Source: Burkholderiaceae bacterium (GTDB taxonomy: Bacteria > Pseudomonadota > Gammaproteobacteria > Burkholderiales > Burkholderiaceae). From it: 64,000 nucleotides of DNA. Numbering within the stretch: position 1 is the first letter of the stretch; each line of letters starts with the position of its first letter. The notes under the pieces were generated by a model. It did no database searches. It saw nothing but the letters and a program-made list of their open reading frames with translations, and had not been told where the DNA came from. The DNA is taken from positions 108-64,107 of the forward strand of contig JAVKLU010000020.1 of NCBI GenBank assembly GCA_031538895.1, read 5' to 3'. The position numbers and the translations under genes were made by a program. Positions 1-64,000 of the stretch are shown here, piece after piece.

Positions 1-88
1 TCGTCGAAATGCCCGTTAAATCAGGTCTTAAATATCACCGCGTGATGGTGACATTGGCGACATTGGTGACATTCTCACAACTCGATTC

Positions 89-931
89 ATGAATCGTCAT
101 GATGCACTGGAATGGGCCGCTGCGCTGATCGATCTTGGCGAAGCACGCTTGTTGTTAAGCGCAGCAATTCCTTGCTCACGCGCGCAATTGGTCACACAAG
201 CTGACGATGTTTTGACGCCTGCCGCGCAACAGTCTTTTAAAGCGTGGGTAAAGGCGCGACACTTGGGGCAACCGATCGCCTATTTGTTAAAGACCCGAGA
301 GTTTTTTGGTTTGACCTTTGCCCTTGATTCGCGCGTGTTAATTCCGCGTCACGAAACTGAATTGCTGGTTGAATTGGCGATTCAGTTAAGCCCTCCCCAC
401 TCGCGTTTATTGGAATTGGGCACGGGCAGCGGCGCCGTTGCTATCGCCTTAGCGCACCATCGACGTGATTTATCCATTACGGCAATTGACAAGGACGCTG
501 ACGCACTGGAGTGCGCTCGTATCAATGCGCAAACGCACGATGTCGCGATTAGTTTTCGATTGAGCAACTGGGGTGAGGCTTTAATGAGTGAGGCGCCCGA
601 TAATGCACCCTTCGCGATGATGATCAGCAACCCACCGTATATTGCCGCGCATGACCGCCATTTGAGTCAAGGCGATTGCCGCTTTGAACCCAAGCACGCA
701 CTCACCGATGGCAGTTCGGATGGTTTGGGCGCAATCAAAAAAATTATTGATTTCGCGCACACGCATTCGGCAAAAAAATTATCAACTCGAATTTTGCTGG
801 AACACGGTTTTGATCAAGCGCCGACAGTTCGTCAGTTATTGCAACAACACCAGGCGCAAGAAGTGCAAAGTTGGCGTGATTTGGCTGGGATTGAGCGCGT
901 GACCGGCGGTATTTTTCACGCCACGACATAA
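89..931 (+). CDS. prmC: release factor glutamine-N5 methyltransferase (PrmC/HemK)
   Basis: 280-aa ORF with a SAM-binding LELGTGSGAV motif and the catalytic NPPY box (ISNPPYI). Confidence 0.85.
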   Translation: MNRHDALEWAAALIDLGEARLLLSAAIPCSRAQLVTQADDVLTPAAQQSFKAWVKARHLGQPIAYLLKTREFFGLTFALDSRVLIPRHETELLVELAIQLSPPHSRLLELGTGSGAVAIALAHHRRDLSITAIDKDADALECARINAQTHDVAISFRLSNWGEALMSEAPDNAPFAMMISNPPYIAAHDRHLSQGDCRFEPKHALTDGSSDGLGAIKKIIDFAHTHSAKKLSTRILLEHGFDQAPTVRQLLQQHQAQEVQSWRDLAGIERVTGGIFHATT

Positions 932-964
932 GTCGTTTTGATTTGAAACTTGAGACCAATCTTC

Positions 965-1693
965 ATGAAAAAAAATTTTCTTAGTTACTTATTTAGATGC
1001 TTGTGCCAGTTCTTCATCGGCGGAATTTTAAGTTTCAGTGCCGTGTCACAAGTTGCACAAGCTGCACAGGCCGCACAGCCACCAGACGCCATTGCACGAT
1101 TGCAAGACATCGTGCAAAACCTGCGCAGCAGCACCGGCGAATTCACCCAATATCGAGTGACTAAAGACGCCAATAAAGACGCCAAAAATGGCGTGAAGTT
1201 AGGACAAAAAAACAGTGGTGAATTTCAGTTTCTAAAACCTGGACGTTTTATTTGGCATTATCAAAAACCTTACGAACAATTATTGCAATCAGACGGTAAA
1301 TACTTTTATGTGTTTGATAAAGACTTAAAACAAGTCACGCGCCAAATTCTAACTACAGGATTGGGTTTTGGCGAAGCGATTGAAGCCTCGCCCGCAGGAA
1401 TTTTATTTGTTGGTTTATCCAGTTTGAATCAAAATTTTACGCTCAAAAATGTTGCCGATAAAAACGATGGTATGACTTGGGTCGAAGCGACTCCCAAAAA
1501 GTCAGGGCAATTTATTCGCGTCGGTATTGGGATGAAAAACAACACGATTGCGGTGATGGAGCTATATGACAGCTTTGGACAAGCAAGCTTGATCCAACTG
1601 GACAAAGTGCGCAGCAATCCATCTTTGAATACCGCACAATTCCATTTTGTGGTGCCTAAAGACGTTGAACTCATTGACAACCCTTTGAATTAG
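965..1693 (+). CDS. lolA: outer-membrane lipoprotein carrier protein LolA
   Basis: Signal peptide followed by a LolA-like core (GEFTQ..., FIWHYQKPYEQLLQSDGKYFYVFDKDLKQVT). ATG at 965 preferred over the TTG at 950 used by the ORF track. Confidence 0.8.
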   Translation: MKKNFLSYLFRCLCQFFIGGILSFSAVSQVAQAAQAAQPPDAIARLQDIVQNLRSSTGEFTQYRVTKDANKDAKNGVKLGQKNSGEFQFLKPGRFIWHYQKPYEQLLQSDGKYFYVFDKDLKQVTRQILTTGLGFGEAIEASPAGILFVGLSSLNQNFTLKNVADKNDGMTWVEATPKKSGQFIRVGIGMKNNTIAVMELYDSFGQASLIQLDKVRSNPSLNTAQFHFVVPKDVELIDNPLN

Positions 1694-1753
1694 GCTAATC
1701 GCACTCATCCTCTGCATTCACTCTCTGCACTCACACGATTTCTCATAATCATC

Positions 1754-3430
1754 ATGAATCTGGCACTTCTCATCAATCGCATTGCAGCCTGGCTGGGCAC
1801 TCGATTACAAAATAATTTTTATTTGTATTTGGGCGCACTTTTTTCTTTTTTTATTTTGATTGATGCCAGTGTTTTTCACGTCGGTGAAAACATGCGCCAA
1901 AAAGCCTTTGATTTAGTCGTAAAGCAACGCATCATCGTTCCCAAACCGGATTCCGACATCATTATTGTAGACATTGATGAAAAAAGTATTGCCGCGTTGG
2001 CGCAGGAATATGGCCGTTGGCCGTGGCCGCGCCAAGTGTTTGCTGAGTTCATCGAAAAAGTGAATCAACAAAATCCCAAAGCAATTGTGTTTGATGTGCT
2101 CTTTAGCGATCCGGATATACAAAATCCCGATAGCGATGCCTACTTTGATCGAATAATTGCCGCGTCAAACAATACCTATTTTTCTTTCTTGCGCTTATCC
2201 GCGTCTGATGACAAATTAAGTCAAATCAAGCCCTCGATGATTGCGAGCATCCGCGAACTTTCCAGTAAAAGCGGCAATCCTGATGCGACCCTCGCCCTCG
2301 TTTTGCCGAACTTTGTCTCGGCCTTACAAAGCAATCGCATGGGAACGATCAATATCTCACCGGATAAAGATGGTGTCGTGCGCGAATATCCTTTGTGGGG
2401 CGGTGAATACGGTTGGCGCCTGCCCTCTTTGCCCTTAAGCGTCGGGGAAAACTTAATGCGGGGTGACAAACCACTGACTCAAAATCAAACAGAGATTCCA
2501 CAAAAAATACTGCTCAATTGGCGTGGCAAACCCTATACCTATCGCTACGTCAGTTTTTCCGATGTTTTCAAAGATTTAAGTCTGGAACATCCAACCCGAC
2601 CAGCGAATGAATTCGCCAACAAAATTCTGCTGATTGGTTCCACCGCCGCGAGTTTGTCCGACATCAAAGCAACCAGTATGAGTCCCGTTTTTCCGGGCGT
2701 TGAGATTTTGGCAACGGCGATTGATAACTTCAAAAATCAAGATTACTTAAGCACCTGGCAAGGGCTACTGCCTTACGTCTTATTCAGTTTTATTTTATTG
2801 TGGTTAACCGCGATTTCATTCTTTAAAAACTTCAATCGCGACAAAGTCAATCGCACCTTTAGCCTTGGACAGCTGTCTTTATTGATCAGCTCCTATATCA
2901 CGATCAATTTAATCGGTTGGTATTTAGATGTCACCGGACCGATCACCTGGGCAGTTTTGTATTTCAGTGTGGCAAAAATTTATGCACTGGTCACCGAACG
3001 CGCTCTGCAACGCGATTGGCTGAATGCTATTTCCGCGCCGCAAGAGCACATTCACATTTTGGCCTTGCTACCTTTTTCTGACGATACCTTGGTCAGGGCC
3101 GCCGATTTGCAAAAAGTTAAAAAAAATCTGGAACGCACTTGGCGTCGCCAACACGGTAAAAAATTGTTGATGGTGTCTATCTTGAACGGACAGCAGCAAA
3201 ATTTGTGGAGCCTGTATACCTATGTCATTTTAGTGTCGTGGACTTATACCGATGTCAGCACTTTGGCTGCGGATCAACTGGCACTGATCAAGGGCTTACG
3301 TGCACAGAGTTCGCTAAAAATCAGTGATTCTTTGCGTCAAGGCAGCCACGATTTGACGATCAATCCCCACGATACCCCTTTGAATCAATGGCGTCATGCC
3401 AGCACGCAAGCCTTGCTGAATTTACAGTGA
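1754..3430 (+). CDS. CHASE2 domain-containing membrane sensor protein
   Basis: N-terminal TM helix, then a CHASE2-type block (IIIVDIDEKSI...YGRWPWPRQVFAEFIEKV...IVFDVLFSDPD). A cluster of TM helices follows, then a C-terminal region of about 130 aa I do not recognise. Confidence 0.75.
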   Translation: MNLALLINRIAAWLGTRLQNNFYLYLGALFSFFILIDASVFHVGENMRQKAFDLVVKQRIIVPKPDSDIIIVDIDEKSIAALAQEYGRWPWPRQVFAEFIEKVNQQNPKAIVFDVLFSDPDIQNPDSDAYFDRIIAASNNTYFSFLRLSASDDKLSQIKPSMIASIRELSSKSGNPDATLALVLPNFVSALQSNRMGTINISPDKDGVVREYPLWGGEYGWRLPSLPLSVGENLMRGDKPLTQNQTEIPQKILLNWRGKPYTYRYVSFSDVFKDLSLEHPTRPANEFANKILLIGSTAASLSDIKATSMSPVFPGVEILATAIDNFKNQDYLSTWQGLLPYVLFSFILLWLTAISFFKNFNRDKVNRTFSLGQLSLLISSYITINLIGWYLDVTGPITWAVLYFSVAKIYALVTERALQRDWLNAISAPQEHIHILALLPFSDDTLVRAADLQKVKKNLERTWRRQHGKKLLMVSILNGQQQNLWSLYTYVILVSWTYTDVSTLAADQLALIKGLRAQSSLKISDSLRQGSHDLTINPHDTPLNQWRHASTQALLNLQ

Positions 3431-3450
3431 TGTCTAATTTTTAAATCACG

Positions 3451-6258
3451 ATGCAGCGGATTGATTTATTACCCCAGTCTCATTTTTGGGATCAATTGAT
3501 CGCGCTTGTCCGCCGCCAGATTTTTTCGCAGGAGGCGCGCGATACCGTTTTAATTGTCCTACCCACTACAGCGCAAGCGCAACATTTTCAGACTGTACTC
3601 AAGCCTACGACCGATGGTGCACAGATTCTCAAGCGTGTGGAAATTGTTCATAAGCAAGGCCTCGAATCAGTGCACGATGCCGCGCAGACGCGATTGACAC
3701 AAATCCATCACCTGCTTGAACAATTGCGTAGTCTCGATAATTTAAAAGCTGTCTTTCGCACGCACAGCGAAGCGCAAGTCTTAGATTTGGCGGCATCTTT
3801 GACGCAGTTGTGCGAACAATTAAGCGCGACACTATTGCCTCGTCATAAAGACGCATGGCAACGCGCGCTCGATCCTTTTTTACAACAACTCAATCCCCGT
3901 TTGCGCGAACCTTTATCGCAAGAAGCCCATTTGATTTGGCAGATTTGGCAAACTCAAACACACAGCGTAGTAGCGCAACAAAGCCGGGCATGGCTAAAAC
4001 GCGCAAAAAACCTCGCACAAACCCAAGTGATTTGGTTAAGCACGGGACGATTAACACCGCTAGAACAGCAGTTTTTAAGTGCACTGACGCGCGATCCGCT
4101 GGTGGTTTACGTCAATCCGACCGCCACTGCGGCGGCACGTGCTCTGTGGCGAAAAAATTTGGTCATTACTCAAGAATTACCGGCATGGCTTAATTACGAT
4201 TTGATGAATGCCTTTGATTGTGCAGACACAGTGAGTGTGAACATCGCGACTGATTTATTCGATGATTCAAATGAACGATCAAATGAAAATTTGAATGAAA
4301 GTTTGAATGAGCGTTCCAATGAAAATTCATCGACACCCAATGAGGTTCTTGAGTTCGCTGCTATCGAATTGATCCAAGCGGCACATCTTGAAGATGAGGC
4401 GCAACGCGCGTGCCAAACCATCGTTCAATGGCGTAATCGCGGCACAAAAAATATTGCGCTCGTCACTTTAGATCGTGTGATCGCGCGGCGCATCACCGCC
4501 TTATTGGCGCGACAAAAAATTATCATCATTGACGAGCTTGGTTGGCCCTTGGACAGTAGTCACGCCGCGACCTTGATTCATGGACTCTTGCAATTACATT
4601 TACCACAAACGCCCTTATCTACTTTGATTGATGTCTTGCATCACGCCAGTCATTATTTGCCCAATATTCCGTGGTCTGACATCGCGGTACTAGAGCAGCT
4701 CGCGGCGAAAAATTTGACGCCCTGGCGCGATTTACCGATGAGCGCATCATTATCAAAATGGATCAATCAGCTTTACACCCCTGCGCTGACGCGCACGCAC
4801 AGCATTGCTGATTGGGGTAATGCCCTGTATCAATTTTTAGAAAAACTCGCACTAATTGAACCTTTAAGTTCCAGTATTGATGGCAAAGCCTGTCTTGATA
4901 GTTTGAGTTCTCTGACGCGCTTGTCTGATACGCCCCCGCTAGATTTACGCGGTTTTCTGACGCATTTGGAATGGTTGTGGCATCAAGAATTTTTTGAATC
5001 CAATAGCACCGTGACAACGTCAACCTCTCCCAAGGACGATAGGGATGCCATGCACGATTCTGCCGTTCATCTCATGTCTTTATCGGGTGCGATTTTGCCC
5101 GCATTTGATGCCGTACTGATCGTCGGCGCGGGTGTTGACACCTTACCCGAACGCGCGAGTGAACAGGGATTTTTTTCATCCGAAGTCAAACGTGAATTAG
5201 GACTTTTTAGTGCGCATGATCATTTGATGCAGCAAGTATTCAACTTCACCTGCACCTTAATGAGTTGCGCCCAAGTAGTGATCACGACCCGTCCGCGCAA
5301 TGGCGAAAAATCAGGCGGATCGCATTGGTTGGCGTGGATGAATGATGCGCATCAACACACGATCAATTCTGAGGAGCCGCTCACGCCCATCTCTGCATTG
5401 AATCCAATCAGCACGGAAATCAATAAACAAAGCGCGACTCCAAAAATGCGACGCGCGACGGCCCCGAAATTGTTACCGCGCTATTTGTCCGCACAAGCGT
5501 GGCAAAGTTTGCAAGACTGCCCTTTTCAGTTTTATGCGCGTTATATGCTGGAGTTAAAACCGGCACAAGAAGCGCAAGAGACACCAGACAAACGAGAGTA
5601 CGGCATTTGGTTACACGATATTTTTCATCGTTGGCATCAGGCCGGTGGAAGCAGTGGTAGCCTGACGCTGCACGCATTAGCGGGGCAAGTGTTTACAGAA
5701 AAATTGGCCCTTTACGGCGAAGCATTGGCGTATGAATGTCGCTTTTTAAAACTGATTGACGTGTATTTAGAAGACGACGTCAAAAGGCGTTTGGCAGGTT
5801 GGACATTTTTTGCCGCTGAACAGACGTTTGAAAAAACACTGCACCGCGCCGACGGTAGCGCGCTCATTTCTTTGCGCGGGCGCATTGATCGCATTGATCA
5901 ACAAAAGATAGGTTCAGATGTGGCGACAACAAGCGTGATTGATTACAAAACACAAACTGAACAAAAACTGCGCGAATGGATCACTAACACCGATAAACAA
6001 CAATTGGCGTTTTATGCGCTGCTGTTAAAAAACGATGTGCCGGGCCCGATTGACGCCGCGTATTACGCGATGACACCGACCGCAAAAAAAAGTGGTTGGG
6101 TTGATGCGCCTGATATTGAAGGGCTTGGCAAGGCACTGGAAAAACTAATGATTCACACACTGGACGCGATTGCAAACACCGCGCCCTTACCCGCGCATGG
6201 AACTTTTGCAAGCTGCCGCTATTGCGAGATGCGCGGAATTTGTCGGCGTTCTTTGTAA
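3451..6258 (+). CDS. PD-(D/E)XK nuclease family protein, AddB-like subunit
   Basis: 935 aa. C-terminal RecB-type nuclease signature (GRIDRID...VIDYKT) flanked by Cys residues (DCPF...CRYCEMRGIC) as in the AddB Fe-S nuclease domain. Directly upstream of a UvrD-type helicase gene. Confidence 0.7.
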   Translation: MQRIDLLPQSHFWDQLIALVRRQIFSQEARDTVLIVLPTTAQAQHFQTVLKPTTDGAQILKRVEIVHKQGLESVHDAAQTRLTQIHHLLEQLRSLDNLKAVFRTHSEAQVLDLAASLTQLCEQLSATLLPRHKDAWQRALDPFLQQLNPRLREPLSQEAHLIWQIWQTQTHSVVAQQSRAWLKRAKNLAQTQVIWLSTGRLTPLEQQFLSALTRDPLVVYVNPTATAAARALWRKNLVITQELPAWLNYDLMNAFDCADTVSVNIATDLFDDSNERSNENLNESLNERSNENSSTPNEVLEFAAIELIQAAHLEDEAQRACQTIVQWRNRGTKNIALVTLDRVIARRITALLARQKIIIIDELGWPLDSSHAATLIHGLLQLHLPQTPLSTLIDVLHHASHYLPNIPWSDIAVLEQLAAKNLTPWRDLPMSASLSKWINQLYTPALTRTHSIADWGNALYQFLEKLALIEPLSSSIDGKACLDSLSSLTRLSDTPPLDLRGFLTHLEWLWHQEFFESNSTVTTSTSPKDDRDAMHDSAVHLMSLSGAILPAFDAVLIVGAGVDTLPERASEQGFFSSEVKRELGLFSAHDHLMQQVFNFTCTLMSCAQVVITTRPRNGEKSGGSHWLAWMNDAHQHTINSEEPLTPISALNPISTEINKQSATPKMRRATAPKLLPRYLSAQAWQSLQDCPFQFYARYMLELKPAQEAQETPDKREYGIWLHDIFHRWHQAGGSSGSLTLHALAGQVFTEKLALYGEALAYECRFLKLIDVYLEDDVKRRLAGWTFFAAEQTFEKTLHRADGSALISLRGRIDRIDQQKIGSDVATTSVIDYKTQTEQKLREWITNTDKQQLAFYALLLKNDVPGPIDAAYYAMTPTAKKSGWVDAPDIEGLGKALEKLMIHTLDAIANTAPLPAHGTFASCRYCEMRGICRRSL

Positions 6259-6329
6259 TTGCTGCAATTGTTGAAGTTATCGAAGCTGTCGCTTTAATTT
6301 TATGTCAATCAAAATTTATTGATTCATCC

Positions 6330-9113
6330 ATGCCCGCTTTTTTTTACAACGAACAGGCCACCGATAGCGCACAATTCACCGCGCTGGCGACTGACCCCAG
6401 CTATTCAGTAGCGATCGAGGCGTGCGCCGGCAGCGGCAAAACCACTTTATTAGTCGCGCGCATCACCAAAATTTTATTAAGCGGCGTAAAACCAGATGAA
6501 ATTTTGGCCATCTCTTTTACGCGCAAAGCCGCCGCAGAAATTTTGGAACGTGTGCAACAGATGTTGCAGTACTTGGCGCAAGAGTCTGACGACAAAGTGA
6601 TTGCGCGCTTGGCAGCGATGCAAATTGATCACCCCGAACGACAACTTGAGGCCGCACGCCAGTTGTATCCATTAGCGTTTGGGCAAGGATGCGGTTTAAG
6701 CATTACCACTTTTCATGGTTGGTTTGTGTCTTTGCTCAAGCAATTGCCATTGTCGTCCGGCGTCACGCCAGCATTTAATTTGCTGGAAAACGACGCGCAT
6801 TTTCGCGACATCGTTTGGCATCGTTGGATAAATTTGCGCTTGCCAGCGCAAATGCAGGATTTGCGCACACTTTACATGGCGCTTGGTGATCGCCAAACGC
6901 ATCATTTATTAAATGCTTTTATCGCCTACCGCGCAGAATGGCGCTTGGCGACCTATCACGATAGCCCCGAAGTCTATTCTGATCATGATGCAGACTCGAC
7001 TGAGTTAACCCCGTATCAGTGGTTAAAAGATTTATTCGGCACTGATGGTCAGCGTGATCCGCGCTATGATTTTTTTACACCCGAACATTGCGCGCAACTA
7101 CAAACGCTCGCCAGCACTTTGGGACAAGGAAGCGACGCGCAACAAAATAAAGCGCGTGCGATTGAGGCGGTATTAAGCACAATACCCGTCGATGATGAAT
7201 CAGCACTGACACGTTTTGACGCGATTAAATCAATTTTTTTAACGCAAAAAAATGAACCTTCAAAACCTTTAAAAGTCAAAATTTCTTTCGACGAATTTGC
7301 CGCATCATGGGAGTCGATGGGTGTAATGATTGCCGATTTTTTGCATCGCAGTGAAGATACCTTATTGTTGAGTTTGCATGCGCCATTGATGCGTTTAGGA
7401 CATCATTTGGTGAACTTTTATCAGAGCGAAAAAAATGATGCGCGAGTGTTAGATTTTGCCGATCTGGAATTTGAAATGCTGCGTTTAATGTGCGAAGAGG
7501 AATACGCCGCCTATTTTCAAGCCCGTTTAGAAACGCGTTGCCGTCACATTTTGATTGATGAGTTTCAAGACACCAACCCTTTGCAATGGCATGTTTTGTA
7601 CGCCTGGTTGCAAGGTTATGTCGAAGTCGGCGAAGCTATTCCCACCTTGTTTTTAGTTGGCGATCCCAAACAATCAATTTATCGATTTCGACGCGCTGAT
7701 CCGCGCGTGTTCGATACCGCACAACAGTGGTTGCGCACACATATTGCCAACAGTATTTTTTTGCGCACCGACCACACTTGGCGCAATGCGCCGGCGATCA
7801 CGAGCACGCTCAATCAATTATTTGCCCACAATCCACGTTACCACCCCCATAGCAGTGGCGCGACTGACGACAATATGGCCGCCGTCACCGTATTGCCTTT
7901 AATACAAGCCGCTCCCAAAGAAGTGCGCGATACCACTGAAGTGACGGTTTTGCGTAATCCATTGCACTATCCCGCAGTAGAGCACGAACAACATTTGCGC
8001 GAAATTGAAGGACAACAGATTTGCGCAATGCTGATCGCCGCACAAAAAACACATCATTTTGCGTGGAATGAAGTTTTGTTGTTGATGCGTACGCGCTCGC
8101 ATCTGGCTGATTACGAAGAGGCGTTTCGTGCCGCCGGAATTCCGTTTTCATCGGATCGAAAAAATTCTTGGCAAGAGTCACTCGAAGTGTCTGATTTTTT
8201 AGCGCTCGCGCGTTTTGTTTTGTTTCAAGACGATCATGCCCTGGCACACGTTTTATCCAGTCCAATGTTTGATTGGCCAAACGAACGTTTGAGCGCGTTA
8301 GCGTACTTTGTCAAAACACAAAAACAGACACTCAACACTGGCGAGCGCGCCACCCTGTCTTGGTTTAGCACCCTGCCCGAATTTTTACAACAATGTGATG
8401 AGTCAGCAGATTCGATCACCCTGATTCAACAACATTGGCAATTACTCCTTGATTGGATAGACGCGGCGCGGCGTTTATCGATTCATGATTTTTTTGATTC
8501 GGTATTTGCCCGCGCCGATGTGCCCGCGTGTTATTGGCGCAACACACCCTCACATGAGCACGCGCAAATCGAACGCAATCTATACGCCTTGCTGCACGCA
8601 AGTTTGTCGTTTAACGCCGGACGCTATCCGCGCTTGGCCGATTTTGTCGCTCAATTTGGCACGCTGTCTGATGACGCGCTACCGGCCAGCCACGACGATG
8701 GCGTGCAATTTATGACCATCCACGGGGCGAAAGGAAAAGAAGCGCAAGTGGTGGTTTTATTAAACAGTAACACCTCAAACTCATTTGACAAATTAGATTT
8801 GTTAATTGACTGGCCACTCGAACAGGCGCATCCCACACACATCTCGGCGTTTTGGAATAAAGATGTTCGCGGTGTGGCGCGCAATGCGCTGTTCGCTCAA
8901 GAACAGCATTACGCCCAACAAGAAGAATGGAATTTGTTTTATGTCGCGTGCACCCGCGCCAAAAAATTACTGATTTTTTCCGCAGTTGCAAATGGTAAAA
9001 AATCCAGTTCTAAGGGCCTAGATGAAGACAGTTGGTATGGACAAATTTCGTCTGTGATTTCGTCTGCGATTTCGTCTGTGATACGACCGCCAGAAACCCC
9101 AGTTTCTGACTGA
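6330..9113 (+). CDS. UvrD/AddA-like ATP-dependent helicase
   Basis: Walker A (ACAGSGKTT), DEFQD box (LIDEFQDTN), GDPKQSIYRFR, and motif VI (LFYVACTRAKKLL). ATG at 6330 (MPAFFYNEQ) preferred over the overlapping upstream start at 6222. Confidence 0.7.
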   Translation: MPAFFYNEQATDSAQFTALATDPSYSVAIEACAGSGKTTLLVARITKILLSGVKPDEILAISFTRKAAAEILERVQQMLQYLAQESDDKVIARLAAMQIDHPERQLEAARQLYPLAFGQGCGLSITTFHGWFVSLLKQLPLSSGVTPAFNLLENDAHFRDIVWHRWINLRLPAQMQDLRTLYMALGDRQTHHLLNAFIAYRAEWRLATYHDSPEVYSDHDADSTELTPYQWLKDLFGTDGQRDPRYDFFTPEHCAQLQTLASTLGQGSDAQQNKARAIEAVLSTIPVDDESALTRFDAIKSIFLTQKNEPSKPLKVKISFDEFAASWESMGVMIADFLHRSEDTLLLSLHAPLMRLGHHLVNFYQSEKNDARVLDFADLEFEMLRLMCEEEYAAYFQARLETRCRHILIDEFQDTNPLQWHVLYAWLQGYVEVGEAIPTLFLVGDPKQSIYRFRRADPRVFDTAQQWLRTHIANSIFLRTDHTWRNAPAITSTLNQLFAHNPRYHPHSSGATDDNMAAVTVLPLIQAAPKEVRDTTEVTVLRNPLHYPAVEHEQHLREIEGQQICAMLIAAQKTHHFAWNEVLLLMRTRSHLADYEEAFRAAGIPFSSDRKNSWQESLEVSDFLALARFVLFQDDHALAHVLSSPMFDWPNERLSALAYFVKTQKQTLNTGERATLSWFSTLPEFLQQCDESADSITLIQQHWQLLLDWIDAARRLSIHDFFDSVFARADVPACYWRNTPSHEHAQIERNLYALLHASLSFNAGRYPRLADFVAQFGTLSDDALPASHDDGVQFMTIHGAKGKEAQVVVLLNSNTSNSFDKLDLLIDWPLEQAHPTHISAFWNKDVRGVARNALFAQEQHYAQQEEWNLFYVACTRAKKLLIFSAVANGKKSSSKGLDEDSWYGQISSVISSAISSVIRPPETPVSD

Positions 9114-9258
9114 AATATGCCCTTTTTGACTTTTGGATGTGAAATCAATTAAAGAGTAAAATGCTGGGCTGCACAAAACCGTATCTTTAGGAGCAACAAG
9201 TACCCCGAAGCAATACGGTTTGATGATCATTTTATTCAATTTATCCGCCAATATTCTC

Positions 9259-11883
9259 ATGGTTCAATTCGCCAAAGAAACCCTCCCCATTTCTCTAGAA
9301 GACGAGATGCGCAAAAGTTATCTCGATTACGCCATGAGTGTGATTGTGGGACGTGCGCTGCCCGATGTTCGTGATGGTTTAAAACCGGTGCATCGACGCG
9401 TTTTGTTTGCGATGCACGAAACCAATAATGTGTGGAATCGTTCTTACGTCAAATGCGCACGCGTCGTTGGGGAGGTGATGGGTAAATACCATCCTCATGG
9501 CGATCAAGCGATTTACGACACTTTGGTGCGAATGGCGCAAAATTTTTCATTGCGCTATCCACTGGTTGATGGACAAGGAAACTTTGGCTCGATCGATGGC
9601 GACAACGCTGCGGCAATGCGTTACACCGAGTGCCGACTGGACAAAATCGCTGACGAGTTACTGGCCGATATTGATAAAGACACCGTTGACTTTGTTCCCA
9701 ATTACGACGGCAAAGAGCGCGAACCGGCCGTACTGCCAACACGCTTGCCGAACTTGTTAATCAATGGGTCATCGGGAATTGCGGTGGGAATGGCGACCAA
9801 TATTCCGCCGCACAATTTAAATGAAATTACTAAAGGTGTACTGTATTTGCTGGCCAATCCTGAAGCGACGATTGATGAGTTGATGGGTTTTATTCCGGCG
9901 CCTGATTTTCCTACTGGCGGTTTAATTTATGGCGTATCGGGAATTCGCGACGCCTATCACAGCGGACGTGGACGCGTCGTGATGCGCGCCAAAACACATT
10001 TTGAACCATACGGTTCGGGTGATCGCCAAGCGATTGTTGTCGACGAAATTCCTTACCAAGTCAATAAAAAAAGCCTGATCGAACGGATGGCTGAATTGGT
10101 ACGCGATAAAAAATTAGACGGCATTAGCGATGCACGCGACGAGTCCGATAAATCGGGGATGCGTTTAGTGATTGAGTTAAAACGCGGTGAAATCCCTGAA
10201 GTCGTATTAAATAATTTATACAAACACACACAGTTACAAGACAGCTTTGGAATCAATATGGTGGCGCTGGTCGATGGTCAGCCGCGCTTATTGAATATCA
10301 AACAAGTCTTGCAATCTTTTCTCAATCACCGCCGCGAAGTCATCACACGCCGCACCGTTTTTGAATTACGCAAAGCGCGTGATCGCGGTCATGTGCTGGA
10401 AGGTTTAGCCGTGGCACTGGCCAACATCGATGACTTTATCGCCTTGATTAAAGCCGCGCCAACACCGCCTGAAGCGCGCATCGCCCTGATGAATAAAACT
10501 TGGGATTCATCCTTAGTGCGAAATATGTTGGAGCGTGCTGCGCAAAATAACGCGGGCGATGTCAGTGCCTATCGTCCGGAATCTTTGCCGGCTGATTTTG
10601 GTTTGCAAGGTGATGGTTTGTATCGTTTGTCAGAAATTCAAGCGCAAGAAATTTTGCAGATGCGTTTGCAACGTTTGACCGGTTTAGAGCAAGACAAAAT
10701 CTTGAACGAATATCATGAAATCATGACGCACATCAGCGACTTGATTGATATTTTAAAAACGCCTGCTCGGGTCACACAAATCATCATTGAAGAAACCACT
10801 GCCGTGCAATTGGCTTACGGTGAAGGTAATCCACGTCGTTCAGAAATCGAACTCAATTCAGCGGATTTAGAAACTGAAGATTTAATCACGCCAGAAAACC
10901 GCGTTGTCACCATCAGTCACACCGGTTATATCAAAGCACAAGCGCTCTCGGACTACCGCGCGCAAAAACGCGGCGGACGCGGCAAAGCGGCCACTCAAAT
11001 GAAAGAAGACGATTGGGTTGAACAATTATTTATTGGCCATACACATGACTTTATTTTGTTCTTCTCAAACCGTGGTCGCGTGTACTGGCAAAAAGTATGG
11101 GAACTGCCAATCGGCAGTCGTGCTGGGCGTGGCAAACCACTGGTCAATTTATTCCCTATGGAAGAGGGTGAAAAAATCACCGTCACCTTGCCATTGGATG
11201 GCGGGATGAGCAAATTTCCCCAAGACCATTTTGTATTTTTAGGAACCGCCGCCGGCGTAGTGAAAAAAACACCTTTGTCGGAGTTTTCTAACCCACGCAA
11301 AAACGGCATCATCGCGGTTGATTTAGATGAAGGTGATGTCTTGATCGGCGCCGCGTTGACTGATGGCACATACGACGTGATGCTGTTCTCTGACGCGGGT
11401 AAAGCAGTACGCTTTGACGAAAACGATGTGCGCAGTGTCGGCCGTGGGGCACGCGGTGTTCGCGGAATGAATTTAGATGAAGGTCAATCGGTGATTGCCT
11501 TACTGGTGGCTAAAGACGAAGCACAATCGGTGCTGACCGCCACTGAAAACGGTTTTGGTAAACGCACCTCGATTACTGAATACACGCGCCATGGCCGTGG
11601 TACTAAAGGAATGACGGCGATCAAGACCTCGGAACGAAACGGTAAAGTTGTCGCCGCGACGCTGGCGAACGATACTGACGAAGTGATGTTGATCACCAAC
11701 GGCGGTATATTGATTCGCACCCGTGTGGCTGAGATTCGAGAAATGGGGCGCGCGACACAAGGCGTGCGTTTAATTTCAATTGATGAAAACAGTTTACTGT
11801 CCGGCCTGCACCGGATTAACGAGGCAATGATTGGTGATGATGAAGAAGAAGAAGGTGAAGATGATTTTTTCTTAGTCGGTTAA
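9259..11883 (+). CDS. gyrA: DNA gyrase subunit A
   Basis: Canonical GyrA N-terminus ([28 protein letters not shown]), the active-site region AAMRYTE, and an acidic C-terminal tail. Start at MVQFAKE. Confidence 0.95.
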
Positions 11884-11951
11884 GCGCACAGAACTAAGCG
11901 CACAGAACTAAGCGTACAGAACTCAGCGCAGAGAACTAAGCGCGCAGGTCT
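11882..11951. repeat. about 5 imperfect copies of a 14-bp tandem repeat (AAGCGCACAGAACT)
   Basis: Read directly: aagcgcacagaact aagcgcacagaact aagcgtacagaact cagcgcagagaact aagcgcgcaggtct, immediately after the gyrA stop. Confidence 0.7.
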
Positions 11952-11970
11952 AAGGAAAAACCTGAATCAT

Positions 11971-12870
11971 TCATTTATCTTTTTCAGACAGCCATGCTTG
12001 ATTCCAATAATGAGAAAGCGGCAATTGTGTATTGCCCAGTATTGAAGCGAATGCACTTGATGCGCTGACGTTATCGAGCGCTAAGAGCGCCAGAGTTTCA
12101 CTACACCATGGTGCAAAGGGCACATAGTCGCCCAGACGTGCACTTAAGCGAGTCATCCACGCAGGCAAGACGAGTATTCGCGCAGCCCTTCGACCTTGTT
12201 GCTCACGCAAATTGGCAATAAAAGCGGCAAGAGGCAAGGCACTTGTACCGACGCATTCATACATGGCGTCAATTTTGGAATGTCTTAACAAACTCGCCAC
12301 ACCTCTGGCCAAATCTTGCACTGCAATGGGTTGTACTTGTGCGCTTAACACTGGTTTGGGCAGTACGAGCATCGGCAGTTTTGACAAGGCAACAAACATC
12401 TTGCTACTGGCGCCACCCGCCCCAAAGATGATGCTGGGGCGTAGCACCGTGCCGCTCAGTTGCTCTTTTTTAATCAGCGATAACAAATGAATATCCGCTT
12501 CACGCTTAGTGGCCGCGTAGTCAGTTGGGTTGTCCAATGCAGTGCTGCCAACCCCTAGTGCAGAAATTTGGATCACCCGAATTGGCGTGGCGCGCATCTG
12601 ACTGACTGTTGCACAAGCATCAAACAAGGCTTTTGGCGTATCGCTATGCACCGCTTTCAGTGGGCGCGATTGACTGTCGCGTAGCACGCCAACCGCATTG
12701 ATCACCACATCTATATTTTCCAGACGTGCAATCCATACCTCAGGATAGGTATCTTTGGCAAAATCCGCTTTGACTTCAACAATAGTATGCCCTTCTATAA
12801 TCAGCGCCGCTTTAATATTGCGCCCCACAAAGCCCCGCGCACCGCACAGCAAAATATTTAGCGTACTCAT
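11971..12870 (-). CDS. NAD(P)-binding SDR/epimerase family protein
   Basis: N-terminal Rossmann motif (ILLCGARGFVGRNI). About 300 aa, typical of atypical SDR/NmrA-like proteins. Confidence 0.65.
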   Translation of the reverse strand: MSTLNILLCGARGFVGRNIKAALIIEGHTIVEVKADFAKDTYPEVWIARLENIDVVINAVGVLRDSQSRPLKAVHSDTPKALFDACATVSQMRATPIRVIQISALGVGSTALDNPTDYAATKREADIHLLSLIKKEQLSGTVLRPSIIFGAGGASSKMFVALSKLPMLVLPKPVLSAQVQPIAVQDLARGVASLLRHSKIDAMYECVGTSALPLAAFIANLREQQGRRAARILVLPAWMTRLSARLGDYVPFAPWCSETLALLALDNVSASSAFASILGNTQLPLSHYWNQAWLSEKDK

Positions 12871-12910
12871 AAAACGTTCTCCTTTGAATAATTGGTCAGA
12901 TCAAATATCG

Positions 12911-13498
12911 ATGTTAAAAAATCAGTCTGTAATTAACGCTCAACAAAGCTCTCAAAACGCTTCAGAAAGTGTCCGAACCTCAAGTACTCTAAATGGCCTA
13001 AGCGCTTCGTGGTATTTGGTGCACACCAAACCGCGCCAAGAAGACACTGCGCTGATCAATCTCGAACAGCAGGGATACATGTGCTATTTACCCAAACTGC
13101 AAATCGAAAGAATTCGTCGTCACAAAGCCGAAGTCGTCATCGAGCCAATGTTTCCTCGTTATTTATTTATCCAACTGAATCAGCGTGACGAAAATCAAAG
13201 TTGGGCGCCAATCCGATCCACCATCGGTGTCAGCCAGCTAGTGCGCTTTGGCACACAGATTGCAAAAGTTGATGATCGATTGCTTGATTTATTGCGCTCT
13301 CGCGAATCGACCCACCCTACCGAATCATTATTCCAGCCAGGTGAACACGTTCGCGTTACTGAGGGTCCATTTATCGGTTTTGAAGCGATCTATCAAACCA
13401 CCGATGCCGAGCGCCGTTCAATGATTTTGTTAGAGTTTCTCAACAAACCCGTGTCTGTCAAAATCAATACGGCGGGTCTCGAAAAAATTGCGTCGTAG
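12911..13498 (+). CDS. NusG-paralog transcription antiterminator (RfaH-like)
   Basis: NGN domain start (WYLVHTKPRQE...MFPRYLFI) and a C-terminal KOW-like segment (GEHVRVTEGPFIGFEAIY). ATG at 12911 chosen because the longer ORF overlaps the divergent SDR gene. Confidence 0.7.
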   Translation: MLKNQSVINAQQSSQNASESVRTSSTLNGLSASWYLVHTKPRQEDTALINLEQQGYMCYLPKLQIERIRRHKAEVVIEPMFPRYLFIQLNQRDENQSWAPIRSTIGVSQLVRFGTQIAKVDDRLLDLLRSRESTHPTESLFQPGEHVRVTEGPFIGFEAIYQTTDAERRSMILLEFLNKPVSVKINTAGLEKIAS

Positions 13499-13542
13499 TT
13501 GTATTAGCGTGTACTAACCTGTTCTAGCGCATGCAAAAGTAC

Positions 13543-14556
13543 CTACGCGGTCTTTTGAACCTCGCGTGTAAAGCCCTCTAACAACGATCGCATTTTGGCC
13601 CTAGTCAAACGATTACCATGTTGACGCACGACTTCGGCGGCACAACGATTGCCTAATAAGGCGGCCTGCGCAGGGTGATAACCCTGCGTCACTGCGTATA
13701 AAAAAGCACCTGCAAACATATCACCCGCACCGTTGGTATCGACTGCCTCGACCACAGGAGTGGGCACTTCAACCTGAAAATCTTTAGCTAGGATTAAACA
13801 TCCTCGCGCGCCGCGTGTCACGCACACTGTTTTGGCGAGTACGCTTATGCTCGATTCGACGTTTGACCAGTCGTCGCTACCGCACCAGGTTTTGGCTTCC
13901 TCTTCGTTACAAAACACATAATCCAAACCACCTGCAAGCATGGCATCAAGACCAGATCGGCAAAAACGAATCATGCTGACATCACTCAAAGTCAAAGCCA
14001 AAGCGACTCCTGCGCCACGTGCAAAGCTTTTGCCTTTGATCGCCGCCATCAAGCCGGTGGGCGATGCCGCAAGATAACCTTCCATGTAATAAATGGCCGA
14101 TTGTGTAATCTCTTTGGGCTGCAAAGAAGCATCATCTAATTGGGCGCTGACACCCAAAAAAGTACACATGCTGCGTTCCGCGTCGGGTGTCACAAACACG
14201 AGACAACTGCCGGTTTGTCCTTGCTGCTCCTTGGTATTTGACACATTTGTCGCCACCCCATTACGTCGCAAATCATCTGCGTAAAAATGACCCAATTCAT
14301 CGTCAGAAACTCGGCACGAATAAAATGCCCGTCCTCCTAACTGCGACAGCGCGACAACGGTATTGCCTGCAGACCCTCCCCCTGTTTTACGCGGCGTCAG
14401 ATCGACGACATGATTTAACAACTCGGCGCGACGATCTTGATCAACCAAAGTCATGTGTCGTTTATCGACGCCCATGTTTTGTAATTGCGCGTCGCTGACT
14501 TCGTATTCTGAATCGACCAGCGCATTGCCGACCGCGTATAAATGGTGATCAAACAT
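13543..14556 (-). CDS. PfkB-family carbohydrate/adenosine kinase
   Basis: PfkB signatures (GGSAGNT near the N-terminus, DTNGAGDMFAGAF near the C-terminus). The overall layout resembles bacterial adenosine kinases. Confidence 0.7.
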   Translation of the reverse strand: MFDHHLYAVGNALVDSEYEVSDAQLQNMGVDKRHMTLVDQDRRAELLNHVVDLTPRKTGGGSAGNTVVALSQLGGRAFYSCRVSDDELGHFYADDLRRNGVATNVSNTKEQQGQTGSCLVFVTPDAERSMCTFLGVSAQLDDASLQPKEITQSAIYYMEGYLAASPTGLMAAIKGKSFARGAGVALALTLSDVSMIRFCRSGLDAMLAGGLDYVFCNEEEAKTWCGSDDWSNVESSISVLAKTVCVTRGARGCLILAKDFQVEVPTPVVEAVDTNGAGDMFAGAFLYAVTQGYHPAQAALLGNRCAAEVVRQHGNRLTRAKMRSLLEGFTREVQKTA

Positions 14557-14744
14557 GTAGATATGTTGTGGTCAAAGAAGATGCGAAAATTTATCTGATC
14601 GCGACTGTTTTAGCGACTGTCTTATTTAAAGATCAGCGATCACTTGTTCAAAATCCCCAAGTTCCATCAGATCGCTCCAAATTTCTGCGGCTTCTGCAAT
14701 ATACGCGGCATGGATAGGCGGGCAAGTCTGTCAGAAACCACTCT

Positions 14745-15536
14745 CTAGCTCTTGCTCAGTCCCAAAGACCGCTTGATCTGTTGAATTTTAATTGCCGCGC
14801 TTTCGTCTTGTACCGCGCCTCGCCAAGCCTTGCGCACAAAAACAAATAGCAGCAAAACAAAAGCAGAAGCCAAGGTCGCTAACACGATAATGAGACTGCG
14901 CTTTGGCGACACTGGCTTTGACGACAGGCTGGGTTCTTGAGCAAACACCTCCGCACCCCTCGCTTTTAACTTCAAACTCAACTCTATATTATCGACTCTT
15001 GGATCCACAATATCTGTCTTATTGCTAGATCGCCTAAATGTGCCTACCCCATCAGCAATCAACTGATGATTCAAGGCCATTTTTTGCACAATCGCCTCCC
15101 GTTCTTGACCTTTAGGTTGTAGCTCGATGAGTAACACTTCTACCGCATTGCGGCCTAAGGCTTGGGCGTCTTCAGGGCTCGTTCCTTTCGCCACGAGAGT
15201 GGCCAATTTAGTTTTTTTGTCGATTGAGTACGAAAGATTTTGTTTTAGCAACTGACGCGCATCGTCTTTTACCCCATCGGCCTTGGCCAAGAAGCCAAAT
15301 TTGTCAATCAATTGGTCCAGTACAGGCGTAGTATGGAGTAATGCGATTTCTTCATCATTCAAACGTAGACTGGCGATGGATTCATAAGTCTTAGGGCATA
15401 AAAAACTTACCCCACCGGCTAAAATAGCCACCACCAAAGGACCAATGATCAACAATCGCCAAGCCTCGGCCAGCGTGACCAAAATATCCAGTAGGCTAAT
15501 CTCATCATCGCTTGGTTCTATTATTTGTTCTGTCAT
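14745..15536 (-). CDS. Wzz/FepE-type polysaccharide chain-length determinant domain protein
   Basis: N-terminal Wzz motif region (DDEISLLDIL...) followed by a TM helix, a periplasmic coiled region, and a C-terminal TM helix. Confidence 0.6.
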   Translation of the reverse strand: MTEQIIEPSDDEISLLDILVTLAEAWRLLIIGPLVVAILAGGVSFLCPKTYESIASLRLNDEEIALLHTTPVLDQLIDKFGFLAKADGVKDDARQLLKQNLSYSIDKKTKLATLVAKGTSPEDAQALGRNAVEVLLIELQPKGQEREAIVQKMALNHQLIADGVGTFRRSSNKTDIVDPRVDNIELSLKLKARGAEVFAQEPSLSSKPVSPKRSLIIVLATLASAFVLLLFVFVRKAWRGAVQDESAAIKIQQIKRSLGLSKS

Positions 15537-15662
15537 AACTCAAGATGGGTGGAATCAATTAAACGGTTCTTATGCTTAGTTCTTGTGCTTAGTTTGCGCA
15601 TAAACATTGCCCAAGCGATGTTCTTGTCGTTCAGTCAAGTTTTAATCATTGCCAAAAGTCAC

Positions 15663-15751
<89 letters not shown>

Positions 15752-15838
15752 GTATACAGACACTGCAATTAACGCTTGATTATAAGGGTTGAGGATAAGA
15801 GTTGAGGCGGTGGCGGTTCTTGATCTGATCGCCTGACC

Positions 15839-17101
15839 TCACCAATTTTCTAAGGGCAATGCGCGTTCATTTTCTAACAATGTCTGAATCGTTTCGCGTT
15901 CACGAATCACAGTGACGCGATCGCCTTTGACCAAAATTTCTGCTGCGCGCGGACGCGTGTTGTAATTAGAACTCATGCTCATACCATACGCGCCAACGTC
16001 ATGCAAGGCCAGCACATCGCCCAACTTAACCGCCAAAGCACGTGCGTTACCCAGCGTATCGCCCGTTTCACAAATAGGGCCGACGACCTCATAAATATGC
16101 TCGGGTTCATCATCACGTTGTTGGACAGCGCTGATGTGGTGATAGGCTTGATACAAGGATGGACGCATCAAATCATTCATCGCCGCATCAATGATTAAAA
16201 AATTTTTATGTTGGCCCAATTTACGCACCCGCGTTTGGCTTAACAAAACCGCACTGGCGCCGACAATCGAACGACCGGGTTCAAAAATGACTTGTGCTTG
16301 TGCTTGCCGCGCTTTGATTCGCTGTGTCACTTGCGTGACAAAATCAGTCACCGCCGGCGAGTTTTCCTGCGCACGATACGGTATTCCTACGCCACCCCCA
16401 ATATCAATGTGCGCTAAGTGAATTCCGAGGCCTTGCAATTCTGCGCACAAATCAAGCACCCGATCAGTCGCGTCAAGCAGCGGTTGCAATTCCAAAATTT
16501 GCGATCCAATATGGCAATCGATTCCCACAATATCCAAATGCGGCAATTGTTGCGCGTACTGATACGCGCTTAGGGCTGCGGTATGCGCGATGCCAAATTT
16601 ATTTTCTGCCAAACCTGTCGAAATATAGGGATGCGTTTTCGCATCGATATTGGGGTTAATCCGTAAAGAAATGGGCGCGCGCATATTAAGTTCTTGAGCA
16701 ATCGAATTGAGCTGATCGAGCTCATCAGTTGACTCAACGTTAAAACATTTAATCCCCGCGTGCAGCGCTGCGCGCATTTCCCAATCGCTTTTACCAACGC
16801 CCGAAAAAATCACTTTATTCGCCGCACCGCCGGCTAACAATACACGTTGCAATTCGCCGCCCGACACGATGTCAAATCCTGCGCCCCACTGCGCCAGCAA
16901 TTGCAATAACGCGCGGTTGCCATTGGCTTTTACCGAATAAGCAATCAATGCACCGGCAGCTTGCGCAGGTGTTTGATAGGCATGAAACGCGCGATGTAGT
17001 TGGGCGTAGGAGTAAACAAATAAAGGCGTGCCGTATTGTTGTGCGAGCTCCAGCAGAGGCAGGTTTTCAACTTGTAATTGTTGGTTTTTATAAGCGAACA
17101 T
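15839..17101 (-). CDS. lysA: diaminopimelate decarboxylase
   Basis: PLP-dependent Orn/DAP/Arg decarboxylase fold (YSVKAN, DIGGGVGIPY, GPICETGD). Start at MFAYKNQ rather than the F/I-rich upstream extension. Confidence 0.9.
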   Translation of the reverse strand: MFAYKNQQLQVENLPLLELAQQYGTPLFVYSYAQLHRAFHAYQTPAQAAGALIAYSVKANGNRALLQLLAQWGAGFDIVSGGELQRVLLAGGAANKVIFSGVGKSDWEMRAALHAGIKCFNVESTDELDQLNSIAQELNMRAPISLRINPNIDAKTHPYISTGLAENKFGIAHTAALSAYQYAQQLPHLDIVGIDCHIGSQILELQPLLDATDRVLDLCAELQGLGIHLAHIDIGGGVGIPYRAQENSPAVTDFVTQVTQRIKARQAQAQVIFEPGRSIVGASAVLLSQTRVRKLGQHKNFLIIDAAMNDLMRPSLYQAYHHISAVQQRDDEPEHIYEVVGPICETGDTLGNARALAVKLGDVLALHDVGAYGMSMSSNYNTRPRAAEILVKGDRVTVIRERETIQTLLENERALPLENW

Positions 17102-17207
17102 CGTGAACAAATGAAAGATAAAAATAAAAGTGAAAATGAAAGTGAAGTATCGCTTGAAATTGAAGATCAATAGACCTCACACCGCGCGTTCACAACAAAG
17201 CACCCCA

Positions 17208-17966
17208 TTACATCGGGTGCAACAAGCGCAAGGGACGAAATAATTCTTGCATGGCGGCGTTATGAATAAAACTTAAGTTATACGGATGTTCCGACGCTAA
17301 TGTGGGCAGAATTGTAAAAGTTTCAAGCGAACATCGCTGCATGGTTGCTTGCGCAATATTGCCCCATAACAAGCAGGTGGGGGCTTGTGCTTGCCCCGCC
17401 AAAGCACGCATCACACTGTTTAACAAAGCTTGCCAATGCGCGGCCTCGCGTTGGGGTGTGATATTTGGACGAAACACCAAGGCGGCGTTTAATAACAAAA
17501 AGCCGCGCGCCAATAAATTGGCCTGCAACTGCGCGCCGCTTTGAATCAATTGCGTCCTTGGGACATTCAGTAAATCATTGGTATTGTCGGCGGACAATAA
17601 TCCATCGGCCAGCAATAACATTTTGACAAAATTCCGTAACGAGGTGGCGCGGTTAACCTCACGCGACAAACCGCCTCCATCAGACCGCCACAAAGACATC
17701 ACGGCACCATCCATAAAGCTGTAACCGTTCGCACTGGCCGCACGCGGATAAGGCGCTTCACCCAAGAGTACAAAACGGACTTGATCGCGTGGCACCGAAA
17801 ACGCGGCAAAAATATGACCACGATGAGGTAAAAAATAGTCTGTATTTAACTGCGTAAAATAATCAGGCGTGCGCGCATTGATTGCCGTCACGCCTTCGTA
17901 TAAAACCTCATGCCAGCTACTGTGAGAATAATTTTTAATCAGGGTAAACATGTTTTGATCAATCAT
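17208..17966 (-). CDS. uracil-DNA glycosylase superfamily protein (divergent family-1-like)
   Basis: Collinear with Ung landmarks: VLLGEAPYP (cf. ILGQDPYH), GFLLLNAALVFR (cf. GVLLLNTVLTVR), CLLWGNIAQ (cf. FLLWGSHAQ), SEHPYNLS (cf. PHPSPLS). Confidence 0.6.
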   Translation of the reverse strand: MIDQNMFTLIKNYSHSSWHEVLYEGVTAINARTPDYFTQLNTDYFLPHRGHIFAAFSVPRDQVRFVLLGEAPYPRAASANGYSFMDGAVMSLWRSDGGGLSREVNRATSLRNFVKMLLLADGLLSADNTNDLLNVPRTQLIQSGAQLQANLLARGFLLLNAALVFRPNITPQREAAHWQALLNSVMRALAGQAQAPTCLLWGNIAQATMQRCSLETFTILPTLASEHPYNLSFIHNAAMQELFRPLRLLHPM

Positions 17967-18129
17967 TTTTGCAAGGTTTTAACGCCGACAATAAAAACAG
18001 ATTCTCTTGAACTGGTGATTCTTTTGAAGTCTTAATTGTGTCGACCCATCTGGCGCACTCATATAATTTCCAGATCAGTGTTTATTGCTTGTTATATTGT
18101 TGGTTAACTCAAATATTTTTACAGTACGT

Positions 18130-18846
18130 ATGTCAAAAAACTTTCATCTCAAAAACTTGACTCCTGCCCGATTGCGTACGCTGATAGTTTTAATCGCCAT
18201 TGTTAGCATCACACAAAATGTCTGCGCCGAAGACGCACCAGAGTTCTCATTCGGACAAGAACCCAGTAAACACTATTTTGGACTCGATGCCATGATGGGT
18301 AATGGCGCCCTTTGGACTGCGGATTTAACGCCAGCAGTAAGCACACAAGTGTCAACACAAAACCCCTTAAATTTAACGTATGGATATAAGTTCGCGCCGT
18401 ATTTTGCAGTAGAACTGGGTTACGCAGAAAACGATGTTCAAAAAAGCTATGGCCCGGGCAGTGTTTTTTTTGGTCAAAAGATCGAGACGATCAATATTTC
18501 AATCCGCCAAAAAACTCAACTCTTACCGATTAACACCGTATGGCGTTACGCCGTCACACCTGATGTCGATGCGATTTTAAAAGTTGGCGTTATCGCCATG
18601 AACAATGATTTTAATTTTTCAATTGCTTCAAATTCATCCGCCACTCAATCTAATCATAATTTTGTCATCAAACCAAACATTGGCCTGGCCAGTGAAGTTC
18701 GCATCAATGCATTCTTTAGTGCCATTTTTGGCGCCAACTATATTCCCAGTTATAGCTACAGCTACTACGACGGTGGATTGCCCGCTCAACTGACTTATCA
18801 ACTCAAAAATAGCTATCTATACGTCGGTACGCGCTTGTCGTTTTAA
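18130..18846 (+). CDS. outer-membrane beta-barrel protein
   Basis: Signal peptide (…ITQNVCA), alternating aromatic/hydrophobic beta-strand pattern, and a C-terminal ...YVGTRLSF ending in Phe. Confidence 0.6.
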   Translation: MSKNFHLKNLTPARLRTLIVLIAIVSITQNVCAEDAPEFSFGQEPSKHYFGLDAMMGNGALWTADLTPAVSTQVSTQNPLNLTYGYKFAPYFAVELGYAENDVQKSYGPGSVFFGQKIETINISIRQKTQLLPINTVWRYAVTPDVDAILKVGVIAMNNDFNFSIASNSSATQSNHNFVIKPNIGLASEVRINAFFSAIFGANYIPSYSYSYYDGGLPAQLTYQLKNSYLYVGTRLSF

Positions 18847-18857
18847 TAAAAAAATTT

Positions 18858-20792
18858 TTGATGACCTTACCAATATTTTCATCTTATGTCATTCGAGTTT
18901 TATTGACGACGCTCGCCGTGACGGCGGTGAGTACTATCCTAATCAGTCCGACTCACGCCCAAACGCTTGCGCAAAAAAATGCGTTTGAACAAGCACAAAA
19001 GGCTTATCAAGATAAAGATTACGCTAGCGCATTCAGCGCGTTTGTTCGCTTAAGTGAACAAGGAATTCTAGAAGCACAAATCATGCAAAGCGTGATGTAC
19101 AGTAAAGGTGAAGGCGTTGCGCTTGATCAAAAACTGGCCACCGAATTGCTCATAAAACCCGCCAAAGCGGGGCAAGCAGAAGCACAAAACGCATTGGCTT
19201 TTGCTTATTTAATGGGTGAAGGTATCGCGCAAAATAAAGTCGAAGCCGCCGTCTGGTTTGAAAAAGCCGCCATCCAAGGACAAGTGGTCGCACAAGCAAA
19301 ACTCGCGCAAATGTACCAAGAGGGTGATGGCGTGAGCGTCGACAAAAAAAAGGCCCTAAGCTGGTACACGCTATCAGCCCAGCAAGGTTTCGCCCCCGCG
19401 CAATGGAATTTGGGCAATATGCACCGCCAAGGTGACGGCACGTCTAAAAATCCACAAGAAGCGATCAAGTGGTTACAGCAATCCGCCCACCAAGGTTTGC
19501 CTGGCGCACAATTTGCGCTGGCGACAATGCTGGAACTTGGCGAAGGACAAGCGCCCGATTTCAAAGCGGCACGCGCGTGGTATCAAAAAGCGGCTGATCA
19601 AGGTTTTTTGGATGCTAAAGTGAATTTGGCAATACTTGATTTAACCGGTAAAGAAGGTGCAACAATCAAGGACAAAGCTGATCGAAAAAATATTACGCAG
19701 GCTTTAGTTTTGCTGCGTGAAGCCGCCGATCAAGGATTGGCGCGGGCGCAATTGATATTGGGCAATATGTATCGCGATGGTGACGGTGTGGCGAGTGACC
19801 GACAAACCGCTATCGCCTGGTATCAAAAGGCGGCGGATCAAGGCGTCGCGCAAGCACAATTTTATTTAGCCTTGCAATATCAGTTCGCCCCTGCAGGTCA
19901 AAAAGATATTCAAAAAGCGCTGGTGCTTTATCAAAAAGCAGCCGCGCAAGCTTATGCTCAAGCCGAATTTTTACTAGGGGCTTTGTACCAGAGCAACGAG
20001 ATTGGCGCACCCAATATGACGCAGGCGCTGGCTTGGTATCAAAAAGCATCAGCACACCATTCATCTGACGCGTCGAGAATTTTGGGTGAAATTTACGATG
20101 TGGGCAAAGGTGTTCCCATCAACAAAGTCGAAGCCAAGAAATGGTTTTTAATTGCCGCTGAACAAGGCGACGCGTCAGCGAAATTTCGTTTGGCGCAAAT
20201 GTATGAAAACGGTGACGGGATTGCGCTCAATAAAAAGCGCGCCGTGATTTTGTATAAAGCTGCGGCGGAACAAAATCACGCCGAAGCACAATTTAATCTG
20301 GCGTGGATGTATGCACATGGTGAAGGTCGTGATGATGGCAAAGCTGATCTCCCAGCAGCGGCGCGCTGGTATCAGGTTTTAGCCGATCAAGATCCGCCGG
20401 TCAATCAAACGCAGCAAGACACCTTATTCAACAGCTCGAAAAATTTTTTGGGCTTGATGTATTTAAATGGCGAAGGTGTTACCAAAGACTACGCTAAAGC
20501 GCGCGCACTGTTTGAAAAAGCTGCCGAGCGCGAATTTATGGACGCACAATTTAACTTGGCCCAGATCTACGAACTGGGATTGGGCGTTGATAAGGATGTC
20601 ACCAAAGCAGCGCAGTACTACCAGAGCGCGGTCAGAAACGGACATTCACAATCCTATCTGAATTTGGGAAACTTATACGCGCATGGCAATGGCGTCAAAA
20701 AAGACACCCAATTGGCGCGCCGTCTGTATCTCAAAGCCCTGGAGCAAAACGTCACGGGCGCAACAGAGGCCCTACAAAAGCTCACTCAGTAG
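18858..20792 (+). CDS. Sel1-like repeat (SLR/TPR-like) protein
   Basis: Signal peptide followed by more than 12 repeats of the A.WYQKAA.QG...AQ..LG.MY..G.GV..D pattern. Confidence 0.8.
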   Translation: MMTLPIFSSYVIRVLLTTLAVTAVSTILISPTHAQTLAQKNAFEQAQKAYQDKDYASAFSAFVRLSEQGILEAQIMQSVMYSKGEGVALDQKLATELLIKPAKAGQAEAQNALAFAYLMGEGIAQNKVEAAVWFEKAAIQGQVVAQAKLAQMYQEGDGVSVDKKKALSWYTLSAQQGFAPAQWNLGNMHRQGDGTSKNPQEAIKWLQQSAHQGLPGAQFALATMLELGEGQAPDFKAARAWYQKAADQGFLDAKVNLAILDLTGKEGATIKDKADRKNITQALVLLREAADQGLARAQLILGNMYRDGDGVASDRQTAIAWYQKAADQGVAQAQFYLALQYQFAPAGQKDIQKALVLYQKAAAQAYAQAEFLLGALYQSNEIGAPNMTQALAWYQKASAHHSSDASRILGEIYDVGKGVPINKVEAKKWFLIAAEQGDASAKFRLAQMYENGDGIALNKKRAVILYKAAAEQNHAEAQFNLAWMYAHGEGRDDGKADLPAAARWYQVLADQDPPVNQTQQDTLFNSSKNFLGLMYLNGEGVTKDYAKARALFEKAAEREFMDAQFNLAQIYELGLGVDKDVTKAAQYYQSAVRNGHSQSYLNLGNLYAHGNGVKKDTQLARRLYLKALEQNVTGATEALQKLTQ

Positions 20793-20811
20793 ATCGCTTT
20801 TAAAATCACTC

Positions 20812-21432
20812 TTATAAAGTCGAGCACGCGCGCGCCAATTCTGTAATTCGCTTCCAATCAGCGGTTTCAAGCGCCGATTTTGGCGTCAACCACGAACCAC
20901 CCACCACCGCAACATTTGGCAAACGTAAAAACTCCGGCGCGGTGTTGATGTCAATTCCACCAGTTGGACAGAAACGGACATCAGGCAATACCGCGGCTAA
21001 GGCATTCAAGCTACCGATGCCACCGGCTTGCACGGCAGGGAAAAATTTCAAACTGTCACAGCCGGCGCGCACTGCCATAATCGCTTCGGAAGGCGTCATC
21101 ACACCCGGAATAAAAGGAAAGCGATAACGCGCTGCCAGCTCGACCACGGCGGGATCAAAACCTGGCGACAATCCCGCGACCGCTCCCGCATCGCGAACTT
21201 GTTCCAATTGTGCGGGACTCAACACCGTTCCGGCTAACACACAAATCGGTAGTTTTTCACGCACCACACGCGCAATTGCTTCGAGGGCACAAGGATGACG
21301 CAAGGTAATTTCTATCGCATCAACACCACCTTTTAATAAGGCATGGGCCAGTGGTAAAGCTTGTGCTGCGTCCGTTAAGCTGACCACTGGAATGACGCGC
21401 GTTTTAATTTTTAATTGAGCAAATACATTCAT
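20812..21432 (-). CDS. eda: KDPG/KHG aldolase
   Basis: About 206 aa with the Schiff-base lysine context LKFFPA. Immediately downstream of edd. Confidence 0.85.
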   Translation of the reverse strand: MNVFAQLKIKTRVIPVVSLTDAAQALPLAHALLKGGVDAIEITLRHPCALEAIARVVREKLPICVLAGTVLSPAQLEQVRDAGAVAGLSPGFDPAVVELAARYRFPFIPGVMTPSEAIMAVRAGCDSLKFFPAVQAGGIGSLNALAAVLPDVRFCPTGGIDINTAPEFLRLPNVAVVGGSWLTPKSALETADWKRITELARACSTL

Positions 21433-21441
21433 AGTGTTCTT

Positions 21442-23286
21442 TTAAACAAACAATACGCTGGCACCCTCTTCTGCAGTGCCGACTTGTTGACGAAATCCCG
21501 CAAATAATTCGCGACCATAACCGGTAGTTGCCACTGCCGCACGGCGTGCATCCTTGCGCTGCGCCCATTCTGCGGCATCGACTTGCACCGACAATTCGCC
21601 CGTCGTGGCATCCAGAACGATGACATCGCCTTCCATAATTTTTCCAATCGGGCCACCGTCTTGAGTTTCAGGACAGACATGAATCGCGGCGGGGACTTTG
21701 CCCGAAGCTCCCGACAAACGTCCATCAGTCACCAGCGCCACAGAAAAACCTTCGTTTTGTAAATTGCCCAACAGAGGCATCAATTTATGTAATTCGGGCA
21801 TACCATTCGCGCGCGGCCCTTGATAGCGCAACACTGCAATAAAGTGTTCACGCAAACCACCGGCGGCGTAACGTGCCAACATTTCCTCTTGCGAATCAAA
21901 CAGTCGCGCCGGTGCGATCACGCGTTGATGCTGCGCCGCCACTGCCGAGACTTTAATAATGCCGCGACCCAAGTTCCCTTTCAATACGACCAGACCGCCT
22001 TGCGGTGCAAAAGCGTCAATCGGCGCGCGTAGCACCGCGTCATCTGCACTTTTATCAGCGCATGGAGAAAATGCGACGCGGCCATTTTGCAAACTTGGCA
22101 TCAAAGTTTGCGCGTACAAACCAGATTCTTGTGCTGGCATCACCGTCACCACATCAGCATGTAATAAACCCGCATCCAATAAGGCATGAATCAACCATGG
22201 CGTGCCTCCGGCTTGGTGGAACTGATTCACATCCGCAGTACCGTTGGGATAAATTTTGGTCAACAAAGGAATCACCGCCGACAGTGCAGAGAAATCATCC
22301 CAGTTAATCAAAATGCCCGCTGCTCGTGCCACCGCGACCCAATGCAAAGTATGGTTAGTCGAACCGCCTGTTGCCAACAAGGCGATGATGGCGTTGACAA
22401 TACATTTTTCATCGACTATCAAGCCCAAAGCATGCGTAAATTTTGCCCCCTGCTGCAAACGTGCGTCAGACCAATCGATCAATACTTCAGTCGCGCGTTC
22501 GGTCAGTGCTTGACGCAAAGGACCATGCGGCACAAACGCCGCACCGCTTAAATGCAAACCCATCACATCCATCAACAATTGATTGGAATTGGCAGTGCCA
22601 TAAAACGTGCACGTTCCGGCGCCGTGATAGGAGGCTGTTTCGGCGGCTAATAAATCTGTTTTAGTCACGCGCCCTGCGGCAAACTCTTCACGCACTTTGG
22701 CTTTTTCTTTATTGGACAAACCTGATGTCATCGGGCCCGCTGGCACAAAAATCGCCGGTAAATGACCGTATGACAAGGCACCCAATAACAAGCCCGGAAC
22801 AATTTTGTCGCATACACCCAAATACATCATGCCATCAAATACATCGTGCGACGCTCCCACTGCCGTTGACATCGCAATCACATCGCGTGAGAACAAAGAC
22901 AACTCCATCCCCGCACGACCTTGTGTAATGCCATCACACATCGCAGGAACAGCTCCGGCGACTTGCGCGACTGCACCTTTTTTTTGCGCCGCCGCTTTAA
23001 TCAAGGCCGGATAGTGTTCATAGGGTTGATGCGCCGACAACACATCGTTGTAGGCCGTAATGATGCCAATGTTGACCTGTTGTTGGTGCAATAAAATCGT
23101 TTTTTCGCTGGCCGTTGACGCCGCTTGAACATGCGCTAAATTGGCACAGCCCAGTTCATGCCGTGCAACTTTTGGCGCTTGATTTTGTAATCTAATTTTG
23201 GCTAAATAGTCCTGACGGGTTTGGCGACTACGTTCAATAATAGTCTGTGTGACCTGCGCAATAGTGGGGTGTAATGTGTGGGGCAT
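21442..23286 (-). CDS. edd: phosphogluconate dehydratase
   Basis: 614-aa IlvD/Edd family protein with an Edd-type N-terminus (…[17 protein letters not shown]…) and synteny with eda. Confidence 0.9.
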
Positions 23287-23338
23287 AAATAAAAAAATCA
23301 GTTAATCAATCACTCAATCACTCAATCACTCAATCTGT

Positions 23339-24064
23339 TTATCTGGCGCTCAGCACAGCATAAAAACGGCGCACAATTAACGCGCTCAATCCCCAAATAT
23401 CCCAATCGCCATAATGCATGGTATAGGTGTGCGAATGGCGTATTGACTTGTCTGAGTTGATTCGAGTCAGTCGGCAATAACGATGGTTTTTCGGATCACA
23501 CAAAAAATCAAACGGAACGGTAAACGCATGATCCACTTCTCGCGCTTGTAACGATAGCACCGGTAATGTCGCTATCGTTGCGACAATCGGTGTGATCAAA
23601 TAACCAGTGTGCGCATAAAGCGTCGACATCATACCTAAAACACTGACCTGCTGGGAATCTAATCCAATTTCCTCATGCGCCTCCCGCAGCGCGGTGGCGA
23701 TTAAAGACGCATCACCAGATTCGACTCGCCCACCGGGAAAACTAATTTGCCCAGCATGGCTGGACAGGCCACGCACACGCATTGTAAACAAGACTTGCTT
23801 TGGAAAAGGCTCGCCAATTAACACTATCAATACCGCAGATTGGCGCGCATCGGGAGTGCAAGTTTGCATCCATCGTGGTTCAACCGCTGTCGATAAATTG
23901 TGCGCTAACAGAACTGCGATCTGTTCGTTAGTCAGCGCGGTCAGCCCGTTCGGCCGTTTGCACAAAGAAGCTAAGACAGGGGCTGCGAAAGCGGGTGAGC
24001 GTCGCAAAGTCAGCTTTGGGGTGTTAACTTCTTCCTGATGATTTGTCATAAGCCATACAGTCAA
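23339..24064 (-). CDS. NUDIX hydrolase, CoA pyrophosphatase-like
   Basis: Nudix box GGRVESGDASLIATALREAHEEIGL, preceded by the SHAGQISFPGG motif typical of the CoA pyrophosphatase subgroup. Confidence 0.75.
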   Translation of the reverse strand: MTVWLMTNHQEEVNTPKLTLRRSPAFAAPVLASLCKRPNGLTALTNEQIAVLLAHNLSTAVEPRWMQTCTPDARQSAVLIVLIGEPFPKQVLFTMRVRGLSSHAGQISFPGGRVESGDASLIATALREAHEEIGLDSQQVSVLGMMSTLYAHTGYLITPIVATIATLPVLSLQAREVDHAFTVPFDFLCDPKNHRYCRLTRINSDKSIRHSHTYTMHYGDWDIWGLSALIVRRFYAVLSAR

Positions 24065-24114
24065 ACGCCGTCAAACGCCGTCAAACACAATCAAAATTTA
24101 GCGCGCATAAAAGC

Positions 24115-24155
24115 ACAAAAAACCGCACAATCTGCGATGATTGAGCGGTTTTTAT
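24115..24155 (-). terminator. rho-independent terminator downstream of rplS
   Basis: The minus strand reads AAAACCGC-tCAATCatcgcaGATTGt-GCGGTTTTTT. This is a GC stem with an internal extension followed by a T-run. Confidence 0.55.
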
Positions 24156-24221
24156 GAGCTTTGAAAACACTACCAAGTAACGCGAACACTCGCGATAAAA
24201 GGTACCTGCAAAGCGCAAAAA

Positions 24222-24590
24222 TTAAGCGACTTTTTTAAATACCAGTTTTTCTTTAATACGCGCAGATTTACCCGAACGTTGGCGTAAGTAATACAGCTTG
24301 GCACGACGCACATCAGCACGGCGCTTTACTTCGATCGAAGCGATCAGCGGTGAATACAATTGAAACGTACGTTCAACGCCTTCACCTGAAGAAATTTTAC
24401 GCACGATAAAATTGGAGTTGAAGCCACGATTACGTTTGGCGATGACAACGCCTTCGTAACCCTGAACACGTTTACGTGTCCCTTCAACAACGTTTACGCT
24501 AACCAATACGGTATCGCCAGGTCCAAAAACAGGAATTACTTTTCCTGATTTTTGAATTTCTTCTTGACTAAGTTGATCAATGAGATTCAT
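24222..24590 (-). CDS. rplS: 50S ribosomal protein L19
   Basis: [12 protein letters not shown]...VFGPGDTV...[13 protein letters not shown]. Last gene of the conserved rpsP-rimM-trmD-rplS operon. Confidence 0.95.
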
Positions 24591-24688
24591 AACAATTGAA
24601 TAAAAAAATAAAACACTGCTTAAAAAACTGAATTCAAACTCGCAGCACACAAGCGCTGCCGATTACACCGCAACCATTCATACCCCAT

Positions 24689-24762
24689 CTACCCCACCAT
24701 ACCCAAACTCTACCCCACCATACCCAAACTCTACCCCACCATACCCAAACTCTACCCCACCT
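24689..24762. repeat. 3.5 copies of a 21-bp tandem repeat (CTACCCCACCATACCCAAACT)
   Basis: Three perfect units at 24689-24709, 24710-24730 and 24731-24751, plus a partial unit running into the trmD stop codon. G-rich on the transcribed (minus) strand. Confidence 0.8.
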
Positions 24763-25513
24763 ACTGCCAGCCTAAACTGACCAAATATTGCTGATCGTTA
24801 CTATCTAACAAACCGTTTTTATAAGCGCTATCAATTAAATCGCGACGCTTGTCCAATGTATTCTTGAGCGCAGCTTGACGTCGCCAAGTCACAATTTTTG
24901 CATGATCGCCGTTCATCAACACATCAGGGACTTCACTCCCAGCAAAACTGGGTGGACGTGTGTAATGGGGACAATCAAAAATACCCGCTTCAAAACTGTC
25001 TTGTGCGGCTGAATCCTTATCGCCAAGCGCACCGGGAATCCGACGAATCAGCGCATCCATCAAACACATCGCCGGTAACTCACCGCCAGACATCACAAAA
25101 TCGCCCACGCTAATTTCACTATCGATCACCTTATCCAACACACGCTGATCAATGGCTTCATAACGCCCGCACACTAAAATTAAACCTAAGTAGCCCCCCA
25201 GTGACGCCACCAAAGATTGCGTCAGCGGCTGACCTTGCGGTGACAAACAGATCACATGCGGTGTTATTTCTAGCGCTAACTGCGCACTCTTTGCTGCGCT
25301 AATCGCGGCGGTGAGCGGCTCTGCCATCATCACCATCCCTGGCCCACCGCCATACGGGCGATCATCTACCGTACGTCTTGCATCTTGCGTAAAGTCACGC
25401 GGATTCCACGCATTAAAACTGTATAACTGATTTTGTAAAGCTCTTGCACTGATACCCTGCGAGGTCAGCGTCTGAAACATTTCAGGAAACAAGCTTACTG
25501 CATCAAATCTCAT
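24761..25513 (-). CDS. trmD: tRNA (guanine37-N1)-methyltransferase
   Basis: MRFDAVSLFPEMF... and a SPOUT-type C-terminal region. Operon context. Confidence 0.95.
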   Translation of the reverse strand: MRFDAVSLFPEMFQTLTSQGISARALQNQLYSFNAWNPRDFTQDARRTVDDRPYGGGPGMVMMAEPLTAAISAAKSAQLALEITPHVICLSPQGQPLTQSLVASLGGYLGLILVCGRYEAIDQRVLDKVIDSEISVGDFVMSGGELPAMCLMDALIRRIPGALGDKDSAAQDSFEAGIFDCPHYTRPPSFAGSEVPDVLMNGDHAKIVTWRRQAALKNTLDKRRDLIDSAYKNGLLDSNDQQYLVSLGWQ

Positions 25514-25567
25514 GCTTCCAAAAATTCCATGTTTTCAAAACGCTCATGCTCAATCAGTCACGCTCAA

Positions 25568-26182
25568 TCAGTCATAAACCCAATCCACTACAATTTTTCG
25601 CGCCTCAAGATCAACTGATAGAACAATTTGCGACACAAAAGGAATTAATTCTTCTGTATGACGCACCGACTGATCATCTTCGATTTGCGTCTTTTTAATG
25701 CACATTACCGACTGCGCAGAGTTTTCGATAAAGCTCGTCAACACACCAATTTTGTGGGTAGAACTGAATACTTCGAAACCCAGCAAATCAATTTGATAAA
25801 ACTCGTTTGGGGGTAGCGTAGGAAACACCCCTCGCTCTAACTGTATTTCGCACCCTTTTAAGGCTTCCGCTTGTTCCCGATTGTCTATCCCGACACATTC
25901 AAGCATGAGCGTTTTACCCTGCCAAAAAAACTTTTTAACAGGAACTTCAAGCCCAACAATCGCATCAATTTTGGTCGCCATTCGGGCGGCCAATCGAATA
26001 TCGGGTTGCGGCGCCACCAAAATAATTTTAGCGACTGCCGTGAGTACGGTATCCAATCCAGAGTAGGGCATCACTCTCAGAGTCCCCGAAACACCGCGCG
26101 CACCCAGAACTCTGCCGACTTTTCCTATGCTAGCTACGTTCCCAGCGCTATCTACACTATCTACGGATAAATGCTCAATCAA
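25568..26182 (-). CDS. rimM: 16S rRNA processing protein RimM
   Basis: Lies between rpsP and trmD. RimM-like GKVGRVLGARGVSGTLRV and a PRC-barrel C-terminus. The exact start is uncertain. Confidence 0.85.
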   Translation of the reverse strand: MIEHLSVDSVDSAGNVASIGKVGRVLGARGVSGTLRVMPYSGLDTVLTAVAKIILVAPQPDIRLAARMATKIDAIVGLEVPVKKFFWQGKTLMLECVGIDNREQAEALKGCEIQLERGVFPTLPPNEFYQIDLLGFEVFSSTHKIGVLTSFIENSAQSVMCIKKTQIEDDQSVRHTEELIPFVSQIVLSVDLEARKIVVDWVYD

Positions 26183-26191
26183 AACGCGATA

Positions 26192-26434
26192 TTAAGAAGC
26201 GTATTGTTTCACTAAACGGGCCACCGTATCAGAACATTGCGCACCATTACTCGTCCAATGCGCTAAGCGATCAGCAGCAACCCGAAATGCTTGATCGGCG
26301 CCAGCGTGACAAGGATTATAAAAACCTAATTTTTCAATAAAACGACCATCACGACGATTGCGTGAATCAGTCACCACAATAGTGAAAAAAGGGCGTTTTT
26401 TGGCGCCGCCACGAGTCAGTCTAATTACAACCAT
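26192..26434 (-). CDS. rpsP: 30S ribosomal protein S16
   Basis: [37 protein letters not shown]. Confidence 0.95.
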
Positions 26435-26588
26435 AATAATTTTTACAAAACTTAAAAAAGAGCGATTCTAACCGAGCTTGTCAATAAGGACAATTGATTG
26501 CCTAACAAATAAGTCAATCGCCCCAAAAGCACCCGTTTTCGGGACGATTTTCAAGTGGTCAAAGCATTGGTGAAAACACCGGTCAAAA

Positions 26589-27116
26589 TTATTTCGCCGC
26601 GTTTTTAACGCCGTCCATAATTTCTTTTTCAGCCGCAGCCAAACCTTCCCAGCCCTCCACTTTGACCCATTTTCCGGGTTCCAAATCTTTGTAATGTTCA
26701 AAAAAATGTTTGATTTGATCCAAAATCAGTGCGGGAAAATCTTCAGGTTTTTGTACGGCTTTATATAAAGGACTTAATTTTTCGTGCGGCACGGCCAAAA
26801 TTTTGGCATCCTGACCACCTTCATCGGTCATCCGTAACAAGCCAATCGGACGGCAACGAATCACGCTACCAGGGGGCAAAGGATAGGGCGACATCACCAA
26901 TACATCAACAGGATCACCATCACCGGCCACCGTGTGCGGGATAAATCCGTAATTTTGCGGGTAATGCATCGCAGTACCCATAAAGCGATCGACAAACACC
27001 GCGCCCGAATCTTTATCAATTTCATATTTCACGGGATCGCTATCGCGCGAAATTTCAATAATGACGTTAATGTCGCGCGGTAAATCGCGTCCGGCTGAAA
27101 TTTTATCTATATTCAT
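26589..27116 (-). CDS. ppa: inorganic pyrophosphatase (family I)
   Basis: 175 aa with EI..DS..KYE.D and DGDP.DVLV motifs. Confidence 0.95.
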
Positions 27117-27363
27117 AGGATTAAAAAAGTAAAAAGAAGAGGATAAATTGATCTTATAACATGATTACATCAGCAGATTACCCGAACATGATTACGTTTT
27201 GCCAACGTACACGCATTTAGCTACACAGTCGGATACGCAGTCTGACCAAACGCCCCCTTATCAAGATAGAATTCAATCCCATCCTGAGACCGCGCGACCC
27301 AAAAAATAAATCTAGGGAGTAAAGTGCTGATAATCCGATCATTATATTTTTATCACACGGTCA

Positions 27364-28218
27364 ATGCGTATGAATATCGGTAAAAGCGCGGGTCAAAACA
27401 GGAGCAGTATTTTGGTCATGGATTCAGGCGTGGGAGGACTATCGATTTTGCGGCATTTACTGCCGCACTACCCCCATCACGCTTTGCATTATTTTGCCGA
27501 CTCCGCGCACGCACCTTATGGTGACAAAACCGATCAATGGGTCTGTGCACGCGTGTTAGATATTGTCGAGAATCACCATCCTCAAAATCTCGCTGCTCTG
27601 GTATTAGCCAGTAGCACACTAACCGCCGCCGCCGCCAATAATTTGCGCACACGCTATCCCACGCTTCCTATTGTGGGGGTTGAACCGGGATTAAAGCCCG
27701 CGCTTGCCGCCACGCGTAAGCATCGTATCGGGGTTTTGGCAACGCGTTTGACGGTCAATAGCGACAAATTTTTAAACTTGCTCTCACACCTCAAAACCAG
27801 CGAACCACATACCCAATGGGTGATACAAGCCTGCCCGGGCTTGGTCGAGCAAATTGAAAAAGTCGACTGGGACTATCCCAAAATACGTGCGCTGATCGAA
27901 CATTATTGCCAGCCCTTGCGCGAACAATCTGTTGATACGGTCGTGTTGGGTTGCACACACTACCCTTTTGTTGCCGATATGATTGGCGACGCATTAACGC
28001 CATCAGTCACGATTATTGATATTGGGCAAGCCGTTGCTGCGCAAGTCCAGCGCCTAGTGTCACACCATTATTTTGATTCACACCGCACTTATTTTGACTC
28101 AAACCACACTACAGCTCCCGTGACGGTGAGCACCTCTGGCGATGCGCAAGCCTTTGCCAATTTGTTTGAACGTTTATTGAACACCCCCGCCTCAGTGACG
28201 CAATGGGTAGATAGGTAA
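27364..28218 (+). CDS. murI: glutamate racemase
   Basis: [10 protein letters not shown] and GCTHYPF catalytic Cys motifs. Confidence 0.85.
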
Positions 28219-28277
28219 ACAGCTCAACCGTCCATTCAGTCAAGTTTGAATTTTTCCCTTCCCATTTTACTTTTATC

Positions 28278-29099
28278 ATGAATTTTTCATCCCGATTAGA
28301 ACACGCATGGACACAACAAAACTCTTTACTGTGCGTCGGCTTGGATCCTGACCTGGCGCAGATGCCGGCGCATTTACATCATCATGATGCGTGCACTCAA
28401 ATCGATTTTTTTTGCCGTGACATGATTGATGCTTGCGCGCCGTATGTTTGCGCATTCAAACCGCAAATCGCCTATTTCGCCAGCGTTCACGCCGAATCGA
28501 TTTTAGAAAAATTATGTCACTACATCAAGCAGCGCTATCCACACATCGCCTTGATTCTGGACGCCAAACGTGGTGATATTGGCAGCACTGCGACGCATTA
28601 CGCGCGCGAAGCATTTGAGCGCTATCACGCCGACGCAGTAACTTTAAATCCCTACATGGGCTTGGACAGCATTGCGCCGTTTTTGCAGTACGCTGATAAA
28701 GGCGTATTTTTGTTGTGCCGCACGTCTAACCCGGGCGGCACGGATATTCAAGGATTACGTTTAGAAAATGGACGCCTGCTGTATGAACACCTCGCACACA
28801 CGATTGCACAGGTTTGGGATACGAACCATCAATGTGGTGTAGTGGTTGGTGCAACCTTTCCAGAAGAACTCGCACGCGTTCGTGCATTAGCGCCAAACCT
28901 ACCGATTCTGGCGCCTGGTGTCGGCGCACAGGGCGGCGACATCGCCGCGACGGTTGCCGCAGCTTGCGATAGCAAAGGTTTAGGATTGATCATCAATTCA
29001 TCCCGCGCGATTTTGTACGCCAACAGTGGCACTGATTTCGCGCGCGCCGCTGCCAGCGCGGCTCAAACTAGCCGCGACGCGATCAATGTTTGTAGATGA
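28278..29099 (+). CDS. pyrF: orotidine-5'-phosphate decarboxylase (type 2)
   Basis: LCVGLDPD..., [11 protein letters not shown], about 273 aa, long-form PyrF. Confidence 0.85.
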
Positions 29100-29216
29100 T
29101 GCCGCTTCGCAAGGTGCTATTCCAAAAATCCGCTCCCTTATGTGAGAAAAAACGTCAGAAAAAATATCTCCATAATTGCCTTTTCAAGGTAGATAATCAT
29201 CTATACAATTCAAACC

Positions 29217-29447
29217 ATGAACTCAAAACTGACATGGCACGAACCAAAGAGACAAGCGGCGTTAGCTGAGCGTGGTCTTGACTTTGCTGATGCCAACCAG
29301 ATTTTTGCCAGCGCGACGTTTGAGTATGAGGATACGCGAGAAAACTATGGCGAAAAACGCATGATTTGTTTTGGCTACCTGTACGGTCGTTTGACAGTGC
29401 TTGGTTATGTTCAACGTGACGATGATCGTCATATTTTTTCAACGTGA
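29217..29447 (+). pseudogene. brnT: BrnT-family (DUF497) toxin, C-terminally truncated by a tandem duplication
   Basis: WHEPKRQAALAERGLDFADA..IF......EDTRENYGEKR is BrnT-like. The conserved C-terminal R.I.S.RKA motif (RHIFSMRKANERE) is only readable in a different frame after a 28-bp duplication. Confidence 0.65.
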
Positions 29448-29466
29448 CGATGGTCGTCACATTTTC
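29411..29466 (+). repeat. 28-bp imperfect tandem duplication inside brnT
   Basis: tcaacgtgacgatgatcgtcatattttt / tcaacgtgacgatggtcgtcacattttc, 25 of 28 identical. 28 is not a multiple of 3, so it causes a frameshift and a TGA at 29445-29447. Confidence 0.85.
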
Positions 29467-29482
29467 TCAATGAGGAAAGCAA

Positions 29483-29839
29483 ATGAACGCGAACAATCAA
29501 AATTTGGGTAGTGATATGGCAAGAGTGGATGCACACGAGATTGCCCCGCAAGAGTACGACGTGCTTCCCGAACTGACGCAAGCCGACCTTGCTCGCGGGG
29601 TTTGGAAGGTTGCGGGTAAAGAGGTAACGCCAGCAGAGGGCAAAGCGGCTTTTCGTTCGGCACTGAAAAAGCAAAAAATCAACATCACCCTTGACCCCGA
29701 CGTGCTGGGTTGGTATCGCTCGCAGGCTGGCGGTCGTGGCTATCAAACGCTGATCAACGCCACGCTTCGAGAGGCCATGACGACCCACACGATAGAGGAC
29801 ACTGTGCGGCGCGTTATCCGCGAGGAACTACACCGCTAA
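29483..29839 (+). CDS. brnA: BrnA-family antitoxin
   Basis: 118 aa directly downstream of brnT. The C-terminal block KQKINITLDPDVLGWYRSQAGGRGYQTLINATLREAM matches the BrnA/DUF4415-type pattern. Confidence 0.7.
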   Translation: MNANNQNLGSDMARVDAHEIAPQEYDVLPELTQADLARGVWKVAGKEVTPAEGKAAFRSALKKQKINITLDPDVLGWYRSQAGGRGYQTLINATLREAMTTHTIEDTVRRVIREELHR

Positions 29840-29890
29840 ATTTGCCCCCGCCCCGCCTCTGCCCCCTCCCCGCCCTGCGGGCAACCCAAA

Positions 29891-29903
29891 GCGGCTACGC
29901 CGC
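29891..29903 (-). promoter_or_regulatory. short GC hairpin 3' of VR2 (candidate DGR target-recognition hairpin)
   Basis: GCGGC-TAC-GCCGC, located 5 nt beyond the stop codon of target 2. An analogous hairpin sits in the same position after VR1. Confidence 0.5.
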
Positions 29904-29907
29904 CCAA

Positions 29908-30438
29908 TCACTGACTGGCACGCACCAACCGAACTTGGCCGTAGTAGCCGTAGCGGTTGCCGTCGCCGACCTTGCCGTAGCCGAAATCGACGACCCAGGC
30001 GTAGCCGCTAGTGCCCACATACGGCGAAGATGACCAGTACCAGTTGCTGGGCGTGCTTGGAAAGGCCGTGCTGTCGATGCTGGGGTTTTGGCAACCCTTG
30101 TCGGCGAGACTGGTCAGCTCTTTCACATTGGGCAGACGCCAACCAGTCGTGCTGTTTGCGGTGTTGGCACTTTTGGCCCGGACCAGCGCTTGCTCGTGTG
30201 TATAACTTGCTGCCGTGCCGGTGCAGCTGCTGCCGCTCAGGGTTTGGCCCTCGCTGCAGCGCTTCCACACCAAGCCGGTGCGCGTGTCGGTCACCTCCTC
30301 GCCGCTGATGCTGAAGCGCTCTGCGGTGGGCCAGCTGGGGCAGGCGGCATGGGCTTTTAGGGCGGTGGCGCTCAGGGTTGCCGCCACCAGGGCCATGCAC
30401 AGCATGGGGGCCGCAGCCCGTGTCATTGAGTGTTTCAT
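29908..30438 (-). CDS. secreted DUF1566-like (Lcl C-terminal/C-type-lectin-fold) protein, DGR target 2
   Basis: Strong SD (AAGGAG) before the ATG at 30438 and a signal peptide MKHSMTRAAAPMLCMALVAATLSATALKAHA. GWRLPNVKEL motif, with the C-terminus carrying VR2 (…SSPYVGTSGYAWVVDFGYGKVGDGNRYGYYGQVRLVRASQ). Confidence 0.8.
   Translation of the reverse strand: MKHSMTRAAAPMLCMALVAATLSATALKAHAACPSWPTAERFSISGEEVTDTRTGLVWKRCSEGQTLSGSSCTGTAASYTHEQALVRAKSANTANSTTGWRLPNVKELTSLADKGCQNPSIDSTAFPSTPSNWYWSSSPYVGTSGYAWVVDFGYGKVGDGNRYGYYGQVRLVRASQ
29913..30032 (-). repeat. DGR variable region VR2 (120 nt)
   Basis: Aligns to TR end to end. Differences lie at TR adenines, except one C/G site at 29971, with one extra codon. 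Confidence 0.85.
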
Positions 30439-31850
30439 GTGATCTCCTTGAAATAAAAATCGGTGATTTCCCGCCGTCGTGTGCCGTGTTTGAGCCAGCC
30501 GGTTTGCACTGCCTGTACCCGGCTGCCGTCGGGTGTTTGCAGGGGTGCAAAGCGCAGCCATTCAAAGCCCTTTTGCACCTCGCACACCGCATGCGGCCAC
30601 TGCTGGCGCAGCCAGGCCACTTGCTCGGCCAGCGTGGTGCCTTGCAACACCCAACGCGGGGCAATCTGCCCAGCGGGGTTGATGTGAAACAAGGCCCGCA
30701 GCCAGCCGTAACGCGCAAACAAGGCATGGCTCAAGCGCACGCTGTGTGCATGGGCAAAGTGCCCCCAATAGCTGGCCAGCACGTGCTGCAACTGCGCCAG
30801 CTGCTGGGCGCTGGTGTAGATGCCACCACCCCGGCAATGGCGGGCGGCCCATTGCGCCAACTTTTGCTTGCAGTGCTGCACCACGCGGCGGCGCACCAGG
30901 CGGTGGTGCGGGTAAACCACGTAGCCCAAAAAGTCCACCCCTGCTTGCAAGGGGGCCACCCGGTGTTCGTCTTTGAGCTTTAAGCGTAAACGTGTTTGTA
31001 AAAAATCTGCAATTTGACTTTGCCACAGGCGCAGCTGCGCGGGGTTGTCGGCCAGCAGCACAAAGTCGTCCACATAGCGCACATAGTGCCGCACCTTGAG
31101 GTTGTGCTTGACAAACTGGTCCAGCTCGTTCAAGTACACATTGGCAAAAAATTGGCTGGTCAGGTTGCCAATAGGTAGGCCGCAACCGGCTGGGGCGTTG
31201 CACAGCCGCTTGTGCGGGGGCACGCGCTGCGCTGCTTCGGGGTTGCGCACGGCTTCTTGCACGGGGTGGGCCAGCAGTTTGTGGCACAGGCTGCGCAGGG
31301 AGGTGTAGATCCCCGCCTTTGCATCCAATTTGGCTGTCAACAACCGGTATAGCGTAGGCCGGTGGATGGTGTTGAAAAAATTGTGCACATCCAGCTGCAA
31401 AAACCAGCCTTGTCCGCCGCAAGCGTTTTGCTGCGCCCGCATGAAGGTTTGCAGCCGGTCTACCGCCGCGTGGCTGCCTTTGCCGCGCCGGTTGGCGTAG
31501 CTGTCGTGAATAAACACCGGCTCATACAGCGCCTCTAGCTGTGGCACCAGCCAGTGGTGCACCACCCGGTCGGCAAAGTCGGGGGCGTGGATTTCGCGGG
31601 TTTTGGGCCGGTTGACCACAAAAGAAACAGTGCGGCGCGGCACCCAGGTGCCTGCGCCCAAATCGGCTTGCAATTGCTGCAAATGCTGCAACCAGCGGCT
31701 GGCAAAACGCAGCTGGTTGGCGCTGGGCTTTTTGCCGCGCCGCGCGGCCAACCACGCGGCATGGCATTGGGCCAGCGACACCCGCACCGGCACCCGGGGG
31801 CTGGCGGTACGCGGGGTCTGAACATTCACGGCTTGCAAGTGGCGCTCCAC
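30435..31850 (-). CDS. DGR reverse transcriptase
   Basis: RT motifs: PKTREIHAPDFADRVVHH, NRRGKGSHAA, FLQLDVHNFF, GLPIGNLTSQFFANVYLNELD (the DGR-typical [IL]G...SQ box), and YVRYVDDFVLL (YxDD). The ORF-track start is a GTG 1 nt from TR, so the true start may be further in. Confidence 0.9.
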   Translation of the reverse strand: MERHLQAVNVQTPRTASPRVPVRVSLAQCHAAWLAARRGKKPSANQLRFASRWLQHLQQLQADLGAGTWVPRRTVSFVVNRPKTREIHAPDFADRVVHHWLVPQLEALYEPVFIHDSYANRRGKGSHAAVDRLQTFMRAQQNACGGQGWFLQLDVHNFFNTIHRPTLYRLLTAKLDAKAGIYTSLRSLCHKLLAHPVQEAVRNPEAAQRVPPHKRLCNAPAGCGLPIGNLTSQFFANVYLNELDQFVKHNLKVRHYVRYVDDFVLLADNPAQLRLWQSQIADFLQTRLRLKLKDEHRVAPLQAGVDFLGYVVYPHHRLVRRRVVQHCKQKLAQWAARHCRGGGIYTSAQQLAQLQHVLASYWGHFAHAHSVRLSHALFARYGWLRALFHINPAGQIAPRWVLQGTTLAEQVAWLRQQWPHAVCEVQKGFEWLRFAPLQTPDGSRVQAVQTGWLKHGTRRREITDFYFKEIT

Positions 31851-31851
31851 A

Positions 31852-31968
31852 GACTGGCACGCACCAACCGAACTTGGTTGTTGTTGTTGCGGTTGTTGTT
31901 GTTGACGTTGCCGTTGTTGAAATTGACGTTCCAGGCGTTGTTGCTATTGCCCACATACGGCGAAGATG
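31852..31968 (-). repeat. DGR template repeat (TR, 117 nt)
   Basis: In the target frame it reads SSPYVG-NSNNAWNVNFNNGNVNNNNRNNNN-QVRLVRAS, with 14 AAC and 2 AAT codons. It lies in the avd-RT intergenic space and has no credible start of its own. Confidence 0.9.
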
Positions 31969-32058
31969 CTGGGCGCACCTTACCACTGCAGCCAATGCCC
32001 CAAGCCAGGGTGTACGCTGGCGAACCCGCTGCGCATCCCAAAGGGTAGCGCCGCATCG

Positions 32059-32589
32059 TCATGGTTGAACCCCATCAGCCGCCCTTGGCGCAAAGCCTGG
32101 CGCTGGTGGGGTGGCACACCCACTCAGTGAAGCGGGGTGGGCCCCAGCCGGTGGCTGGGGCTGTGACCCGGCGCCCCGGTCAGGGGCGACTTGGTTTGGG
32201 CGTTGGCGGCGGGCCAAGGCCTGCCACCAACCGCCGCACTGTTTGCCTATGCCCGCCGCCAAAGTAGCGGCTTGCTCAAAAGCCGCAAAGCTGGGGCTGG
32301 GCTGGCCCTGCTGCCCCTTGTGTGTGCGCGCAAAAGCGCCCACATCCATGGTCAGCTGCAAGCAGAGCTTGTAATCGTCTACCAGCCAGAGCAGCGCCTG
32401 CACATGCTCGCCCTGGCGGGGCTTGTCGTGCACGGCTTTGTTGACTTGCTGCATGATGCCAAAGGCCCGCTGGCGCAAGTCCGTGCCCACGGTGTATTTG
32501 TGGTAACGGGCAAAACGCATGACCATTTGCTCGGTGTGCAGCAGCAAGCGGCGGCAGTCGCGGTAAATGGGGGGCAGTGGTGTGCTCAT
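32059..32589 (-). CDS. avd: Avd-like accessory variability determinant (four-helix-bundle protein)
   Basis: Lies between VR1 and TR. The helical, basic N-terminal ~125 aa (…YRDCRRLLLHTEQMVMRFARYHKYTVGTDLRQRA…AAGIGKQCGGWWQ) resembles the bAvd / 23S-IVS four-helix-bundle family. A P/A/G-rich tail of about 50 aa follows. Confidence 0.75.
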   Translation of the reverse strand: MSTPLPPIYRDCRRLLLHTEQMVMRFARYHKYTVGTDLRQRAFGIMQQVNKAVHDKPRQGEHVQALLWLVDDYKLCLQLTMDVGAFARTHKGQQGQPSPSFAAFEQAATLAAGIGKQCGGWWQALARRQRPNQVAPDRGAGSQPQPPAGAHPASLSGCATPPAPGFAPRAADGVQP

Positions 32590-32605
32590 GATTTACAAAG
32601 CCAAA

Positions 32606-32616
32606 GCGCTTCGCGC
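32606..32616 (-). promoter_or_regulatory. short GC hairpin 3' of VR1
   Basis: GCGC-TTC-GCGC, located 5 nt beyond the stop codon of target 1. The coding strand reads GCGC-GAA-GCGC. Confidence 0.5.
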
Positions 32617-32620
32617 CCAA

Positions 32621-35600
32621 TTACTGACTGGCACGCACCAACCGAACTCGGAGGCCGTCGTAGCGGTAGTAGTAGCCGCGGCTGCTGACGTCGCCGCCGC
32701 CGAAACCGACGTCCCAGGCGTAGTAGCTATCGCCCACATACGGCGAAGATGTCCAGTAATAGCTGTAGCTTGGCGTGTTGGGGAACCAGGTGCCATCCAC
32801 CGTGGGCCCGGGGTAGGCCACGCTGTAGTCCACGATGCTTTGCAGCTCGTCAGCGGTGGGCAAGCGCCAATCGCTGTAGCCGCACAGGCCTCTTGCGTTG
32901 ACGGCATTCACATAACCGTAGGTGTTGGTGGTCGCATCCATTTGCGATTGGGAGCCGTAGTAGCTGCTGTGGTAATTGGTGTAAGTGCCGTTGGGGTCGA
33001 GTGCGGGATTGCCCCTTGTGACACCACTGCCACTGGCCGGTTTGCCCTCCCACATTAAACCCGTGATATTGTCTTTGACGCATTCAGTCAGCGCATAGCT
33101 CCCCACCCTGCTGTAGCTCAAACCCAGCTTGCCGTCGCTGTTGTCATTATTGCTCACGTCGCGGCCCACCATGCCGTCTTGCTGGCTGTTGAGGCTAACG
33201 GCCGCGCTGCTGGTGCAACTGATGAGCGTGTTGCTGCCCGCGCTATAGCATTGGCTGGCGGTGATGCCGGTGTCGGTGAGTTTGCTGGTAGTGTACGCGG
33301 TAATGGTGGCCGACACCAAGGCACTATTGCCGGTGGTGTTGTAAGTGTTGGCTTTGACCAGCGCGCCGGCAGCGTAGGTGCTGCTTGACCTGGTGCTCCA
33401 ACCCCCACTACCACTGGCCACCAATAAGGCGGTACTGTTATCTGGCCAAGTAATTTTGATATTGGCATTATTGGCGGCCGTGCCGCTAACCACCACCGTG
33501 CCATTGGCTTGGGCTGCCGCACTAGTAATGGTGGGCGGAGTGGGGGAATTTTTCGCACAGACCCCACTAGCGTTTAGGCCTTGACCTACTGCACAAACGG
33601 TAAAGGTGTAAGTCTGTGTGCCCAATAAGGTACCCGTTTTATTCGCCCCACCATAATAAGTAATGGTGGCGGCATAACTGCCCGCAGTGTTGATGGTGAT
33701 GCTAATTTTGCCCGCTACCCCCGCACTAACGTTTGCGGTTTGTTCTGTGTAGCCTGTTAATTGCCACGCCACCGAACCTACATTGCTGGGTGCACCCTCT
33801 AACCAAAAATCAACACTGCTGCCTACCGTCACCGTAGGGACGCTGGTTTTGATGGTGGCGTCAAAACCAGCCGTATACAAGTCAGTTGTTTTGGCATTAA
33901 GAATCGCCAATACCGGCTCTGCCATCAAAGTGTCCGTCATTTTTTGCGATCCCTTCAGAATCACGTCTGAACTGATGACAAAAGCTTCGTCGGCACGCGC
34001 ATTCATTTGTTGCCCAATGACATATGCATCTAAAAAACCAGTGACGACATTTAAAGTGCCTTTGGCGTATTGCATCGATACTGAATCAGGAAACATGGCC
34101 AAGGCCGAATTCACCAAATTCAGCCAAACCTGCGCCATAACCATTTTTTCGTTGCTAGCGCTAAGTGTTACGCTGCCCGTAAATACGTCGGCAATCAAAG
34201 CTGCATTGCTCATATTTCCCGCAGATGCAAGACTGCTCACACATTGCAAAGGCACCGTAATCGCGGTAGTAAAATTTTTACTGGTCAGATTGTCATTACT
34301 AATTTCTCGCACTGCCGTTTGGTATTCATTGACTCTGGACTTTACATCAGGACCACAATTGTTGATTAGACTAATGATCTGCGCTGAACGATTCAAAGCA
34401 ATAATGTACTGCACCATTTTTTGCGTATCACTGGTTTGCTGTATAACCTGTGTCCCACCATCCGCCGCGATTGCCGCTACAGGATAGGCTATTTGCAGTA
34501 CCCCCGTAACCGACTTAACCCCAGCTCCAGCAACTGCCAACCAGTCGTTTAGGGCGCCACGTCCATACAAGCCTTGTCCCGTGGCCGACCAATTAGCCTT
34601 GTATAAATCACTACTGAGATATTGATTGAGCGCCGCGAATTGTTCAGCGTAGTTATTTTTAATATAGCTAGTCCGTTCAGTGTCGGGAATACCTGCCAAC
34701 TTTCCGAGTTCACTTTTTCGCTCATTTTCACTTAAACGCTCCCAAACAATACGCTTACCCGAAATAATACTTTTCGCCTTAGCGTTATCGATCATGGCTT
34801 GAATTGTTGCCAATTGTGCGCTTGTCCAAGCGGCTTTATTTTTAACCACTAAATTTTGTGCCGCCATATTGCTAGGTAATGTCAATTCACCGACATTGGC
34901 CCCTGTAAGGACATCATTTTGCAATTGTCTAAAAAGTAAATAGCCCGCATGTAAACACGATACAGTGGTAGCACAACCGTAATTAGGGGACGCCATAAGG
35001 CCCAACTTACCATCATCCGACGAACCCCAATTACCCCGCCCTGTAGTGCTTGAGTGGTAATAACCGCCGGCACGTCCTACCGGTAATTTATTATTGGCTA
35101 TTGTTTGATTGGGACGTATCTCCGGTGTTAGCCCTAACAGCACTTCTGTAACAGTGGCATTACCCACTTTAGCTTGCTGTAGCAGACTATTGCTGCGCGC
35201 CTGCGACGTGTTATTGGCACGAAAACGTTGCCCAGCAAAGCTAATTAAATAATCTCCATCTGACACAAGATTAGATGTGTTCACGCCCAAACCAATACCC
35301 ACATACACGGGAATAGTGGGAAGATTGTTTTCTGAACGGGCAATCGCGGCAGGCAAATAACCCGCCTGCGCATAATTGCCACTTAAGCCAACATCTTGCT
35401 TAGTTTGTTCGGAAAAAGCAGTAACTGGTTTTCCCATTTCATAGCAAGACACCTCCTGACATCCCGGAATAAGTCCTCCCGCAAATTGACCGTCAGGCAA
35501 ACTAATCCCATCAATCACACCATCTGCCGACAAAATTCCGGAATGAGGACTCCCTAAGGTCATTAAGGATGCCACTTTGCCCCCTACCTCTCTATGTGCT

Positions 35601-37036
35601 GTGGCATACCGCGACAGTCCTTGCAACATAGTGCGTGTCAGCACGCCACCAAACGAGTGCGCCACAATGTGCACTTTTTTGCCAGACAACTTATAAATAT
35701 ATTCTACCGTCGTCGCTAAATCATCCGCCGCCAAACGAAAGCTTTGGTTGGTGTACCAATGGAACTCAAAGGGAACCAAATTATTGCCGTTGGGCAATGC
35801 TGTTTGCATCGCCAGCTTAGGAAAGTTGCCCCAAGTACCTTCCCCTCCGCCAATCGTAAGATTAAAACCATGAACAAATAAAATGGGCTCGTACCCATCC
35901 CATTTAAACGAACGAACATCGCCTGTGATGCTGGTCTGTACTTCATAAGCAGGGCGTAGTTCGGTAGTAATGAAGAGTTCTGTCGCATCCTTAATATCGT
36001 TAAAAGTAGATTTGATCTTGTCCAAAACACCAATCCCAGGATCGTTATAACTTGGTAGACCGAAAGTCGGATCCCAAAATCGTTCGGAAACTACATCTAA
36101 AGCCGAATCGAACGCAACTTCATCCCCCTGTAGCACCACTTGCCCTAAGCCATTGCTAATAATAGGTTTAATGCCATTGTTGGCGGTACTGTGAGATACG
36201 TAAGGGTCTTTATTCAGGCTGGGGCTAGAAAATGCTTGTACAACTCTCTGTATTGCTTGGCTTATTCTCGCCAAAATAGACTGGCTACCGACATTCGCAC
36301 TAGATAAAACGCTATAGGGGTCATAAGCCGGTTTTCCTTGAGGTAGGTTAATTTTTATATTTTTATCTAATGCACTTTTCGGCAAAGAAAACTGAATTTT
36401 TTTACCGTTATCGGTATTCGCTACGGTAGTGGCTATTTGCACGGGTGCTTCTAGATTATTTGCAGATATGCTTGCCGTTTTCCCGTCACCAAGGTCAATA
36501 GACGCCCCCTGTGCGCCAAGACTGGTTGTGCTTTGTACAGCCGGTTCTACCACCGTTAGAGTGCCTTTAATGAGTGCGTAATTTTGAGTCTGAACATTGG
36601 TTGCCCTGACCACATAGTCTTGCTTGCCTACTGTTAGTTTTTTAGCATCAATTGTGAAATAGGTTTCGCCGTCTGTGCCTTTGGCTAACTGAGACATTAC
36701 GCCACTATCAAGCGTATACGTAATATCTGCTGGCCGGACGCTAGCTGCATAGCTGGCTTTAACTTGCCCATATACCGCTTGTCCTTTCACTACAGAAGTA
36801 GCGTTATCCAAAATTTGTACACTGAGAAGACCCAAATCTTGGATGTCTACTTGCTTAGCAGCCGTGGTAGGCGTGGTAGGCGTGGTAGGCGTGGTAGGCG
36901 TGGGCGTGGGCGTGGGCGTGGGCGTGGGACACGCGGTCACTAGTCCCACCAAAACACTGGCAATCAAAAACCGCGCAAAGCGTAAAAAACTTGGCGCGCT
37001 TGGTCTGTTTATTTGCGCCCGACGGGCGCGCGTCAT
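32621..37036 (-). CDS. large surface lipoprotein with an alpha/beta-hydrolase (lipase/esterase-like) domain and a C-terminal DUF1566/CLec domain, DGR target 1
   Basis: Lipobox LVTA-C after a hydrophobic segment, then a (TP)n/(TTP)n linker. Hydrolase motifs ILFVHGF and HIVAHSFGG (G/A-x-S-x-G). C-terminal SDWRLPTADEL motif and VR1 (…SSPYVGDSYYAWDVGFGGGDVSSRGYYYRYDGLRVRLVRASQ). Confidence 0.85.
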   Translation of the reverse strand: MTRARRAQINRPSAPSFLRFARFLIASVLVGLVTACPTPTPTPTPTPTTPTTPTTPTTAAKQVDIQDLGLLSVQILDNATSVVKGQAVYGQVKASYAASVRPADITYTLDSGVMSQLAKGTDGETYFTIDAKKLTVGKQDYVVRATNVQTQNYALIKGTLTVVEPAVQSTTSLGAQGASIDLGDGKTASISANNLEAPVQIATTVANTDNGKKIQFSLPKSALDKNIKINLPQGKPAYDPYSVLSSANVGSQSILARISQAIQRVVQAFSSPSLNKDPYVSHSTANNGIKPIISNGLGQVVLQGDEVAFDSALDVVSERFWDPTFGLPSYNDPGIGVLDKIKSTFNDIKDATELFITTELRPAYEVQTSITGDVRSFKWDGYEPILFVHGFNLTIGGGEGTWGNFPKLAMQTALPNGNNLVPFEFHWYTNQSFRLAADDLATTVEYIYKLSGKKVHIVAHSFGGVLTRTMLQGLSRYATAHREVGGKVASLMTLGSPHSGILSADGVIDGISLPDGQFAGGLIPGCQEVSCYEMGKPVTAFSEQTKQDVGLSGNYAQAGYLPAAIARSENNLPTIPVYVGIGLGVNTSNLVSDGDYLISFAGQRFRANNTSQARSNSLLQQAKVGNATVTEVLLGLTPEIRPNQTIANNKLPVGRAGGYYHSSTTGRGNWGSSDDGKLGLMASPNYGCATTVSCLHAGYLLFRQLQNDVLTGANVGELTLPSNMAAQNLVVKNKAAWTSAQLATIQAMIDNAKAKSIISGKRIVWERLSENERKSELGKLAGIPDTERTSYIKNNYAEQFAALNQYLSSDLYKANWSATGQGLYGRGALNDWLAVAGAGVKSVTGVLQIAYPVAAIAADGGTQVIQQTSDTQKMVQYIIALNRSAQIISLINNCGPDVKSRVNEYQTAVREISNDNLTSKNFTTAITVPLQCVSSLASAGNMSNAALIADVFTGSVTLSASNEKMVMAQVWLNLVNSALAMFPDSVSMQYAKGTLNVVTGFLDAYVIGQQMNARADEAFVISSDVILKGSQKMTDTLMAEPVLAILNAKTTDLYTAGFDATIKTSVPTVTVGSSVDFWLEGAPSNVGSVAWQLTGYTEQTANVSAGVAGKISITINTAGSYAATITYYGGANKTGTLLGTQTYTFTVCAVGQGLNASGVCAKNSPTPPTITSAAAQANGTVVVSGTAANNANIKITWPDNSTALLVASGSGGWSTRSSSTYAAGALVKANTYNTTGNSALVSATITAYTTSKLTDTGITASQCYSAGSNTLISCTSSAAVSLNSQQDGMVGRDVSNNDNSDGKLGLSYSRVGSYALTECVKDNITGLMWEGKPASGSGVTRGNPALDPNGTYTNYHSSYYGSQSQMDATTNTYGYVNAVNARGLCGYSDWRLPTADELQSIVDYSVAYPGPTVDGTWFPNTPSYSYYWTSSPYVGDSYYAWDVGFGGGDVSSRGYYYRYDGLRVRLVRASQ
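32626..32751 (-). repeat. DGR variable region VR1 (126 nt)
   Basis: Aligns to TR with invariant ends. All substitutions I can see are at TR adenines. It is three codons longer than TR. Confidence 0.85.
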
Positions 37037-37043
37037 TAGGGGA

Positions 37044-37136
<93 letters not shown>

Positions 37137-37231
37137 GTTGGGCATCCTACTTACAATTAAAGTACGCCCATTGTACAGATACCGCAAAAATTATCGTCCT
37201 TGGCGATAAACTTCCCCGTTTGTTTGATTTA

Positions 37232-37374
37232 GGGCACTTCTATCAATTCATTTTTGCGGCGAATTGCTTTTTTGCACAGTACGCGAAATCCTCACCTACT
37301 GTATGTACGCTCCGGTTTCTGTGTGCTGTGCGCCTCGCACTTCATCCGCACATTCTGTATTTATAGAAGTGCCC
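37232..37374 (-). mobile_element. 143-bp MITE-like element, copy A (inverted relative to B and C)
   Basis: Terminal inverted repeats GGGCACTTCTAT.AAT / ATT.ATAGAAGTGCCC, flanked by a direct TTTA/TTTA. About 95% identical to the copies at 52206 and 59249. Confidence 0.75.
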
Positions 37375-37487
37375 TTTAGCTAAATGACGAACAGTGTCAC
37401 GCATTCGCTTGACTTTGCCGTCTTTGATACTGCTATCAGACACCGCAACCACGCATTTTTTGACGTTCTTATTTCTCTCATCACACT

Positions 37488-39242
37488 ATGTCCAAGGAAA
37501 CCTTTATCACCAGCAAAGACGCCTCTTTAGAAAGCTCTATCCGCGTGTTGAGCGCGCAATTACTCGCGCTTGGTTTTCACATCGAAGAACGCTCATGGTT
37601 AAACGATGTTAAGGGCATTTGGTCAGTCCATATCAGCGATCGCGATTGTCCACGTTTGTTTAGCAATGGCAAAGGGGCCAGTCAATTGGCCGCACGCGCA
37701 TCCGCCTTGGGCGAGTATTTTGAACGTTTGGGAACCCATTATTTTTGGACCCATTTTTATTTAGGGGCAAAAAATGCCGTCAAGGAATTTGTCCATTACC
37801 CCAATGAAAAGTGGTTTCCACTATCCGACAAAACAGATCAATGGCCAAAAGAGATTTTGACGCCAGAGTTGCAAAAATTTTATAACCCAGATGGTGCGGT
37901 ATTGGCAAGTCAATTAGTTGATTTGAATTCAGGCTCCACTGCGCGCGGCATTTGCGCCATTCCTTATCAAAGGCTACGCGACGACGCGAGGGTTTATTTT
38001 CCCGTCAACCTGATTGGCAATTTATACGTCAGCAATGGCATGTCAGCGGGCAATACCAAAATCGAAGCACGCACGCAAGCCTTGTCTGAAATTTTTGAGC
38101 GTTACATCAAATTTCACATCATCAAAGACGGCCTGTGTTTGCCCGACGTGCCTGCGACTGTACTGGCGCGCTATCCACAGATTCAAGCAGGGATAGACGG
38201 ATTGCGCGCCGCAGGATATGGCATTTTGGTGAAAGATGCGTCTTTGGGTGGCCAATATCCCGTCATGTGCGTGACGCTGTTAAACCCCACAGATCAAGGT
38301 TGCTTTGCCAGTTTTGGGGCGCATCCGCGTTTTGAAGTCGCGCTAGAACGCGCACTGACCGAGCTTTTGCAAGGACGAGCGATTGACGATCTCACCGGTT
38401 TTGCCGAACCCGGATTTGATATGACCGAAATTGCTGACGCGCAAAATTTAGAAATTCATTTTGTTGATTCCAGTGGCGTGATTAGTTGGAATTTTTTGCG
38501 CAATACGCCAGATTACGAACTTGTCGATTGGAATTTTTCTCACACCACGCAACAGGATTACGACTGGTGCGTGAACACAATTCACGCCTGCCACAGTGAC
38601 GCGGGCTCCGGCGAAATCTATGTCGCTGATTTTGAACATTTGGGTGTTTACACCTGCCGCATTTTGGTGCCAGGCATATCAGAGATTTATCCCATTGAGG
38701 AATTGCAATGGCAAAACAATAGCGTGGGAAATTTAGTCCGTCCCGCCCTGCTGGACCTCCCCAATTTAAGCGTCACGGCGTGTCGCGAGTTATTAGACAC
38801 TTTTTTGGAACTCGACTTGGCCGACGAGTTGCCACTGACCACACTGATCGGTCTGGCCGCTGACCCAAACACTATTTGGGCGACGATGCGCGTGGGTGAG
38901 ATCAAAGCTTTGCTGGGCATTGCGGTCAAAGATCATGAGGTTATTTTGGACGCGTGTTCTTGGATTCGTCAGTTTGGTCAAATGACCGAAGAGCGCGCAC
39001 GCGTCTATCGTTGTATCGCCAACATTGTGCAATTGGAAGACGAAATGGAAACACTCTATGACTTTATCGATCAATTGCAATTGATTTACGGCGCACCAAC
39101 ATTCGCACAAGCGCAGAAATTACTGGGCGGTCAAAGTGTGGGCAGCGAGCGATTTTTTGGTCTTAATACGCTGGGGCCCAATATGGAAGGCAGCCAAATG
39201 CACACACAGATTTTGATCGCGTATGACAAGGTACTGGGATAA
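37488..39242 (+). CDS. ycaO: YcaO-type protein
   Basis: 584 aa, collinear with E. coli YcaO from the N-terminus (…KDASLESSI…LGFHIEERSWLN…WSVHI.D..C…SNGKGAS…A.ASALGEYFERL). Confidence 0.9.
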   Translation: MSKETFITSKDASLESSIRVLSAQLLALGFHIEERSWLNDVKGIWSVHISDRDCPRLFSNGKGASQLAARASALGEYFERLGTHYFWTHFYLGAKNAVKEFVHYPNEKWFPLSDKTDQWPKEILTPELQKFYNPDGAVLASQLVDLNSGSTARGICAIPYQRLRDDARVYFPVNLIGNLYVSNGMSAGNTKIEARTQALSEIFERYIKFHIIKDGLCLPDVPATVLARYPQIQAGIDGLRAAGYGILVKDASLGGQYPVMCVTLLNPTDQGCFASFGAHPRFEVALERALTELLQGRAIDDLTGFAEPGFDMTEIADAQNLEIHFVDSSGVISWNFLRNTPDYELVDWNFSHTTQQDYDWCVNTIHACHSDAGSGEIYVADFEHLGVYTCRILVPGISEIYPIEELQWQNNSVGNLVRPALLDLPNLSVTACRELLDTFLELDLADELPLTTLIGLAADPNTIWATMRVGEIKALLGIAVKDHEVILDACSWIRQFGQMTEERARVYRCIANIVQLEDEMETLYDFIDQLQLIYGAPTFAQAQKLLGGQSVGSERFFGLNTLGPNMEGSQMHTQILIAYDKVLG

Positions 39243-39301
39243 GAAGTCAGGGCTGATTCTGTTCTAAAAATTCAGATTTCAAACATTCATGTTTCAAAAG
39301 C

Positions 39302-39339
39302 TCATGTGCGCGATTAAAATAATTCAAGCGCGCACATGA
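39302..39339. terminator. 11-bp-stem hairpin between convergent ycaO and the SBP gene
   Basis: TCATGTGCGCG-16 nt-CGCGCACATGA. There is a short T-run only on the minus-strand side (GCTTTTG). Confidence 0.45.
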
Positions 39340-39360
39340 TTGACAAATGACCCGTTCTTT

Positions 39361-40575
39361 TTATGACTTTTTAATCAAAGGACATTTTGATGCCGACAAC
39401 GGTTGAAAGGCGGTATCCGCAGGGATTGTTGCGCGGACGTTGTAATAATCCCAAGGGCCTTTTGATTCTGCCGGTTTTTTAACTTGTAGCAAATACATAT
39501 CGTGAACCATACGGCCATCGTCACGAATTTTGCCGTTTTTAGCAAAGAAATCGTTGACCGGCGTTTTCTTCATTTGTGTCATCACTTTTGCTGTGTCATC
39601 GCTATTAATCGCTTTGACTGCGTTTAAGTAATGCAGTATTGACGAATACTGGCCCGCTTGCACCATGGTTGGCATTTTTTTATGCAACTCAAAAAAACGT
39701 TTTGACCATGCCCGCGTCGCATCGTTCAAATCCCAATAAAAACCTTCGGTCAAATACATGTTTTGCGTCGTTTTCAAACCCAAAGAATTCACGTCTGAAA
39801 TAAACATCAATAAACCCGCCAAGGATTGTTTTTCGGTAATGCCAAATTCAGCAGCTTGTTTGATCGAGTTAATCGTATCGCCACCGGCGTTTGCCAAACC
39901 AATCACTTGCGCGCCCGAGCTTTGCGCTTTTAACAAGAACGATGAAAAATCAGTTCCGGGGAAAGGATGACGCACAGAACCGACGACTTCGCCACCGTTA
40001 GCTTTAACCACATCGCTTGCGTCTTTTTCCAAAGACTGACCAAAGGCGTAATCCGCCGTTAAAAAGAACCATTTTTTACCACCTTGTTTGGTCACTGCAC
40101 CCGCTGTGCCTTTAGATACTGAGTAGGTATCGTAAGTCCAATGCACCGACACATCATTACAGTTTTCGTTAGTGATCAAGGTTGAACCTGCGCCTGAAAT
40201 CAAGGCGATTTTGTTTTTCTCTTTAGCGATTTTTTGTACGGCTAAGGCCGTTGAGGTGGTGACTAATTCTGAAACCACATTCACCTGATCTTTTTCAAAC
40301 CATTCCCGCGCTTTGTTGGCCGCGATGTCCGCTTTGTTTTGATGATCTGCCGAGACTATTTCAATTTTGAATTTTGGTTTTTCTTGTTTGATGAAATCAT
40401 CAATCGCCATTTGCGTGGCAACAATCGTCCCTTGACCGGCTAAATCGGAATACAAACCCGATAAATCAGTCAACACACCAATTTTGATTACGCCATTGCT
40501 GACTTGAGCTTGGGCACTCATACCAATGGTGAGGGCGCATATCGGAACGAGTAAACGTTTAATCATATTTTTCAT
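39361..40575 (-). CDS. ABC transporter substrate-binding protein (LivJ/branched-chain amino-acid-type family)
   Basis: SD AAGGAG before the ATG at 40575 and a signal peptide MKNMIKRLLVPICALTIGMSAQA. Type I periplasmic binding fold pattern, last gene of a Liv-type operon. Confidence 0.8.
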   Translation of the reverse strand: MKNMIKRLLVPICALTIGMSAQAQVSNGVIKIGVLTDLSGLYSDLAGQGTIVATQMAIDDFIKQEKPKFKIEIVSADHQNKADIAANKAREWFEKDQVNVVSELVTTSTALAVQKIAKEKNKIALISGAGSTLITNENCNDVSVHWTYDTYSVSKGTAGAVTKQGGKKWFFLTADYAFGQSLEKDASDVVKANGGEVVGSVRHPFPGTDFSSFLLKAQSSGAQVIGLANAGGDTINSIKQAAEFGITEKQSLAGLLMFISDVNSLGLKTTQNMYLTEGFYWDLNDATRAWSKRFFELHKKMPTMVQAGQYSSILHYLNAVKAINSDDTAKVMTQMKKTPVNDFFAKNGKIRDDGRMVHDMYLLQVKKPAESKGPWDYYNVRATIPADTAFQPLSASKCPLIKKS

Positions 40576-40718
40576 ACATTCTCCTTGTTTAACATCATCA
40601 AAAAATACCGCTTTAAAAAATGACCTGATCCCACAACTACAAAAAAACCACACACAAAAACAACTCATACACAAAAATTCACACAAAAAATGACGTGTCG
40701 CATTAAAAATCACTAAAT

Positions 40719-41441
40719 CTATACCCCGAGCAACTGATGTAGGGTTGAGGTTTGTGCCGCCAACTCCGATTGTTCAATCGTCATCACGATTTGCCCATGC
40801 TCCAACACAAAATGTCGATCAGCTAAAGGCGCAGCAAAACGAAAGTTCTGCTCAACCAACACGATCGTATAACCGCGCTTTTTCAGCAAGATCATCACTT
40901 GTGCAATTTTTTTGACGATCACAGGCGCCAAGCCTTCGGTGATTTCATCCAATAACAATAAACGCGCGCCGGTACGCAAAATTCGCGCCATCGCCAGCAT
41001 TTGCTGTTCGCCGCCCGACAAGCGCATTCCTGGACTGTGTCGACGTTCGTAAAGATTGGGGAATAATTCATAGATTTCATCCAAACTCATTGGCGGCTGC
41101 GCGGCACCTGCTCCTTTGTATTCAATCAAAGGCGGTAACAATAAATTTTCTTCTGCGCTTAAACCCGCAAAAATCCCGCGCTCTTCCGGACAATAACCGA
41201 CGCCCAAACGCGCGATCACATGTGGTGCGTCATCAATAATGTCACGACCTTTCAATTGAATCTGACCGGTTTTGCGTCCGGTCAAACCGATGATTGCTTT
41301 TAATGTCGTGCTGCGACCAGCGCCGTTGCGCCCCAATAAAGTCACCAGTTCGCCTTCGTTGACCGAAAAACTCAAGCCATGCAAAATGTGCGAATCACCG
41401 TAGTAGGCGTGTAAATCTTTGACGGTTAAATAAGCGCTCAT
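40719..41441 (-). CDS. ABC transporter ATP-binding protein (LivF-like)
   Basis: Walker A GRNGAGRST, signature LSGGEQQML, Walker B LLLLDE. Confidence 0.85.
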   Translation of the reverse strand: MSAYLTVKDLHAYYGDSHILHGLSFSVNEGELVTLLGRNGAGRSTTLKAIIGLTGRKTGQIQLKGRDIIDDAPHVIARLGVGYCPEERGIFAGLSAEENLLLPPLIEYKGAGAAQPPMSLDEIYELFPNLYERRHSPGMRLSGGEQQMLAMARILRTGARLLLLDEITEGLAPVIVKKIAQVMILLKKRGYTIVLVEQNFRFAAPLADRHFVLEHGQIVMTIEQSELAAQTSTLHQLLGV

Positions 41442-42229
41442 GCGTGGACCTCCGTTGTTGCGTTGACATTCAAAACCTCTTGAGCAATATCAACGCCAAG
41501 GTAAGCGCTTAATACGCGCGGGTCCTGCGACACCGTGGCGTAATCGCCTTCTGACAAAATTTGCCCCGCTTGCAGTACCGTAATCTGATCGCACAAACTT
41601 TCCACCACCGACAAATTATGTTCAACCATCACGACAGTGCGTTGGCGTGCCACTTTACGAATCAGTTCAACCACGCGCGCGATGTCTTCGTGCCCCATTC
41701 CCTGGGTGGGTTCATCCAGCAACATCAATTGCGGGTCCAGCGCCAAAGTCGTCGCAATTTCCAAGGCGCGCTTACGTCCATAAGGTAATTCGACGGTGAG
41801 TGTGTTAGCGACGTCTTGCAAATCAACGTTCTTGAGCAAATCCATCGCTCGCTGATTCACGCTGTCTAAACATTTTTCGGCACGCCAAAAATAAAATGAA
41901 TCTTTACGATGGCGTTGTAGCGCCACGCGCACGTTGTCGATGACCGTTAAATGTGGAAAGGTGGCCGAAATTTGGAACGAGCGCACCATGCCTAAACGCG
42001 CGGTTTTTACTTGACTCAAACGCGTGATGTTTTGACCCTTAAACCAAATGCTGCCCGCACTTGATTGATGTACACCGGTCAACAAATTAAAGACTGTCGT
42101 TTTGCCCGCGCCATTGGGCCCGATCAAAGCGTGAATCGATCCTTCGGTGACTTTCAGATCGACATTTTTGACGGCCGAAAAACCTAAAAATTCTTTGCTC
42201 AGTTGACGAGTTTCTAAAATAAAAGTCAT
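41438..42229 (-). CDS. ABC transporter ATP-binding protein (LivG-like)
   Basis: Walker A GPNGAGKTT, Walker B LMLLDEP. ATG at 42229 (MTFILETRQLSKEF) chosen because the longer ORF overlaps the upstream acyl-CoA synthetase gene. Confidence 0.85.
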   Translation of the reverse strand: MTFILETRQLSKEFLGFSAVKNVDLKVTEGSIHALIGPNGAGKTTVFNLLTGVHQSSAGSIWFKGQNITRLSQVKTARLGMVRSFQISATFPHLTVIDNVRVALQRHRKDSFYFWRAEKCLDSVNQRAMDLLKNVDLQDVANTLTVELPYGRKRALEIATTLALDPQLMLLDEPTQGMGHEDIARVVELIRKVARQRTVVMVEHNLSVVESLCDQITVLQAGQILSEGDYATVSQDPRVLSAYLGVDIAQEVLNVNATTEVHA

Positions 42230-42248
42230 AGTCCTTATTGCATAGTCG

Positions 42249-43907
42249 TTATTGAATCGCGTCAGTAGACTTTGCGTGATCACGCAAAACGAATTTTTGA
42301 ATCTTGCCCGTCGCGGTTTTTGGCAACACACCAAAGACCACGCGCTTAGGGGTTTTAAATCCTGCCAGCACGGTTTTGCAATACTGCATGATTTCTTCTG
42401 CGCTGACCATTGCGCCGGATTTAAGCTCAACAAAGGCGCACGGCACTTCACCCCATTTGTCGTCAGGCATTGCCACCACCGCGGCTGACAAGACCGCAGG
42501 ATGGCTGTGTAGCGCATCCTCAACTTCAATCGACGAAACATTTTCGCCGCCCGAAATAATGATGTCTTTGCTGCGATCTTTAATTTTGATATAGCCATCG
42601 GGATAGCACACCGCTAAATCTCCCGTATGGAACCAGCCACCAGCAAAGCTTGCCGCCGTTGCTGCCGGATTTTTTAAATAACCTTTCATCACAATATTGC
42701 CGCGAAAAAAAATCTCGCCTATGGTTGTGCCATCCATCGGCACGGGCTCAAGCGTATCAGGGTTCAGAACCATCACTGCTTCTTGCAAGGGATAGCTAAC
42801 GCCTTGACGCCCATTCAAACGCGCACGCTCTTCACGCGACAAATCGCTCCAATGTTCTTGCTTGACGCACAGCGCCGCTGGGCCATACACCTCGGTCAAA
42901 CCATAAACGTGAGTTAAATTGATGCCGATAGCTTCACAGCCTTCAATCACAGCCGGCGCAGGCGCGGCGCCTGCGATAAAGCCTTGTACCGTATGTGTGA
43001 TTCCTTGGCGAATTTCTGGGGGCGCGTTGATTAACAAGCTGTACACAATCGGCGCGCCACACATATGCGTGACCTGATGCTCGCGAATTAACGGAAACAC
43101 CTCGGCCGGATCAACGCGACGGCAACACACGCTGGTTCCCGCATTCAGCGCCATCGTCCAAGGAAAACACCAGCCGTTGCAATGAAACATGGGCAAAGTC
43201 CATAAATACACCGGATGAATTGGCAAACTCCACGATATCGCATTACTGACCGCATTTAAATACGCACCGCGATGATGCACCACCACACCTTTGGGATCGC
43301 CAGTCGTTCCCGAGGTGTAATTCAGGGCAATCGCATCCCATTCATCATGAGGTAAGGACCAGGCAAAATTTGGATCACCTTGCGCTAAAAAATCTTCGTA
43401 CGTAATCGTTCCCAAGGCTTTATTAGCTGGCGCGGTGTCGTCTTCCACTTCAATGACCAAAGGTGCAGAGTCACCCAAAATTGCCAGTGCTTTTTCAATC
43501 GTTGCGGCAAATTCAGGATCGGTCAACAACACCCGCGCACCGGAATGACTCAACATAAAAGCAATACTGGCACCATCTAAACGCGTGTTCAAAGTATTCA
43601 ATACCGCGCCACTCATGGGGACCCCAAAATGACATTCAAACATCGCCGGAACATTGGGCAACATGACCGCCACGGTGTCGCCGACACCAATACCTTTTTG
43701 CTGCAAAGCACTGGCCAAGCGGCGTGAGTGCGTATAAGTCTGGCGCCAGGTTTGACGATGCGGGCCATAAATTAAGGCGCAATGCTCGGGGAAAATTTGT
43801 GCGGCGCGCTGAATAAAACTCAAGGGCGAGAGCGCCACAAAATTGGCCAAATTTTTATCCAAACCTTGCAAATACGGATTATTGTTAGAACTGATTTGAG
43901 AATTCAT
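42249..43907 (-). CDS. AMP-dependent acyl-CoA synthetase/ligase
   Basis: AMP-binding motif YTSGTTGDPKGV, GYGLTE-like YGLTEVYG, and the C-terminal K in PKTATGKIQK. SD AAGGAG before the ATG at 43907. Confidence 0.85.
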   Translation of the reverse strand: MNSQISSNNNPYLQGLDKNLANFVALSPLSFIQRAAQIFPEHCALIYGPHRQTWRQTYTHSRRLASALQQKGIGVGDTVAVMLPNVPAMFECHFGVPMSGAVLNTLNTRLDGASIAFMLSHSGARVLLTDPEFAATIEKALAILGDSAPLVIEVEDDTAPANKALGTITYEDFLAQGDPNFAWSLPHDEWDAIALNYTSGTTGDPKGVVVHHRGAYLNAVSNAISWSLPIHPVYLWTLPMFHCNGWCFPWTMALNAGTSVCCRRVDPAEVFPLIREHQVTHMCGAPIVYSLLINAPPEIRQGITHTVQGFIAGAAPAPAVIEGCEAIGINLTHVYGLTEVYGPAALCVKQEHWSDLSREERARLNGRQGVSYPLQEAVMVLNPDTLEPVPMDGTTIGEIFFRGNIVMKGYLKNPAATAASFAGGWFHTGDLAVCYPDGYIKIKDRSKDIIISGGENVSSIEVEDALHSHPAVLSAAVVAMPDDKWGEVPCAFVELKSGAMVSAEEIMQYCKTVLAGFKTPKRVVFGVLPKTATGKIQKFVLRDHAKSTDAIQ

Positions 43908-43977
43908 TCGTGCTCTCCTTAAAGCGCTCAATTAGCAAGGAAAAACTCCATGTCTATGGGTAGATTCACGACTCCGA

Positions 43978-44970
43978 TCAACGGGGTTTTCGCCAACTGA
44001 CCCAACGACTGATTTCTCCCACAACGCCACGGCGGAATAACAAAACACACAAGATAAAAATTACCCCCATGATCACAGTGACCCACGAACCCACTTTGTC
44101 GGCCAATAAATTCTCCAAACCGACGATCACGCTGGCGCCAACAATCGGCCCCAACAAGGTTCCCAAACCACCCAATAGCGTCATCAGCACCACTTGTCCT
44201 GACATGTGCCAATGCACATCAGTCAGCGACACCAATTGAAAGACCAAGGCTTTGGTTGAACCCGCTAAACCGGCCAATGCAGCGGACAAAATAAACGCTA
44301 ATAGTTTGTAACGTGCGGCGTCAAACCCTAAAGAAATGGCGCGGGCTTCGTTTTCACGAATCGCTTTGAGTACGCGTCCGAAAGGCGAATGGATAACGCG
44401 GTGAATCAAGGCATAGCCACCTAAAAATACGCACAACACAAAGTAATACATCGTCAAGTTTTCCGACAAATCAAACACGCCAAACAAATAGCCGCGCGGA
44501 ATTCCTTGCAGTCCGTCTTCGCCACCGGTAAACTTTAATTGCAAGGCCAAAAAGAAAACCAGTTGTGCCAAACCCAAAGTAATCATCGCAAAATAAATTC
44601 CAGAGCGGCGAATCGCTAACACGCCAAACAGCGCGCCCATACATGCACCAGTCAAAGTCCCAGCAAGCAAGCCCAGTTCCGGCGACCAGCCCATGTTGTG
44701 GCACAAGTAGCCCATCACATACGCCGATCCGCCAAAAAATGCGGCATGTCCAAACGATAACAATCCGGCAAACCCCAAGAGCAAGTTAAACGCGCAGGCA
44801 AACAAAGCAAAGCACAACACTTTCATCAAAAAAGTGGGGTACATCAAAAACGGCGCGATACTGCCAATCAAGATCAGCGCGATAAAAGTCAAAATCGTGC
44901 GCCGTTGCGCGCTCATAAAAAAAGAGGGCATGATGGATTTAATAAATGTGAAATCATCAATTTGATTCAA
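43978..44970 (-). CDS. branched-chain amino-acid-type ABC permease (LivM-like)
   Basis: Polytopic membrane protein with the LivM-type layout. Operon context. Confidence 0.8.
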   Translation of the reverse strand: MNQIDDFTFIKSIMPSFFMSAQRRTILTFIALILIGSIAPFLMYPTFLMKVLCFALFACAFNLLLGFAGLLSFGHAAFFGGSAYVMGYLCHNMGWSPELGLLAGTLTGACMGALFGVLAIRRSGIYFAMITLGLAQLVFFLALQLKFTGGEDGLQGIPRGYLFGVFDLSENLTMYYFVLCVFLGGYALIHRVIHSPFGRVLKAIRENEARAISLGFDAARYKLLAFILSAALAGLAGSTKALVFQLVSLTDVHWHMSGQVVLMTLLGGLGTLLGPIVGASVIVGLENLLADKVGSWVTVIMGVIFILCVLLFRRGVVGEISRWVSWRKPR

Positions 44971-45034
44971 TCAATTGTTGTACAAAAAATCGTGATCGCC
45001 TGTTCAGCATATTCCCAACTGGCGGCGCGGCAAT

Positions 45035-45919
45035 TTATGCGGTTTTACCAAACAAACCTGCCGGTCGCAACACTAATACCAATACCATAATCAAAAAAAT
45101 CACCACAGCAGACGCTTCAGGATAAAAAAATCGCGTGAAGCCTTCGATGATGCCCAGCATTACGCCAGTAATCACACCGCCCATAATTGACCCCATTCCA
45201 CCGATCACCACCACGGCAAACACCACGATGATCAGATTTGATCCCATGACTGGCGTCACTTGCATAATTGGCGCCGCTAACACGCCGGCAAACGCCGCCA
45301 GTGCGGCACCGGCGGCATAAGTCGCGGTAATCATCAAAGGCACATTAATGCCCAAAGCCTGTACCAAATCGGGACCTTGTGTCGCCGCGCGCAGGGTGGC
45401 ACCCAAACGCGTGCGTTCGATCAGATACCAGGCGATGAAACACACTACCAATGCCACCACTACCACCACCGCACGGTAAATCGGCAAATACATAAAACCC
45501 AAATTCATGCCCCCTTTTAACCATTGGGGCACTTCATACGACAATCCCGAGATGCCATAAAAATGGCGGAACACACCTTCGGCGATCAAAGCCAGACCAA
45601 AAGTCAAAAGCAATCCATACAAATGGTCTTGTTGATATAAATGACGCAACAATAGACGTTCGATCAGTATCGCAATTCCGGCCATGATTAAGGGGGCAAT
45701 CAGCAAAGCCCAAAAAAATGAAATACCCCAATACTCCAACAACATCCACGCGATGAATGCACCGATCATGTATTGCGCGCCGTGCGCAAAGTTGATGATG
45801 TTTAACAGGCCAAAAATAATCGCCAAACCCAAACTTAAAATCGCATAAAACGAGCCGTTAATCAGTCCAAGTAACAACTGTCCGAGCAAAGCTGGAAGAG
45901 AAATACCAAAAATTTCCAT
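45035..45919 (-). CDS. branched-chain amino-acid-type ABC permease (LivH-like)
   Basis: MEIFGISLPALLGQLLLGLINGSFYAILSLGLAIIFG is a typical LivH N-terminus. The start was trimmed from the GTG at 46003. Confidence 0.8.
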   Translation of the reverse strand: MEIFGISLPALLGQLLLGLINGSFYAILSLGLAIIFGLLNIINFAHGAQYMIGAFIAWMLLEYWGISFFWALLIAPLIMAGIAILIERLLLRHLYQQDHLYGLLLTFGLALIAEGVFRHFYGISGLSYEVPQWLKGGMNLGFMYLPIYRAVVVVVALVVCFIAWYLIERTRLGATLRAATQGPDLVQALGINVPLMITATYAAGAALAAFAGVLAAPIMQVTPVMGSNLIIVVFAVVVIGGMGSIMGGVITGVMLGIIEGFTRFFYPEASAVVIFLIMVLVLVLRPAGLFGKTA

Positions 45920-46375
45920 AAATCGATCCGTAAATAAATCAATAACAAATAGCTCAATAGCAACTAGCTCAATCACCAATCCATCAGTCATATTCCACCG
46001 CACTATTCGCGATCAGGGTTTGTTCTGGACGATAGAGAATCCCCACACCCTCAGCAAAGAATGGCGAAGATCGCGGTCTGTCTCACGATGTGCCTTTAGC
46101 GATTGTAAACACTGCTGTGATTGCGCTACGTGGAGCCATTACTTCATGCAACTAAAACCTCTAAATTGATGCAATGGCGCAGATACTGTCTCAACTATTT
46201 TTAATGATGATTGCCAATATATTCGCGCTGCCTTACAAACAAATTGCACACGATTGCACGCGATACCCTTCATCAAAATCAGGAGCAAAATGAGACGGTA
46301 ATCCCCCATAAATTAAAAGCAGTCACATGTAATCCTTTGCACTGTAATTCTTTACATTCGCACGCGCGTGATGCG

Positions 46376-47077
46376 CTAGATCGGTTCTGTCGTCGGTGAT
46401 AAAGAATGCCACCACAATGGCCACAATTCTGTCGGCGCGGTCACCACATAGGCCGCGCTTTGACTACTTGCTTCTGGCGTCAAGATAATTTGTGACGCGA
46501 TGGCGCGATTAGACACGCTCACCATGCGGTCAGGCGCCAACTCTAGCCCATCCAAAGGCCAGAATAATCCCTGACTGTAGGAAAAGCGCATTGACCTCAA
46601 GGCCAGCACGCCGATGGGCGCCTCAGGCTGCACGGCAAAAGACTGCGCACCAACGCACACCCGAGAGACTTGCGCATCGTCAAGTAATAAAAATTTTTGC
46701 GGATTGATCAAAGCACTTGTGTGACATAAATTGGCCAGACTGGCCAAGACCGCCATGGTGTGATCCAAACGCCCACCGCTAAAGCCTAAAGCACACCACA
46801 CTCGTGCAGAAAACTGTGCCAAGGCTTTATCAAAATCAGTATTGTCTTGGTTAGCTTGATGCCAATGTCGTCGCGCCGGCAGTCTTGCGCCCCCGCTGTC
46901 AAAATCACCAATCAAATCGTCAACTTGAACGTCTATTTGTTGCGCGTAAAGCGCCCCGCCATCAGCCGCCACCACACGCAAAGACGAATGATGTCCGCGT
47001 AAATACTGTTCAGTTTGTGCCAATAACACCAAATCAACTGGCGCATTACCAATCAACAAAATGGCATCGTCAATCAT
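46376..47077 (-). CDS. thiamine pyrophosphokinase-like protein
   Basis: About 230 aa with AADGGA and GDFDS motifs resembling TPK catalytic-domain signatures. Assignment is tentative. Confidence 0.55.
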   Translation of the reverse strand: MIDDAILLIGNAPVDLVLLAQTEQYLRGHHSSLRVVAADGGALYAQQIDVQVDDLIGDFDSGGARLPARRHWHQANQDNTDFDKALAQFSARVWCALGFSGGRLDHTMAVLASLANLCHTSALINPQKFLLLDDAQVSRVCVGAQSFAVQPEAPIGVLALRSMRFSYSQGLFWPLDGLELAPDRMVSVSNRAIASQIILTPEASSQSAAYVVTAPTELWPLWWHSLSPTTEPI

Positions 47078-47122
47078 AAATTTATCGCACGAATAAAAAC
47101 GCTTACAAATTGTTTGTGCCGA

Positions 47123-50100
47123 TTATTTTTTGCTTGTTGTTTTTCCTTTAAGCGGCGTTTTCACCGTCGGTTTGATTGCTTTGCTTACCGTTTTTTCCTT
47201 GCTTACCGTTTTGTCCTTGCTTAACGTTTTGTCCTTGTTTAGCGTTTTTGCTGTCGTCAGTTTTTCAGTTGGGGGAGGTTCAAGAAATGCTTTTTTAGGA
47301 CTCATCACTTTTTTCAGATAAGTCCCGGTCGCGCTATTTTTATTCGCCGCAACTTCTTCAGGCGTTCCCGTCGCCAAAATCAAACCGCCTCCATTGCCAC
47401 CTTCTGGGCCCAAATCAATCACCCAGTCAGCGGTTTTAATCACATCTAAATTATGTTCAATGATCACGACGGTATTGCCCATGTCACGCAAGTGATGCAA
47501 GACTTTCAACAACAAATCAATATCGTGAAAATGTAAACCCGTGGTCGGTTCATCCAAAATATATAAAGTACGACCGGTGTCGCGTTTGGACAGTTCCAAA
47601 GACAACTTGACCCGTTGCGCCTCGCCACCAGACAATGTGGTTGCGGCTTGGCCCAATTTGATATAGCCCAGACCGACTTGCAACAAGGTATCCAATTTTC
47701 GCGCCAGGGCTGGCACCGCGTTAAAAAATTGGTAGGCATCCTCAACCGTCATATCCAAAATCTGCGCAATGTTGCGGCCTTTGTAATGCACGTCGAGGGT
47801 TTCGCGGTTATAACGTTTACCCTTGCACGTATCGCAAGGCACATACATATCTGGCAGAAAATGCATTTCCACTTTCAACACGCCATCGCCTTCGCAAGCT
47901 TCGCAGCGTCCGCCTTTCACGTTAAACGAAAAGCGACCGGCTTGATAACCGCGCTCTTTGGACTGTGGCACGCTGGCGAATAACTCGCGTATCGGCGTGA
48001 ACAATCCGGTATACGTCGCCGGATTAGAACGCGGTGTGCGACCAATCGGTGATTGATCTACCGCGATCACTTTATCAAAATGATCCATCCCTTCAATCGC
48101 ATCATGCGGTGCCGGTTCGGTTTGTGCGCGATTGAGTTCATGCGCGGCAACCGCGTACAAAGTATCGTTAATCAAAGTCGATTTTCCTGACCCTGATACC
48201 CCCGTGATGCAGGTCATTAAACCAACCGGAATGGTGCAGTTGACCGCCTTTAAATTATTGCCGCGCGCGCCTTTAACCACCAATTGTTTATTCGGATCAG
48301 CTTGGTGTCGTTGTTCAGGCACTTTGATGGACAAGGTGCCATTCAAATATTGCGCGGTGAGTGATTCGCTATTTTTTTCAATATCTGCCGCCCTACCTTG
48401 GGCAATGACCGCACCGCCATGCACGCCGGCACCCAAACCCATATCGATCACATAGTCCGCCGCCCGAATCATGTCTTCATCGTGTTCCACCACCAAAACA
48501 CTATTGCCTAAATCGCGCAAATGTTTCAGCGTTGTAATCAAACGATCGTTGTCGCGTTGATGCAAACCAATCGAAGGTTCATCCAAAACATACATCACTC
48601 CCGTTAAGCCAGACCCAATTTGCGAGGCCAAACGAATCCGCTGTGATTCGCCACCGGATAAGGTTTCAGCACTACGATCTAAAGACAAATAATCCAAACC
48701 GACGTTGTTTAAAAAACTCAAGCGTGCGGCGATCTCTTTGATGATGCGCGAACCGATTTCGGCTTTCGCTCCGCTCAAAGTCAAATGCTGAAAGACCTGC
48801 AAACATTCCTTTAAGGACAAGGCCGACAAATCATAAATCGCGCGTCCAGGAAGCCCATTAAACAAATCTTCACCAATGCGCACAAAACGCGCAGCGGGTT
48901 TTAAACGCGAACCACCGCAATCAATACACAGTCGCCGATTGATGTATTGTGAGAGCTCTTCTTTGACCGCTAAAGAATCCGTATCGCGATAACGTCGTTC
49001 GTAGTTGGGAATGACACCTTCAAACGCGTGTTTTTTGCGGCTAGAGCCGTGCTCATGCGCGTACTCAAACGAAATTTCTTCTTTGCCCGATCCGTGCAAC
49101 ACTGCTTGTTGAACATTTTCCGCCATCTCTTCAAAGGGCGTATTGATATCCACCTTGTAATGCGCCAACACGCTTTTGATGATCGAAAACATAAACGGAT
49201 TACGCTTGTCCCAGCTTTTAATCGCGCCGCTGGCCAAGCTTAAATGCGGATAAGCAACGATACGCGCCGGATCAAAAAAATGCGTTGTGCCCAAACCATC
49301 GCAAGTACCACAGGCTCCAACCGGATTGTTAAACGAGAACAAACGCGGCTCTAACTCTTGCAAGGCATAACCGCACATTGGGCAGGCAAAACGATTAGAA
49401 AAAATCGTTTCTTGTTCAGTATCTAAATTAAAAACTTGCACTCGTCCATCCGCAATGCGCAGTCCGGCTTCCAGGCTTTCGGCTAAACGTTGCTTGTGTT
49501 CTGGTGCAATGCGCAGACGATCGACCACGACATCGATGGTGTGTTTTTCATTTTTTTTCAAAGTCGGCAAATCATCGACTTCGTAAATTTTGGCTCTTCC
49601 CGTACCGCTTTGAATACGAAAACGCACAAAACCTTGCGATTGCATATTGGTGAAAAAATCAAGGTGTTCGCCTTTACGATTTAACACCACTGGTGCCAAA
49701 ATCAAAATCCGTGCGTCTGCGCAATCGGTCAGGACACTATCAACCATTTGCGATACCGACTGCGCTTGCAAGGCGTGCCCGGGATGATCGGGACAATACG
49801 GCGTCCCAACGCGGGCATACAACAGGCGCAAGTAATCGTGAATTTCGGTGACTGTTCCAACGGTTGAACGCGGATTATGCGAAGTCGCTTTTTGTTCAAT
49901 CGAAATAGCGGGCGATAGACCCTCAATCAAATCAACATCTGGTTTTTCCATCAATTGCAAAAACTGACGCGCATACGCTGACAATGATTCGACGTAACGA
50001 CGTTGGCCTTCGGCATACAAGGTATCAAACGCTAAAGATGATTTTCCCGAACCTGATAAACCGGTGATGACCACTAATTCATCACGAGGAATATCTAAAT

Positions 50101-50152
50101 TAATGTTTTTGAGGTTGTGGGTGCGTGCACCGCGAACTCGAATTGTGGCCAT
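47123..50152 (-). CDS. uvrA: excinuclease ABC subunit A
   Basis: [17 protein letters not shown]..., two ABC modules ([19 protein letters not shown]), and CxxC zinc modules. It also has an unusual Lys/Thr-rich C-terminal tail. Confidence 0.95.
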
Positions 50153-50230
50153 AAGAAAAAATGAGGTAAAACGAAAAAGACCTAGTGCCCAAATGTCTAT
50201 AGCCCATCGTATGAATTACGATAAAGCTAA

Positions 50231-50476
50231 TTACGAGGCAGCTTGCCACTCGGCAGGGGTGAAGGCCTTGATCGATAGCGCATGAATTTCACTTTTCATA
50301 CGATCGCCCAATGCTGCATAGACCAATTGATGGCGCGCGATGCGCGAAAGTTGGGCAAATGCCGTACTCACAATAATCGCATTAAAGTGTTGACCGTCAC
50401 CGTCAACTTCAATGTGCTCGCACGCTAACTCTGCTGCGATATGGGTTTGAATGCTTAAAGGCGTAGGTAATGACAT
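50231..50476 (-). CDS. BolA-family protein
   Basis: 81 aa. …DGQHF.AIIVS..F…SRI.RHQLVY.AL…[13 protein letters not shown]. Confidence 0.75.
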
Positions 50477-50631
50477 AGGAGTAAAGTAAATATGTCGCGT
50501 GCAAACGACGCGCTAACAGCCCAGCATTATCGTGTAATTAATTTTGTTCACTATGCTGACTGAAAAATGCAGCCTGAAGGTTTTGCTCAAGCAATTCGTG
50601 GTGAATATCCTGCGTACTTTTTAATTTCAGA

Positions 50632-51330
50632 TTACAGGTCGCTCGATGCGTTTTTGTGACGAATATCTTTCCCTGCGACCACAAACACCACGTATTCCGC
50701 AATATTTTTTGTGTGATCACCAATTCGTTCAATCGCTCGACCGACGGCCATGCAATCCAAAGCTGTCGTAATCGTTGAAGAATCTCCTTGCATTACTTGA
50801 ATGACTGATTGCAACAACAAACGATAGGCTTGATCGAGGGTTTTATCATCCCGAATCACGCGCATTGCCGAATCCACATCTTGTCGCGCAAAGGTATCCA
50901 AGGCCGACCGCAATTGGCTGACCGCCAAGTCGTACGCGACGCGAATCGTGGCATTAGGATCAAAGTTGGTTAAGGTTTTAATGTCGCGCTTGTCTTCGGG
51001 AGCGTTCAATACAATCCGCGCGATCTTGGCCGACTCATCGCCCATGCGTTCAATATCCGTAACAATTTTTAAAGTCGCCATCACAGCGCGCAAATCATTC
51101 GCGGCAGGTTGACGGCGCACAATCAAATGCACGCAAGCATCATCCAAAGCCAATTCCATGCTGTTGACTTCTTCGTCCATCGCGACCACTTTGGCGGCCG
51201 CAACTTTGTCATTGCTTAAATAAGCTTGTACCGCGTCGCAAAACTGTGCTTCAACCAAGCCGGCCATTTGCAGGACTTTGCTGTGAATATCGTTTAAATC
51301 TAAATCGTATTGTTTTGAGGCGTGATTCAT
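50632..51330 (-). CDS. phoU: phosphate signaling complex protein PhoU
   Basis: Two PhoU repeats (…DIERMGDE…, …AIERIGDH…). Downstream of pstB. Start at MNHASKQY. Confidence 0.9.
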   Translation of the reverse strand: MNHASKQYDLDLNDIHSKVLQMAGLVEAQFCDAVQAYLSNDKVAAAKVVAMDEEVNSMELALDDACVHLIVRRQPAANDLRAVMATLKIVTDIERMGDESAKIARIVLNAPEDKRDIKTLTNFDPNATIRVAYDLAVSQLRSALDTFARQDVDSAMRVIRDDKTLDQAYRLLLQSVIQVMQGDSSTITTALDCMAVGRAIERIGDHTKNIAEYVVFVVAGKDIRHKNASSDL

Positions 51331-51403
51331 TTTTTTCCTTTGATTCAAAATCAATGCGCTAAACGCATTGCTAATTCAACAAATAATTACCAACTCAATC
51401 GAT

Positions 51404-52180
51404 TTAACCAAAACGTCCGGTTAAGTAGTCTTCTGTTTCTTTACGTTTTGGTTTCAAAAACAATTCATCGGTCACACCGTATTCAACCAAATCACCTAAA
51501 TACATATAGGCCGTAAAGTCAGACACCCGCGCCGCTTGCTGCATGTTGTGAGTCACAATCAAAATTGACACACGCTCTTTTAAATGCGCGATCAATTCTT
51601 CAATACTCGCCGTGGCAATGGGATCAAGTGCTGAAGTCGGTTCATCAAATAATAAAATTTCAGGTTCGGTTGCCAAACATCGCGCAATACACAAACGCTG
51701 TTGCTGACCGCCGGATAAAGAATTTGCCAATTCATGCAAACGGTGCTTGACTTCTTTCCACAAAGCCGCGTCTTTCAAAGCTTGTTCAACACGGTCTTCG
51801 ATTTCGGTGCGGCTTAAAGAACCGCGCAAACGTAAGCCGTAGGCGACGTTTTCAAAAATTGACTTCGGAAAAGGATTGGGTTTTTGGAATACCATCCCAA
51901 TACGCATTCGTACTTCTATCGGATCAACTTCCGGTGCCAAAATATTGGTATCGTCCGGATACAAACGAATTACGCCGTCGTAACGCGTGCCCGGATACAA
52001 ATCATGCATCCGATTAAACGAACGCAACAGCGTTGACTTGCCACAACCTGATGGCCCAATTAAGGCAGTGACTTTCTTATCGCAAAGAGTCAAATTTACA
52101 TTTTTCAAGGCTTGGAATGCGCCGTAATAAAAACTAAAATTTTGCGCTTCAGCTTTCACATCTAGTTTGGTTTCGTTCAT
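51404..52180 (-). CDS. pstB: phosphate ABC transporter ATP-binding protein
   Basis: [34 protein letters not shown]. Confidence 0.95.
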
Positions 52181-52205
52181 AAATTTTTCAGCAAAATTCC
52201 AATAA

Positions 52206-52348
52206 GGGCACTTCTATAAATACAGAATGTGCGGATGAAGTGCGAGGCGCTCAGCACACAGAAACCGGAGCGTACATACAGTACGTGAGGATTTCGCGTA
52301 CTGCGCAACAAAGCAATTCGCCGCAAAAATGAATTGATAGAAGTGCCC
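52206..52348 (+). mobile_element. 143-bp MITE-like element, copy B (within the pstA-pstB spacer)
   Basis: Same TIRs (GGGCACTTCTATAAAT…ATTGATAGAAGTGCCC), flanked by a direct ATAA/ATAA. Confidence 0.75.
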
Positions 52349-52391
52349 ATAACAATCAAGTAAGTGCTTACCGCAAAAAATAACTACAGGG

Positions 52392-53309
52392 TTACCACTT
52401 AATACGTTTACGCAATTGATAGCGCACCACAATTGCCGCACCATTCATCGCCAGTGTCATCAACACCAATACCACACCGGCGGCGGCGGCGTTTTGCACA
52501 AAAGCGGCTTCTGGACGCGAAGTCCAGTTAAACATTTGAATCGGCATTACCGTGAACGCTGAAAAAAGCCAATCAAAATTCAAAAATGGCGCGTCAGTTC
52601 CAATCGGAGATGGCGGTAAAAATGCAATAAACGTCAACGCACCTATCGTAATAATCGGCGCGGTCTCACCAATCGCTCGCGATAAACTGATAATGATTCC
52701 AGTCAAAATTCCAGATGCTGAATACGGCAAAACGTGATCACGCGTCACTTGCCACTGCGTTGCACCTAGGCCATATGCGGCTTCGCGGATGTATTGTGGA
52801 ATCGCACGAATTGATTCGCGCGTTGCCACAATCACAATTGGCAGCGCTAATAAACCCAAAGTCAGCCCCGCCGACAAAATACTTTGTCCAAATCCAAAAG
52901 CGTAAACAAAAACACCTAAGGCCAATAGACCATACACAATCGAGGGCACACCTGCCAAATTACTCACGTTGATTTCGATAATGTCAGTCATCCAATTTTT
53001 GGGCGCGTATTCTTCCAAGTAAACCCCTGCCGCGACTCCCAGAATCACTGAAGTCATACTGGTCACCAACATCACCAAAAGCGAACCAACCCATGCCGAA
53101 AAAATTCCGGCGCGTGCCGCGTGGCGCGATGGAAATTGCGTAAAAAAATCGGCGTTTAAACGTGGCCATCCATCCAACAACATTTGTGCAAATAACACAA
53201 TAAAAACCATCACCGCGAGCATTAAGGCTAAAAAACTACTGACCGAAAAAATCACATCCCAGCGGCGATTTTTTTTAACTAACTGAGAGAGCTTGCTTGA
53301 ATTCATCAT
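52392..53309 (-). CDS. pstA: phosphate ABC transporter permease PstA
   Basis: Polytopic permease with an EAA-type loop (…REAAYGLGATQWQV…). Operon position. Confidence 0.9.
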   Translation of the reverse strand: MMNSSKLSQLVKKNRRWDVIFSVSSFLALMLAVMVFIVLFAQMLLDGWPRLNADFFTQFPSRHAARAGIFSAWVGSLLVMLVTSMTSVILGVAAGVYLEEYAPKNWMTDIIEINVSNLAGVPSIVYGLLALGVFVYAFGFGQSILSAGLTLGLLALPIVIVATRESIRAIPQYIREAAYGLGATQWQVTRDHVLPYSASGILTGIIISLSRAIGETAPIITIGALTFIAFLPPSPIGTDAPFLNFDWLFSAFTVMPIQMFNWTSRPEAAFVQNAAAAGVVLVLMTLAMNGAAIVVRYQLRKRIKW

Positions 53310-53311
53310 GA

Positions 53312-54217
53312 TTAATAAGCTTCGCGATATTTACGACGGATGTAATGACCAATTAAATTGAAAAACAAAGTAATTAACATCAAACTTAAACCCACGGCAA
53401 AAATCGATTGGTAACCCACCGAGCCATGTGGCAAATCACCCATCGCTACTTGCACAATATAGGATGACACGGTTTGACCGGCTTCCATCGGGTTAAACGA
53501 TAAATTTGGTTGCATACCAGCGGCGATCGCAACAATCATGGTCTCGCCAATTGCCCGCGAGATTCCTAAAATATACGCCGATAAAACACCGGATAAGGCA
53601 GCAGGGAACACCACTCGAACCGAAGTCTGAAAACGCGTTGCCCCCATACCGTACGAACCCTCTCGCAAATTCATTGGCACTGCGCGCATCGCGTCTTCGG
53701 TTAACGAACTGATGTAGGGAATAATGGCAATTCCCATGATTAAACCCGCCGACAACATGTTGAAACCAGGCAAATCTGGCAACATTTTTTGCAACAAGGG
53801 CGTAATCAAAGTCAAGGCAAAATAGCCGTAGACCACTGTTGGGACGCCGCCCAATAACTCCAAACAGGGTTTGACAATTTCACGCACCCGATGACTAGAG
53901 AATTCTGAAATGTAAATCGCGATGATGGTCCCCATCGGAATTGCCACTAACAAAGCGACCATCGACGTTGTCAAAGTTCCCGTCAATAAAGGCATAATGC
54001 CGTAACGCGGGCTGTCAAACAAAGGGAGCCAAACTGTATCGGTTAAAAAATCCCATATAGATACCAACTTAAAAAAACCTGCCGCGCCACTAATCAATAC
54101 CCAAAAAATACCAAAGGTGACTAAAACCGAAGTCGCCGCTGCGCAAAACAGCAAAAACTCAATTACCCTTTCGGATAATCGACGTGTACGACGTGGGGGA
54201 CGCGCGGAAAGAGTCAT
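53312..54217 (-). CDS. pstC: phosphate ABC transporter permease PstC
   Basis: Polytopic permease (…REGSYGMGATRFQT…). Operon position. Confidence 0.9.
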   Translation of the reverse strand: MTLSARPPRRTRRLSERVIEFLLFCAAATSVLVTFGIFWVLISGAAGFFKLVSIWDFLTDTVWLPLFDSPRYGIMPLLTGTLTTSMVALLVAIPMGTIIAIYISEFSSHRVREIVKPCLELLGGVPTVVYGYFALTLITPLLQKMLPDLPGFNMLSAGLIMGIAIIPYISSLTEDAMRAVPMNLREGSYGMGATRFQTSVRVVFPAALSGVLSAYILGISRAIGETMIVAIAAGMQPNLSFNPMEAGQTVSSYIVQVAMGDLPHGSVGYQSIFAVGLSLMLITLFFNLIGHYIRRKYREAY

Positions 54218-54432
54218 AAAAATTATGTCGAACGTAAATAAAACATCATCCCATCAAGAACTGCCTAAAAATTACCGAAAAACAACTTAAAAACTGATTC
54301 GGTACCGCTTTAGACGCTTTGTGTTAGCGGTGCTTGAAACTCACCATCATTCACTGAAAATACTGATCAAACCACCTAAATCATGACTTGATCAGCATCC
54401 TTAAAATACCATAACAATCACGCGACAACAGT

Positions 54433-55431
54433 TTAATGCTGGCCTTCGCGTTTCAAAATCTCATCTAAAGTTGCACCGATATCTGCGTGACCACCAAACA
54501 CAGTGCCTAATTTTTTGTTGTTAATATTTTTGGCCACCAAAGAATAAAAATGTTCCGCTAAAGGAACGTACTTCACTTCTTTCACCAATTTTGGCGCTTG
54601 CTTTAAATAATAATAAACAAAAGCCGCAACTTCTGGTTTGGCCATTGATTTTTCGCTGACATAAATAAACAATGGACGCGCCAGTGGATTGTACTCACCA
54701 CTAATCACCGATTGTTCGCTGGGTTCAATCGCTTTACCTGCTTTGTTCACAATCGGCACTACACGCAATTTAGCTTTGTTTTCAATGTAATAGGCATAAC
54801 CAAAATAGCCCAATCCACCTTTATCACGCGATACGCCTTGCACTAGGACATTGTCGTCTTCGCTAGCGGTGTAATCGCCGCGTGATGATTTGGCCTTGCC
54901 ATTGATCGCTTCGGTGAAGTAATCAAACGTTCCCGAATCCGAACCTGGGCCGTATAACTTCAAGGGTGTTGCACCAAATGCAGGGTTGACTTGATTCCAT
55001 GAAGTCACTTTGCCTTGCGCATCGGCTTCCCACATTTTTTTCAATTCGGCAACAGTCAATTGTTTAACACTGGTATTACTTGGATTAACGACCACAGTTA
55101 AGGCGTCAAACGCAATTGGTAATTCGTAATACTTGATATTGGTTTTAGCGCACTCTTCCATCTCTTTTTTCAAAATAGGACGTGACGCATCAACAATATC
55201 GATTTCACCGCGACAGAATTTTTTAAAACCACCACCCGTGCCCGAAATGCCCACGGTGACTTGAATTTTACCTTTTTGTGAGGTTTGGAAATCTTCAGAA
55301 ACCGCTTCAGTAATTGGATATACCGTGCTTGAACCATCAATTTTTACGGTGGTTTTAGCGTGGATTGGTGCGGCTAAATGTGCGGTTAAACAAAAAATCG
55401 CCAGCGCTATCACAATGATTTTTGTACTCAT
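54433..55431 (-). CDS. pstS: phosphate ABC transporter substrate-binding protein PstS family
   Basis: Signal peptide, GSSTVYPI and [10 protein letters not shown] motifs. First gene of the pst operon. Confidence 0.85.
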
Positions 55432-55599
55432 TTTAAAACTCTCCTAAAAATAGCTACGATCAAAATTCAGTCAATACAACAAACCTTCAATCAGTAAATT
55501 CCCAGTCAAGCTCATATCTATTTGTGGCCGACCTGATCTGGGTTTTGTCGTAAAAAACTGGCCCTAGTCTTTTTACAGCGCCGATTGTAGGTAGCCTAT

Positions 55600-55617
55600 G
55601 TGACAGGATTGTGACAA
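55600..55617 (-). promoter_or_regulatory. Pho box (PhoB binding site) upstream of pstS
   Basis: The minus strand reads TTGTCAC-AATC-CTGTCAC. These are two 7-bp direct repeats with 11-bp periodicity, matching the CTGTCAT-N4-CTGTCAY consensus. Confidence 0.65.
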
Positions 55618-55844
55618 AACTGATTTTTTTTAATTTATCGCCAGGTTTCGTATTGAAGTTTCGTATCGAAATATGCGACTAAAACCTCGTGAATTCCTTT
55701 TGACTTCAGGTGCAAAATTGCATATTTATGCTGGTAAATATGTCGCAACCCATACAGAATCTTCACAAATCGCTTACTAAAATTCTACAAATACTTTCTA
55801 GACTTCATCCATCGTAAAGCCTATTTGCAGAGATCCCTTAATCA

Positions 55845-55915
55845 CCTTAATTTAAGCATCCTAATTTAAGCATCCTAATTTAAGCATCCTAATTTAAGCA
55901 TCCTAATTTAAGTAC
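55845..55915. repeat. about 5 copies of a 14-bp tandem repeat (CCTAATTTAAGCAT)
   Basis: ccttaatttaagcat, then three copies of cctaatttaagcat, then cctaatttaagtac. It ends about 47 nt upstream of the ATG at 55963. Confidence 0.8.
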
Positions 55916-55962
55916 CCCAATGAAGGTTTTCGATATTGACTAATTATTTTTAGGAGTTCGTA

Positions 55963-56460
55963 ATGAAACTGAACAAAATTATTCTCGTCGGCCTAATGAC
56001 TTTGGGCGCTTTAGCACTGAACACCAGCGCGCACGCAGATGACAAAATGGGTGAAAAAATGGAGCGTTTCCACCAAGCTCAAATGGATCGTTTGAAAACT
56101 AAATTAAAGTTGGAACAAAATCAAATGGCGGCTTGGGATACTTTTTTACAAAAAAGTAAACCGCCTGTCCATGATCAAAATTTGAAAGCCGAGTTAGATA
56201 AATTAAGTACGCCAGACCGTATGAAGAAATTACAAGAAGTCGGCAACGCGCACTTTACTGCCCATTACGAAGCGGTTTCGGCTTTCTATAGCACTCTGTC
56301 AGCAGAGCAGAAAAAAACTTTTGATGTGGAGTTTGCACCCAGTGCACAAGAAATGCGCAATAAGTTTGCGAATCGCATGAATAAAAATATGGATAAAAAA
56401 ATGGCGCATGAAAAAACGCCACATAATCCTGCAAAAAAAGACGCCTCAACAGCACCGTAA
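55963..56460 (+). CDS. periplasmic Spy/CpxP-family (LTxxQ-type) protein
   Basis: Signal peptide and helical K/Q/E-rich repeats with LTxxQ-like elements (LEQNQMAAWDTF, LSAEQKKTF). Confidence 0.65.
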   Translation: MKLNKIILVGLMTLGALALNTSAHADDKMGEKMERFHQAQMDRLKTKLKLEQNQMAAWDTFLQKSKPPVHDQNLKAELDKLSTPDRMKKLQEVGNAHFTAHYEAVSAFYSTLSAEQKKTFDVEFAPSAQEMRNKFANRMNKNMDKKMAHEKTPHNPAKKDASTAP

Positions 56461-56534
56461 TTAGGACATCGCACGTGATGATTAAGGTCTGATGATTAAG
56501 GTCTAATACCTAATCAGGTCTTTAGTCAAGCCCG

Positions 56535-57806
56535 TTAAGATGCCAGAAAGACCGTGACGCGCCATTGTGCGTCGCGGTCTTTTTGTATTTGACGCAAATG
56601 TATCTTTTTCATATTGGGCGAATGTTCCTGATTCTGTTTTGACCAACTCTGACGCCATTGTTCAATTTCTGCAAGATCACGCGTCAGCAATTGCACCGTC
56701 AAACGGCCCCTCTCCCATCGCAAAAACTCCACCTGACTGTGTATCGGAATGCTACTCCACAAGGCCACCACATCGTCCATTGTTTGACTTTGCCGCTGGG
56801 TTCGTTGATCACGTTGAATTTGATTTTTCTGCTGCTGCAGCGATTGCTGGTCGCGCGAAAATTGCCGCGCCAGCACATTACTGGTGACCATTTTTTGTTG
56901 CTGTACATCCGCTAACTCCAAATTTGCTTGCCGCGCGCGTGGGAAAAAATCTTGCTCAATTACCTTGTTCAAAACACCCAGCGAAAAATAAAGTGCTAAA
57001 ACAACGATGCCCACGATAACTATTTTGCCGATGTTGCGTGAATCTAGATTGAACCAATCGTCAGCACGGCGTTTTAAGATCATGGATTCATCAAACAAAC
57101 CGATCAATGCCTGTTGTGCCAGCGGATGCCAATGGTTTGCACGACGAACCAGCTTAATAGGCAAACCTTTTTGCCATTGATCCGCGTCACGCGCAGACAC
57201 TAACACTTGATCTATCTCGCCGCCCATTACTGCCATCAAGGCGCGCGGCACTGCTATCATGGCCAAAGAGACTACCTCAATTTTTGTCGTGTGATTTTGA
57301 CGTGAATGCGTCAATGACCAAAAGGTCATGTCTAAATCACAAGGCACGATTGACGCGCTTAATTTTTTAACCCTTAGCCGCATTTTGTGTAGATTGATGT
57401 CGGGCAAAGCGTAATCGGTGACGCTAACGCAAAATGCCGAATCAACTAGCCACACCACGCGACGCGGCGTCGGCATTCGCCCCAGAATTGACAAGCGTGA
57501 CCAACGACGAATTAAGTAAGTCAGCGAATCAGCAGACGAGTCACGGCCTTGCTCTGCTCTCGTCCATAGTGGTAAGGGGATGGTCCACATGCGAACTTGA
57601 CCCCAATGTTTGCGCACCAAAACAAATACCTCTCCATTCAAAGCCGCCACATAACGAGTCGGCAAGAGCCTTGATAGCGCCTGCACGACGAACGATTTGC
57701 CATCGTTCATTACAACACGCCATTTTTCTAAATGCGTATCGTCGTTGGGCGCGCGACCAGAGGGTAAATTTTGTGAACTATCGGGTTCAAAAATTAAGCT
57801 CATCAT
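56535..57806 (-). CDS. hypothetical membrane-anchored protein
   Basis: 423-aa ORF with one central TM helix (IVIVGIVVLALYFSLGVL) and a Q/R-rich coiled segment after it. I recognise no family. Confidence 0.5.
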   Translation of the reverse strand: MMSLIFEPDSSQNLPSGRAPNDDTHLEKWRVVMNDGKSFVVQALSRLLPTRYVAALNGEVFVLVRKHWGQVRMWTIPLPLWTRAEQGRDSSADSLTYLIRRWSRLSILGRMPTPRRVVWLVDSAFCVSVTDYALPDINLHKMRLRVKKLSASIVPCDLDMTFWSLTHSRQNHTTKIEVVSLAMIAVPRALMAVMGGEIDQVLVSARDADQWQKGLPIKLVRRANHWHPLAQQALIGLFDESMILKRRADDWFNLDSRNIGKIVIVGIVVLALYFSLGVLNKVIEQDFFPRARQANLELADVQQQKMVTSNVLARQFSRDQQSLQQQKNQIQRDQRTQRQSQTMDDVVALWSSIPIHSQVEFLRWERGRLTVQLLTRDLAEIEQWRQSWSKQNQEHSPNMKKIHLRQIQKDRDAQWRVTVFLAS

Positions 57807-57958
57807 GACTCCTCAATTTGTCAATCGGTATCTTTTTTTGTATCTTTATTTATTTATACGCGGATAATAAAGAGCGTTAATGTTCGCTCTAAATCCTGAC
57901 AATCAGTTTTTGCACGCCTTTTATTTAAATAAGCGAATCCTATTTTATTTGCACGTTT

Positions 57959-59239
57959 ATGACTTCGGAGTCTCAATTTTCTTCAACCCATCTTGATGCA
58001 ATGGGCAAAAAAGCTCGCGCCAGCAGCCAACTGATTGCACGCGCGACGACCGCAACTAAAAATCAATGTCTGCTCAATTTAGCCGCGCTGATCACCAAAA
58101 ATCAGTCAGAAATTTTGGCGGCGAATCAAAAAGATGTTGCGACCGCGCAGCAAGAAGGACTCAGTAATGCGCTTTTAGACCGTTTGAAATTATCCGCCAC
58201 ATCCATTGCGCAAATGAGCGAGGGCTTGATCCAAATCGCCACCTTGGCCGATCCGATTGGCGGCATCAGCGATATGAATTCGCGTCCGTCGGGAATTCAA
58301 GTGGGGCGTATGCGTGTGCCTTTGGGTGTCATCGCAATCATTTACGAAGCGCGCCCCAACGTCACGATTGATGCGGCCGGGCTCTGCATCAAAAGCGGTA
58401 ACGCATGTATTTTGCGTGGCGGGCGAGAAGCGATTTTTTGCAATCATTTTTTAGCGCAGCTGATTGCTCAAGCACTCGACTCCGTCGGCTTACCCGACGA
58501 TGCCGTACAGCTGATTCCCAGTACGGATCGCGAACTGGTGACGCACTTAGTGCAAATGACTCAATACATTGATGTGATTGTGCCTCGCGGCGGCAAGAGC
58601 CTGATCGCGCGTTTAATCGCCGAAGCACGGGTGCCGATGATTAAACATTTGGATGGCATTTGCCACGTTTATATTGATAACGACGCCAACAGTGATATGG
58701 CGGTCAAGATTGCATTCAACGCCAAATGTCACCGTTATGGCACCTGCAACACGATGGAAACCTTGTTGATCGGACGCACGATCGCACCCACGATATTGCC
58801 TTTAATCGCACAAGGCATGGCCCACGAAAAAGTCGAATTACGCGCTGACGACGCCGCTTATGCTTTATTAAAAGGCTATGCGTATTTACGCCACGCGCAA
58901 GATGAGGATTGGGATACTGAATACCTTGCGCCGATATTAGCGATCAAAGTAGTGGATGATTTGGATGCGGCGATAGTTTTTATTAACCAACACGGCTCAA
59001 AACACACCGACAGCATCGTCACCGAAAACTACGGCCACGCGATGCGATTTTTACGCGAAGTCGATTCAGCTTCGGTCATGGTCAACGCCAGCACGCGTTT
59101 TGCCGATGGTTTTGAATATGGTTTAGGCGCGGAAATTGGCATTTCTAACGACAAACTGCACGCGCGCGGCCCGGTCGGTTTAGAAGGTTTGACCAGCTTG
59201 AAATACGTGGTTTTGGGCAATGGAACGGTTCGAGTCTAA
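57959..59239 (+). CDS. proA: glutamate-5-semialdehyde dehydrogenase
   Basis: 426 aa. [14 protein letters not shown], the catalytic Cys context ([12 protein letters not shown]), and HGSKHTD. Confidence 0.9.
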
Positions 59240-59248
59240 ACGCCTGTA

Positions 59249-59391
59249 GGGCACTTCTATAAATACAGAATGTGCGGATGAAGTGCGAGGCGAACAGCAC
59301 ACAGAAAGCGGAGCGTACCTACAGTACGTGAGGATTTCGCGTACTGCGCAACAACGCAATTCGCCGCAAAAATGAATTGATAGAAGTGCCC
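59249..59391 (+). mobile_element. 143-bp MITE-like element, copy C
   Basis: Same TIRs, flanked by a direct TGTA/TGTA. It begins 10 nt after the proA stop. Confidence 0.75.
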
Positions 59392-59487
59392 TGTAGAATC
59401 TATGCCCATGCACATGAATGGTGTGCTTGATGTGTCCAGTGTGAAATGTATGATTAAATTCGTTTTTTTAATTGATTGGAGAGCTTT

Positions 59488-60099
59488 ATGAACAAAAATC
59501 TTATGAATAAAAGTTATTTATGGTTATTAACCCTGCCAGTATTGGCGGCGTGTTCGGGTAGCGCACCAGTAAAAGAAGAAAAAAAAGTCGCACTGGAACC
59601 GGTTAAAGAATGCGTATTCCCCGGTTCAGAAAAAGCAGCCCCTTTATGGGTTTGCGACGCACCGGTTGATGGGATTGAAGTACAAGCAGTCGGTAGCGCA
59701 CGCAAAACTGCCGCAGGCTTAGACTTTATGAAACAACAAGCGGCCGCATCGGCGCGCGTTCGTTTGGCGCAACAAATGCGCGTTCAAGTACAAAACCAGA
59801 TCAAACAATTTGCTGAAACGACTGGCGCGGGCGATAAAGAAACCGTTGATCAAGTCAACTCCTCAGTCACCAGCCAATTAACCAACGAGAGCATCGTCGG
59901 TAGCAAAGTTTACCGCTCGGTTGAAGGACCTGATGGCACGATTTATGTATTGGTCGGAATCGATCCAGAAAACGCGAAGAAAATTGCCAAAGCGGCGATT
60001 GCAACGAGCATGAACAATGATCAAGCAGCATGGCAAAAACTAAAATCAGACAAAGCACAAACTGATTTAGCTGAAGCGATTGCCGCAACCAAAAAATAA
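59488..60099 (+). CDS. LPP20-family lipoprotein
   Basis: Lipobox LAACSG and an LPP20-like core (…AVGSARKTAAGLDFMKQQAAASARVRLAQQM…). Confidence 0.65.
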   Translation: MNKNLMNKSYLWLLTLPVLAACSGSAPVKEEKKVALEPVKECVFPGSEKAAPLWVCDAPVDGIEVQAVGSARKTAAGLDFMKQQAAASARVRLAQQMRVQVQNQIKQFAETTGAGDKETVDQVNSSVTSQLTNESIVGSKVYRSVEGPDGTIYVLVGIDPENAKKIAKAAIATSMNNDQAAWQKLKSDKAQTDLAEAIAATKK

Positions 60100-60146
60100 G
60101 CTGAACCATCAATTCAGCGGCGTCATTTTGTACAAATGATGATCAT

Positions 60147-60177
60147 AAAAAAGGGCGAGAATTCTCGCCCTTTTTTT
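60147..60177. terminator. bidirectional rho-independent terminator
   Basis: AAAAAA-GGGCGAG-AATT-CTCGCCC-TTTTTTT between convergent genes. Confidence 0.8.
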
Positions 60178-60218
60178 ATTCCTGTGAAGCCCTCTTTATC
60201 GGGCCGCCATATCTGCTC

Positions 60219-60647
60219 TTATGGCGCTTCGTGTACTTCGTAACTGTGCGTGATTTGCGCGACTTGGCTCAACATAATTGATGCGGAACAGTATTTTTCT
60301 TGTGACACTTTGACCGCGTGCGCAACCAAGTGTTCTTTTAGGGCGCGCCCCGTAAGCACAAAGTGAAAGTGAATCTTGGTAAAGATTTTAGGGTCTGTTT
60401 CAGCGCGTTCAGCTTCGCAACGCACTTCACATTGCGTCACTTGTTGATTACTTTTTTTCAGAATCAACACCACGTCATAAGTGGTGCAACCACCCGCACC
60501 GCTGAGCAAAACTTCCATCGGACGCGCCGCCAAATTCCGCCCGCCGCCTTCCGGTGCGCCATCCATATTTAATAAATGCCCTGATCCCGTTTCTGCTGTC
60601 AAGGCCATTCCAGCACTCGCCACCCAATGTATTGTGCTTTTCATCAT
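60219..60647 (-). CDS. OsmC-family protein
   Basis: 142 aa. …P.E.LL.GAGGCTTYDVV.IL.K… and …C.A…S. OsmC/Ohr fold pattern. Confidence 0.75.
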   Translation of the reverse strand: MMKSTIHWVASAGMALTAETGSGHLLNMDGAPEGGGRNLAARPMEVLLSGAGGCTTYDVVLILKKSNQQVTQCEVRCEAERAETDPKIFTKIHFHFVLTGRALKEHLVAHAVKVSQEKYCSASIMLSQVAQITHSYEVHEAP

Positions 60648-60716
60648 CGTTTCTCTTTACTCAAAAATTAGCTTAAAAGTCTCGGTTAATTTTCCATCAT
60701 TTCATTTTTTAAATCA

Positions 60717-61937
60717 TCAACACCACTGACTGCGTAAGTGTGCTAATCGCGCTTGCCACTGCGCCGCCGTACGTTCAGAAGGAATCACGCTATCCCAATC
60801 AATTTTGATGTGCGCCAGATCGTCAATCACATCGGCCCATTTTTGCAAAGCCGACAAACACGCGCTATCAGCTTGATTAAATTGCGCGACACTTAACCAA
60901 ATGGCGACCAATTGACGCCAGCGATCTCGCCGACGCACGGCGTCACAACTGCGCATCACCGCGATCACCATCTCTGGATTCTGCAAATCATGCATCTCGA
61001 GGTTTGGAATAGCACGATGTTTTAGTGCCAACTGCGCGCAATCGAATACGTTCGCTGGCAAACGCCATGCACCAAAATCGTGCACTAAAAATCGCGTGCT
61101 CTGGTCGGACTGGCCGTACAAAACCATTGCCCAAACACTGAATAAATGCACCAGACGGGAATGTGATTGATGCGTTTGAATAGTCTGCGTGGATTGATCG
61201 GCAATCGCATCTTTAGTCTGTTGTGAAATTTTGACGAACTGCGCATTCGCATGGCGAAACAAGGCGTCAAATACGATCGTGGTATTACCCCATAACTGCG
61301 CCGCTTTGGGTAACAACTGCGCCAATGCCCCGACTTGATGCAAGACGTCAAACATTCGTTGCGGCGCGGCTTCTAATAAGCCTTTGCTCAATTCATGCCA
61401 GACTCGTTCCAGCGGCAAATCGACTAACTCACCACGCTGGACTATCACGCGCATTAACTCCGTGGTTTCTGGGGCGACGGAAAAGTCAGAAAATCGTGCC
61501 GCAAAACGCGCCACCCGCAAAACCCGCAAAGGGTCCTCGACAAACGCCGGCGAAACATGACGCAAAATTTTGGCCTGCAAATCCGCCATGCCGCGATAGG
61601 GATCGATGACTTGATTACTGTCTAAAGTCATCGCCATTGCGTTAATCGTCAAATCACGCCGCGCTAAATCGCCCTCTAAAGTGACGCTGGGATCGGTATG
61701 AAAAATAAAACCATGGTAACCCCGGCCATTTTTACGCTCGGTGCGTGCCAAGGCATAGGCCTCTTTGGTGTGCGGATGCAAAAAAACCGGAAAGTCTCGA
61801 CCGACTGGCAAAAATCCCTTGGACCGCATGAGCTCTGGCGTTGCGCCAACGACGACAAAATCTTGATCGCTTGCGCTGATGCCTAAAAAATGATCTCGTA
61901 CCGAACCGCCAACACGATAAATCGTCAATTCGCTCAT
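60717..61937 (-). CDS. cca: CCA-adding tRNA nucleotidyltransferase
   Basis: [11 protein letters not shown]....D.DFVVVG head-domain motif, RDLTINAMA, about 406 aa. Confidence 0.85.
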
Positions 61938-63991
61938 ATACCGGCAGGTTTTATGTCACCCAGAACGTCATTTAGAGGAATATTTTTTTGTTCCAACAAT
62001 GCGTCATATACCCAAGCGCTATGGACAACATTTTTCACATAGTCTCGGGTTTCATTAAAAGGAATTGTTTCAACAAAAATGGCACCCTCAACACTTCCGT
62101 CAAAACTGTTTTTCCATTTGTGCGCACGACCAGGCCCCGCGTTATAGGCCGCCGCCGCCAATATCCAAGACCCTGAAAACTGATCCAGCAGCGTTTTAAG
62201 GTAGCGCACGCCTAAACGGACATTAACATCGGGATGTGCCAAAGACTGACGACGAAACGGTATACGGTATTGACGCGCGACTAAGGCCGCGGTCTTTGGC
62301 ATGACTTGCATCAGTCCCCGCGCTCCGGCTGATGAATGCGCACTGGTCACAAAGCGTGATTCTTGGCGCATGATGCCATAGATAAAAGACGTGCTCACAC
62401 CAGCCGATCGCGCCTCAGCACCGACCATTTTTTTAAATGGGACGGGATAGCGCTGCAACCAATCGATATTTTTCTTCGTCCGTAGCGATGCGGCAATACA
62501 GCGATCAATCATATTGCGTTCGCAAGATTGACGTGCCAAGGCCAGTAAATTGGGCTCATCCAAATCGCGCAATAACCAACTCCATTCACTGATCATGTCG
62601 GCATACAAGCCGATAGCCTGCAAAGATTGAATGCGATCTAGGGCCTTAGAAAATCGTGCTTGATCAATCGTAAACGCATCGGACTCAGACAGCTGATTGG
62701 TTCGACTCACCTTTTTATCAAGTGCCAAACGCGCCAAATCTGGATAAAAACCCTGCCCTTGGGCCACTTTTTCCAACAGCTTTTGACGCAGCTCGCTGTC
62801 TTGTCCTAAAGCTCCTAGAGCATAGGCACGCCAATACAACCACGCATTCACATTGCGCAAACTCTCGGGCATCTGCGCAATTGCGCCCAATACGGCGGTC
62901 CAATCACGCCGATGAAGCGCAGCGCGTACACGCCATTCTTGTTGAAATTGGGTCAAGAGCGTATTTTCATTGATTTTTTTCCACCAGATATGTGCGTCTG
63001 CGCTTGCCGTCAAGCTCAAACGCAAAGCCATCACACTGTCAGCTTGACCCTGCATGGCGGCCGGCATCCGATCATAATTGGCGCTTAACCACGCCTGCGC
63101 TTTTTCAGGTTGCGCCCGCGCATAAGCCGTCAGCGCCAGCACGCCGATTGCTTGATTGGCAATCATTCGGTCCAATAAACTTTGCGGATGCGATAACAAT
63201 TGTTTGACTTGACTGGCCTCAAGGCCTAATACAGACAACATTGCCAAAAATTCATCGCTCTGGTTTTGCTCTAAAAAATGCTGCGTCCAAGACCACATTT
63301 CCGAATTGGGCATTTTTTGACGAGAGGACAAGGCTCTTAACAAACTCATACATCCCTGATGGTTTTTTGTAAATTCGCTCATTAGCCCCCGAGTCTCGAC
63401 AAGAACATCGTCATTCGCGCGCAGGCGCACCAACAATTGATAGCACCTCAACTCAATATTGCGCCCATCACGCGCTGGGTCGTATAAAGCCATGAACTGC
63501 GTGTCATCTTGTCGCGTACCCAGAACGCGCATCCAATCTTGAAGCAGGCGTTCGGCCACAAATTCTTTTTGATGCGCGGCGATAAATGCCTGTACTTCAT
63601 CTTTTAGGGCGATTGCATCGCCGTTGCGTAGGCGCACACTTAAATCGTAGTAATTTGCATCTGTGGCAAAAATCGTCTTTTGCAATAAGGGCCGATTCCG
63701 ATGCACCTTGGCATAGTCGTTACGCATCGCGGCATTACGCAATTCAAAAAAAATTCGCCCCGCCGAATCTGCCGCTGTGACCGTCTGATTTGATGACTGT
63801 GTTGAAGCAACTAAGGGTTTAGCCGCTAAGGGTTCGCGCACTTTGGTTCGGCCCCAAGCAGCATGAGTAAAGACATCAAGTCCGACAATAAACAATAATC
63901 CGACACAGCACAATATCAAGCAAGGATAGGTCGCCTTTGTGCGTTTTGATCGCCGCGTCACATTTATCACTAAACCGCAAAAATCGTGCAC
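61934..63991 (-). CDS. slt: soluble lytic murein transglycosylase (Slt70-like)
   Basis: Signal/anchor segment, a long superhelical N-domain, and the C-terminal SLT catalytic motif (…IMRQESRF…[14 protein letters not shown]…AYNAGP.R). Confidence 0.8.
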
Positions 63992-64000
63992 AATAGTTTC

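Follow-up and report, generated by a model that had tools for sequence, protein, structure and literature searches.

The window considered here, a 64,000-nucleotide stretch of a contig assigned to a Burkholderiaceae bacterium, carries on its minus strand, at 37036..29908, the successive parts of a diversity-generating retroelement (DGR): a giant target gene containing VR1, an avd-like gene, the TR, the reverse transcriptase (RT) gene and a small target gene containing VR2 (Table 1). The host is a divergent betaproteobacterium: no protein found is more than 62% identical to its TrmD, and identity to named Burkholderiales is ~61%. Convergent with the small target gene lies a BrnT/BrnA toxin-antitoxin pair (29217-29839, plus strand; Pfam E ~1e-13 for each), with two tandem 28-nt repeats, each containing the palindrome TGACGATNATCGTCA, spanning the 3' end of brnT and the spacer that separates it from brnA (29410-29465).

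Table 1. Features of the DGR cassette, in the order in which the minus strand is read (window coordinates; L010 and L022 are two sister cassettes described in the text)
Feature	Position	Strand	Description
Target gene 1	32621..37036	-	1471-aa putative lipoprotein: signal ...LVTAC, PT-rich linker, alpha/beta-hydrolase-like middle, C-terminal Lcl_C
VR1	32626..32751	-	126 nt, 9 nt longer than TR; 3 extra codons in first AAC run
VR1 hairpin GCGC-GAA-GCGC	32606..32616	-	begins 10 nt after VR1 3' block; kept in L010 and L022
Avd-like gene	32059..32589	-	176 aa; weak NCBIfam DivGenRetAVD match
TR	31852..31968	-	117 nt, A-rich, (AAC)n runs; non-coding
DGR reverse transcriptase	30435..31850	-	471-aa ORF; gene callers give 467 aa
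Shine-Dalgarno AAGGAG	30444..30449	-	inside RT 3' end, 5 nt before target-2 ATG
ATGA overlap, target-2 start/RT stop	30435..30438	-	read from sequence; overlap leads into VR-bearing ORF in 11 relatives
Target gene 2	29908..30438	-	176 aa, putative secreted single-domain Lcl_C/DUF1566 protein
Predicted Sec signal peptide	30346..30438	-	aa 1-31, ...KAHA/AC; manual reading
VR2	29913..30032	-	120 nt, 3 nt longer than TR; 1 extra codon in second AAC run
VR2 hairpin GCGGC-GTA-GCCGC	29891..29903	-	begins 10 nt after VR2 3' block, just beyond stop codon

The Lcl_C domain of the giant target 1 protein spans aa 1319-1468 (Pfam, E = 3e-27). Directly upstream of its gene, at 37048-37111 (minus), is a perfect (AAGC)16 repeat, which lies between the annotated ATG at 37036 and an out-of-frame ATG at 37136 that has a weak AGGA Shine-Dalgarno sequence. 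Translation from 37136 would run through the repeat in a frame offset by +1 from that of the 1471-aa ORF; 15 or 18 repeats would generate an in-frame fusion. The repeat may expose target 1 to slipped-strand phase variation, atop its DGR hypervariation.

The Avd-like gene scores well below the curated cut-off of its NCBIfam model (DivGenRetAVD, E = 1.7e-4, 21.8 bits against 80) and its product is without a sequence match in Pfam or the PDB; homologues occupy this canonical place between target and TR in most relatives (20 or more loci). The RT ORF is intact, matches Pfam RVT_1 and contains the motifs PIGNLTSQ (IGNLTSQ) and YVDD, which conform to the I/LGxxxSQ (motif 4) and YxDD of the DGR clade and mark the enzyme as DGR-type. 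Its best solved relative is a 328-aa RT, 8ub7 (E = 5e-43), which we take to be the Bordetella phage enzyme bRT and which is far ahead of the group II intron and retron RTs.

Pfam recognizes target 2 as an Lcl_C protein with 111 bits against a gathering cut-off of 34.9 (aa 48-173, E = 5e-32, with positions 2-117 of the 117-position model covered). The protein has 423 homologues. An AlphaFold2 model computed with 112 homologues has a mean pLDDT of 86.5, and predicts that the protein folds like a C-type lectin, as expected for a DGR target. A sequence search of the PDB gave no match; the closest fold to the model found by Foldseek is 8q4e, the C-terminal domain of Legionella Lcl (prob 1.00, TM 0.59 on the target, 22% identity), followed by invasin-type domains and the C-type lectin domains of snake venom and CD23. 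By eye, the N-terminus consists of a basic n-region, ~20 hydrophobic residues and an AXA site (AHA/A); residues 1-30 are modelled at pLDDT ~50, and AHAAC is kept among orthologues. Export by the Sec pathway would release a mature protein of ~145 aa with four cysteines. Two other readings of this end of the gene were set aside. That target 2 is a lipoprotein modified at Cys33 is unlikely, since residue -3 is His and the mature part has an even number of cysteines. A start at the in-frame ATG 30561, yielding a 217-aa ORF, would place the extension inside the RT gene and has no signal-like features to recommend it; moreover, orthologue N-termini align at the 30438 ATG and gene callers pick the 176-aa form. 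At the other end of the protein, VR2 codes for aa 137-175 of 176, the C-terminal location that is characteristic of DGR targets, and would provide its ligand-binding surface.

Local pairwise alignment of 29913-30032 with the TR returns VR2 as 30032..29913 and the TR as 31968..31852. Counted on a codon-aware alignment with gaps placed in the AAC runs, VR2 differs from the TR at 20 of 37 adenines and at one of 78 other positions (Fisher p = 2.4e-11); the corresponding figures for VR1 are 24 of 37 and none of 78 (Fisher p = 1e-15). In both VRs, then, differences from the TR are all but restricted to adenines, as is typical of a DGR. A preceding reading of the sequence (the sequence-only reading) had judged VR2 to be as diverged from the TR as VR1 is, which is about right, since 20 changed A sites compare with 24; what it missed is the one extra codon of VR2 and its single non-A change, from AAC in the TR to AAG. 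Between common anchors the TR measures 115 nt, VR2 118 and VR1 124: the (AAC)4 that precedes CAA in the TR corresponds to five variable codons in VR2, and the (AAC)4 that precedes CGC to seven in VR1. Exactly three copies of the 22-nt 3' anchor, GTTCGGTTGGTGCGTGCCAGTC, are present in the window, in VR1, TR and VR2 (none would be expected from shuffled sequence), and no further copy turns up when three mismatches are allowed. The window's full complement is therefore two VRs and one TR.

The Lcl_C domains of the giant and the small target are paralogues with 41% identity (although the GWRLP motif that the two were said to have in common is found only in the small protein, the giant one having DWRLP), and the resemblance of VR2 to the TR might on that account be put down to a paralogous repeat of two Lcl_C genes, arising without reverse transcription. 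However, the similarity is to a non-coding TR, is confined to 117-120 nt and breaks down almost exclusively at TR adenines (p = 2e-11), and the same A-biased pattern is found in 25 related loci, to be described below. The A bias and these 25 loci effectively refute a paralogous repeat.

Past ...CCAGTC, VR1 and VR2 both run on as AGTRATTGG, making ...GTTCGGTTGGTGCGTGCCAGTC-AGTRATTGG the invariant 3' block that they have in common; the TR continues instead as TGTGGAGCG, an IMH*-like tail. An anatomy of IMH, IMH* and inverted repeat has been described for DGR targets (PMC5758913), and the cassette conforms to it, the GC inverted repeats being the two hairpins of Table 1, which stand at the same offset from their VRs and have different stem sequences. 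At the position of the VR2 hairpin, the sister cassette L010 has a longer, 9-bp stem and L022 a 4-5 bp version. With the exception of the one in L010, these hairpins are short (4-5 bp) and no more stable than shuffled sequence; because their energies are unremarkable, the case for them rests on conserved position combined with differing stems. An Rfam scan of 28000-38500 (E ≤ 0.1) returned nothing.

How ordinary is a target on the far side of the RT? A search of metagenome contigs with the exact 31-nt TR-tail/IMH* pattern gave no match, and a scan with the RT protein was used instead. The resulting survey comprises 18 genome and 49 metagenome loci with related RTs of 28-73% identity. In each, TR-like segments were sought on the upstream side of the RT, and A-biased copies of them elsewhere in the locus; 39 loci have enough downstream sequence to be evaluated. 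The hosts include Burkholderiales, other Gammaproteobacteria, Desulfobulbus, Geobacter and Nitrospiraceae. An A-biased VR lies downstream of the RT in 25 of the 39, nearly always in addition to an upstream VR; eight loci have, in its place, two or three targets in tandem upstream, three have a single upstream VR only, and three begin at the RT, so that a TR is not findable there. In 11 related loci (10 non-redundant) a signal-peptide ORF with a VR starts at an ATGA that includes the RT stop, and in one more at a GTGA. With 25 of 39 loci in that state, a downstream target, often overlapping the RT stop, is therefore the usual arrangement in this RT clade. The placement had been described as less common than the canonical upstream one; this is so for DGRs overall, in which two targets are found in 13% of cases (50/372; Wu et al. 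2018, PMC5758913), but within the RT clade it is the majority layout.

The survey also turned up variants of both target arrangements. In L005, L007, L008, L009, L015 and L035, the downstream target, which overlaps the RT, carries Lcl_C domain and VR at ~130 aa from its N-terminus; the targets of L007-L009 extend ~360-520 aa beyond the VR, and the ORFs of L005, L015 and L035 run off the contig. As all these ORFs continue past the VR, the latter is internal rather than C-terminal. A sub-clade (L025-L030, L033 and L052; RT 43-54% identical to the window RT) lacks a downstream target and has two or three in tandem upstream.

Two relatives are close enough to be treated as sister cassettes. L010 (MAG UBA7470) and L022 (a JGI metagenome) share the five-part layout of the window, complete with the 4-nt overlap of RT and target, and are 87-95% identical in DNA sequence to window 33289-29885. 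Their TRs are identical to the window TR over the full repeat. The three VR2s, in contrast, differ mutually at nearly all A-derived positions, while non-A positions of the VRs are TR-like throughout (77 of 78 in the window VR2) and the pre-VR part of the small gene is ~13% diverged between the three lineages. On the simplest reading of this combination (identical TRs, different A sites, TR-like non-A sites and a diverged scaffold), VR2 has been overwritten from the TR after the sister lineages split. Fourteen orthologous small proteins from metagenomes conform to the same picture: they have a nearly invariant scaffold, SSPYVG-x-S-xx-AW-x-V-x-F-xx-G-x-V-xxxx-R-xxxxx-VRLVRASQ, with variation exactly at the AAC/AAT codons of the TR and length variation inside the AAC runs.

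The VR1 of L010 (6744-6857) is a run of N in the public record. In L022 an orphan VR 3' block plus hairpin (11353-11417; 92% identical to window 29949-29885), with neither VR nor Lcl_C ORF, and a hairpin-only copy (10611-10642) lie downstream of the sister DGR, between toxin-antitoxin modules that resemble ParDE, HicAB and HigBA; these orphan copies could be left over from lost targets or be scars of recombination.

The exact target 2 protein is also encoded on three short Logan contigs (from runs SRR25831487, SRR25831488 and SRR25831492). Over 1.2-2.7 kb these are 100% identical to the window, VR2 included, and come from the same strain; no variation of VR2 is visible among them at consensus level. 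That identity across three other sequencing runs could be taken to mean that VR2 is a relic, a former target into which there is no homing in this genome and which now evolves as an ordinary gene. The 3 nt by which VR2 exceeds the TR and its one non-A change are readable as decay since homing ceased, and the cassette looks to have been acquired horizontally (see below). We nevertheless consider a relic quite improbable. The target ORF is intact, as are the RT gene and avd; VR2 equals the TR at 77 of its 78 non-A positions, against a 13% difference between orthologous scaffolds; the 3' recognition block is identical to that of VR1 and the hairpin is retained. In-frame indels adjacent to AAC have been documented in DGRs that look active (PMC5758913) and they recur in relatives with an unchanged TR.

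Across the three sister cassettes, the lengths of VRs relative to the TR are +9, +3, +3, +3 and 0 nt, always as whole codons within (AAC)n, and more cases of +3 and +9 occur in remoter relatives. As the sisters have identical TRs and VRs of unequal length, the length change arose in the VR or the cDNA, not in the TR. Differences between TR and VR length have been reported for 7% of DGRs, mostly as multiples of 3 next to AAC, and ascribed to template slippage; non-A changes occur in 23% (PMC5758913). The extra in-frame codons of both window VRs, at +3 and +9 nt inside (AAC)n, resemble the indels of Fig. 4C-D of Wu et al. 2018 and are best explained by slippage of the RT on (AAC)n. The sister cassettes lend support to that published idea and offer nothing new in kind.

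The RT gene and target gene 2 are joined in a way that invites consideration of how the latter is expressed. The RT ORF ends ...AAG GAG ATC ACA TGA; as had been claimed, its stop codon (TGA, 30437-30435) overlaps an ATG at 30438-30436 on the minus strand and AAGGAG is found at 30449-30444, within the RT 3' end. The AAGGAG is kept in relatives, identical in L010 and L022 and as Shine-Dalgarno-like purine runs in remoter loci. Overlapping stop and start codons and a Shine-Dalgarno sequence inside the upstream gene are the sequence marks of a translationally coupled pair, and from the two together we infer that target 2 is co-transcribed with the RT gene. A scan for promoters and terminators, informative only as to the absence of obvious sites since its total was lower than in shuffled sequences, placed no site between RT and target 2. 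It is very likely that ribosomes ending on the RT would re-initiate at the target 2 ATG. The Shine-Dalgarno sequence also allows independent initiation, and it is a lesser, though real, possibility that target 2 is a genuine DGR target expressed independently of the RT, with a ribosome-binding site of its own and an overlap that reflects mere compaction of the operon. A strong AAGGAG at optimal spacing speaks for independence, as do L006, L011, L012 and L016, which have gaps of 3-26 nt in place of the overlap. On the other hand, the overlap is kept in 11 loci (10 non-redundant) with RTs ranging from ~45% identity up to near-identical sisters, and an internal promoter-like site was not found. 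Conservation of the overlap and lack of a promoter fit co-transcription under either mode of translation.

The DGR core (33289..29885, comprising the last ~220 codons of the giant gene, avd, TR, RT and the small target) has 60-64% GC within a genome of 45-50% GC, and the genomes of L010 and L022 have 58-65% GC. The giant targets of L010 and L022 are full-length homologues of one another (51%), whereas that of the window is homologous to them over its last ~410 aa only (40-43%). The contrast in GC content and the partial homology of the giant proteins suggest, therefore, that the core was acquired by horizontal transfer or recombination, with breakpoints that seem to lie inside the giant gene and just past the VR2 hairpin. 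Given such a GC island, the diversification that separates the lineages could have taken place in donor genomes.

Taking these lines of evidence together, we think it highly probable that target 2 is a competent second DGR target, subject to A-mutagenic retrohoming from a single TR and co-transcribed with the RT gene, and probably translationally coupled to it. The minus-strand segment 30438..29908 would be the last cistron of a chromosomal DGR operon. By analogy with the Bordetella phage and Legionella DGRs, the TR would be transcribed and copied into cDNA by an RT-Avd complex that misincorporates opposite adenines, and the cDNA would replace VR1 or VR2, each marked by the invariant 3' block and by a GC hairpin 10 nt further on. 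That one cassette serves a giant lipoprotein and a small binding domain, as had been proposed, is borne out by two A-biased VRs, each in an Lcl_C domain, and the cassette may still be active in this host.

The nearest well-described counterpart is the DGR of Legionella pneumophila (target LdtA; category 'd', CLec2 VR class, architecture B, target-avd-TR-RT; PMC5758913). Both have an avd-TR-RT core, a surface lipoprotein target with a C-terminal DUF1566-type VR, an AAC-rich TR, and an IMH and GC inverted repeat after the VR, and both are chromosomal rather than phage-borne. The window element differs in its second target 3' of the RT, overlapping the RT stop, in the 1471-aa size of its upstream target and in having two VRs that are both longer than the TR. 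Legionella also provides Lcl (8q4e), which belongs to the same Pfam family as target 2 (PF07603) and is a collagen-like adhesin without DGR diversification, whereas target 2 is a stand-alone domain with a VR tip. DUF1566-type (CLec2) targets are found in 14% of DGRs, the Legionella DGR being an example, with about half of them short and domain-only, and non-phage DGR lineages tend towards multiple targets (PMC5758913). DGRs in which both of two VR-bearing ORFs are DUF1566 proteins have been reported (Yan et al. 2019; PMC6642488), and as many as five DUF1566 targets occur in Stenotrophomonas sp. SKA14 (PMC5758913; PMC6642488). In these multi-target cassettes, as here, a single TR serves several DUF1566 targets. 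Our search of the literature found no statement of an RT clade that as a whole retains one target on each side of avd-TR-RT together with an ATGA overlap of RT stop and target start, although this layout may be listed among the architectures in the supplement to Wu et al. 2018, and a search for DGRs in conjunction with translational coupling returned only an unrelated cyanobacterial genome paper. With these precedents, every feature of the locus is already known in kind: the two-target layout is normal for this family of retroelements and the locus is a well-formed, ordinary example of it.

The current understanding of DGRs is thus left unchanged. What the locus adds is a clean, fully annotated two-target DUF1566 DGR from an uncultured betaproteobacterium and, through its relatives, a generalisation: in this clade a signal-peptide Lcl_C target just downstream of the RT, often overlapping its stop codon, is usual, and annotation pipelines that search mainly upstream of avd-TR-RT would miss half of the clade's targets. 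The three sister cassettes, with identical TRs and unequal VR lengths, constitute a natural data set for the RT-slippage route. A more ambitious proposition, in which the small lectin is an integral and co-inherited part of a compact, mobile 3.4-kb DGR core and slippage is a selected second mode of diversification, strikes us, when both parts are taken jointly, as rather doubtful. If it were true, the core, which ends exactly at the VR2 hairpin, would move between genomes, join its 5' Lcl_C tip by recombination to large surface proteins already resident there and bring along a soluble diversified binder of its own, and slippage of the RT on (AAC)n would be a selected way of varying loop length in this RT clade.

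Follow-up and report, generated by a model that had tools for sequence, protein, structure and literature searches.

Organization and Genomic Context of the Locus

On the minus strand of the 64-kb window, i.e., the whole stretch of 64,000 nucleotides that we analyzed and to which all coordinates refer, we identified five elements in the order target gene 1, an avd-like accessory gene, a template repeat (TR), a reverse transcriptase (RT) gene, and target gene 2. The TR (31852–31968, 117 nt) is a block shared with two variable repeats (VRs): VR1 (32626–32751, 126 nt) makes up the last codons of target gene 1 (32621–37036, 1471 aa), and VR2 (29913–30032, 120 nt) makes up the last codons of target gene 2 (29908–30438, 176 aa), with each VR ending two codons before the stop codon of its target. 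The avd-like gene (32059–32589, 176 aa) precedes the TR, and the TR lies directly upstream of the RT gene (30435–31850) and abuts its start, with essentially no separate spacer. All of these features are encoded on the minus strand, and an arrangement with two targets is common among the relatives of this locus.

The region from 29600 to 33600 has a GC content of ~60%, vs. ~47% for the host chromosome, and this ~4-kb GC-rich island spans target gene 2, the RT gene, the TR, the avd-like gene, and the part of target gene 1 that encodes its C-terminal ~330 aa. The flanks consist of housekeeping genes (pyrF, a racemase gene, ppa, rimM, trmD, edd/eda, and a YcaO gene), and the element is therefore a small chromosomal island and not a prophage. 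We considered whether a fusion unique to this genome had joined a native low-GC gene to the GC-rich sequence encoding the C-terminus of target 1, and rejected this, since a syntenic relative (assembly GCA_031539125.1, hereafter L027) has the same junction at ~95% identity.

The surroundings of the element also contain other features. A BrnT toxin (29217–29447) and BrnA antitoxin (29483–29839) pair encoded on the plus strand directly adjoins VR2; the region holding this pair (29109–29662) is missing from L027, and in a JGI metagenome contig (L026) a related cassette is followed by ParDE and HicAB modules. In addition, a 145-nt MITE-like repeat occurs three times, at 37232–37376 (minus strand), 52204–52348 (plus strand), and 59248–59391 (plus strand), with 96.5–97% mutual identity and with the terminal inverted repeats GGGCACTTCTAT and ATAGAAGTGCCC; the copy located just upstream of target gene 1 is absent in one related contig (L019).

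Comparison of the Template and Variable Repeats

Read in the coding (minus) frame, the TR encodes the peptide NSNNAWNVNFNNGNVNNNNRNNNNQ, VR2 encodes TSGYAWVVDFGYGKVGDGNRYGYYGQ, and VR1 encodes DSYYAWDVGFGGGDVSSRGYYYRYDGLR, and the coding strand of the TR contains 38 adenines and two (AAC)4 runs. A first-pass annotation, made from the sequence alone, had given the same three peptides, a TR content of 14 AAC and two AAT codons, and a TR at 31852–31968; our analysis returned identical peptides and codon counts, and these coordinates are exactly the block common to both VRs. The edges of this block, CATCTTCGCCGTATGTGGGC and GTTCGGTTGGTGCGTGCCAGTC, are each present three times in the 64-kb window where no occurrence is expected, and a search with both anchors found no additional VR copy in the 64-kb window.

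The three repeats differ in length, which the first-pass annotation left unmentioned, although the substitution pattern that it drew from its alignment was correct. VR1 exceeds the TR by 9 nt, owing to three NNC codons added to its first AAC run, and VR2 exceeds it by 3 nt, owing to a single NNC codon added to the second such run. An ungapped alignment of TR and VRs consequently contains 17–30 mismatches at non-adenine positions, so that the pattern which the annotation itself had named as contrary to its reading, a substantial fraction of mismatches outside adenines, is formally present; a single in-frame gap (9 nt for VR1 and 3 nt for VR2), placed anywhere in the (AAC)4 runs, brings back the adenine-only pattern, and in gapped or gap-independent comparisons such mismatches number 0–1.

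With one gap for each VR, tabulation of mismatches by TR base demonstrated that VR1 is altered at 21 of 38 adenine sites and at 0 of 79 non-adenine sites (Fisher p = 4e-13), and VR2 at 20 of 38 adenine sites and 1 of 79 non-adenine sites (Fisher p = 3e-11), i.e., 41 of the 42 substitutions in both VRs fall on adenines. The sole exception, plus-strand G31907 in the TR vs. C29971 in VR2, is a C-to-G change on the coding strand that converts AAC to AAG. These counts bear out, down to this single site, the earlier statements that VR1 differs at coding-strand adenines only, that VR2 does so with one exception, and that non-adenine positions are conserved. When only the blocks outside both AAC runs were compared, where gap placement is irrelevant, the pattern was the same, with 12 of 22 adenines vs. 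0 of 68 other bases altered in VR1 (p = 2e-9) and 10 of 22 vs. 1 of 68 in VR2 (p = 1e-6). VR1 and VR2 are unlike each other at many adenine-derived positions, in agreement with the proposal that both VRs have been rewritten independently. Thirty-five of the TR adenines are mutable: two in each of the 16 Asn codons, one in an AGC codon, and two in a CAA codon.

The TR is located inside a 78-aa pseudo-ORF (31826–32062, minus strand) that is in the same frame as the VRs, encodes a truncated copy of the Lcl_C domain found in both targets, and has an ATG overlapping the stop codon of the avd-like gene. This ORF is probably what remains of the duplicated target gene from which the TR arose.

The 3′ Ends of the Repeats

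The 22-nt GC-rich block GTTCGGTTGGTGCGTGCCAGTC at the 3′ end is identical in the TR, VR1, and VR2, and is followed by AGTGA or AGTAA in the VRs and by TGTGG in the TR. A common block that is followed by VR-specific and TR-specific bases matches, at the level of sequence, the IMH/IMH* arrangement, and we regard the block as a putative IMH.

Short GC hairpins are present behind both VRs, GCGC-GAA-GCGC (32606–32616, minus strand) at 12 nt past the end of the VR1/TR identity, where the target-recognition inverted repeat of a diversity-generating retroelement (DGR) would lie, and GCGGC-GTA-GCCGC (29891–29903, minus strand) at the same offset behind VR2. Their stems are 4–5 bp long and fold no better than shuffled sequence (z = −0.2 behind VR1 and z = −1.1 behind VR2), so that the support for the VR1 hairpin is positional. 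In the MAG UBA7470 (L010), the stem at the position of the VR2 hairpin is 9 bp long (z = −3.8). According to Wu et al. (2018; PMC5758913), only about one DGR in three has a GC-rich inverted repeat immediately behind its VR.

Accessory Protein, Reverse Transcriptase, and Target Proteins

The 176-aa product of 32059–32589 matches the NCBIfam model NF033474 (DivGenRetAVD) with E = 1.7e-4 and 21.8 bits, below the cut-off of 80. Pfam gave no match, and a PDB search with the single sequence gave no usable one; a profile built from 11 positional homologues reached the four-helix-bundle protein 2gsc (E = 0.013). Four helices followed by a Pro/Ala/Gly-rich tail are predicted, with low confidence in a single-sequence AF2 model (pLDDT 57), and the protein is basic (pI 9.6–9.9). 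The accessory variability determinant (Avd) of DGRs is a small, basic four-helix bundle encoded beside the TR. The position of this gene is kept in 20 related loci. As its matches are sub-threshold, we class the product as Avd-like.

The RT gene has a maximal ORF of 471 aa, or 467 aa from the start at 31838 chosen by gene callers, and its product matches RVT_1 (1.5e-16). It contains the motifs IGNLTSQ (31152–31172) and YVDD (31065–31076), and an IGxxxSQ motif is typical of DGR RTs. The best relative in the PDB is 8ub7 (E = 5e-43), which we take to be the RT of the Bordetella phage DGR, followed by group II intron RTs at 1e-14. By its best structural match and its motifs, this protein is a predicted member of the DGR clade of RTs. 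NCBIfam models for other RT classes scored far below their cut-offs on this protein, i.e., 102 bits vs. 300 for the group II intron model TIGR04416, 52 vs. 200 for Drt3a, and 47 vs. 235 for the retron model, and Rfam models, scanned against all of the window, matched a single tRNA and neither an intron RNA nor a retron RNA.

Target 1 has an N-terminal signal with a lipobox-like LVTAC, a Pro/Thr linker, an alpha/beta-hydrolase-like region at aa 385–505 with HSFGG at aa 460, and a C-terminal Lcl_C domain at aa 1319–1468 that contains VR1. Target 2 consists of a signal peptide and a single Lcl_C domain that contains VR2; its start codon and the stop codon of the RT gene overlap as ATGA, gene calls for it are present in identical contigs, and a PDB search with this protein gave no usable match. 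The Lcl_C (PF07603) matches have E-values of 3e-27 for target 1 and 5e-32 for target 2, and in both proteins the match stops no more than three residues short of the C-terminus.

Large proteins that join a hydrolase to Lcl_C (or to Lectin_C or FGE-sulfatase) form a widespread family. We find the same DGR cassette on three different target bodies, i.e., the 1471-aa protein of the window, a 1304-aa protein in L026 (3295–7209) with Big_13/Ig-like and TSP3 motifs and without the hydrolase region, and a 368-aa short form in L019 (317–1423) that lacks the sequence corresponding to 33538–36929 of the window. The presence of one cassette behind different target bodies suggests that the cassette core moves independently of the target body.

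Alleles and Related Loci

Seven contigs (runs SRR25831485–SRR25831495) encode the RT protein with 100% identity and all also have an identical TR, and this same TR was found in L010 and in L019–L026, with a length of 75 nt between anchors in every contig. It is identical at the nucleotide level even where the rest of the cassette has diverged: L010 has 88–95% nucleotide identity to the cassette of the window, and the RT of L026 is 94% identical to that of the window. An exact-anchor scan (GCCGTATGTGGGC N66-96 GTTCGGTTGGTGCGTGC) of the metagenome_contigs and viral_contigs collections found nothing although the JGI contig L026 carries the TR, indicating that these collections do not hold the locus.

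The VRs vary against this constant background, in that contigs which agree fully in RT protein and TR carry three alleles of VR2 and two of VR1; these alleles come from automated assemblies (Logan contigs), which may be chimeric in repeats. One VR2 allele of 78 nt between anchors is shared by the window, L020, and L025, i.e., by three independent assemblies; L019 has a different allele of 78 nt, and L024 a third of 81 nt. VR1 measures 84 nt between anchors in the window and 80 nt in L019 (1330–1436), where the addition of 5 nt relative to the TR causes a frameshift and a premature TAG about 8 codons early; this allele may be dead, or may be an error of de Bruijn assembly within the repeat. The avd-TR-RT-target 2 segment of L019 is almost identical to that of the window, with different alleles of both VRs, and its upstream flank is only ~88% identical. 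Comparison of L024 with the window showed that 8 of ~2160 nt differ outside VR2, vs. 26 positions inside VR2, which in L024 is also 3 nt longer. In near-identical contigs, differences are concentrated ~60-fold in the VR, and they occur at TR-adenine positions only. The occurrence of different VR alleles under an identical RT and TR argues for recent or ongoing retrohoming.

Among the seven in-frame alleles of the identical TR (from the window, L010, L019, L024, and L026), we counted 141 changes at adenine sites (83 A-to-G, 50 A-to-T, and 8 A-to-C) and one at a non-adenine site. Six of the seven are longer than the TR, by 3–9 nt, one is equal, and none is shorter, and all codons in their AAC-derived runs are NNC. 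More widely, among the relatives of this RT, 12 of 67 distinct TR–VR pairs contain indels, nearly all of which are multiples of three beside AAC runs, with 10 insertions and 5 deletions on the VR side. A fixed additional codon in the second AAC run of VR2, as seen in four alleles, was considered and rejected, since VR2 of L026 and VR1 of the window have the TR length in that run.

L027 differs from these contigs. It has 94–99% identity to the window over the flanks and most of target gene 1, vs. 65–72% from ~33030 to ~29660, with the break near 33030 falling inside the Lcl_C domain, so that the DGR core looks to have been exchanged by recombination. L027 contains two VR-like repeats (13255–13435 and 15031–15226) and encodes a 408-aa RT; no avd or TR was recognisable, only 57 nt separate target gene 1 from the RT gene, and BrnTA is missing. 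This relative therefore has either a decayed DGR or an assembly collapsed between VR1 and TR.

Discussion

The locus is best explained as a chromosomal Legionella-type DGR in which an avd-TR-RT core serves two flanking targets with DUF1566/Lcl_C domains of the C-type-lectin fold, a reading to which we assign a probability of roughly 0.92. DGRs are a well-known bacterial system, and in the present one the RT would rewrite, at adenine positions, the tips of two surface-type proteins. The adenine-specific TR/VR pattern, the gene set and gene order, and the strain-to-strain replacement of VRs under an invariant TR and RT are direct observations. On the model of the Bordetella phage, the TR would be transcribed, the RT together with the Avd-like protein would copy it into cDNA with random bases placed opposite template adenines, and this cDNA would replace the homologous VR at the 3′ end of either target gene. 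Replacement would be directed by the common GC-rich 3′ segment (IMH), and probably also by the short hairpin behind each VR. The first-pass annotation had read the substitution pattern as the hallmark of mutagenic retrohoming, and the adenine specificity, an RT directly downstream of the TR, the Lcl_C targets, and the allele variation under an identical TR and RT all point the same way.

As a canonical two-target DGR of the Legionella type, chromosomal and well preserved, the element belongs to a well-described family. Wu et al. (2018; PMC5758913) place DUF1566 targets in class “d” (the CLec2 VR class), with Legionella LdtA as the exemplar, and name the avd-TR-RT order Architecture B; their survey also describes elements with several targets, appended domains that change rapidly, and an atypical GC content that points to horizontal transfer. 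Indels of whole codons at AAC runs and isolated changes outside adenines are likewise on record there (Wu et al., 2018).

By gene order and target class, the core is like that of the DGR of Legionella pneumophila Corby (LdtA), with which it shares a VR at the C-terminus of a DUF1566/Lcl_C domain, a lipoprotein-like signal on a target, a cellular rather than phage-borne location, a GC content unlike that of the host (pointing to horizontal transfer), and a very AAC-rich TR with high theoretical diversity. It differs from the Corby element in that the window contains no recognisable integrative conjugative element and we see no MutS-like accessory gene at this locus, and in having two targets. 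The gene of one precedes avd and encodes the 1471-aa protein with its alpha/beta-hydrolase-like region, and that of the other follows the RT gene in translational coupling. With the DGR of Bordetella phage BPP-1 (mtd-avd-TR-brt), it has in common the order target-avd-TR-RT (here with an avd-like gene), the closest solved RT (8ub7, 5e-43), adenine-specific substitutions, and an IMH-like GC-rich 3′ segment that is the same in all repeats and gives way to bases specific to VR or TR; the short hairpin behind each VR is a candidate for a further shared feature. Unlike the phage element, the one described here is chromosomal and has two targets, which belong to the Lcl_C fold subclass and not to that of Mtd. 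Its VRs exceed the TR in length, its RT start follows the TR with essentially no spacer, and its Avd-like protein is only weakly similar.

Could these repeats be ordinary paralogous C-termini, shaped by point mutation or gene conversion, next to an unrelated RT such as that of a group II intron or retron? Models for group II intron, retron, and Drt RTs do match this RT below threshold; these NCBIfam scores are, however, far below their cut-offs, the best solved relative is a DGR RT, no intron RNA is present in the window (where one tRNA is the only RNA family match), and 41 of 42 substitutions fall in one base class (p below 1e-10), so that the adenine bias and the affinity of the RT effectively refute this reading. 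A further question is whether the DGR is decayed or inactive, such that the VR differences are old relics and the variation among contigs reflects coexisting ancient alleles or recombination between strains. L027, with its two VR-like repeats and RT and no recognisable avd or TR, shows that decay occurs at this locus, the cassette core is mosaic between strains, and the VRs of the window carry one non-adenine change and length mismatches. Against this, the ORFs of the window are all intact, the catalytic motifs of the RT are kept, the TR is perfectly conserved, and the differences between near-identical contigs show the ~60-fold concentration in the VR, at TR-adenine positions only, that is described above. 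We therefore consider inactivity improbable, and the turnover of VRs under an invariant TR argues for a DGR that is active or was recently so, as judged from the assembled alleles.

The length differences have been addressed for DGRs in general by Wu et al. (2018; PMC5758913), who found TR/VR indels in 25 of 372 DGRs, 14 of them with indels in multiples of three, with 74% of indels adjacent to AAC and with in-frame indels clustering near the non-phage, multi-target Lineage 4; non-adenine substitutions were present in 23% of DGRs. In their proposal, AAC repeats make the RT lose register, since two of three incorporations there may be mismatched, and this slippage model has been restated in a 2026 reconstitution paper (PMC12875486). 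The element described here resembles their AAC-indel DGRs (NAR 46:11, Fig. 4C-D) in having in-frame indels inside AAC runs and a non-adenine substitution in one target and not the other, and in belonging to a non-phage, multi-target lineage. It goes beyond these in offering several alleles of one identical TR, six of seven in-frame alleles with insertions, and near-isogenic contigs that differ in VR length, which is support at the population level that a survey could not give.

Applied to this locus, the extra NNC codons would arise when the nascent cDNA slips backward on (AAC)4, and slippage of RT register on AAC repeats during cDNA synthesis is the most likely cause of the change in VR length. 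In a genuine DGR the indels could also have a source other than the RT, either slippage during DNA replication or unequal recombination, acting on the VRs once homing is complete, or contraction of (AAC)n in the TR, with selection having kept the longer loops. Such an origin would fit the adjacent identical codons in VR1 (TAC TAC TAC and AGC AGC), which look as if they came from tandem duplication, the perfect AAC microsatellites of the TR, which are prone to slippage, and the lack of any in-frame allele shorter than the TR. TAC and GGC are, however, the commonest outcomes anyway, so that repeated codons are expected by chance, and recent contraction of the TR is unlikely given that it is identical at the nucleotide level in three cassettes that are otherwise 5–12% diverged (the window, L010, and L026). 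The near-isogenic contigs also weigh against a source outside the RT, since their VR2 alleles vary in content and length together (78 vs. 81 nt), implying that a change of length accompanies rewriting, and on balance we regard such a source as rather unlikely. Register slippage by the RT does not in its symmetric form predict the excess of insertions (six of seven alleles longer and none shorter), so that a directional slip or selection on loop length would be needed. The stronger proposal, that the two (AAC)4 runs make the RT slip often enough for loop length to be diversified routinely along with loop sequence, as in antibody CDR3, seems to us about evenly poised between being right and wrong.

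These findings add an apparently active two-target DGR in the chromosome of an uncultured proteobacterium, in which the alpha/beta-hydrolase-like body of target 1 ends in a hypervariable tip of lectin fold, and in which the 35 mutable adenines would make possible ~1e21 DNA variants and ~1e20 protein variants of the ligand-binding face. What exceeds routine annotation is the natural allele series, where TR and RT are identical and VRs vary in both sequence and length, and which suggests, from comparison of the assembled alleles, frequent in-frame codon insertion at (AAC)4 runs; all other features of the element had been catalogued before. Codon insertions made by the RT were proposed in 2018 (PMC5758913) and restated in 2026 (PMC12875486), and demonstrated in neither study, and length diversification by DGRs has so far been inferred from static TR/VR comparisons only. 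The allele series could be used to test whether the RT makes in-frame codon insertions at AAC repeats and, if the insertions do arise in cDNA, the locus, together with the samples in which it occurs, would offer a natural setting in which to demonstrate and quantify programmed length diversification by a DGR.

Follow-up and report, generated by a model that had tools for sequence, protein, structure and literature searches.

Codon insertions in the AAC-derived blocks of both variable regions of a Burkholderiaceae diversity-generating retroelement, probably acquired by reverse transcriptase slippage

The window analysed here, a stretch of 64,000 nucleotides of a Burkholderiaceae genome, carries on its minus strand a complete diversity-generating retroelement (DGR), which is best explained as being active. 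Its genes are arranged in the order target 1, Avd-like gene, template repeat (TR), reverse transcriptase (RT), target 2. The parts, which have been recognized from the list of open reading frames (ORFs), from Pfam RVT_1 and Lcl_C matches, from RT motifs and from a weak Avd match, are the following:

32621 to 37036, minus strand: target gene 1, 1471 aa, from the ORF list.
32626 to 32751, minus strand: variable region 1 (VR1), 126 nt, TR + 9 nt; the same allele occurs in the independent Logan contig L034.
32648 to 32686, minus strand: AAC-derived block of VR1, seven NNC codons, CGC, four NNC codons and CGA, 13 codons against 10 in TR.
32600 to 32625, minus strand: IMH-like 3' element of VR1, AGTAATTGGGCGCGAAGCGC..., of a type common to VR2 and absent after TR.
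32059 to 32589, minus strand: putative accessory gene (Avd-like), 176 aa, placed after target 1 and before TR.
31852 to 31968, minus strand: TR, 117 nt, the adenine-rich copy.
31874 to 31903, minus strand: TR block (AAC)4 CGC (AAC)4 CAA, the site of all length changes.
30435 to 31838, minus strand: DGR reverse transcriptase, 467 aa, Pfam RVT_1 E=1.5e-16.
29908 to 30438, minus strand: target gene 2, 176 aa, Lcl_C/DUF1566 (Pfam Lcl_C E=8e-32), from the gene calls of L031.
29913 to 30032, minus strand: variable region 2 (VR2), 120 nt, TR + 3 nt; the same allele occurs in L031 and L040.
29935 to 29967, minus strand: AAC-derived block of VR2, four NNC codons, CGC, five NNC codons and CAA, 11 codons.

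The RT, which is the only one in the 1.97-Mb, 83-contig genome, exhibits the DGR-type motif 4 (IGxxxSQ) as IGNLTSQFFAN at residue 223 and the YxDD box as YVDD at residue 255, and its stop codon is overlapped by target gene 2. Target 1 comprises an alpha/beta-hydrolase-like region, indicated by weak hydrolase matches, and a C-terminal Lcl_C/DUF1566 domain (Pfam Lcl_C E=3e-27, residues 1319-1468) that ends in VR1; in both targets the VR is thus located at the C-terminus of a lectin-fold protein (DUF1566/Lcl_C), as is characteristic of DGRs. The 176-aa Avd-like ORF has no Pfam match and matches the NCBIfam model DivGenRetAVD weakly (E=1.7e-4, 21.8 bits, below the cut-off of 80); the gene is present, at a conserved position, in all related loci. 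Downstream of VR1 and VR2 there is AGT[A/G]ATTGGGCG followed by a short GC stem-loop (according to folding, a short hairpin GCGC-GAA-GCGC within 32600 to 32625), while TR is followed by TGTGGAGCGCC instead. Judged from sequence, the VR-specific 3' element with its GC hairpin is a putative IMH and the differing sequence after TR the corresponding IMH*. With the exception of the Avd match, which lies below threshold, the element exhibits every testable hallmark of a DGR. Just upstream of the start of target 1, at 37047 to 37110, there is a perfect tetranucleotide repeat of about 16 units (GCTT on the plus strand, AAGC on the gene strand).

The initial annotation described both VRs as longer than TR by whole codons, and its lengths, codon counts and coordinates were found to be correct when the three copies were aligned with MAFFT and anchored exactly on the invariant 5' 20-mer CATCTTCGCCGTATGTGGGC and the invariant 3' 22-mer GTTCGGTTGGTGCGTGCCAGTC, each of which is present in the window in exactly three copies, against zero expected in shuffles. 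From anchor to anchor, TR measures 117 nt, VR2 120 nt and VR1 126 nt. All three align ungapped over their first 65 and last 22 nt, and the exact gapped alignment, which had been proposed as a check, places all extra bases inside the AAC-derived block. An alignment of equal length had been sought in vain, and indeed none is possible, given that the invariant anchors are spaced differently in the three copies. After the invariant GTC, TR reads (AAC)4 CGC (AAC)4 CAA (10 codons), VR2 reads GGC GAC GGC AAC CGC TAC GGC TAC TAC GGC CAA (11 codons) and VR1 reads AGC AGC CGC GGC TAC TAC TAC CGC TAC GAC GGC CTC CGA (13 codons). Every complete extra codon is NNC, and all of them can be therefore derived from AAC with changes at adenine sites only, as had been claimed. 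In the 65-nt head of the window VRs the changes are confined to TR adenines, bar one C>G at position 29971 in VR2; this non-adenine change (AAC>AAG, Asn>Lys) is also present in the independent contigs L031 and L040. For VR1, a duplicated CGC-(AAC)4 unit (tracts of 2, 4 and 4 codons separated by two CGC codons) was considered and rejected, as it needs two jumps, whereas three additional codons combined with one AAC>CGC double change need one.

Further VR alleles were recovered by exact look-ups of the Avd and TR-ORF proteins, which led to Logan contigs from the series of runs SRR25831485-SRR25831495. Exact look-ups of the target proteins read from their most upstream start codons gave no match. 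The 176-aa form of target 2 gave an exact look-up match, its cluster consisting of that one sequence, while a homologue search with the C-terminus of target 1 found only more distant proteins and a metagenome pattern scan with the 22-nt 3' anchor found only two unrelated DUF1566 genes. The VR1 of the MAG UBA7470 is a 114-N scaffold gap and its length was left out; a further VR-like end on contig C44 of the same genome was not counted among the live alleles, since its alignment to TR is ambiguous. The eight live alleles, with the numbers of NNC codons before and after the CGC separated by a colon, are:

VR1 of the window and L034: 126 nt, 7:4.
VR1 of L036: 122 nt, 4:5 plus 2 nt, frame-shifted, with a premature TAG.
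VR1 of L035: 120 nt, 4:5.
VR2 of the window: 120 nt, 4:5.
VR2 of L036: 120 nt, 4:5, different in codon content from VR2 of the window.
VR2 of L039: 123 nt, 5:5, the 5' part also present in L032.
VR2 of UBA7470: 120 nt, 4:5.
VR2 of L035: 117 nt, 4:4, equal in length to TR.

The lengths are thus 117, 120 (four alleles), 122, 123 and 126 nt, and the offsets from TR are +3, +6 and +9 nt, with a single frame-shifted allele (L036 VR1) at +5 nt. Over the eight alleles the 65-nt head is ungapped and carries 81 A-site changes and one non-A change, the 22-nt tail is invariant, and length change is confined to the block (AAC)4 CGC (AAC)4 CAA. No deletion relative to TR was found among them: every length change is an insertion, seven of the eight alleles with identical TR carrying extra codons and none carrying fewer. 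The 3' AAC tract, the first to be copied by the RT, is the one most often expanded, by exactly one codon.

Between the backbones of the contig L036 and the window there are only 6 mismatches over 2593 positions (99.8% identity), yet L036 carries different VR1 and VR2 alleles, and L039 and L032 carry a further VR2 allele, as is expected of ongoing diversification. Since a near-identical backbone bears different VRs and Logan contigs break at the edges of VR1, both the content and the length of the VRs must change on a very short evolutionary scale, and the diversification is therefore recent. The 123-nt VR2 allele of L039 and L032 goes together with two changed codons immediately 5' of the VR, neither of them changed at TR adenines (TGG>GCG and TCA>GCA, window positions 30033-30050), which suggests a separate history, by recombination or older divergence, rather than one recent homing event. 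In L036, the +5 nt of VR1 lead to a TAG stop codon ahead of the conserved VRLVRASQ end. The target-1 gene of this contig (L036:317-1423, Logan SRR25831486), the equivalent of 32621-37036 in the window, encodes just 368 aa and lacks the greater part of the 1471-aa protein, the hydrolase-like region included.

Length differences in a low-complexity repeat might be produced by sequencing or assembly, a possibility that the initial annotation had named as one that would undo its observation. The VRs are indeed polymorphic in the samples, and assemblers tend to break or mix paths at such sites: L031, L032, L033 and L037 start at, or at most one base from, the first base of the VR1 3' anchor, L038 starts five bases upstream of this anchor, and L034 starts at the 5' edge of VR1, which is the break pattern expected if the variable part is polymorphic in the sample. 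However, L034, a contig from another run, has exactly the same 126-nt VR1 allele, L031 and L040 both have the same 120-nt VR2 allele, and the mutated VRs contain no repeated 31-mers that could be collapsed or expanded. With the same alleles recurring in independent assemblies of other runs, we consider an artefact extremely improbable.

A second alternative, also raised in the initial annotation, is that TR has lost AAC units after the last homing event, so that the VRs keep the length of an older, longer template. It would agree with the fact that both window VRs are longer than TR and never shorter, and it has a parallel among the related DGRs found via their RTs. In about 33 TR-VR pairs of these elements, in-frame indels occur only at AAC runs (in L016, L020 with +1, L024 and L026). 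In L016 (5131-5268 and 7875-8011; RT 46-50% identical) both VRs have one additional codon in the same tract, inside AAC runs, for which a single contraction of TR is the economical account; in L024 (5042-5158; RT 46-50% identical) the VR has three additional codons inside AAC runs. For the window element, however, the comparison of TR in related strains, suggested in the same annotation, leaves TR constant at 117 nt against VRs of 117 to 126 nt. TR is base-for-base identical in eight assemblies, i.e. the window, L020 (UBA7470), L031, L034, L035, L036, L039 and L040, including backbones that are only 88% (L035, a JGI metagenome contig, over 3.4 kb) or 89-95% (L020) identical to that of the window, and the tract lengths are the same in each of the nine sequences that make up the 90%-identity cluster of the TR-spanning ORF, as NNNN-R-NNNN or NNNN-R-NNNH. 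Because TR is identical while the surrounding backbone is much less conserved, it is under strong constraint and stable in length. On the other hand, the lengths of the VRs vary among alleles (117 to 126 nt) and also among near-identical strains, for which one contraction is insufficient, and VR2 of L035 is equal in length to TR. A contraction of TR is thus effectively excluded for this element, and we assign it only a very low probability.

The insertions are best explained, with a probability of roughly 0.7, by slippage of the RT in a 3-nt register on the AAC runs during mutagenic homing. The RT would copy the TR RNA into adenine-mutagenized cDNA, and the extra codons would arise at that step. 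In (AAC)n two of the three template bases are adenines, which would be often miscopied, and only the C:G pair at every third position would hold the nascent strand in register; a shift by 3 nt would be cheap, since only C:G is copied faithfully. The nascent 3' end could re-anneal one repeat back and the same AAC be copied again, whereupon the re-copied codon would be mutagenized independently and appear as an additional NNC codon, not necessarily identical to those beside it. The longer cDNA would then enter the VR by homing, and the outcome would be variation of length as well as of sequence in the C-terminal ligand-binding loop of two lectin-fold proteins. We infer both that the slip occurs at the cDNA-synthesis step and that it is directed backward; the rationale, with its faithful C:G pair, matches a published proposal. 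The initial annotation had listed slippage among its options, and this option is the one supported by a constant TR, VRs of 117 to 126 nt and change confined to the AAC-derived block; the related DGRs L016, L024 and L026, whose indels likewise lie at AAC runs, speak for it too. Its premise that canonical homing copies the length of TR exactly holds with a qualification, as TR and VR have been found to differ in length in 25 of 372 DGRs, i.e. about 7% (Wu et al. 2018, Nucleic Acids Res 46:11; PMC5758913). One of the points that speak against slippage is the lack of deletions among the alleles, which symmetric slippage would not predict.

The third option of the initial annotation, indels after homing, would take the form of replication slippage in the VR DNA, with tandem duplication of single codons. 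VR1 looks at first sight like a product of such events, as it contains AGC AGC and TAC TAC TAC, whose collapse gives exactly four codons, and six of the nine expanded tracts have enough adjacent identical codons. Yet six of nine does not exceed the expectation for such a codon composition (null mean 4.9, p=0.33), and adjacent identical codons are absent altogether from three expanded tracts, those of UBA7470 VR2 and L036 VR2 and tract 1 of the C44 VR-like end. Moreover, trinucleotide repeats of two or three units are poor substrates for replication slippage, and the rate at which insertions would have to recur independently on a 99.8%-identical backbone is implausibly high. Tandem duplication fails for three of the nine tracts, post-homing indels are not needed to account for the insertions, and we regard them as unlikely. 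Because the number of identical codons equals the expectation from composition and three tracts lack adjacent identical codons, the extra codons look independently mutagenized, which fits an RT that has copied one and the same AAC of the template twice.

It is also conceivable that the length of the loop is kept or selected in each target and is not re-drawn with each homing event, either by patchwise incorporation of the cDNA or by strong selection on length. The pattern 4:5 occurs in three VR2 alleles of different content (window, L036 and UBA7470), i.e. in three of the four VR2 alleles of the window's population and UBA7470, and many codons are common to the VR2 alleles of one population, more than chance would suggest. 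The insertions are unevenly spread, too: all six alleles of the window's population and UBA7470 carry one, while L041, L043 and VR2 of L035, which are more distant, are equal in length to their own TR and carry none. However, VR1 has changed between 7:4 and 4:5 plus 2 nt on a 99.8%-identical backbone, and VR2 between 4:5 and 5:5 within the same set of runs. In the DGRs that have been studied, the 3' part of the VR is exchanged in one block upon homing, and even if the length is retained, the initial creation of each insertion still needs an event. Retention of length could hold for VR2, whereas it fails for VR1, and as a general account we give it a small chance. A target-primed model that keeps the last old codon was rejected, as this codon varies among the VR2 alleles (GGC, TTC, CTC). 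The codon before the CAA-derived one is often CTC (Leu), namely in VR1 of the window (32651-32653) and in VR2 of L039 and of UBA7470, and many homologous proteins have Leu two residues before VRLVR. The frequent Leu at the last tract codon points to structural selection on the output of the DGR.

Whether slippage is not only the source of the insertions but also so frequent that an extra codon is the usual outcome of homing in the window's lineage, instead of a rare error, is a separate matter, and we advance this proposal tentatively, regarding it as possible but rather doubtful. Because the insertions are unevenly distributed, the codons of VR2 are shared more than expected and the L039/L032 allele is linked to non-adenine differences, the apparent rate of slippage may be inflated by selection on loop length, by shared descent or by recombination between alleles. 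If the enzyme and not selection is responsible, the RT-Avd pair would be one with a frequent, directional backward slip on (AAC)4, and diversification of loop length would be a regular output of the element.

Indels between TR and VR at AAC, and their reading as slippage, have been published already, and the locus in the window is a well-documented new example. In the survey of Wu et al. 2018 (PMC5758913), the length difference is a multiple of 3 bp in 14 of the 25 DGRs with unequal lengths, AAC adjoins 74% of the indels, and the indels concentrate in chromosomal, multi-target lineages; slippage of the RT was proposed there on the grounds that two of three incorporations in AAC may be mismatches. 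The window element resembles these cases in its multi-gene target set, in not being associated with a phage, and in in-frame indels opposite the AAC repeats of TR, with VR offsets (+9 and +3) that are multiples of 3 and lie inside the AAC tracts. It differs from them in that several alleles of the same VRs can be compared with an invariant TR, so that contraction of TR is excludable, and in that all changes are insertions, including the +5 nt of L036 VR1 with its premature stop codon. To the DGR of Legionella pneumophila (target LdtA; category 'd' of Wu et al., with a DUF1566/CLec2 VR) it can be likened by category, both being chromosomal, with an AAC-rich TR and a DUF1566/Lcl_C-type variable C-terminus, but the window element has two flanking targets and VR-like ends elsewhere in the genome, and its target 1 is a protein of 1471 aa with a hydrolase-like domain. 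With the DGR of Bordetella phage BPP-1 (Mtd, bRT, Avd) it shares the IGxxxSQ and YxDD motifs of the RT, substitutions specific to A, a VR-specific 3' element bearing a GC hairpin and, ahead of TR, a putative accessory gene. In contrast to the window element, TR and VR of BPP-1 are equal in length, and the match of the window's Avd-like protein to the Avd model is weak. The slippage model is taken up again in a 2026 study of reconstituted BPP-1 (PMC12875486), while negligible indels have been reported in the reconstituted BPP-1 system (bioRxiv 10.64898/2026.07.21.739853), which counts against the slippage reading.

The locus leaves the known picture of DGR function unchanged, and what it adds is evidence from multiple alleles against an invariant TR and an apparent bias towards insertion. 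Earlier conclusions were drawn from single TR-VR comparisons, in which a contracted TR is not excludable, whereas here one population and its relatives combine an invariant TR with VR alleles that range from 117 to 126 nt, which provides cleaner natural evidence for indels on the VR side. DGRs are usually viewed as changing the identity of residues at fixed positions; a change of loop length widens the shape space of the target and bears on the use of DGRs for directed evolution, and the locus is a convenient system for direct tests of RT slippage.

Apart from VR1 and VR2, two VR-like segments have been found elsewhere in the same genome. The first, at C44:14765-14866 (plus strand; locus L001:1048-1527), is a third VR-like end of 102 nt in a 159-aa DUF1566 ORF without a signal peptide. 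It has a perfect 22-nt 3' anchor and, downstream, the AGTGATTGGGCGGCGTAG element as in VR2, but it falls short of TR in length, and the sites at which its 5' part departs from TR are synonymous and not adenines; possibly it is a remote target in which homing has been only partial. The second, at C21:61241-61357 (minus strand; locus L005:1244-2059), is a 117-nt segment in a secreted DUF1566 protein of 271 aa. It departs from TR at several positions that are not adenines, its 3' anchor is mutated (GTGCGTGAAAGTC) and is not followed by a stop codon, and the segment looks like a decayed or former target. In L035, on the other hand, an orphan VR 3' end with stop codon and GC hairpin (10353-10417; CAAGTTCGGTTGGTGCGTGCCAGTCAGTGA...GGCGGCGTAGCCGC) stands without the body of a DUF1566 gene and adjoins the toxin-antitoxin genes HicAB and ParDE; a deleted target has probably left it behind.

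What the first reader, a model, noticed from the sequence alone, without database searches (positions are those of the whole stretch)
32621..37036. DGR target is a giant lipoprotein carrying a lipase/esterase-type alpha/beta-hydrolase domain
After a lipobox (LVTA-C) and a Thr/Pro linker come Ig-like beta-rich segments. Next is a clear alpha/beta-hydrolase core: the oxyanion-type ILFVHGF and the nucleophile elbow HIVAHSFGG, encoded around 35645-35680. A long helical region follows, then more beta-rich repeats, and finally the DUF1566/CLec-type VR domain. This pairs a hypervariable binding module with a catalytic hydrolase on one surface-tethered polypeptide. It suggests a retargetable enzyme, for example degrading or modifying whatever the variable domain binds. 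Most described DGR targets are pure binding proteins.
Basis: partly seen in the sequence, partly recalled or inferred. Interest (0 to 1): 0.65.

Follow-up and report, generated by a model that had tools for sequence, protein, structure and literature searches.

The report
DGR-diversified surface lipoprotein with lipase
A 1,471-residue bacterial lipoprotein joins a lipase-type enzyme domain to a tip domain that a retroelement keeps rewriting; the same pairing recurs in many uncultured bacteria, which hints at an enzyme that can be re-aimed, though no activity has been shown.

Summary
ORF 37036..32621 (-) encodes a 1,471-aa protein with a lipobox (VTA-C36) and a Thr/Pro linker. It also has a confidently modelled alpha/beta-hydrolase domain (aa ~351-722), a helical region with no known relatives, Ig/PKD-like sandwiches and a C-terminal Lcl_C/DUF1566 domain.

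That last domain carries the variable region of a canonical DGR: avd, TR, RT and a second small target. VR1 differs from the TR at 22 sites, all TR adenines. VR2 differs at 21 sites, 20 of them adenines.

In 176 relatives, Ser461 (AHSFGG) and Asp595 (GDxLISFAGQRF) never change. Two histidines (661, 696) are nearly invariant, and I could not tell which one is catalytic.

The hydrolase defines an undescribed family of at least 355 clusters at 50% identity. About 31% of sampled members end in a CLec-type module (DUF1566, Fib_succ_major or FGE-sulfatase). An unrelated FGE/HRDC-type DGR in a Lentisphaerae MAG diversifies another member.

"Retargetable enzyme" is therefore plausible and recurrent, but it is not shown. 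DGR targets with enzyme domains have been noted before.

One extra finding: a perfect (CAAG)16.5 repeat lies in a leader ORF 10 nt upstream of the start codon. It has 11.5, 14.5 or 16.5 copies in different assemblies, which suggests phase-variable expression.

The parts
37044..37136 (-). Leader ORF MKKTSSLL(QASK)n. It starts at an ATG with AGGA 8 nt upstream, reads through the tetranucleotide repeat, and stops 7 nt before the target's ATG in this allele.
   Evidence: Translation of the window and of three other assemblies. In the 14- and 11-unit alleles the leader stops at a TAA that overlaps the main ATG (TAATG). With 12, 15 or 18 units it would be fused in frame to the lipoprotein.
37047..37112 (-). 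Perfect (CAAG)16.5 simple-sequence repeat that ends 10 nt upstream of the target's start codon.
   Evidence: TRF reports 100% matches, and it is the only 4-nt array in the 64-kb window. There are 14.5 copies in L001 and L050 and 11.5 in L051.
32621..37036 (-). DGR target gene encoding a 1,471-aa multidomain lipoprotein.
   Evidence: It is collinear with homologues P0001 (96% identity) and P0002 (45%) over the full length.
36929..37036 (-). Signal peptide with lipobox L-V-T-A-C36.
   Evidence: The sequence itself. It is the only strongly hydrophobic segment. All 12 full-body homologues have an xxx-C-G-G lipobox at the same place.
36857..36928 (-). Thr/Pro linker encoded by in-frame repeats: (CCCACG)5.3 plus a 9-nt unit x4.6.
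   Evidence: The sister strain has (GGCGGT)3.8, i.e. poly-Gly, at this place instead.
35987..36856 (-). N-terminal region (aa 61-350) of unknown fold, conserved in the full-body subfamily.
   Evidence: 29-34% identity to P0002-P0005. No Pfam hit. Not modelled.
34871..35986 (-). Lipase-like alpha/beta-hydrolase domain (aa 351-722). Oxyanion H389-G390 at 35867-35872. Nucleophile S461 at 35654-35656. Acid D595 at 35252-35254. Candidate bases H661 (35054-35056) and H696 (34949-34951). Cysteine pairs at 526/531 and 688/694.
   Evidence: Conservation across 176 members is.
33878..34870 (-). Helical region (aa 723-1053) with helices up to about 65 residues and no detectable relatives outside 12 proteins.
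   Evidence: AF2 pLDDT about 78. No PDB sequence hit, no fold hit and no Pfam hit. Only P0001-P0012 cover it.
33083..33877 (-). Beta-sandwich (Ig/PKD-like) modules, aa 1054-1318.
   Evidence: The AF2 strands for aa 1054-1165 match PKD, FN3 and CARDB domains in Foldseek (probability 1.0, TM on the target 0.5-0.65). Residues 1166-1318 were not modelled. There is one cysteine pair per module.
32624..33082 (-). Lcl_C/DUF1566 (CLec-type) domain, aa 1319-1471.
   Evidence: Pfam PF07603, E 3.2e-27.
32626..32751 (-). VR1 (126 nt; 9 nt longer than the TR).
   Evidence: All 22 mismatches fall on TR adenines.
32059..32589 (-). avd-like accessory gene (176 aa).
   Evidence: NCBIfam DivGenRetAVD, E 1.7e-4 but below its cut-off. 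It is 53-59% identical to the genes that follow homologous targets in L002 and L010.
31852..31968 (-). Template repeat (117 nt) with 38 adenines and 16 AAY codons.
30435..31850 (-). DGR reverse transcriptase (471 aa) with the IGNLTSQ and YVDD motifs.
   Evidence: RVT_1, E 1.5e-16. The motifs are read from the translation.
29908..30561 (-). Second, small DGR target (at most 217 aa) with an Lcl_C domain. VR2 is at 29913-30032 (120 nt; 3 nt longer than the TR).
   Evidence: Lcl_C, E 7.9e-32. 20 of 21 mismatches fall on TR adenines.

Best explanation
What is shown. The gene encodes a Sec-type lipoprotein precursor. Its mature part strings together a Thr/Pro spacer, an unassigned N-terminal region, and a lipase-family alpha/beta-hydrolase with an intact nucleophile elbow (A-H-S461-F-G), an oxyanion H-G and an invariant Asp595. 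Two near-invariant histidines follow, then a long helical region, Ig/PKD-like sandwiches and a C-terminal DUF1566 CLec domain. The last 126 nt of that domain are the variable region of an adjacent, apparently intact DGR (avd, TR, RT, second target).

What is inferred. The protein is lipidated at Cys36 and displayed on the outer membrane, as the Legionella DGR target LdtA is. The helical and Ig part acts as a stalk that holds out the hypervariable lectin tip. The DGR rewrites 16 AAY codons, about 15^16 possible tips. Binding of the tip to a ligand on another surface (a cell, vesicle, particle or host) brings the Ser-Asp-His esterase, most likely a lipase, phospholipase or deacylase, to acyl-ester substrates there. 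The specificity of a fixed enzyme would then be re-aimed by mutagenic retrohoming.

Expression may also be switched by slippage of the (CAAG)n tract in a leader ORF just upstream.
For: Architecture.

Catalytic residues: Ser461, Asp595 and Gly390 are present in 176/176 family members. His389 is present in 172/176. His661 is present in 164 of 165 aligned members and His696 in 154 of 158.

Closest sequence and fold relatives are lipid esterases: Staphylococcus lipase 2, Burkholderia and Pseudomonas lipases, B. subtilis LipA, BlEst2 and LPLA2/LCAT.

Extracytoplasmic location: a single N-terminal hydrophobic segment, the lipobox, and cysteines in one or two pairs per domain.

Canonical DGR.

Recurrence of the enzyme-plus-binder design: the 12 full-body homologues keep the lipobox, hydrolase and helical body but end in DUF1566, LamG, C-type lectin or beta-propeller modules. 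Of 176 hydrolase-family members, 55 end in CLec-type modules.

DGR hallmarks next to relatives: L014 has an FGE-sulfatase VR, a TR with 86% A-mismatches, HRDC and an RT. L021 has a TR/VR pair with 93% A-mismatches and an avd-like gene. L002, L010 and L047 have avd after the target. P0006, L018, L044 and L046 each have a small Lcl_C gene after the big one.

LdtA precedent: PMC5758913.

SSR polymorphism and leader ORF.
Against: No biochemical evidence exists for any member. The catalytic histidine is ambiguous. Structural similarity to solved lipases is local only (TM about 0.3), and the Asp/His half does not align to any solved structure by sequence.

Single-sequence Pfam scores are marginal. 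Surface exposure is assumed from LdtA. Nothing links binding to catalysis.

Most family members (121 of 176) have no CLec module, and some close homologues (P0003, P0005) have no RT nearby, so the enzyme works without a DGR.

Both VRs differ in length from the TR (+9 and +3 nt). The sister strain's cassette has no avd and no detectable TR, so ongoing diversification is not proven.

dN/dS of the hydrolase against the sister strain is 0.5 from few changes, which is uninformative.
Confidence: 0.5

Rival explanations
1. Adhesin with an independent housekeeping enzyme. The hydrolase works on the cell's own envelope, on exopolymer, or on dissolved and particulate lipid nutrients. The variable tip is simply an adhesin. 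The two modules share a polypeptide for export and anchoring only, with no targeting relationship.
For: The same hydrolase body occurs with non-variable modules (LamG, lectin_C, RCC1, beta-propeller) and without any DGR. 121 of 176 family members lack a CLec module. A second, enzyme-free DUF1566 target is diversified by the same TR.
Against: Nearly every C-terminal partner is a binding-type module. This is the pattern seen in enzymes that use appended binding modules for substrate proximity. Three CLec subtypes are fused repeatedly and independently to this one hydrolase family.
Confidence: 0.25
2. Contact-dependent weapon. The hydrolase is a phospholipase toxin domain, the helical region inserts into or crosses a target membrane, and the DGR tip is a receptor-binding domain that tracks variable receptors on competitors or prey, as phage Mtd does.
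For: The domain has a lipase and phospholipase-like family affinity. The helical region has moderately hydrophobic helices and no known fold. The CLec domain plus DGR cassette has been exchanged between strains that are 97-99% identical elsewhere, and the SSR switching is typical of conflict or contingency loci.
Against: No immunity-like gene is conserved next to homologues. No segment in the helical region reaches transmembrane-grade hydrophobicity. The protein is tethered by a lipid anchor. No similarity to known effector families was found.
Confidence: 0.12
3. Fossil or inactive system. The hydrolase is a pseudoenzyme scaffold and/or the DGR no longer rewrites VR1, so the architecture is a relic.
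For: VR and TR lengths differ. The sister strain has no avd and no detectable TR, and only a 41-aa gene is called where its small target lies. L047 has only a truncated RT. Pfam scores for the single sequence are marginal.
Against: Ser, Asp, the oxyanion Gly and both histidines are conserved across 176 diverse members. RT, avd and TR are intact in the window. VR1 has 0 and VR2 has 1 non-adenine difference from the TR over about 117 nt, which argues for recent homing.
Confidence: 0.1

Closest known systems
Legionella pneumophila DGR target LdtA (DUF1566-type, category 'd' / CLec2 of Wu et al. 2018, PMC5758913)
   Same: A lipoprotein signal, a C-terminal DUF1566/Lcl_C domain that carries the VR, and a chromosomal DGR with an avd-type accessory gene. 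[quoted passage not shown]
   Different: LdtA has not been described with a catalytic domain. This protein is 1,471 aa and has a lipase-like hydrolase, a roughly 330-aa helical region and Ig-like modules between the anchor and the VR domain. Surface display was not tested here.
Bacterial family I 'true' lipases and relatives (B. subtilis LipA, Burkholderia/Pseudomonas LipA, Staphylococcus lipase 2, B. licheniformis BlEst2; Pfam Lipase_2, DUF676, PGAP1, LCAT, Palm_thioest)
   Same: The alpha/beta-hydrolase core; HG oxyanion motif after the first core strand; an A/G-H-S-x-G nucleophile elbow; a G-[ST]-P-H-x-G motif after the next strand; and an Asp in a G-D-x-L-I-S context that resembles the N-D-G-L-V motif of lipases (the last comparison is from memory).
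   Different: Only the N-terminal half aligns. Foldseek TM is about 0.3. There is an insertion of about 80 aa between core strands and a 62-aa loop after the last core strand that holds two conserved histidines and a Cys-x5-Cys pair. The Pfam gathering scores of Lipase_2, PGAP1, LCAT and Palm_thioest are not reached. The domain is embedded in a giant multidomain lipoprotein.
DGR targets with appended enzymatic or signalling domains (protease-, kinase-, NTPase- and metallophosphatase-containing targets, PMC5758913; an 'alpha/beta hydrolase fold' product mentioned in PMC11661182; conflict-system sensors, PMC10907252)
   Same: The concept: a hypervariable CLec module joined to an effector or enzymatic module on one polypeptide.
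   Different: Those are mostly cytoplasmic signalling or conflict architectures. None of the papers searched describes a lipase-family hydrolase on a DUF1566 lipoprotein, nor a family-wide recurrence of this kind.
Modular extracellular enzymes with appended binding modules (carbohydrate-binding-module logic)
   Same: A catalytic domain plus exchangeable binding modules (LamG, lectin_C, Fib_succ_major, DUF1566, FGE-type CLec) within one family.
   Different: In this case one class of binding module is rewritten by a retroelement instead of being fixed.
Simple-sequence contingency loci of Haemophilus and Neisseria (tetranucleotide repeats in 5' coding or leader regions)
   Same: A perfect 4-nt tract of at least 11 units at the 5' end of a surface-protein gene. 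Copy number is polymorphic among close strains, and it changes the reading frame of an upstream-initiated ORF.
   Different: None of the four alleles seen puts the upstream ATG in frame with the lipoprotein. Which frame gives expression is unknown. The combination with a DGR target was not found in the papers searched.

Membership tests
Diversity-generating retroelement (DGR) | A TR/VR pair whose differences fall almost only on TR adenines | tested here: met
   VR1 22/22 and VR2 20/21 mismatches at TR adenines. The TR is 32% A. Binomial P is 1.8e-11 and 2.5e-9.
Diversity-generating retroelement (DGR) | An adjacent reverse transcriptase of the DGR type ([LIV]GxxxSQ motif, YxDD) | tested here: met
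   RVT_1, E 1.5e-16. IGNLTSQ and YVDD were read in the translation. That these motifs are DGR hallmarks rests on established knowledge, not on a test here.
Diversity-generating retroelement (DGR) | The VR lies at the 3' end of the target gene within a CLec-type fold | tested here: met
   VR1 is the last 126 nt before the stop codon, inside Pfam Lcl_C aa 1319-1468. The CLec fold of DUF1566 is taken from the literature (PMC5758913, PMC11661182).
Diversity-generating retroelement (DGR) | An accessory variability determinant (Avd) | tested here: inconclusive
   NCBIfam DivGenRetAVD gives E 1.7e-4 and 21.8 bits against a cut-off of 80. The gene's position, and 53-59% identical genes after homologous targets, support the assignment.
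Diversity-generating retroelement (DGR) | Ongoing mutagenic retrohoming (VR heterogeneity within a population) | not testable with these tools
   Contigs from other samples break at the edges of the cassette. The RT protein is not on record elsewhere. The VRs are 9 and 3 nt longer than the TR.
Alpha/beta-hydrolase fold, lipase-like branch | Canonical strand/helix order with the nucleophile at the elbow after the third core strand | tested here: met
   AF2 pLDDT 85, pTM 0.89. Strands lie at model positions 31-40, 68-77, 104-109, 137-143, 225-231 and 276-283, with Ser110 of the model (Ser461) between a strand and a helix. Foldseek probability is 1.0 to BlEst2, LipA and other hydrolases, E down to 3e-6.
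Alpha/beta-hydrolase fold, lipase-like branch | Sm-x-Nu-x-Sm nucleophile motif and an HG oxyanion motif | tested here: met
   A-H-S-F-G-G and H-G-F are present. Ser461 and Gly390 occur in 176/176 members and His389 in 172/176.
Alpha/beta-hydrolase fold, lipase-like branch | A complete Ser-Asp-His triad in catalytic geometry | tested here: inconclusive
   Asp595 occurs in 176/176 members, after the strand where the acid is expected. Two candidate histidines remain. His661 is present in 164 of 165 aligned members. His696 is present in 154 of 158 and sits directly before the last helix. No coordinates were available to measure distances.
Alpha/beta-hydrolase fold, lipase-like branch | Ester-hydrolysing activity | not testable with these tools
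   This needs an enzyme assay.
Pfam DUF676 / DUF900 (putative serine esterases) | Score above the Pfam gathering threshold | tested here: met
   DUF676 scores 22.3 against 20.3 and DUF900 21.9 against 20.5. Both are marginal and cover only aa 385-503.
Pfam Lipase_2, PGAP1, LCAT, Palm_thioest, Abhydrolase_6, DUF7379 | Score above the Pfam gathering threshold | tested here: not met
   15.7/20.3, 18.9/24.3, 20.3/21, 21.3/26.8, 22.7/26.3 and 25.6/33. The domain is a separate, undescribed family: 355 clusters at E<=1e-30.
Bacterial lipoprotein | A signal peptide ending in a lipobox [LVI][ASTVI][GAS]-C | tested here: met
   V-T-A-C36 follows a positively charged n-region and the only strongly hydrophobic stretch. 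The feature is conserved in all 12 full-body homologues.
Bacterial lipoprotein | Lipidation, outer-membrane sorting and surface exposure | not testable with these tools
   Inferred from the LdtA precedent (PMC5758913) and from paired cysteines in each domain.
Simple-sequence contingency (phase-variable) locus | A long perfect short-unit repeat at the 5' end of a gene, with copy number polymorphic among close strains | tested here: met
   (CAAG)16.5 at 100% identity. 14.5, 14.5 and 11.5 copies in three other assemblies with otherwise near-identical flanks.
Simple-sequence contingency (phase-variable) locus | Repeat number switches expression | not testable with these tools
   Only the frame consequences for the leader ORF could be worked out.

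The most novel reading that the evidence does not exclude
This is a member of a widespread, undescribed class of 'programmable' surface enzymes. A fixed lipid esterase is aimed at new targets by DGR rewriting of its lectin tip. In this lineage it is also switched on and off by a tetranucleotide repeat in a leader ORF, and it is re-equipped by swapping the whole CLec-plus-DGR cassette between strains. That would be three stacked variation mechanisms on one effector protein.
Probability: 0.25. Interest if true: 0.85.

Novelty: new variant of a known kind. Interest (0 to 1): 0.62.

Why it matters
DGR biology has been framed mainly around variable binding: phage receptor-binding proteins, adhesins, and more recently cytoplasmic sensors. 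A recurrent fusion of one conserved lipase-like enzyme family to DGR-diversified lectin domains would extend that picture. Hypervariation would be used to redirect a catalytic activity at the cell surface. The fusion is seen with three CLec subtypes and with at least two unrelated DGR lineages.

The idea can be tested directly: esterase assays, S461A, tip swaps and surface labelling. It would also define a new, sizeable hydrolase family (at least 355 clusters at 50% identity) and a helical domain of unknown fold. If it holds, it offers a natural template for engineering retargetable enzymes.

The co-occurrence of an SSR switch with a DGR target is a second, independent point of interest. It bears on how bacteria manage the cost of displaying such proteins.

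Tried and rejected
1. Deciding the catalytic histidine. hhalign of the family profile against B. subtilis LipA aligned only the N-terminal half. The PDB profile search behaved the same way. The structure tool returns no coordinates, so distances could not be measured. Family conservation favours His661 only slightly.

2. Identifying the helical region. The PDB sequence profile gave only designed repeat proteins at E 0.02. Foldseek gave nothing for the helices. Pfam at E<=5 gave only noise.

4. Direct evidence of VR turnover. Look-ups through the neighbouring YcaO and PyrF proteins returned contigs that stop at the SSR or at the BrnA/DGR edge. The RT is not on record under this exact sequence.

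5. Looking for a TR in the sister strain (L001) and in L047. None was found. L047's RT is truncated.

6. dN/dS against the sister strain: too few substitutions to interpret.

7. A hairpin downstream of the VRs: no inverted repeat found.

8. The genome-collection scan did not recover the window's own species. A housekeeping protein (Edd) has only about 60% identity to named Burkholderiales, Neisseriales and gammaproteobacterial sequences, so the host is an uncultured member of the Pseudomonadota.

9. A Tat signal was considered because of the RR in the n-region. I rejected it as unsupported: the RR is not followed by the F-L-K-type consensus and is not conserved in homologues.

10. One literature query was too broad and gave nothing useful.

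Full report
**1. The observation**

The minus-strand ORF 37036..32621 is intact and encodes 1,471 aa. It begins MTRARRAQINRPSAPSFLRFARFLIASVLVGLVTA-C36. That is a charged n-region, the only strongly hydrophobic stretch in the protein, and a lipobox V-T-A-C. A Thr/Pro run follows.

ILFVHGF is aa 384-390. Pfam finds Lcl_C/DUF1566 at aa 1319-1468 (E 3e-27). It also finds a pile of weak alpha/beta-hydrolase hits over aa 385-505. DUF676 and DUF900 are just above their cut-offs. Lipase_2, PGAP1, LCAT, Palm_thioest and others are below theirs.

**2. The DGR is real**

Downstream on the same strand lie four further elements:
- an avd-like gene (32589-32059; weak NCBIfam match);
- an AAC-rich template repeat (31968-31852);
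- a reverse transcriptase (31850-30435; RVT_1 1.5e-16, with IGNLTSQ and YVDD motifs);
- a second, small Lcl_C protein (30561-29908).

With codon-wise gap placement, VR1 (32751-32626) differs from the TR at 22 positions, all TR adenines. VR2 (30032-29913) differs at 21 positions, 20 of them adenines. The binomial P values are 2e-11 and 2e-9, given 32% A in the TR.

The TR encodes 16 Asn (AAY) codons. By the standard AAY argument that gives about 15^16 possible tips. An oddity: VR1 is 9 nt and VR2 3 nt longer than the TR, and all the extra bases lie inside the (AAC)n tracts.

**3. The hydrolase domain**

I aligned the window's aa 352-722 with 26 homologues (A2).
- The profile hits solved bacterial lipases: Staphylococcus lipase 2 at 3e-8, Burkholderia lipases at 2e-7, B. 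subtilis LipA at 1e-6, and LPLA2.
- hhalign to LipA gives 97.3% probability.
- AF2 gives pLDDT 85 and pTM 0.89. The strand-helix order is canonical and Ser461 sits at a strand-to-helix elbow.
- Foldseek returns BlEst2 lipase (3e-6), LipA, L1 lipase, LCAT/LPLA2 and many esterases at probability about 1. TM-scores are only about 0.3, because of large insertions.

Conservation across 176 family members:

| Residue | Present in |
|---|---|
| Ser461 | 176/176 |
| Asp595 (GDxLISFAGQRF) | 176/176 |
| Gly390 | 176/176 |
| His389 | 172/176 |
| His661 (GYxH[ST]) | 164 of 165 aligned |
| His696 (CxHAGY, directly before the last helix) | 154 of 158 aligned |

So the fold and a full complement of catalytic-type residues are present. 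Which histidine completes the triad is unresolved, with a slight preference for His661. Near-conserved cysteine pairs (526/531 and 688/694) and one pair per downstream domain fit an extracytoplasmic protein.

**4. The rest of the protein**

For aa 715-1165, AF2 (13 sequences; pLDDT 78, pTM 0.42) predicts long helices, one of about 65 residues, followed by a beta-sandwich. The sandwich matches PKD, FN3 and CARDB domains. The helical part matches nothing in PDB by sequence or fold, and nothing in Pfam. It is found only in 12 proteins.

**5. Relatives**

A word-indexed search found 53 relatives. Twelve share the whole body: lipobox, N-terminal region, hydrolase, helical region and sandwich. Their C-termini differ: DUF1566 in P0001, P0002, P0006, P0007 and P0008; LamG or discoidin-like, C-type lectin or beta-propeller modules in the others.

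An exhaustive profile search finds 8,242 proteins at E<=1e-3 and 355 at E<=1e-30 among cluster representatives at 50% identity. This is a sizeable family that fits no Pfam model. By local HMMs, 55 of 176 sampled members carry CLec-type modules: 39 DUF1566, 8 Fib_succ_major and 8 FGE-sulfatase. Almost all of these sit at the extreme C-terminus, where DGR VRs lie.

Contexts of relatives:
- P0002 and a Rubrivivax MAG (L010) have avd after the target.
- P0051 (L047) has bAvd, a truncated RT and a small Lcl_C gene.
- P0006, P0008, P0025 and a Hylemonella MAG have a small Lcl_C gene after the big one.
- A Sulfurovum MAG (L021) has a TR/VR pair with 93% adenine mismatches.
- A Lentisphaerae MAG (L014) has the hydrolase fused to an FGE-sulfatase CLec domain whose end is a VR. 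Its TR has 86% adenine mismatches, and HRDC and RT genes follow. That is a different DGR lineage acting on the same enzyme family.
- Homologues without CLec modules (P0003, P0005) have no RT nearby.

**6. Mechanism**

Shown: the architecture, the intact catalytic-type residues, the canonical DGR, and the recurrent pairing of this hydrolase with exchangeable binding modules.

Inferred:
- lipidation and outer-membrane display, as for LdtA (PMC5758913);
- the helical and Ig part acting as a stalk;
- the DGR-diversified tip binding variable ligands and bringing a lipid-type esterase to substrates on the bound surface.

The rivals are an adhesin with an unrelated housekeeping enzyme, a contact-dependent phospholipase weapon, and a relic system. 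All three remain open, and none can be excluded without experiments.

**7. Strain comparison**

A MAG of the same species (GCA_031539125.1, locus L001) is 97-99% identical across the gene up to about position 33050 (aa ~1328, the start of the Lcl_C domain), and 99% identical across pyrF. Between those points it is only about 70% identical. It has no avd and no detectable TR there, and only a 41-aa gene is called where its small target lies.

So the CLec domain plus DGR cassette behaves as an exchangeable unit. The segment 29650-33600 has 61% G+C against 47% elsewhere. The cassette's closest avd and Lcl_C relatives are in high-GC Burkholderiales MAGs.

**8. An unexpected extra**

A perfect (CAAG)16.5 array (37112-37047) ends 10 nt before the start codon. 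It is the only tetranucleotide array in the window. Other assemblies of the species carry 14.5, 14.5 and 11.5 copies.

An upstream ATG, with AGGA 8 nt before it, opens a leader ORF MKKTSSLL(QASK)n that runs through the array.
- In the 11- and 14-unit alleles it ends at a TAA overlapping the main ATG (TAATG).
- In the window's allele it ends 7 nt before the main ATG.
- With 12, 15 or 18 units it would fuse in frame to the lipoprotein.

The main ATG has no Shine-Dalgarno-like sequence. This is the signature of a slipped-strand contingency switch, and its direction is unknown. The linker is also built from in-frame repeats that differ between strains: PT/TTP here, poly-Gly in the sister strain. 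The SSR is lineage-specific and not a family trait.

**9. Novelty**

The major DGR surveys and reviews I could search do not describe a lipase-family hydrolase on a DGR target. Wu et al. list protease-, kinase-, NTPase- and phosphatase-containing targets (PMC5758913). One 2024 survey lists an 'alpha/beta hydrolase fold' among rare target annotations without analysis (PMC11661182). Roux et al. 2021 and a 2023 review do not mention hydrolases.

I rate this a new variant of a known kind: a DGR target with a new, recurrent enzyme-bearing architecture. It comes with an undescribed hydrolase family, a helical domain of unknown fold, and an SSR switch layered on top.

Noticed in passing
window 37047-37136 (minus strand); L001 7933-7990; L050 2396-2453; L051 486-531: A perfect (CAAG)n tract lies inside a short leader ORF immediately upstream of the DGR target's start codon. 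It has 16.5, 14.5, 14.5 and 11.5 copies in four assemblies of the same species. Repeat number decides whether the leader ORF stops at a TAATG overlap, stops 7 nt upstream, or (for n = 12, 15, 18) fuses in frame. This is a candidate phase-variation switch on a DGR target.
   Followed up: yes
window 32626-32751 and 29913-30032 versus TR 31852-31968: Both VRs are longer than the TR (+9 nt and +3 nt). All extra codons lie inside the (AAC)n runs and still look derived from AAC. This suggests slippage during cDNA synthesis or integration, or a recent contraction of the TR. DGR homing is normally described as length-preserving.
   Followed up: partly
window 29650-33050 versus L001 11950-14470: Between two strains that are 97-99% identical on both sides, the Lcl_C domain, RT and small target are only about 70% identical. 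The sister strain has no avd and no detectable TR, and only a 41-aa gene is called where its small target lies. This looks like a cassette exchange followed by decay in one lineage. The region from 29650 to 33600 has 61% G+C against 47% for the rest of the window.
   Followed up: partly
window 36857-36928; L001 8100-8162: The lipoprotein's post-Cys linker is encoded by in-frame 6-nt and 9-nt tandem repeats. It reads PTPTPTPTPTTPTTPTTP in the window and GGGGGGGGDSPTPTTPTTPTT in the sister strain.
   Followed up: partly
window 29217-29447 and 29483-29839 (+): A BrnT/BrnA type II toxin-antitoxin pair (Pfam E about 1e-13 each) sits between pyrF and the DGR cassette. Contigs from several other assemblies end inside or just after it.
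   Followed up: partly
window 37488-39242 (+): A stand-alone YcaO cyclodehydratase-family gene (YcaO plus YcaO_C) is transcribed divergently from the target gene and shares the intergenic region that holds the SSR.
   Followed up: no
L014 8192-14081 (Lentisphaerae MAG CAIQLG010000396.1): A complete second type of DGR (FGE-sulfatase VR, HRDC accessory gene, RT) acts on a 1,313-aa protein that carries the same hydrolase family plus Big_9 and cadherin-like domains. The called ORF runs past the usual VR end, so the 3' end may contain a frameshift.
   Followed up: partly
L021 8240-13028 (Sulfurovum MAG): The hydrolase-to-Lcl_C region is split into six consecutive + strand ORFs in different frames. 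It is probably one large target gene broken by assembly frameshifts. An IS200-like fragment lies where the RT would be expected.
   Followed up: no
L046 1394-2341 and 8777-9142; L007 10900-13932: Relatives of the target sit next to conflict-type genes: a caspase-like Peptidase_C14 and an ECF sigma factor upstream and a TumE-family gene downstream in L046, and a CHAT-domain protein downstream in L007. No partner gene is conserved across loci.
   Followed up: no

What the first reader, a model, noticed from the sequence alone, without database searches (positions are those of the whole stretch)
37228..37378. Uncharacterised 143-bp MITE family with 4-bp target-site duplications (three copies in the window)
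The copies at 37232-37374, 52206-52348 and 59249-59391 are about 95% identical. The first is inverted relative to the other two. Each begins GGGCACTTCTAT(A/C)AAT and ends with its inverted complement. Each is bracketed by a different 4-bp direct repeat: TTTA/TTTA, ATAA/ATAA and TGTA/TGTA. An internal 7-bp stem (CAGTACG…CGTACTG) is present. All copies sit in intergenic spacers close to gene ends. There is no transposase in the window, so an autonomous partner must be elsewhere or lost.
Basis: seen in the sequence. Interest (0 to 1): 0.6.

Follow-up and report, generated by a model that had tools for sequence, protein, structure and literature searches.

The report
IS5-type miniature transposon with shared hairpin core
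The three repeats are real copies of a small gene-less jumping element (about 100 copies in this 2-Mb genome) that duplicates 4 bases on insertion. Its folded centre belongs to a very widespread repeat family that databases list only as the "small RNA" sX9, so it is a solid but fairly ordinary find.

Summary
The window holds three 143-bp copies, 96.5-97.2% identical, with GGGCACTTCTAT termini, each flanked by a 4-bp direct repeat. The whole 1.97-Mb draft genome (a Burkholderiaceae MAG) has about 117 copies. Of 77 copies with both flanks, 62 have perfect 4-bp duplications; 5.8 are expected by chance. The target consensus is TTAA.

Mobility is shown. All three window sites are precisely empty in the sister species, which carries one copy of the 4-mer. 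Sister-species insertions map to empty sites here. Both species have an identical consensus, so activity continued after they split.

The interior is not new. A covariance model built only from elements of 24 other Burkholderiales genomes hits the three copies full-length (53-63 bits, E about 1e-11 to 1e-13). The same hairpin module occurs in 119 of 400 sampled genomes of the class. Half of it is Rfam RF02228 (sX9).

The transposase is not identified. The 4-bp duplication and TTAA/YTAA targets point to the IS5 group, as for MITEPsy1/ISPsy2. This genome holds only relics of an IS5-group element, whose ends do not significantly match the MITE's.

Verdict: a new member of a known kind, of moderate interest.

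The parts
37232..37374 (-). MITE copy 1 (143 bp), between the divergent lipoprotein (DGR target) and ycaO gene starts
   Evidence: R1 model 52.7 bits, E=3.5e-11. Site is empty in sister species G001 (L067).
37228..37231 (.). Left copy of the TTTA target-site duplication of copy 1 (right copy at 37375-37378)
   Evidence: G001 has a single TTTA in GTTTGGTTTAGCTAAATG.
52206..52348 (+). MITE copy 2 (143 bp), between an ABC-transporter permease gene (stop at 52392) and the ATPase gene (start at 52180), both on the - strand
   Evidence: R1 63 bits, E=7.9e-14. Empty in G001 (L065).
52202..52205 (.). Left copy of the ATAA duplication of copy 2 (right copy at 52349-52352)
   Evidence: Single ATAA in G001.
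59249..59391 (+). MITE copy 3 (143 bp), 9 nt after the stop of the aldehyde-dehydrogenase-family (proA-like) gene and upstream of an LPP20 lipoprotein gene
   Evidence: R1 59.5 bits, E=6.4e-13. Empty in G001 (L066).
59245..59248 (.). Left copy of the TGTA duplication of copy 3 (right copy at 59392-59395)
   Evidence: Single TGTA in G001, in GCGCCTGTAGAATC.
52257..52304 (+). Conserved hairpin core of copy 2 (element positions 52-99: CACAGAAACCGGAGCGTACATACAGTACGTGAGGATTTCG), with apical stem GCGTAC/GTACGT and the invariant GGA / GA internal loop
   Evidence: BLAST to elements with other termini in G029 (E=2.6e-10) and G035. Rfam sX9 matches. Alignment A2 and its covariation.
47076..47079 (.). 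Empty target site ATAA. The sister species G001 carries a MITE here, flanked by ATAA/ATAA.
   Evidence: L054.
51395..51398 (.). Empty target site TCAA (TTGA on the - strand). G001 carries a MITE here, flanked by TTGA/TTGA.
   Evidence: L057.

Best explanation
This is a non-autonomous DNA transposon (MITE) of 143 bp.

Shown: it has 16-nt terminal inverted repeats. It inserts with a staggered cut that duplicates 4 bp, preferring T-T-A-A-like sites. It has about 100-117 copies in this genome. It has inserted at different places in two sister species since they split.

Inferred: a DDE transposase supplied in trans binds the GGGCACTTCTAT ends, excises or copies the element, and integrates it. The most likely enzyme is an IS5-group transposase, because that group makes 4-bp duplications at CTAG/YTAA targets. 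The odds that the partner is IS5-group are about 0.6.

Shown: the interior (positions 15-129) is a long imperfect hairpin homologous to a module carried by MITE-like elements with quite different ends in about 30% of sampled genomes of the class.

Inferred: the module serves the element's own propagation, through DNA or RNA structure or as a protein-binding site, rather than the host. Copies here sit in both orientations equally and decay evenly along their length.
For: Copy number and duplications: 117 copies over 100 bp; 62 of 77 have a perfect 4-bp TSD against 5.8 expected.

Target logo: T43, T46, A38 and A49 of 62 at the four TSD positions, and C at position -1 in 31 of 62.

Empty sites: G001 insertions L041, L051, L054 and L057 map to G000 sites where the flanks overlap by exactly 4 bp. 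The three window copies are absent from G001, which has the 4-mer once.

Age and activity: seven insertions are shared and orthologous, with MITE identity 90-98.6% and flank identity 89-99%. The consensus of the two species is identical, 143/143. Copies differ from the consensus by 1-6 substitutions, spread evenly.

Orientation: relative to flanking transcription it is 23:23.

Homology of the interior: model R1, trained without this genome, scores 53-63 bits over the full model length. R1 hits 119 of 400 genomes and 105 of 321 genera of the class. In alignment A2, 41 of 49 pairs show compensatory changes.

IS5 link: MITEPsy1/ISPsy2 make a 4-nt duplication at CTAG or YTAA and were trapped transposing (PMC3189936). 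IS5-group relatives (NF033581, 322 bits) have TTAA/TTAG/CTAG flanks. The genus carries such an element: a copy apparently interrupted by one frameshift in G001 (read by eye from the two overlapping ORFs), relics in G000 at C41 and C73, and an intact copy in the related MAG AaM_T059_1.
Against: No element with GGGCACTTCTAT ends and a transposase gene was found in G000, in G001, in 31 genome loci or in 80 metagenome loci of IS5-group relatives.

The MITE ends match the genus's own IS5-group ends (GGACACTCTGCAAAAG) at only 12-13 of 18 positions with gaps. That is not better than shuffled controls (p = 0.15-0.4).

G000 has no intact IS5-family gene, yet its copies look young.

Many target 4-mers (TTTA, ATAA, TTAT) do not fit the strict YTAR rule.

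Two genomes rich in the hairpin module (G588, G712) have no PF01609 transposase at all.
Confidence: 0.85

Rival explanations
1. The element is a MITE, but it is moved by a transposase that is not IS5-group. Candidates include another family that makes 4-bp duplications (IS701, IS1182, IS1380/ISH3), a PIF/Harbinger-like enzyme, or an enzyme on a plasmid or phage missing from the MAG.
For: No IS5-group element with matching ends was found. G000 holds only IS5 relics. MAG binning tends to lose multi-copy IS contigs, and about 40 contig ends stop inside MITE copies. The hairpin module occurs in genomes without any PF01609 gene.
Against: The 4-bp duplication with a TTAA/YTAA preference and GG-starting 16-nt TIRs is the IS5-group signature (PMC3189936). 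Other transposase families were not searched systematically, so nothing positive supports this rival.
Confidence: 0.3
2. The repeats are primarily copies of a structured small-RNA gene or cis-regulatory RNA (as the Rfam label sX9 implies). They are kept for an RNA function in the host rather than as selfish mobile DNA.
For: The core matches RF02228. The G029 element scores 44.9 bits against a gathering score of 44, and the window copy scores 21 bits with E=0.068. The fold is strong (z = -7.5 and -7.0). The GGA/GA internal loop is invariant, and 41 of 49 pairs covary. sX9 was detected as a 75-nt transcript in Xanthomonas (PMC3300014).
Against: TSDs and precise empty sites show transposition. 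There is no orientation bias relative to genes (23:23). The core is not protected from substitutions within the genome. Both strands fold about equally: G-U 47 against A-C 34 over the union of pairs, MFE -52.0 against -50.6, and the plus strand is more stable in 13 of 24 elements. No promoter-like or terminator-like site was found in or next to copy 2.
Confidence: 0.05
3. The repeats are REP/REPIN-type palindromes spread by a single-copy REP-associated tyrosine transposase (RAYT).
For: A Y1_Tnp-like gene exists in both species: G000 C80:9923-10195 at 23.5 bits and G001 at 21 bits. The wider family carries a conserved GTAG motif in its arms.
Against: To my knowledge REPINs do not make target duplications, whereas these copies have 4-bp TSDs and TIRs. 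The gene scores 30 bits against a cut-off of 80 for NF047646. By my reading of its sequence, the HUH histidine pair is replaced by QFH. The nearest MITE copy on that contig is about 8 kb away.
Confidence: 0.02

Closest known systems
MITEPsy1 with ISPsy2 (IS5 family) of Pseudomonas syringae pv. phaseolicola (Bardaji et al. 2011, PMC3189936)
   Same: Both are small, gene-less elements with 16-18-nt TIRs starting GG. Both make a 4-nt duplication at AT-rich or stop-codon-like targets (CTAG or YTAA there; a TTAA consensus here). Both depend on a transposase in trans.
   Different: MITEPsy1 is 100 nt with ends GGAAGGTCTGAAAAAGCC, nearly identical to those of its parent ISPsy2, and was caught transposing. 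Here the ends are GGGCACTTCTATAAAT, no parent with matching ends is known, the copy number is about 20 times higher, and mobility is inferred from empty sites only.
Rfam RF02228 sX9 (Xanthomonas sRNA, Schmidtke et al. 2012, PMC3300014)
   Same: The sX9 model aligns to one half of the hairpin interior. It detects sister elements in 27 of 301 Burkholderiales genomes.
   Different: sX9 is filed as a single sRNA gene of 75 nt. It is not described as part of a 115-150-bp mobile palindrome with TIRs and TSDs. The window copies score only 21 bits against a gathering score of 44.
ERIC / IRU repeats of Enterobacteriaceae (about 127 bp)
   Same: Both are imperfect palindromes of similar size, intergenic and classed as MITEs. 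The centre is similar: GGAGCTTACAT-AAGTAAGTGA in ERIC, GGAGCGTACATACAGTACGTGA here.
   Different: ERIC is flanked by TA (PMC3184786), not by 4-bp duplications. Model R1 gives an E. coli ERIC copy only 13.2 bits: E=0.0056 in a targeted 644-nt search and 0.56 in a 64-kb search. ERIC hits Rfam V_AS5, not sX9. Homology is not established.
Correia elements (CREE/NEMIS) of Neisseria
   Same: Both are abundant MITEs of 100-160 bp with TIRs in a betaproteobacterial lineage, and both often sit next to genes.
   Different: Correia elements duplicate TA and have different TIRs (my own knowledge and PMC3184786). No sequence test was run here.

Membership tests
Bacterial MITE (non-autonomous DDE-type transposon) | Short length (under about 500 bp) with no coding capacity for a transposase | tested here: met
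   The element is 143 bp. The only ORF is a 15-codon frame that is not kept across relatives.
Bacterial MITE (non-autonomous DDE-type transposon) | Terminal inverted repeats | tested here: met
   16-nt TIR, 15/16 complementary, present in nearly all copies.
Bacterial MITE (non-autonomous DDE-type transposon) | Target-site duplication of fixed length, single-copy at empty sites | tested here: met
   62 of 77 copies have a perfect 4-bp TSD against 5.8 expected. Seven or more precise empty sites exist between G000 and G001.
Bacterial MITE (non-autonomous DDE-type transposon) | Multiple dispersed copies, polymorphic between relatives | tested here: met
   About 117 copies in G000 and about 140 candidates in G001. 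Both shared and lineage-specific insertions occur.
IS5-group-derived MITE (IS5 family, NF033581-type transposase) | 4-bp duplication at YTAR-type targets (CTAG/YTAA) | tested here: inconclusive
   The 4-bp length is met. The consensus is TTAA, but only 11 of 62 TSDs are strict YTAA; TTTA, ATAA and TTAT are also common. The reference behaviour comes from PMC3189936 and.
IS5-group-derived MITE (IS5 family, NF033581-type transposase) | TIRs matching those of a resident or related IS5-group insertion sequence | tested here: not met
   The genus's IS ends GGACACTCTGCAAAAG match at 12-13 of 18 with gaps (p = 0.15-0.4). None of 111 IS5-group loci has GGGCACYTCTAT ends.
IS5-group-derived MITE (IS5 family, NF033581-type transposase) | An intact IS5-group transposase available in the host | tested here: not met
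   G000 has only relics, at C41:10308-10547 and C73:23705-24088. The G001 copy appears frameshifted. An intact copy exists only in the related MAG AaM_T059_1. The MAG may be incomplete for IS contigs.
sX9-type hairpin-core repeat superfamily (Rfam RF02228 covers half of it) | Full-length match to the conserved hairpin interior (GTAGCGAGCGG ... GGAACCGGA-R-TGTAC loop GTAC-R-TGAGGATTCCGAGCACC ... CGCAGTAG) | tested here: met
   Model R1, built from 24 foreign elements, scores 63, 59.5 and 52.7 bits over model positions 1-117. The core gives BLAST E=2.6e-10 to the G029 element, which itself passes the sX9 gathering score.
sX9-type hairpin-core repeat superfamily (Rfam RF02228 covers half of it) | Reaches Rfam's gathering score for RF02228 | tested here: not met
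   The window copy scores 21 bits against a gathering score of 44. The arms are AT-rich and diverged in this genus.
ERIC / IRU | Significant sequence and structure similarity to ERIC | tested here: inconclusive
   R1 on an E. coli ERIC copy gives 13.2 bits, E=0.0056 targeted and 0.56 in 64 kb. There is no shared Rfam family.
ERIC / IRU | TA flanking dinucleotide | tested here: not met
   The duplications here are 4 bp and not TA-specific. The TA flanks of ERIC are as stated in PMC3184786.
REP/REPIN with RAYT | No TSD, and REP hairpins flanking a functional single-copy RAYT gene | tested here: not met
   TSDs are present. The Y1-like gene is far below the NF047646 cut-off and appears to lack the HUH motif.

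The most novel reading that the evidence does not exclude
The invariant, asymmetric hairpin centre (CCGGA-R-TGTAC ... GTAC-R-TGAGG with a GGA/GA internal loop) may be a functional module in its own right. It could be a binding site for a transposase or host protein, or a structured nucleic-acid motif needed for propagation. On this reading it has been re-fitted repeatedly with different IS5-type ends, which would explain its presence in about 30% of sampled genomes of the class while the termini differ. Rfam's 'sX9 sRNA' would then be a fragment of one of the most widespread bacterial MITE backbones.
Probability: 0.4. Interest if true: 0.65.

Novelty: new member of a known kind. Interest (0 to 1): 0.35.

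Why it matters
For this genome, the element makes up about 0.85% of the DNA. It breaks the assembly at roughly 40 of 166 contig ends. It sits on or next to stop codons in a third of cases and lies in promoter regions such as the DGR-target/ycaO spacer. It gives dozens of presence/absence markers between the two sister species.

More generally, it is another clean case, with proven empty sites, of a conserved hairpin backbone riding on lineage-specific transposon ends. The backbone is annotated in public databases only as a Xanthomonas small RNA. Automated 'sX9' annotations in many genomes are therefore probably MITE copies.

The open question is what keeps the asymmetric core invariant while the ends change. 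That can be tested with a trap assay.

Tried and rejected
1. Autonomous copy in G000. TIR-like 12-mers outside MITEs are chance-level. The partial hits are 40-bp deletion derivatives or decayed copies. The only long repeats are 89-95% identical housekeeping contigs, which indicate a strain mixture rather than an IS.

2. IS5-group relatives with MITE-like ends. None was found among 31 genome loci or 80 metagenome loci. The end similarity to the genus's own IS is not significant.

3. Transposase loci of seven module-rich genomes. They carry none of the TIRs and arm/core motifs taken from the module copies of those genomes.

4. A conserved 15-codon ORF (MRIPSTARPRITAAQ*; here VRISRTAQQSNSPQK*). 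It is present in 16 of 28 elements but frame-broken or start-less in the others, and by eye the variation is not concentrated at third codon positions. It was rejected as a by-product of conserved length.

5. Strand-specific RNA selection. There is no orientation bias and no clear excess of G-U over A-C pairs or difference in MFE between strands.

6. Promoter or terminator activity. No consensus sites were found in or around copy 2.

7. BRE repeat of Bordetella (PMC3110155). It is a tandem repeat of 69% GC and about 90 bp with no sequence available in the text, so it could not be compared.

8. RAYT/REPIN. Rejected.

Full report
**Observation.** Each is 143 bp, and copies 1 and 3 are 97.2% and 96.5% identical to copy 2. 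Each has GGGCACTTCTATAAAT ... ATTGATAGAAGTGCCC ends and is bracketed by TTTA, ATAA and TGTA direct repeats. The 7-bp stem CAGTACG/CGTACTG exists (6/7 in copy 1). It is an alternative to the apical stem GCGTAC/GTACGT that is conserved in relatives.

**Genome census.**
- The window is C83:108-64107 of a 1.97-Mb, 83-contig, 47% GC assembly.
- BLAST finds 124 hits, 117 of them longer than 100 bp. About 40 lie at contig ends, so the element is a main cause of assembly breaks. A fourth copy starts 37 nt beyond the window end.
- Of 77 copies with both flanks, 62 have a perfect 4-bp duplication and most of the rest match at 3 of 4 positions. Random re-pairing of flanks gives 5.8.
- The target logo is T-T-A-A (43, 46, 38 and 49 of 62), with C at position -1 in half the sites.
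- Copies differ from their consensus by 1-6 substitutions, spread evenly, with no protection of TIRs or core.
- Variants of 150, 157 and 164 bp carry one to three extra CACAGCA units.
- Two 40-bp mini-elements arose by deletion between GAAGTGC repeats. One of them sits at a site where the sister species has a full copy.

**Mobility.**
- The only other species of the genus among 40 sampled relatives (G001, 'MAG: Burkholderiaceae bacterium isolate AaM_S007_2') has about 140 candidates.
- Twenty G001 insertions with usable flanks were mapped onto G000. Seven are shared. Four map to sites where the two flanks overlap by exactly 4 bp, with two more likely. One corresponds to the 40-bp mini-element.
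- In the other direction, all three window copies are absent from G001, where the 4-mer occurs once.
- The consensus sequences of the two species are identical, 143/143. Orthologous copies are 90-98.6% identical, within flanks that are 89-99% identical.
- Some insertions therefore predate the split, and transposition continued afterwards in both lineages.

**Position relative to genes.** With simple ORF calls, 46 copies lie between tandem genes, 13 between convergent genes and 11 between divergent genes. Orientation relative to transcription is 23:23. In 27 of 77 copies the duplication overlaps an ORF stop codon, against 7.9% expected for equally weighted non-coding target 4-mers. The element lands on TAA-containing words at gene ends and regenerates the stop. 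In the window, copy 2 sits inside an ABC-transporter gene cluster. Copy 3 lies 9 nt after the stop of a proA-like gene. Copy 1 lies in the divergent promoter region between the DGR-target lipoprotein gene and ycaO.

**The interior is a known, widespread module.**
- A BLAST of the element against relatives found no full copies outside the genus. Its centre (positions 52-99) did match elements with quite different termini in two other families of the order, at E=2.6e-10 and 6e-7.
- Rfam places those elements, and weakly the window copy, in RF02228 sX9: 44.9, 31-34 and 21 bits against a gathering score of 44.
- A search of 301 genomes of the order with RF02228 found 27 positive genomes.
- Twenty-seven such elements were aligned with the window copy (A2). 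The interior is conserved: GTAGCGAGCGG ... GGAACCGGA-R-TGTAC, a variable loop, GTAC-R-TGAGGATTCCGAGCACC ... CGCAGTAG. The outer stems and termini vary but stay paired, and 41 of 49 predicted pairs show compensatory changes.
- A covariance model (R1) was built from 24 foreign elements without this genome. It finds exactly the three window copies, full-length, at 63, 59.5 and 52.7 bits (E from 8e-14 to 3.5e-11), with nothing else in the window above noise.
- Over 400 genomes drawn evenly from the class, R1 hits 119 genomes and 105 of 321 genera at E<=1e-5, with scores up to 130 bits.
- Only the outer 14 nt on each side are therefore specific to this genus.
- A review lists sX9 among the most frequently annotated 'sRNAs' (PMC9029176), which fits a repeat. 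I found no paper describing it as a MITE backbone.

**Is the core an RNA?** Both strands fold strongly (z = -7.5 and -7.0). I found no sign of a strand-specific role. There is no orientation bias. Over the union of pairs, G-U counts 47 against A-C 34, and mean MFE is -52.0 against -50.6 kcal/mol. No promoter or terminator consensus was found. Substitutions within the genome do not spare the core. One thing needs explaining. The GGA/GA internal loop and the flanking CC/GG are invariant and asymmetric in all 28 sequences, which points to sequence-specific recognition of some kind. I take this to serve the element (inference).

**ERIC.** The ERIC centre resembles this core by eye. An E. coli ERIC copy (L075) was fetched and tested. 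It scores 13.2 bits with R1, and it is the best non-family hit, lying exactly on the element. E is 0.0056 in the targeted search but 0.56 together with the window, and the calibration is rough. ERIC hits Rfam V_AS5, not sX9. The relationship stays open.

**The transposase.**
- G000 has no IS-like repeats.
- A PF01609 search finds one DUF772+DDE_Tnp_1 gene in G001 and a remnant in G000. tblastn adds a second remnant at C73.
- The G001 gene is apparently interrupted by one frameshift, read by eye from the two overlapping ORFs.
- Its relative in the MAG AaM_T059_1 is intact (330 aa, NF033581 at 322 bits). It lies in a 1.2-kb element with ends GGACA(C/T)TCTGCA flanked by CTAA/TTAA.
- Across 111 related loci the ends are GGAAGGTCTGCA-type, with TTAA, TTAG or CTAG flanks. 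This is the same type as ISPsy2/MITEPsy1, which make 4-nt duplications at CTAG or YTAA and were trapped transposing (PMC3189936).
- The 4-bp duplication and TTAA preference of the present MITE fit this group.
- Its ends, however, match the genus's IS at only 12-13 of 18 positions, no better than shuffles. No IS with GGGCACTTCTAT ends was found anywhere I could look.
- The IS5-group assignment is therefore an inference (about 0.6), and the partner is unidentified.
- A Y1/RAYT-like gene exists but is degenerate, and that mechanism does not make duplications.

**Earlier notes of this scan.** I consulted the sX9/ERIC and IS5-type notes only after the sX9 and superfamily results. The notes on this genome itself were read. 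Several follow-ups on other genomes describe the same hairpin core on IS5-type ends. One reports nearly identical termini (GGGCACCTCTA) on a MITE in green sulfur bacteria, together with an IS5-family parent. I could not test that. If it is true, it is the best lead to the partner. These notes agree with my reading but are not independent evidence.

**Verdict.** This is a genuine, recently active MITE with proven 4-bp target duplications, and a new genus-specific member of a known kind. Its interior belongs to a very widespread hairpin-core superfamily. Its mobilising enzyme is probably IS5-group but unproven.

Noticed in passing
G000 contigs C58/C59, C27/C34, C37/C42, C2/C5, and C65 against C83:1-1442 (window start): Pairs of contigs carrying the same housekeeping genes (alaS, clpA-like and others) are 89-95% identical. 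The assembly seems to hold pieces of a second, related strain. The first 1.4 kb of the window's contig has such a twin.
   Followed up: partly
G000 C70:10269-10308 and C56:16246-16285: These are 40-bp mini-elements (GGGCACTTCTATAAATACAGAATGTGCGGATGAAGTGCCC) with their own 4-bp flanks (TTAA, ATTA). They are deletion derivatives formed between two GAAGTGC repeats. The C56 site carries a full 143-bp copy in the sister species.
   Followed up: yes
G000 C21:70591, C29:13598, C45:6028, C68:6290, C80:18402 (150 bp); C17:11868 (157 bp); C41:601 (164 bp): A subfamily has one to three extra CACAGCA units in the left arm and a C-to-G change at position 60. It behaves like a small internal microsatellite within the MITE.
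   Followed up: partly
Genome-wide; in the window, copy 3 at 59249: In 27 of 77 copies the 4-bp duplication overlaps an ORF stop codon, against 7.9% expected. Related elements in other genomes are flanked by CTAG, TTAG or CTNAG words that also contain stop codons.
   Followed up: partly
Element positions 79-126 (window 52284-52331 in copy 2): A 15-codon frame starts at the conserved (A/G)TG of the central stem and ends at a conserved stop. It is present in 16 of 28 family members, including this one, but is broken in the rest.
   Followed up: partly
G000 C80:9923-10195 (L163:1138-1860, - strand): A single-copy 240-aa Y1-transposase-like (RAYT-like) gene lies next to a gene I read by eye as riboflavin synthase (not searched) and is conserved in both species. 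It is far below the NCBIfam cut-off, and QFH stands in place of the HUH motif, so it is probably inactive or domesticated.
   Followed up: partly
G000 C73:23705-24088 and C41:10308-10547; also C9:20778-20889 and C9:43095-43163: These are decayed relics of an IS5-group insertion sequence (left end GGACACTATGCAAAAGTTGGGG preceded by TTAG) and possible solo ends.
   Followed up: partly
L069:2089-2170 (G001 contig C171): An 8-bp tandem repeat (GTGCTTGA/GTGTTTGA, about 10 units) sits between the IS5-group transposase stop codon and the right end of the element.
   Followed up: no
window 18089-18090 and 57833-57834 (C83:18196/18197 and 57940/57941): These are two further sites where the sister species carries a MITE and this genome does not. 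The junctions are less clean (ACAA/TAAA and TTAA/TTTA flanks in G001) than at 47076 and 51395.
   Followed up: partly
L032:1642-1739 (genome G029): A glycine riboswitch (63.9 bits) lies about 110 nt from an sX9-type element in an unrelated Burkholderiales genome.
   Followed up: no
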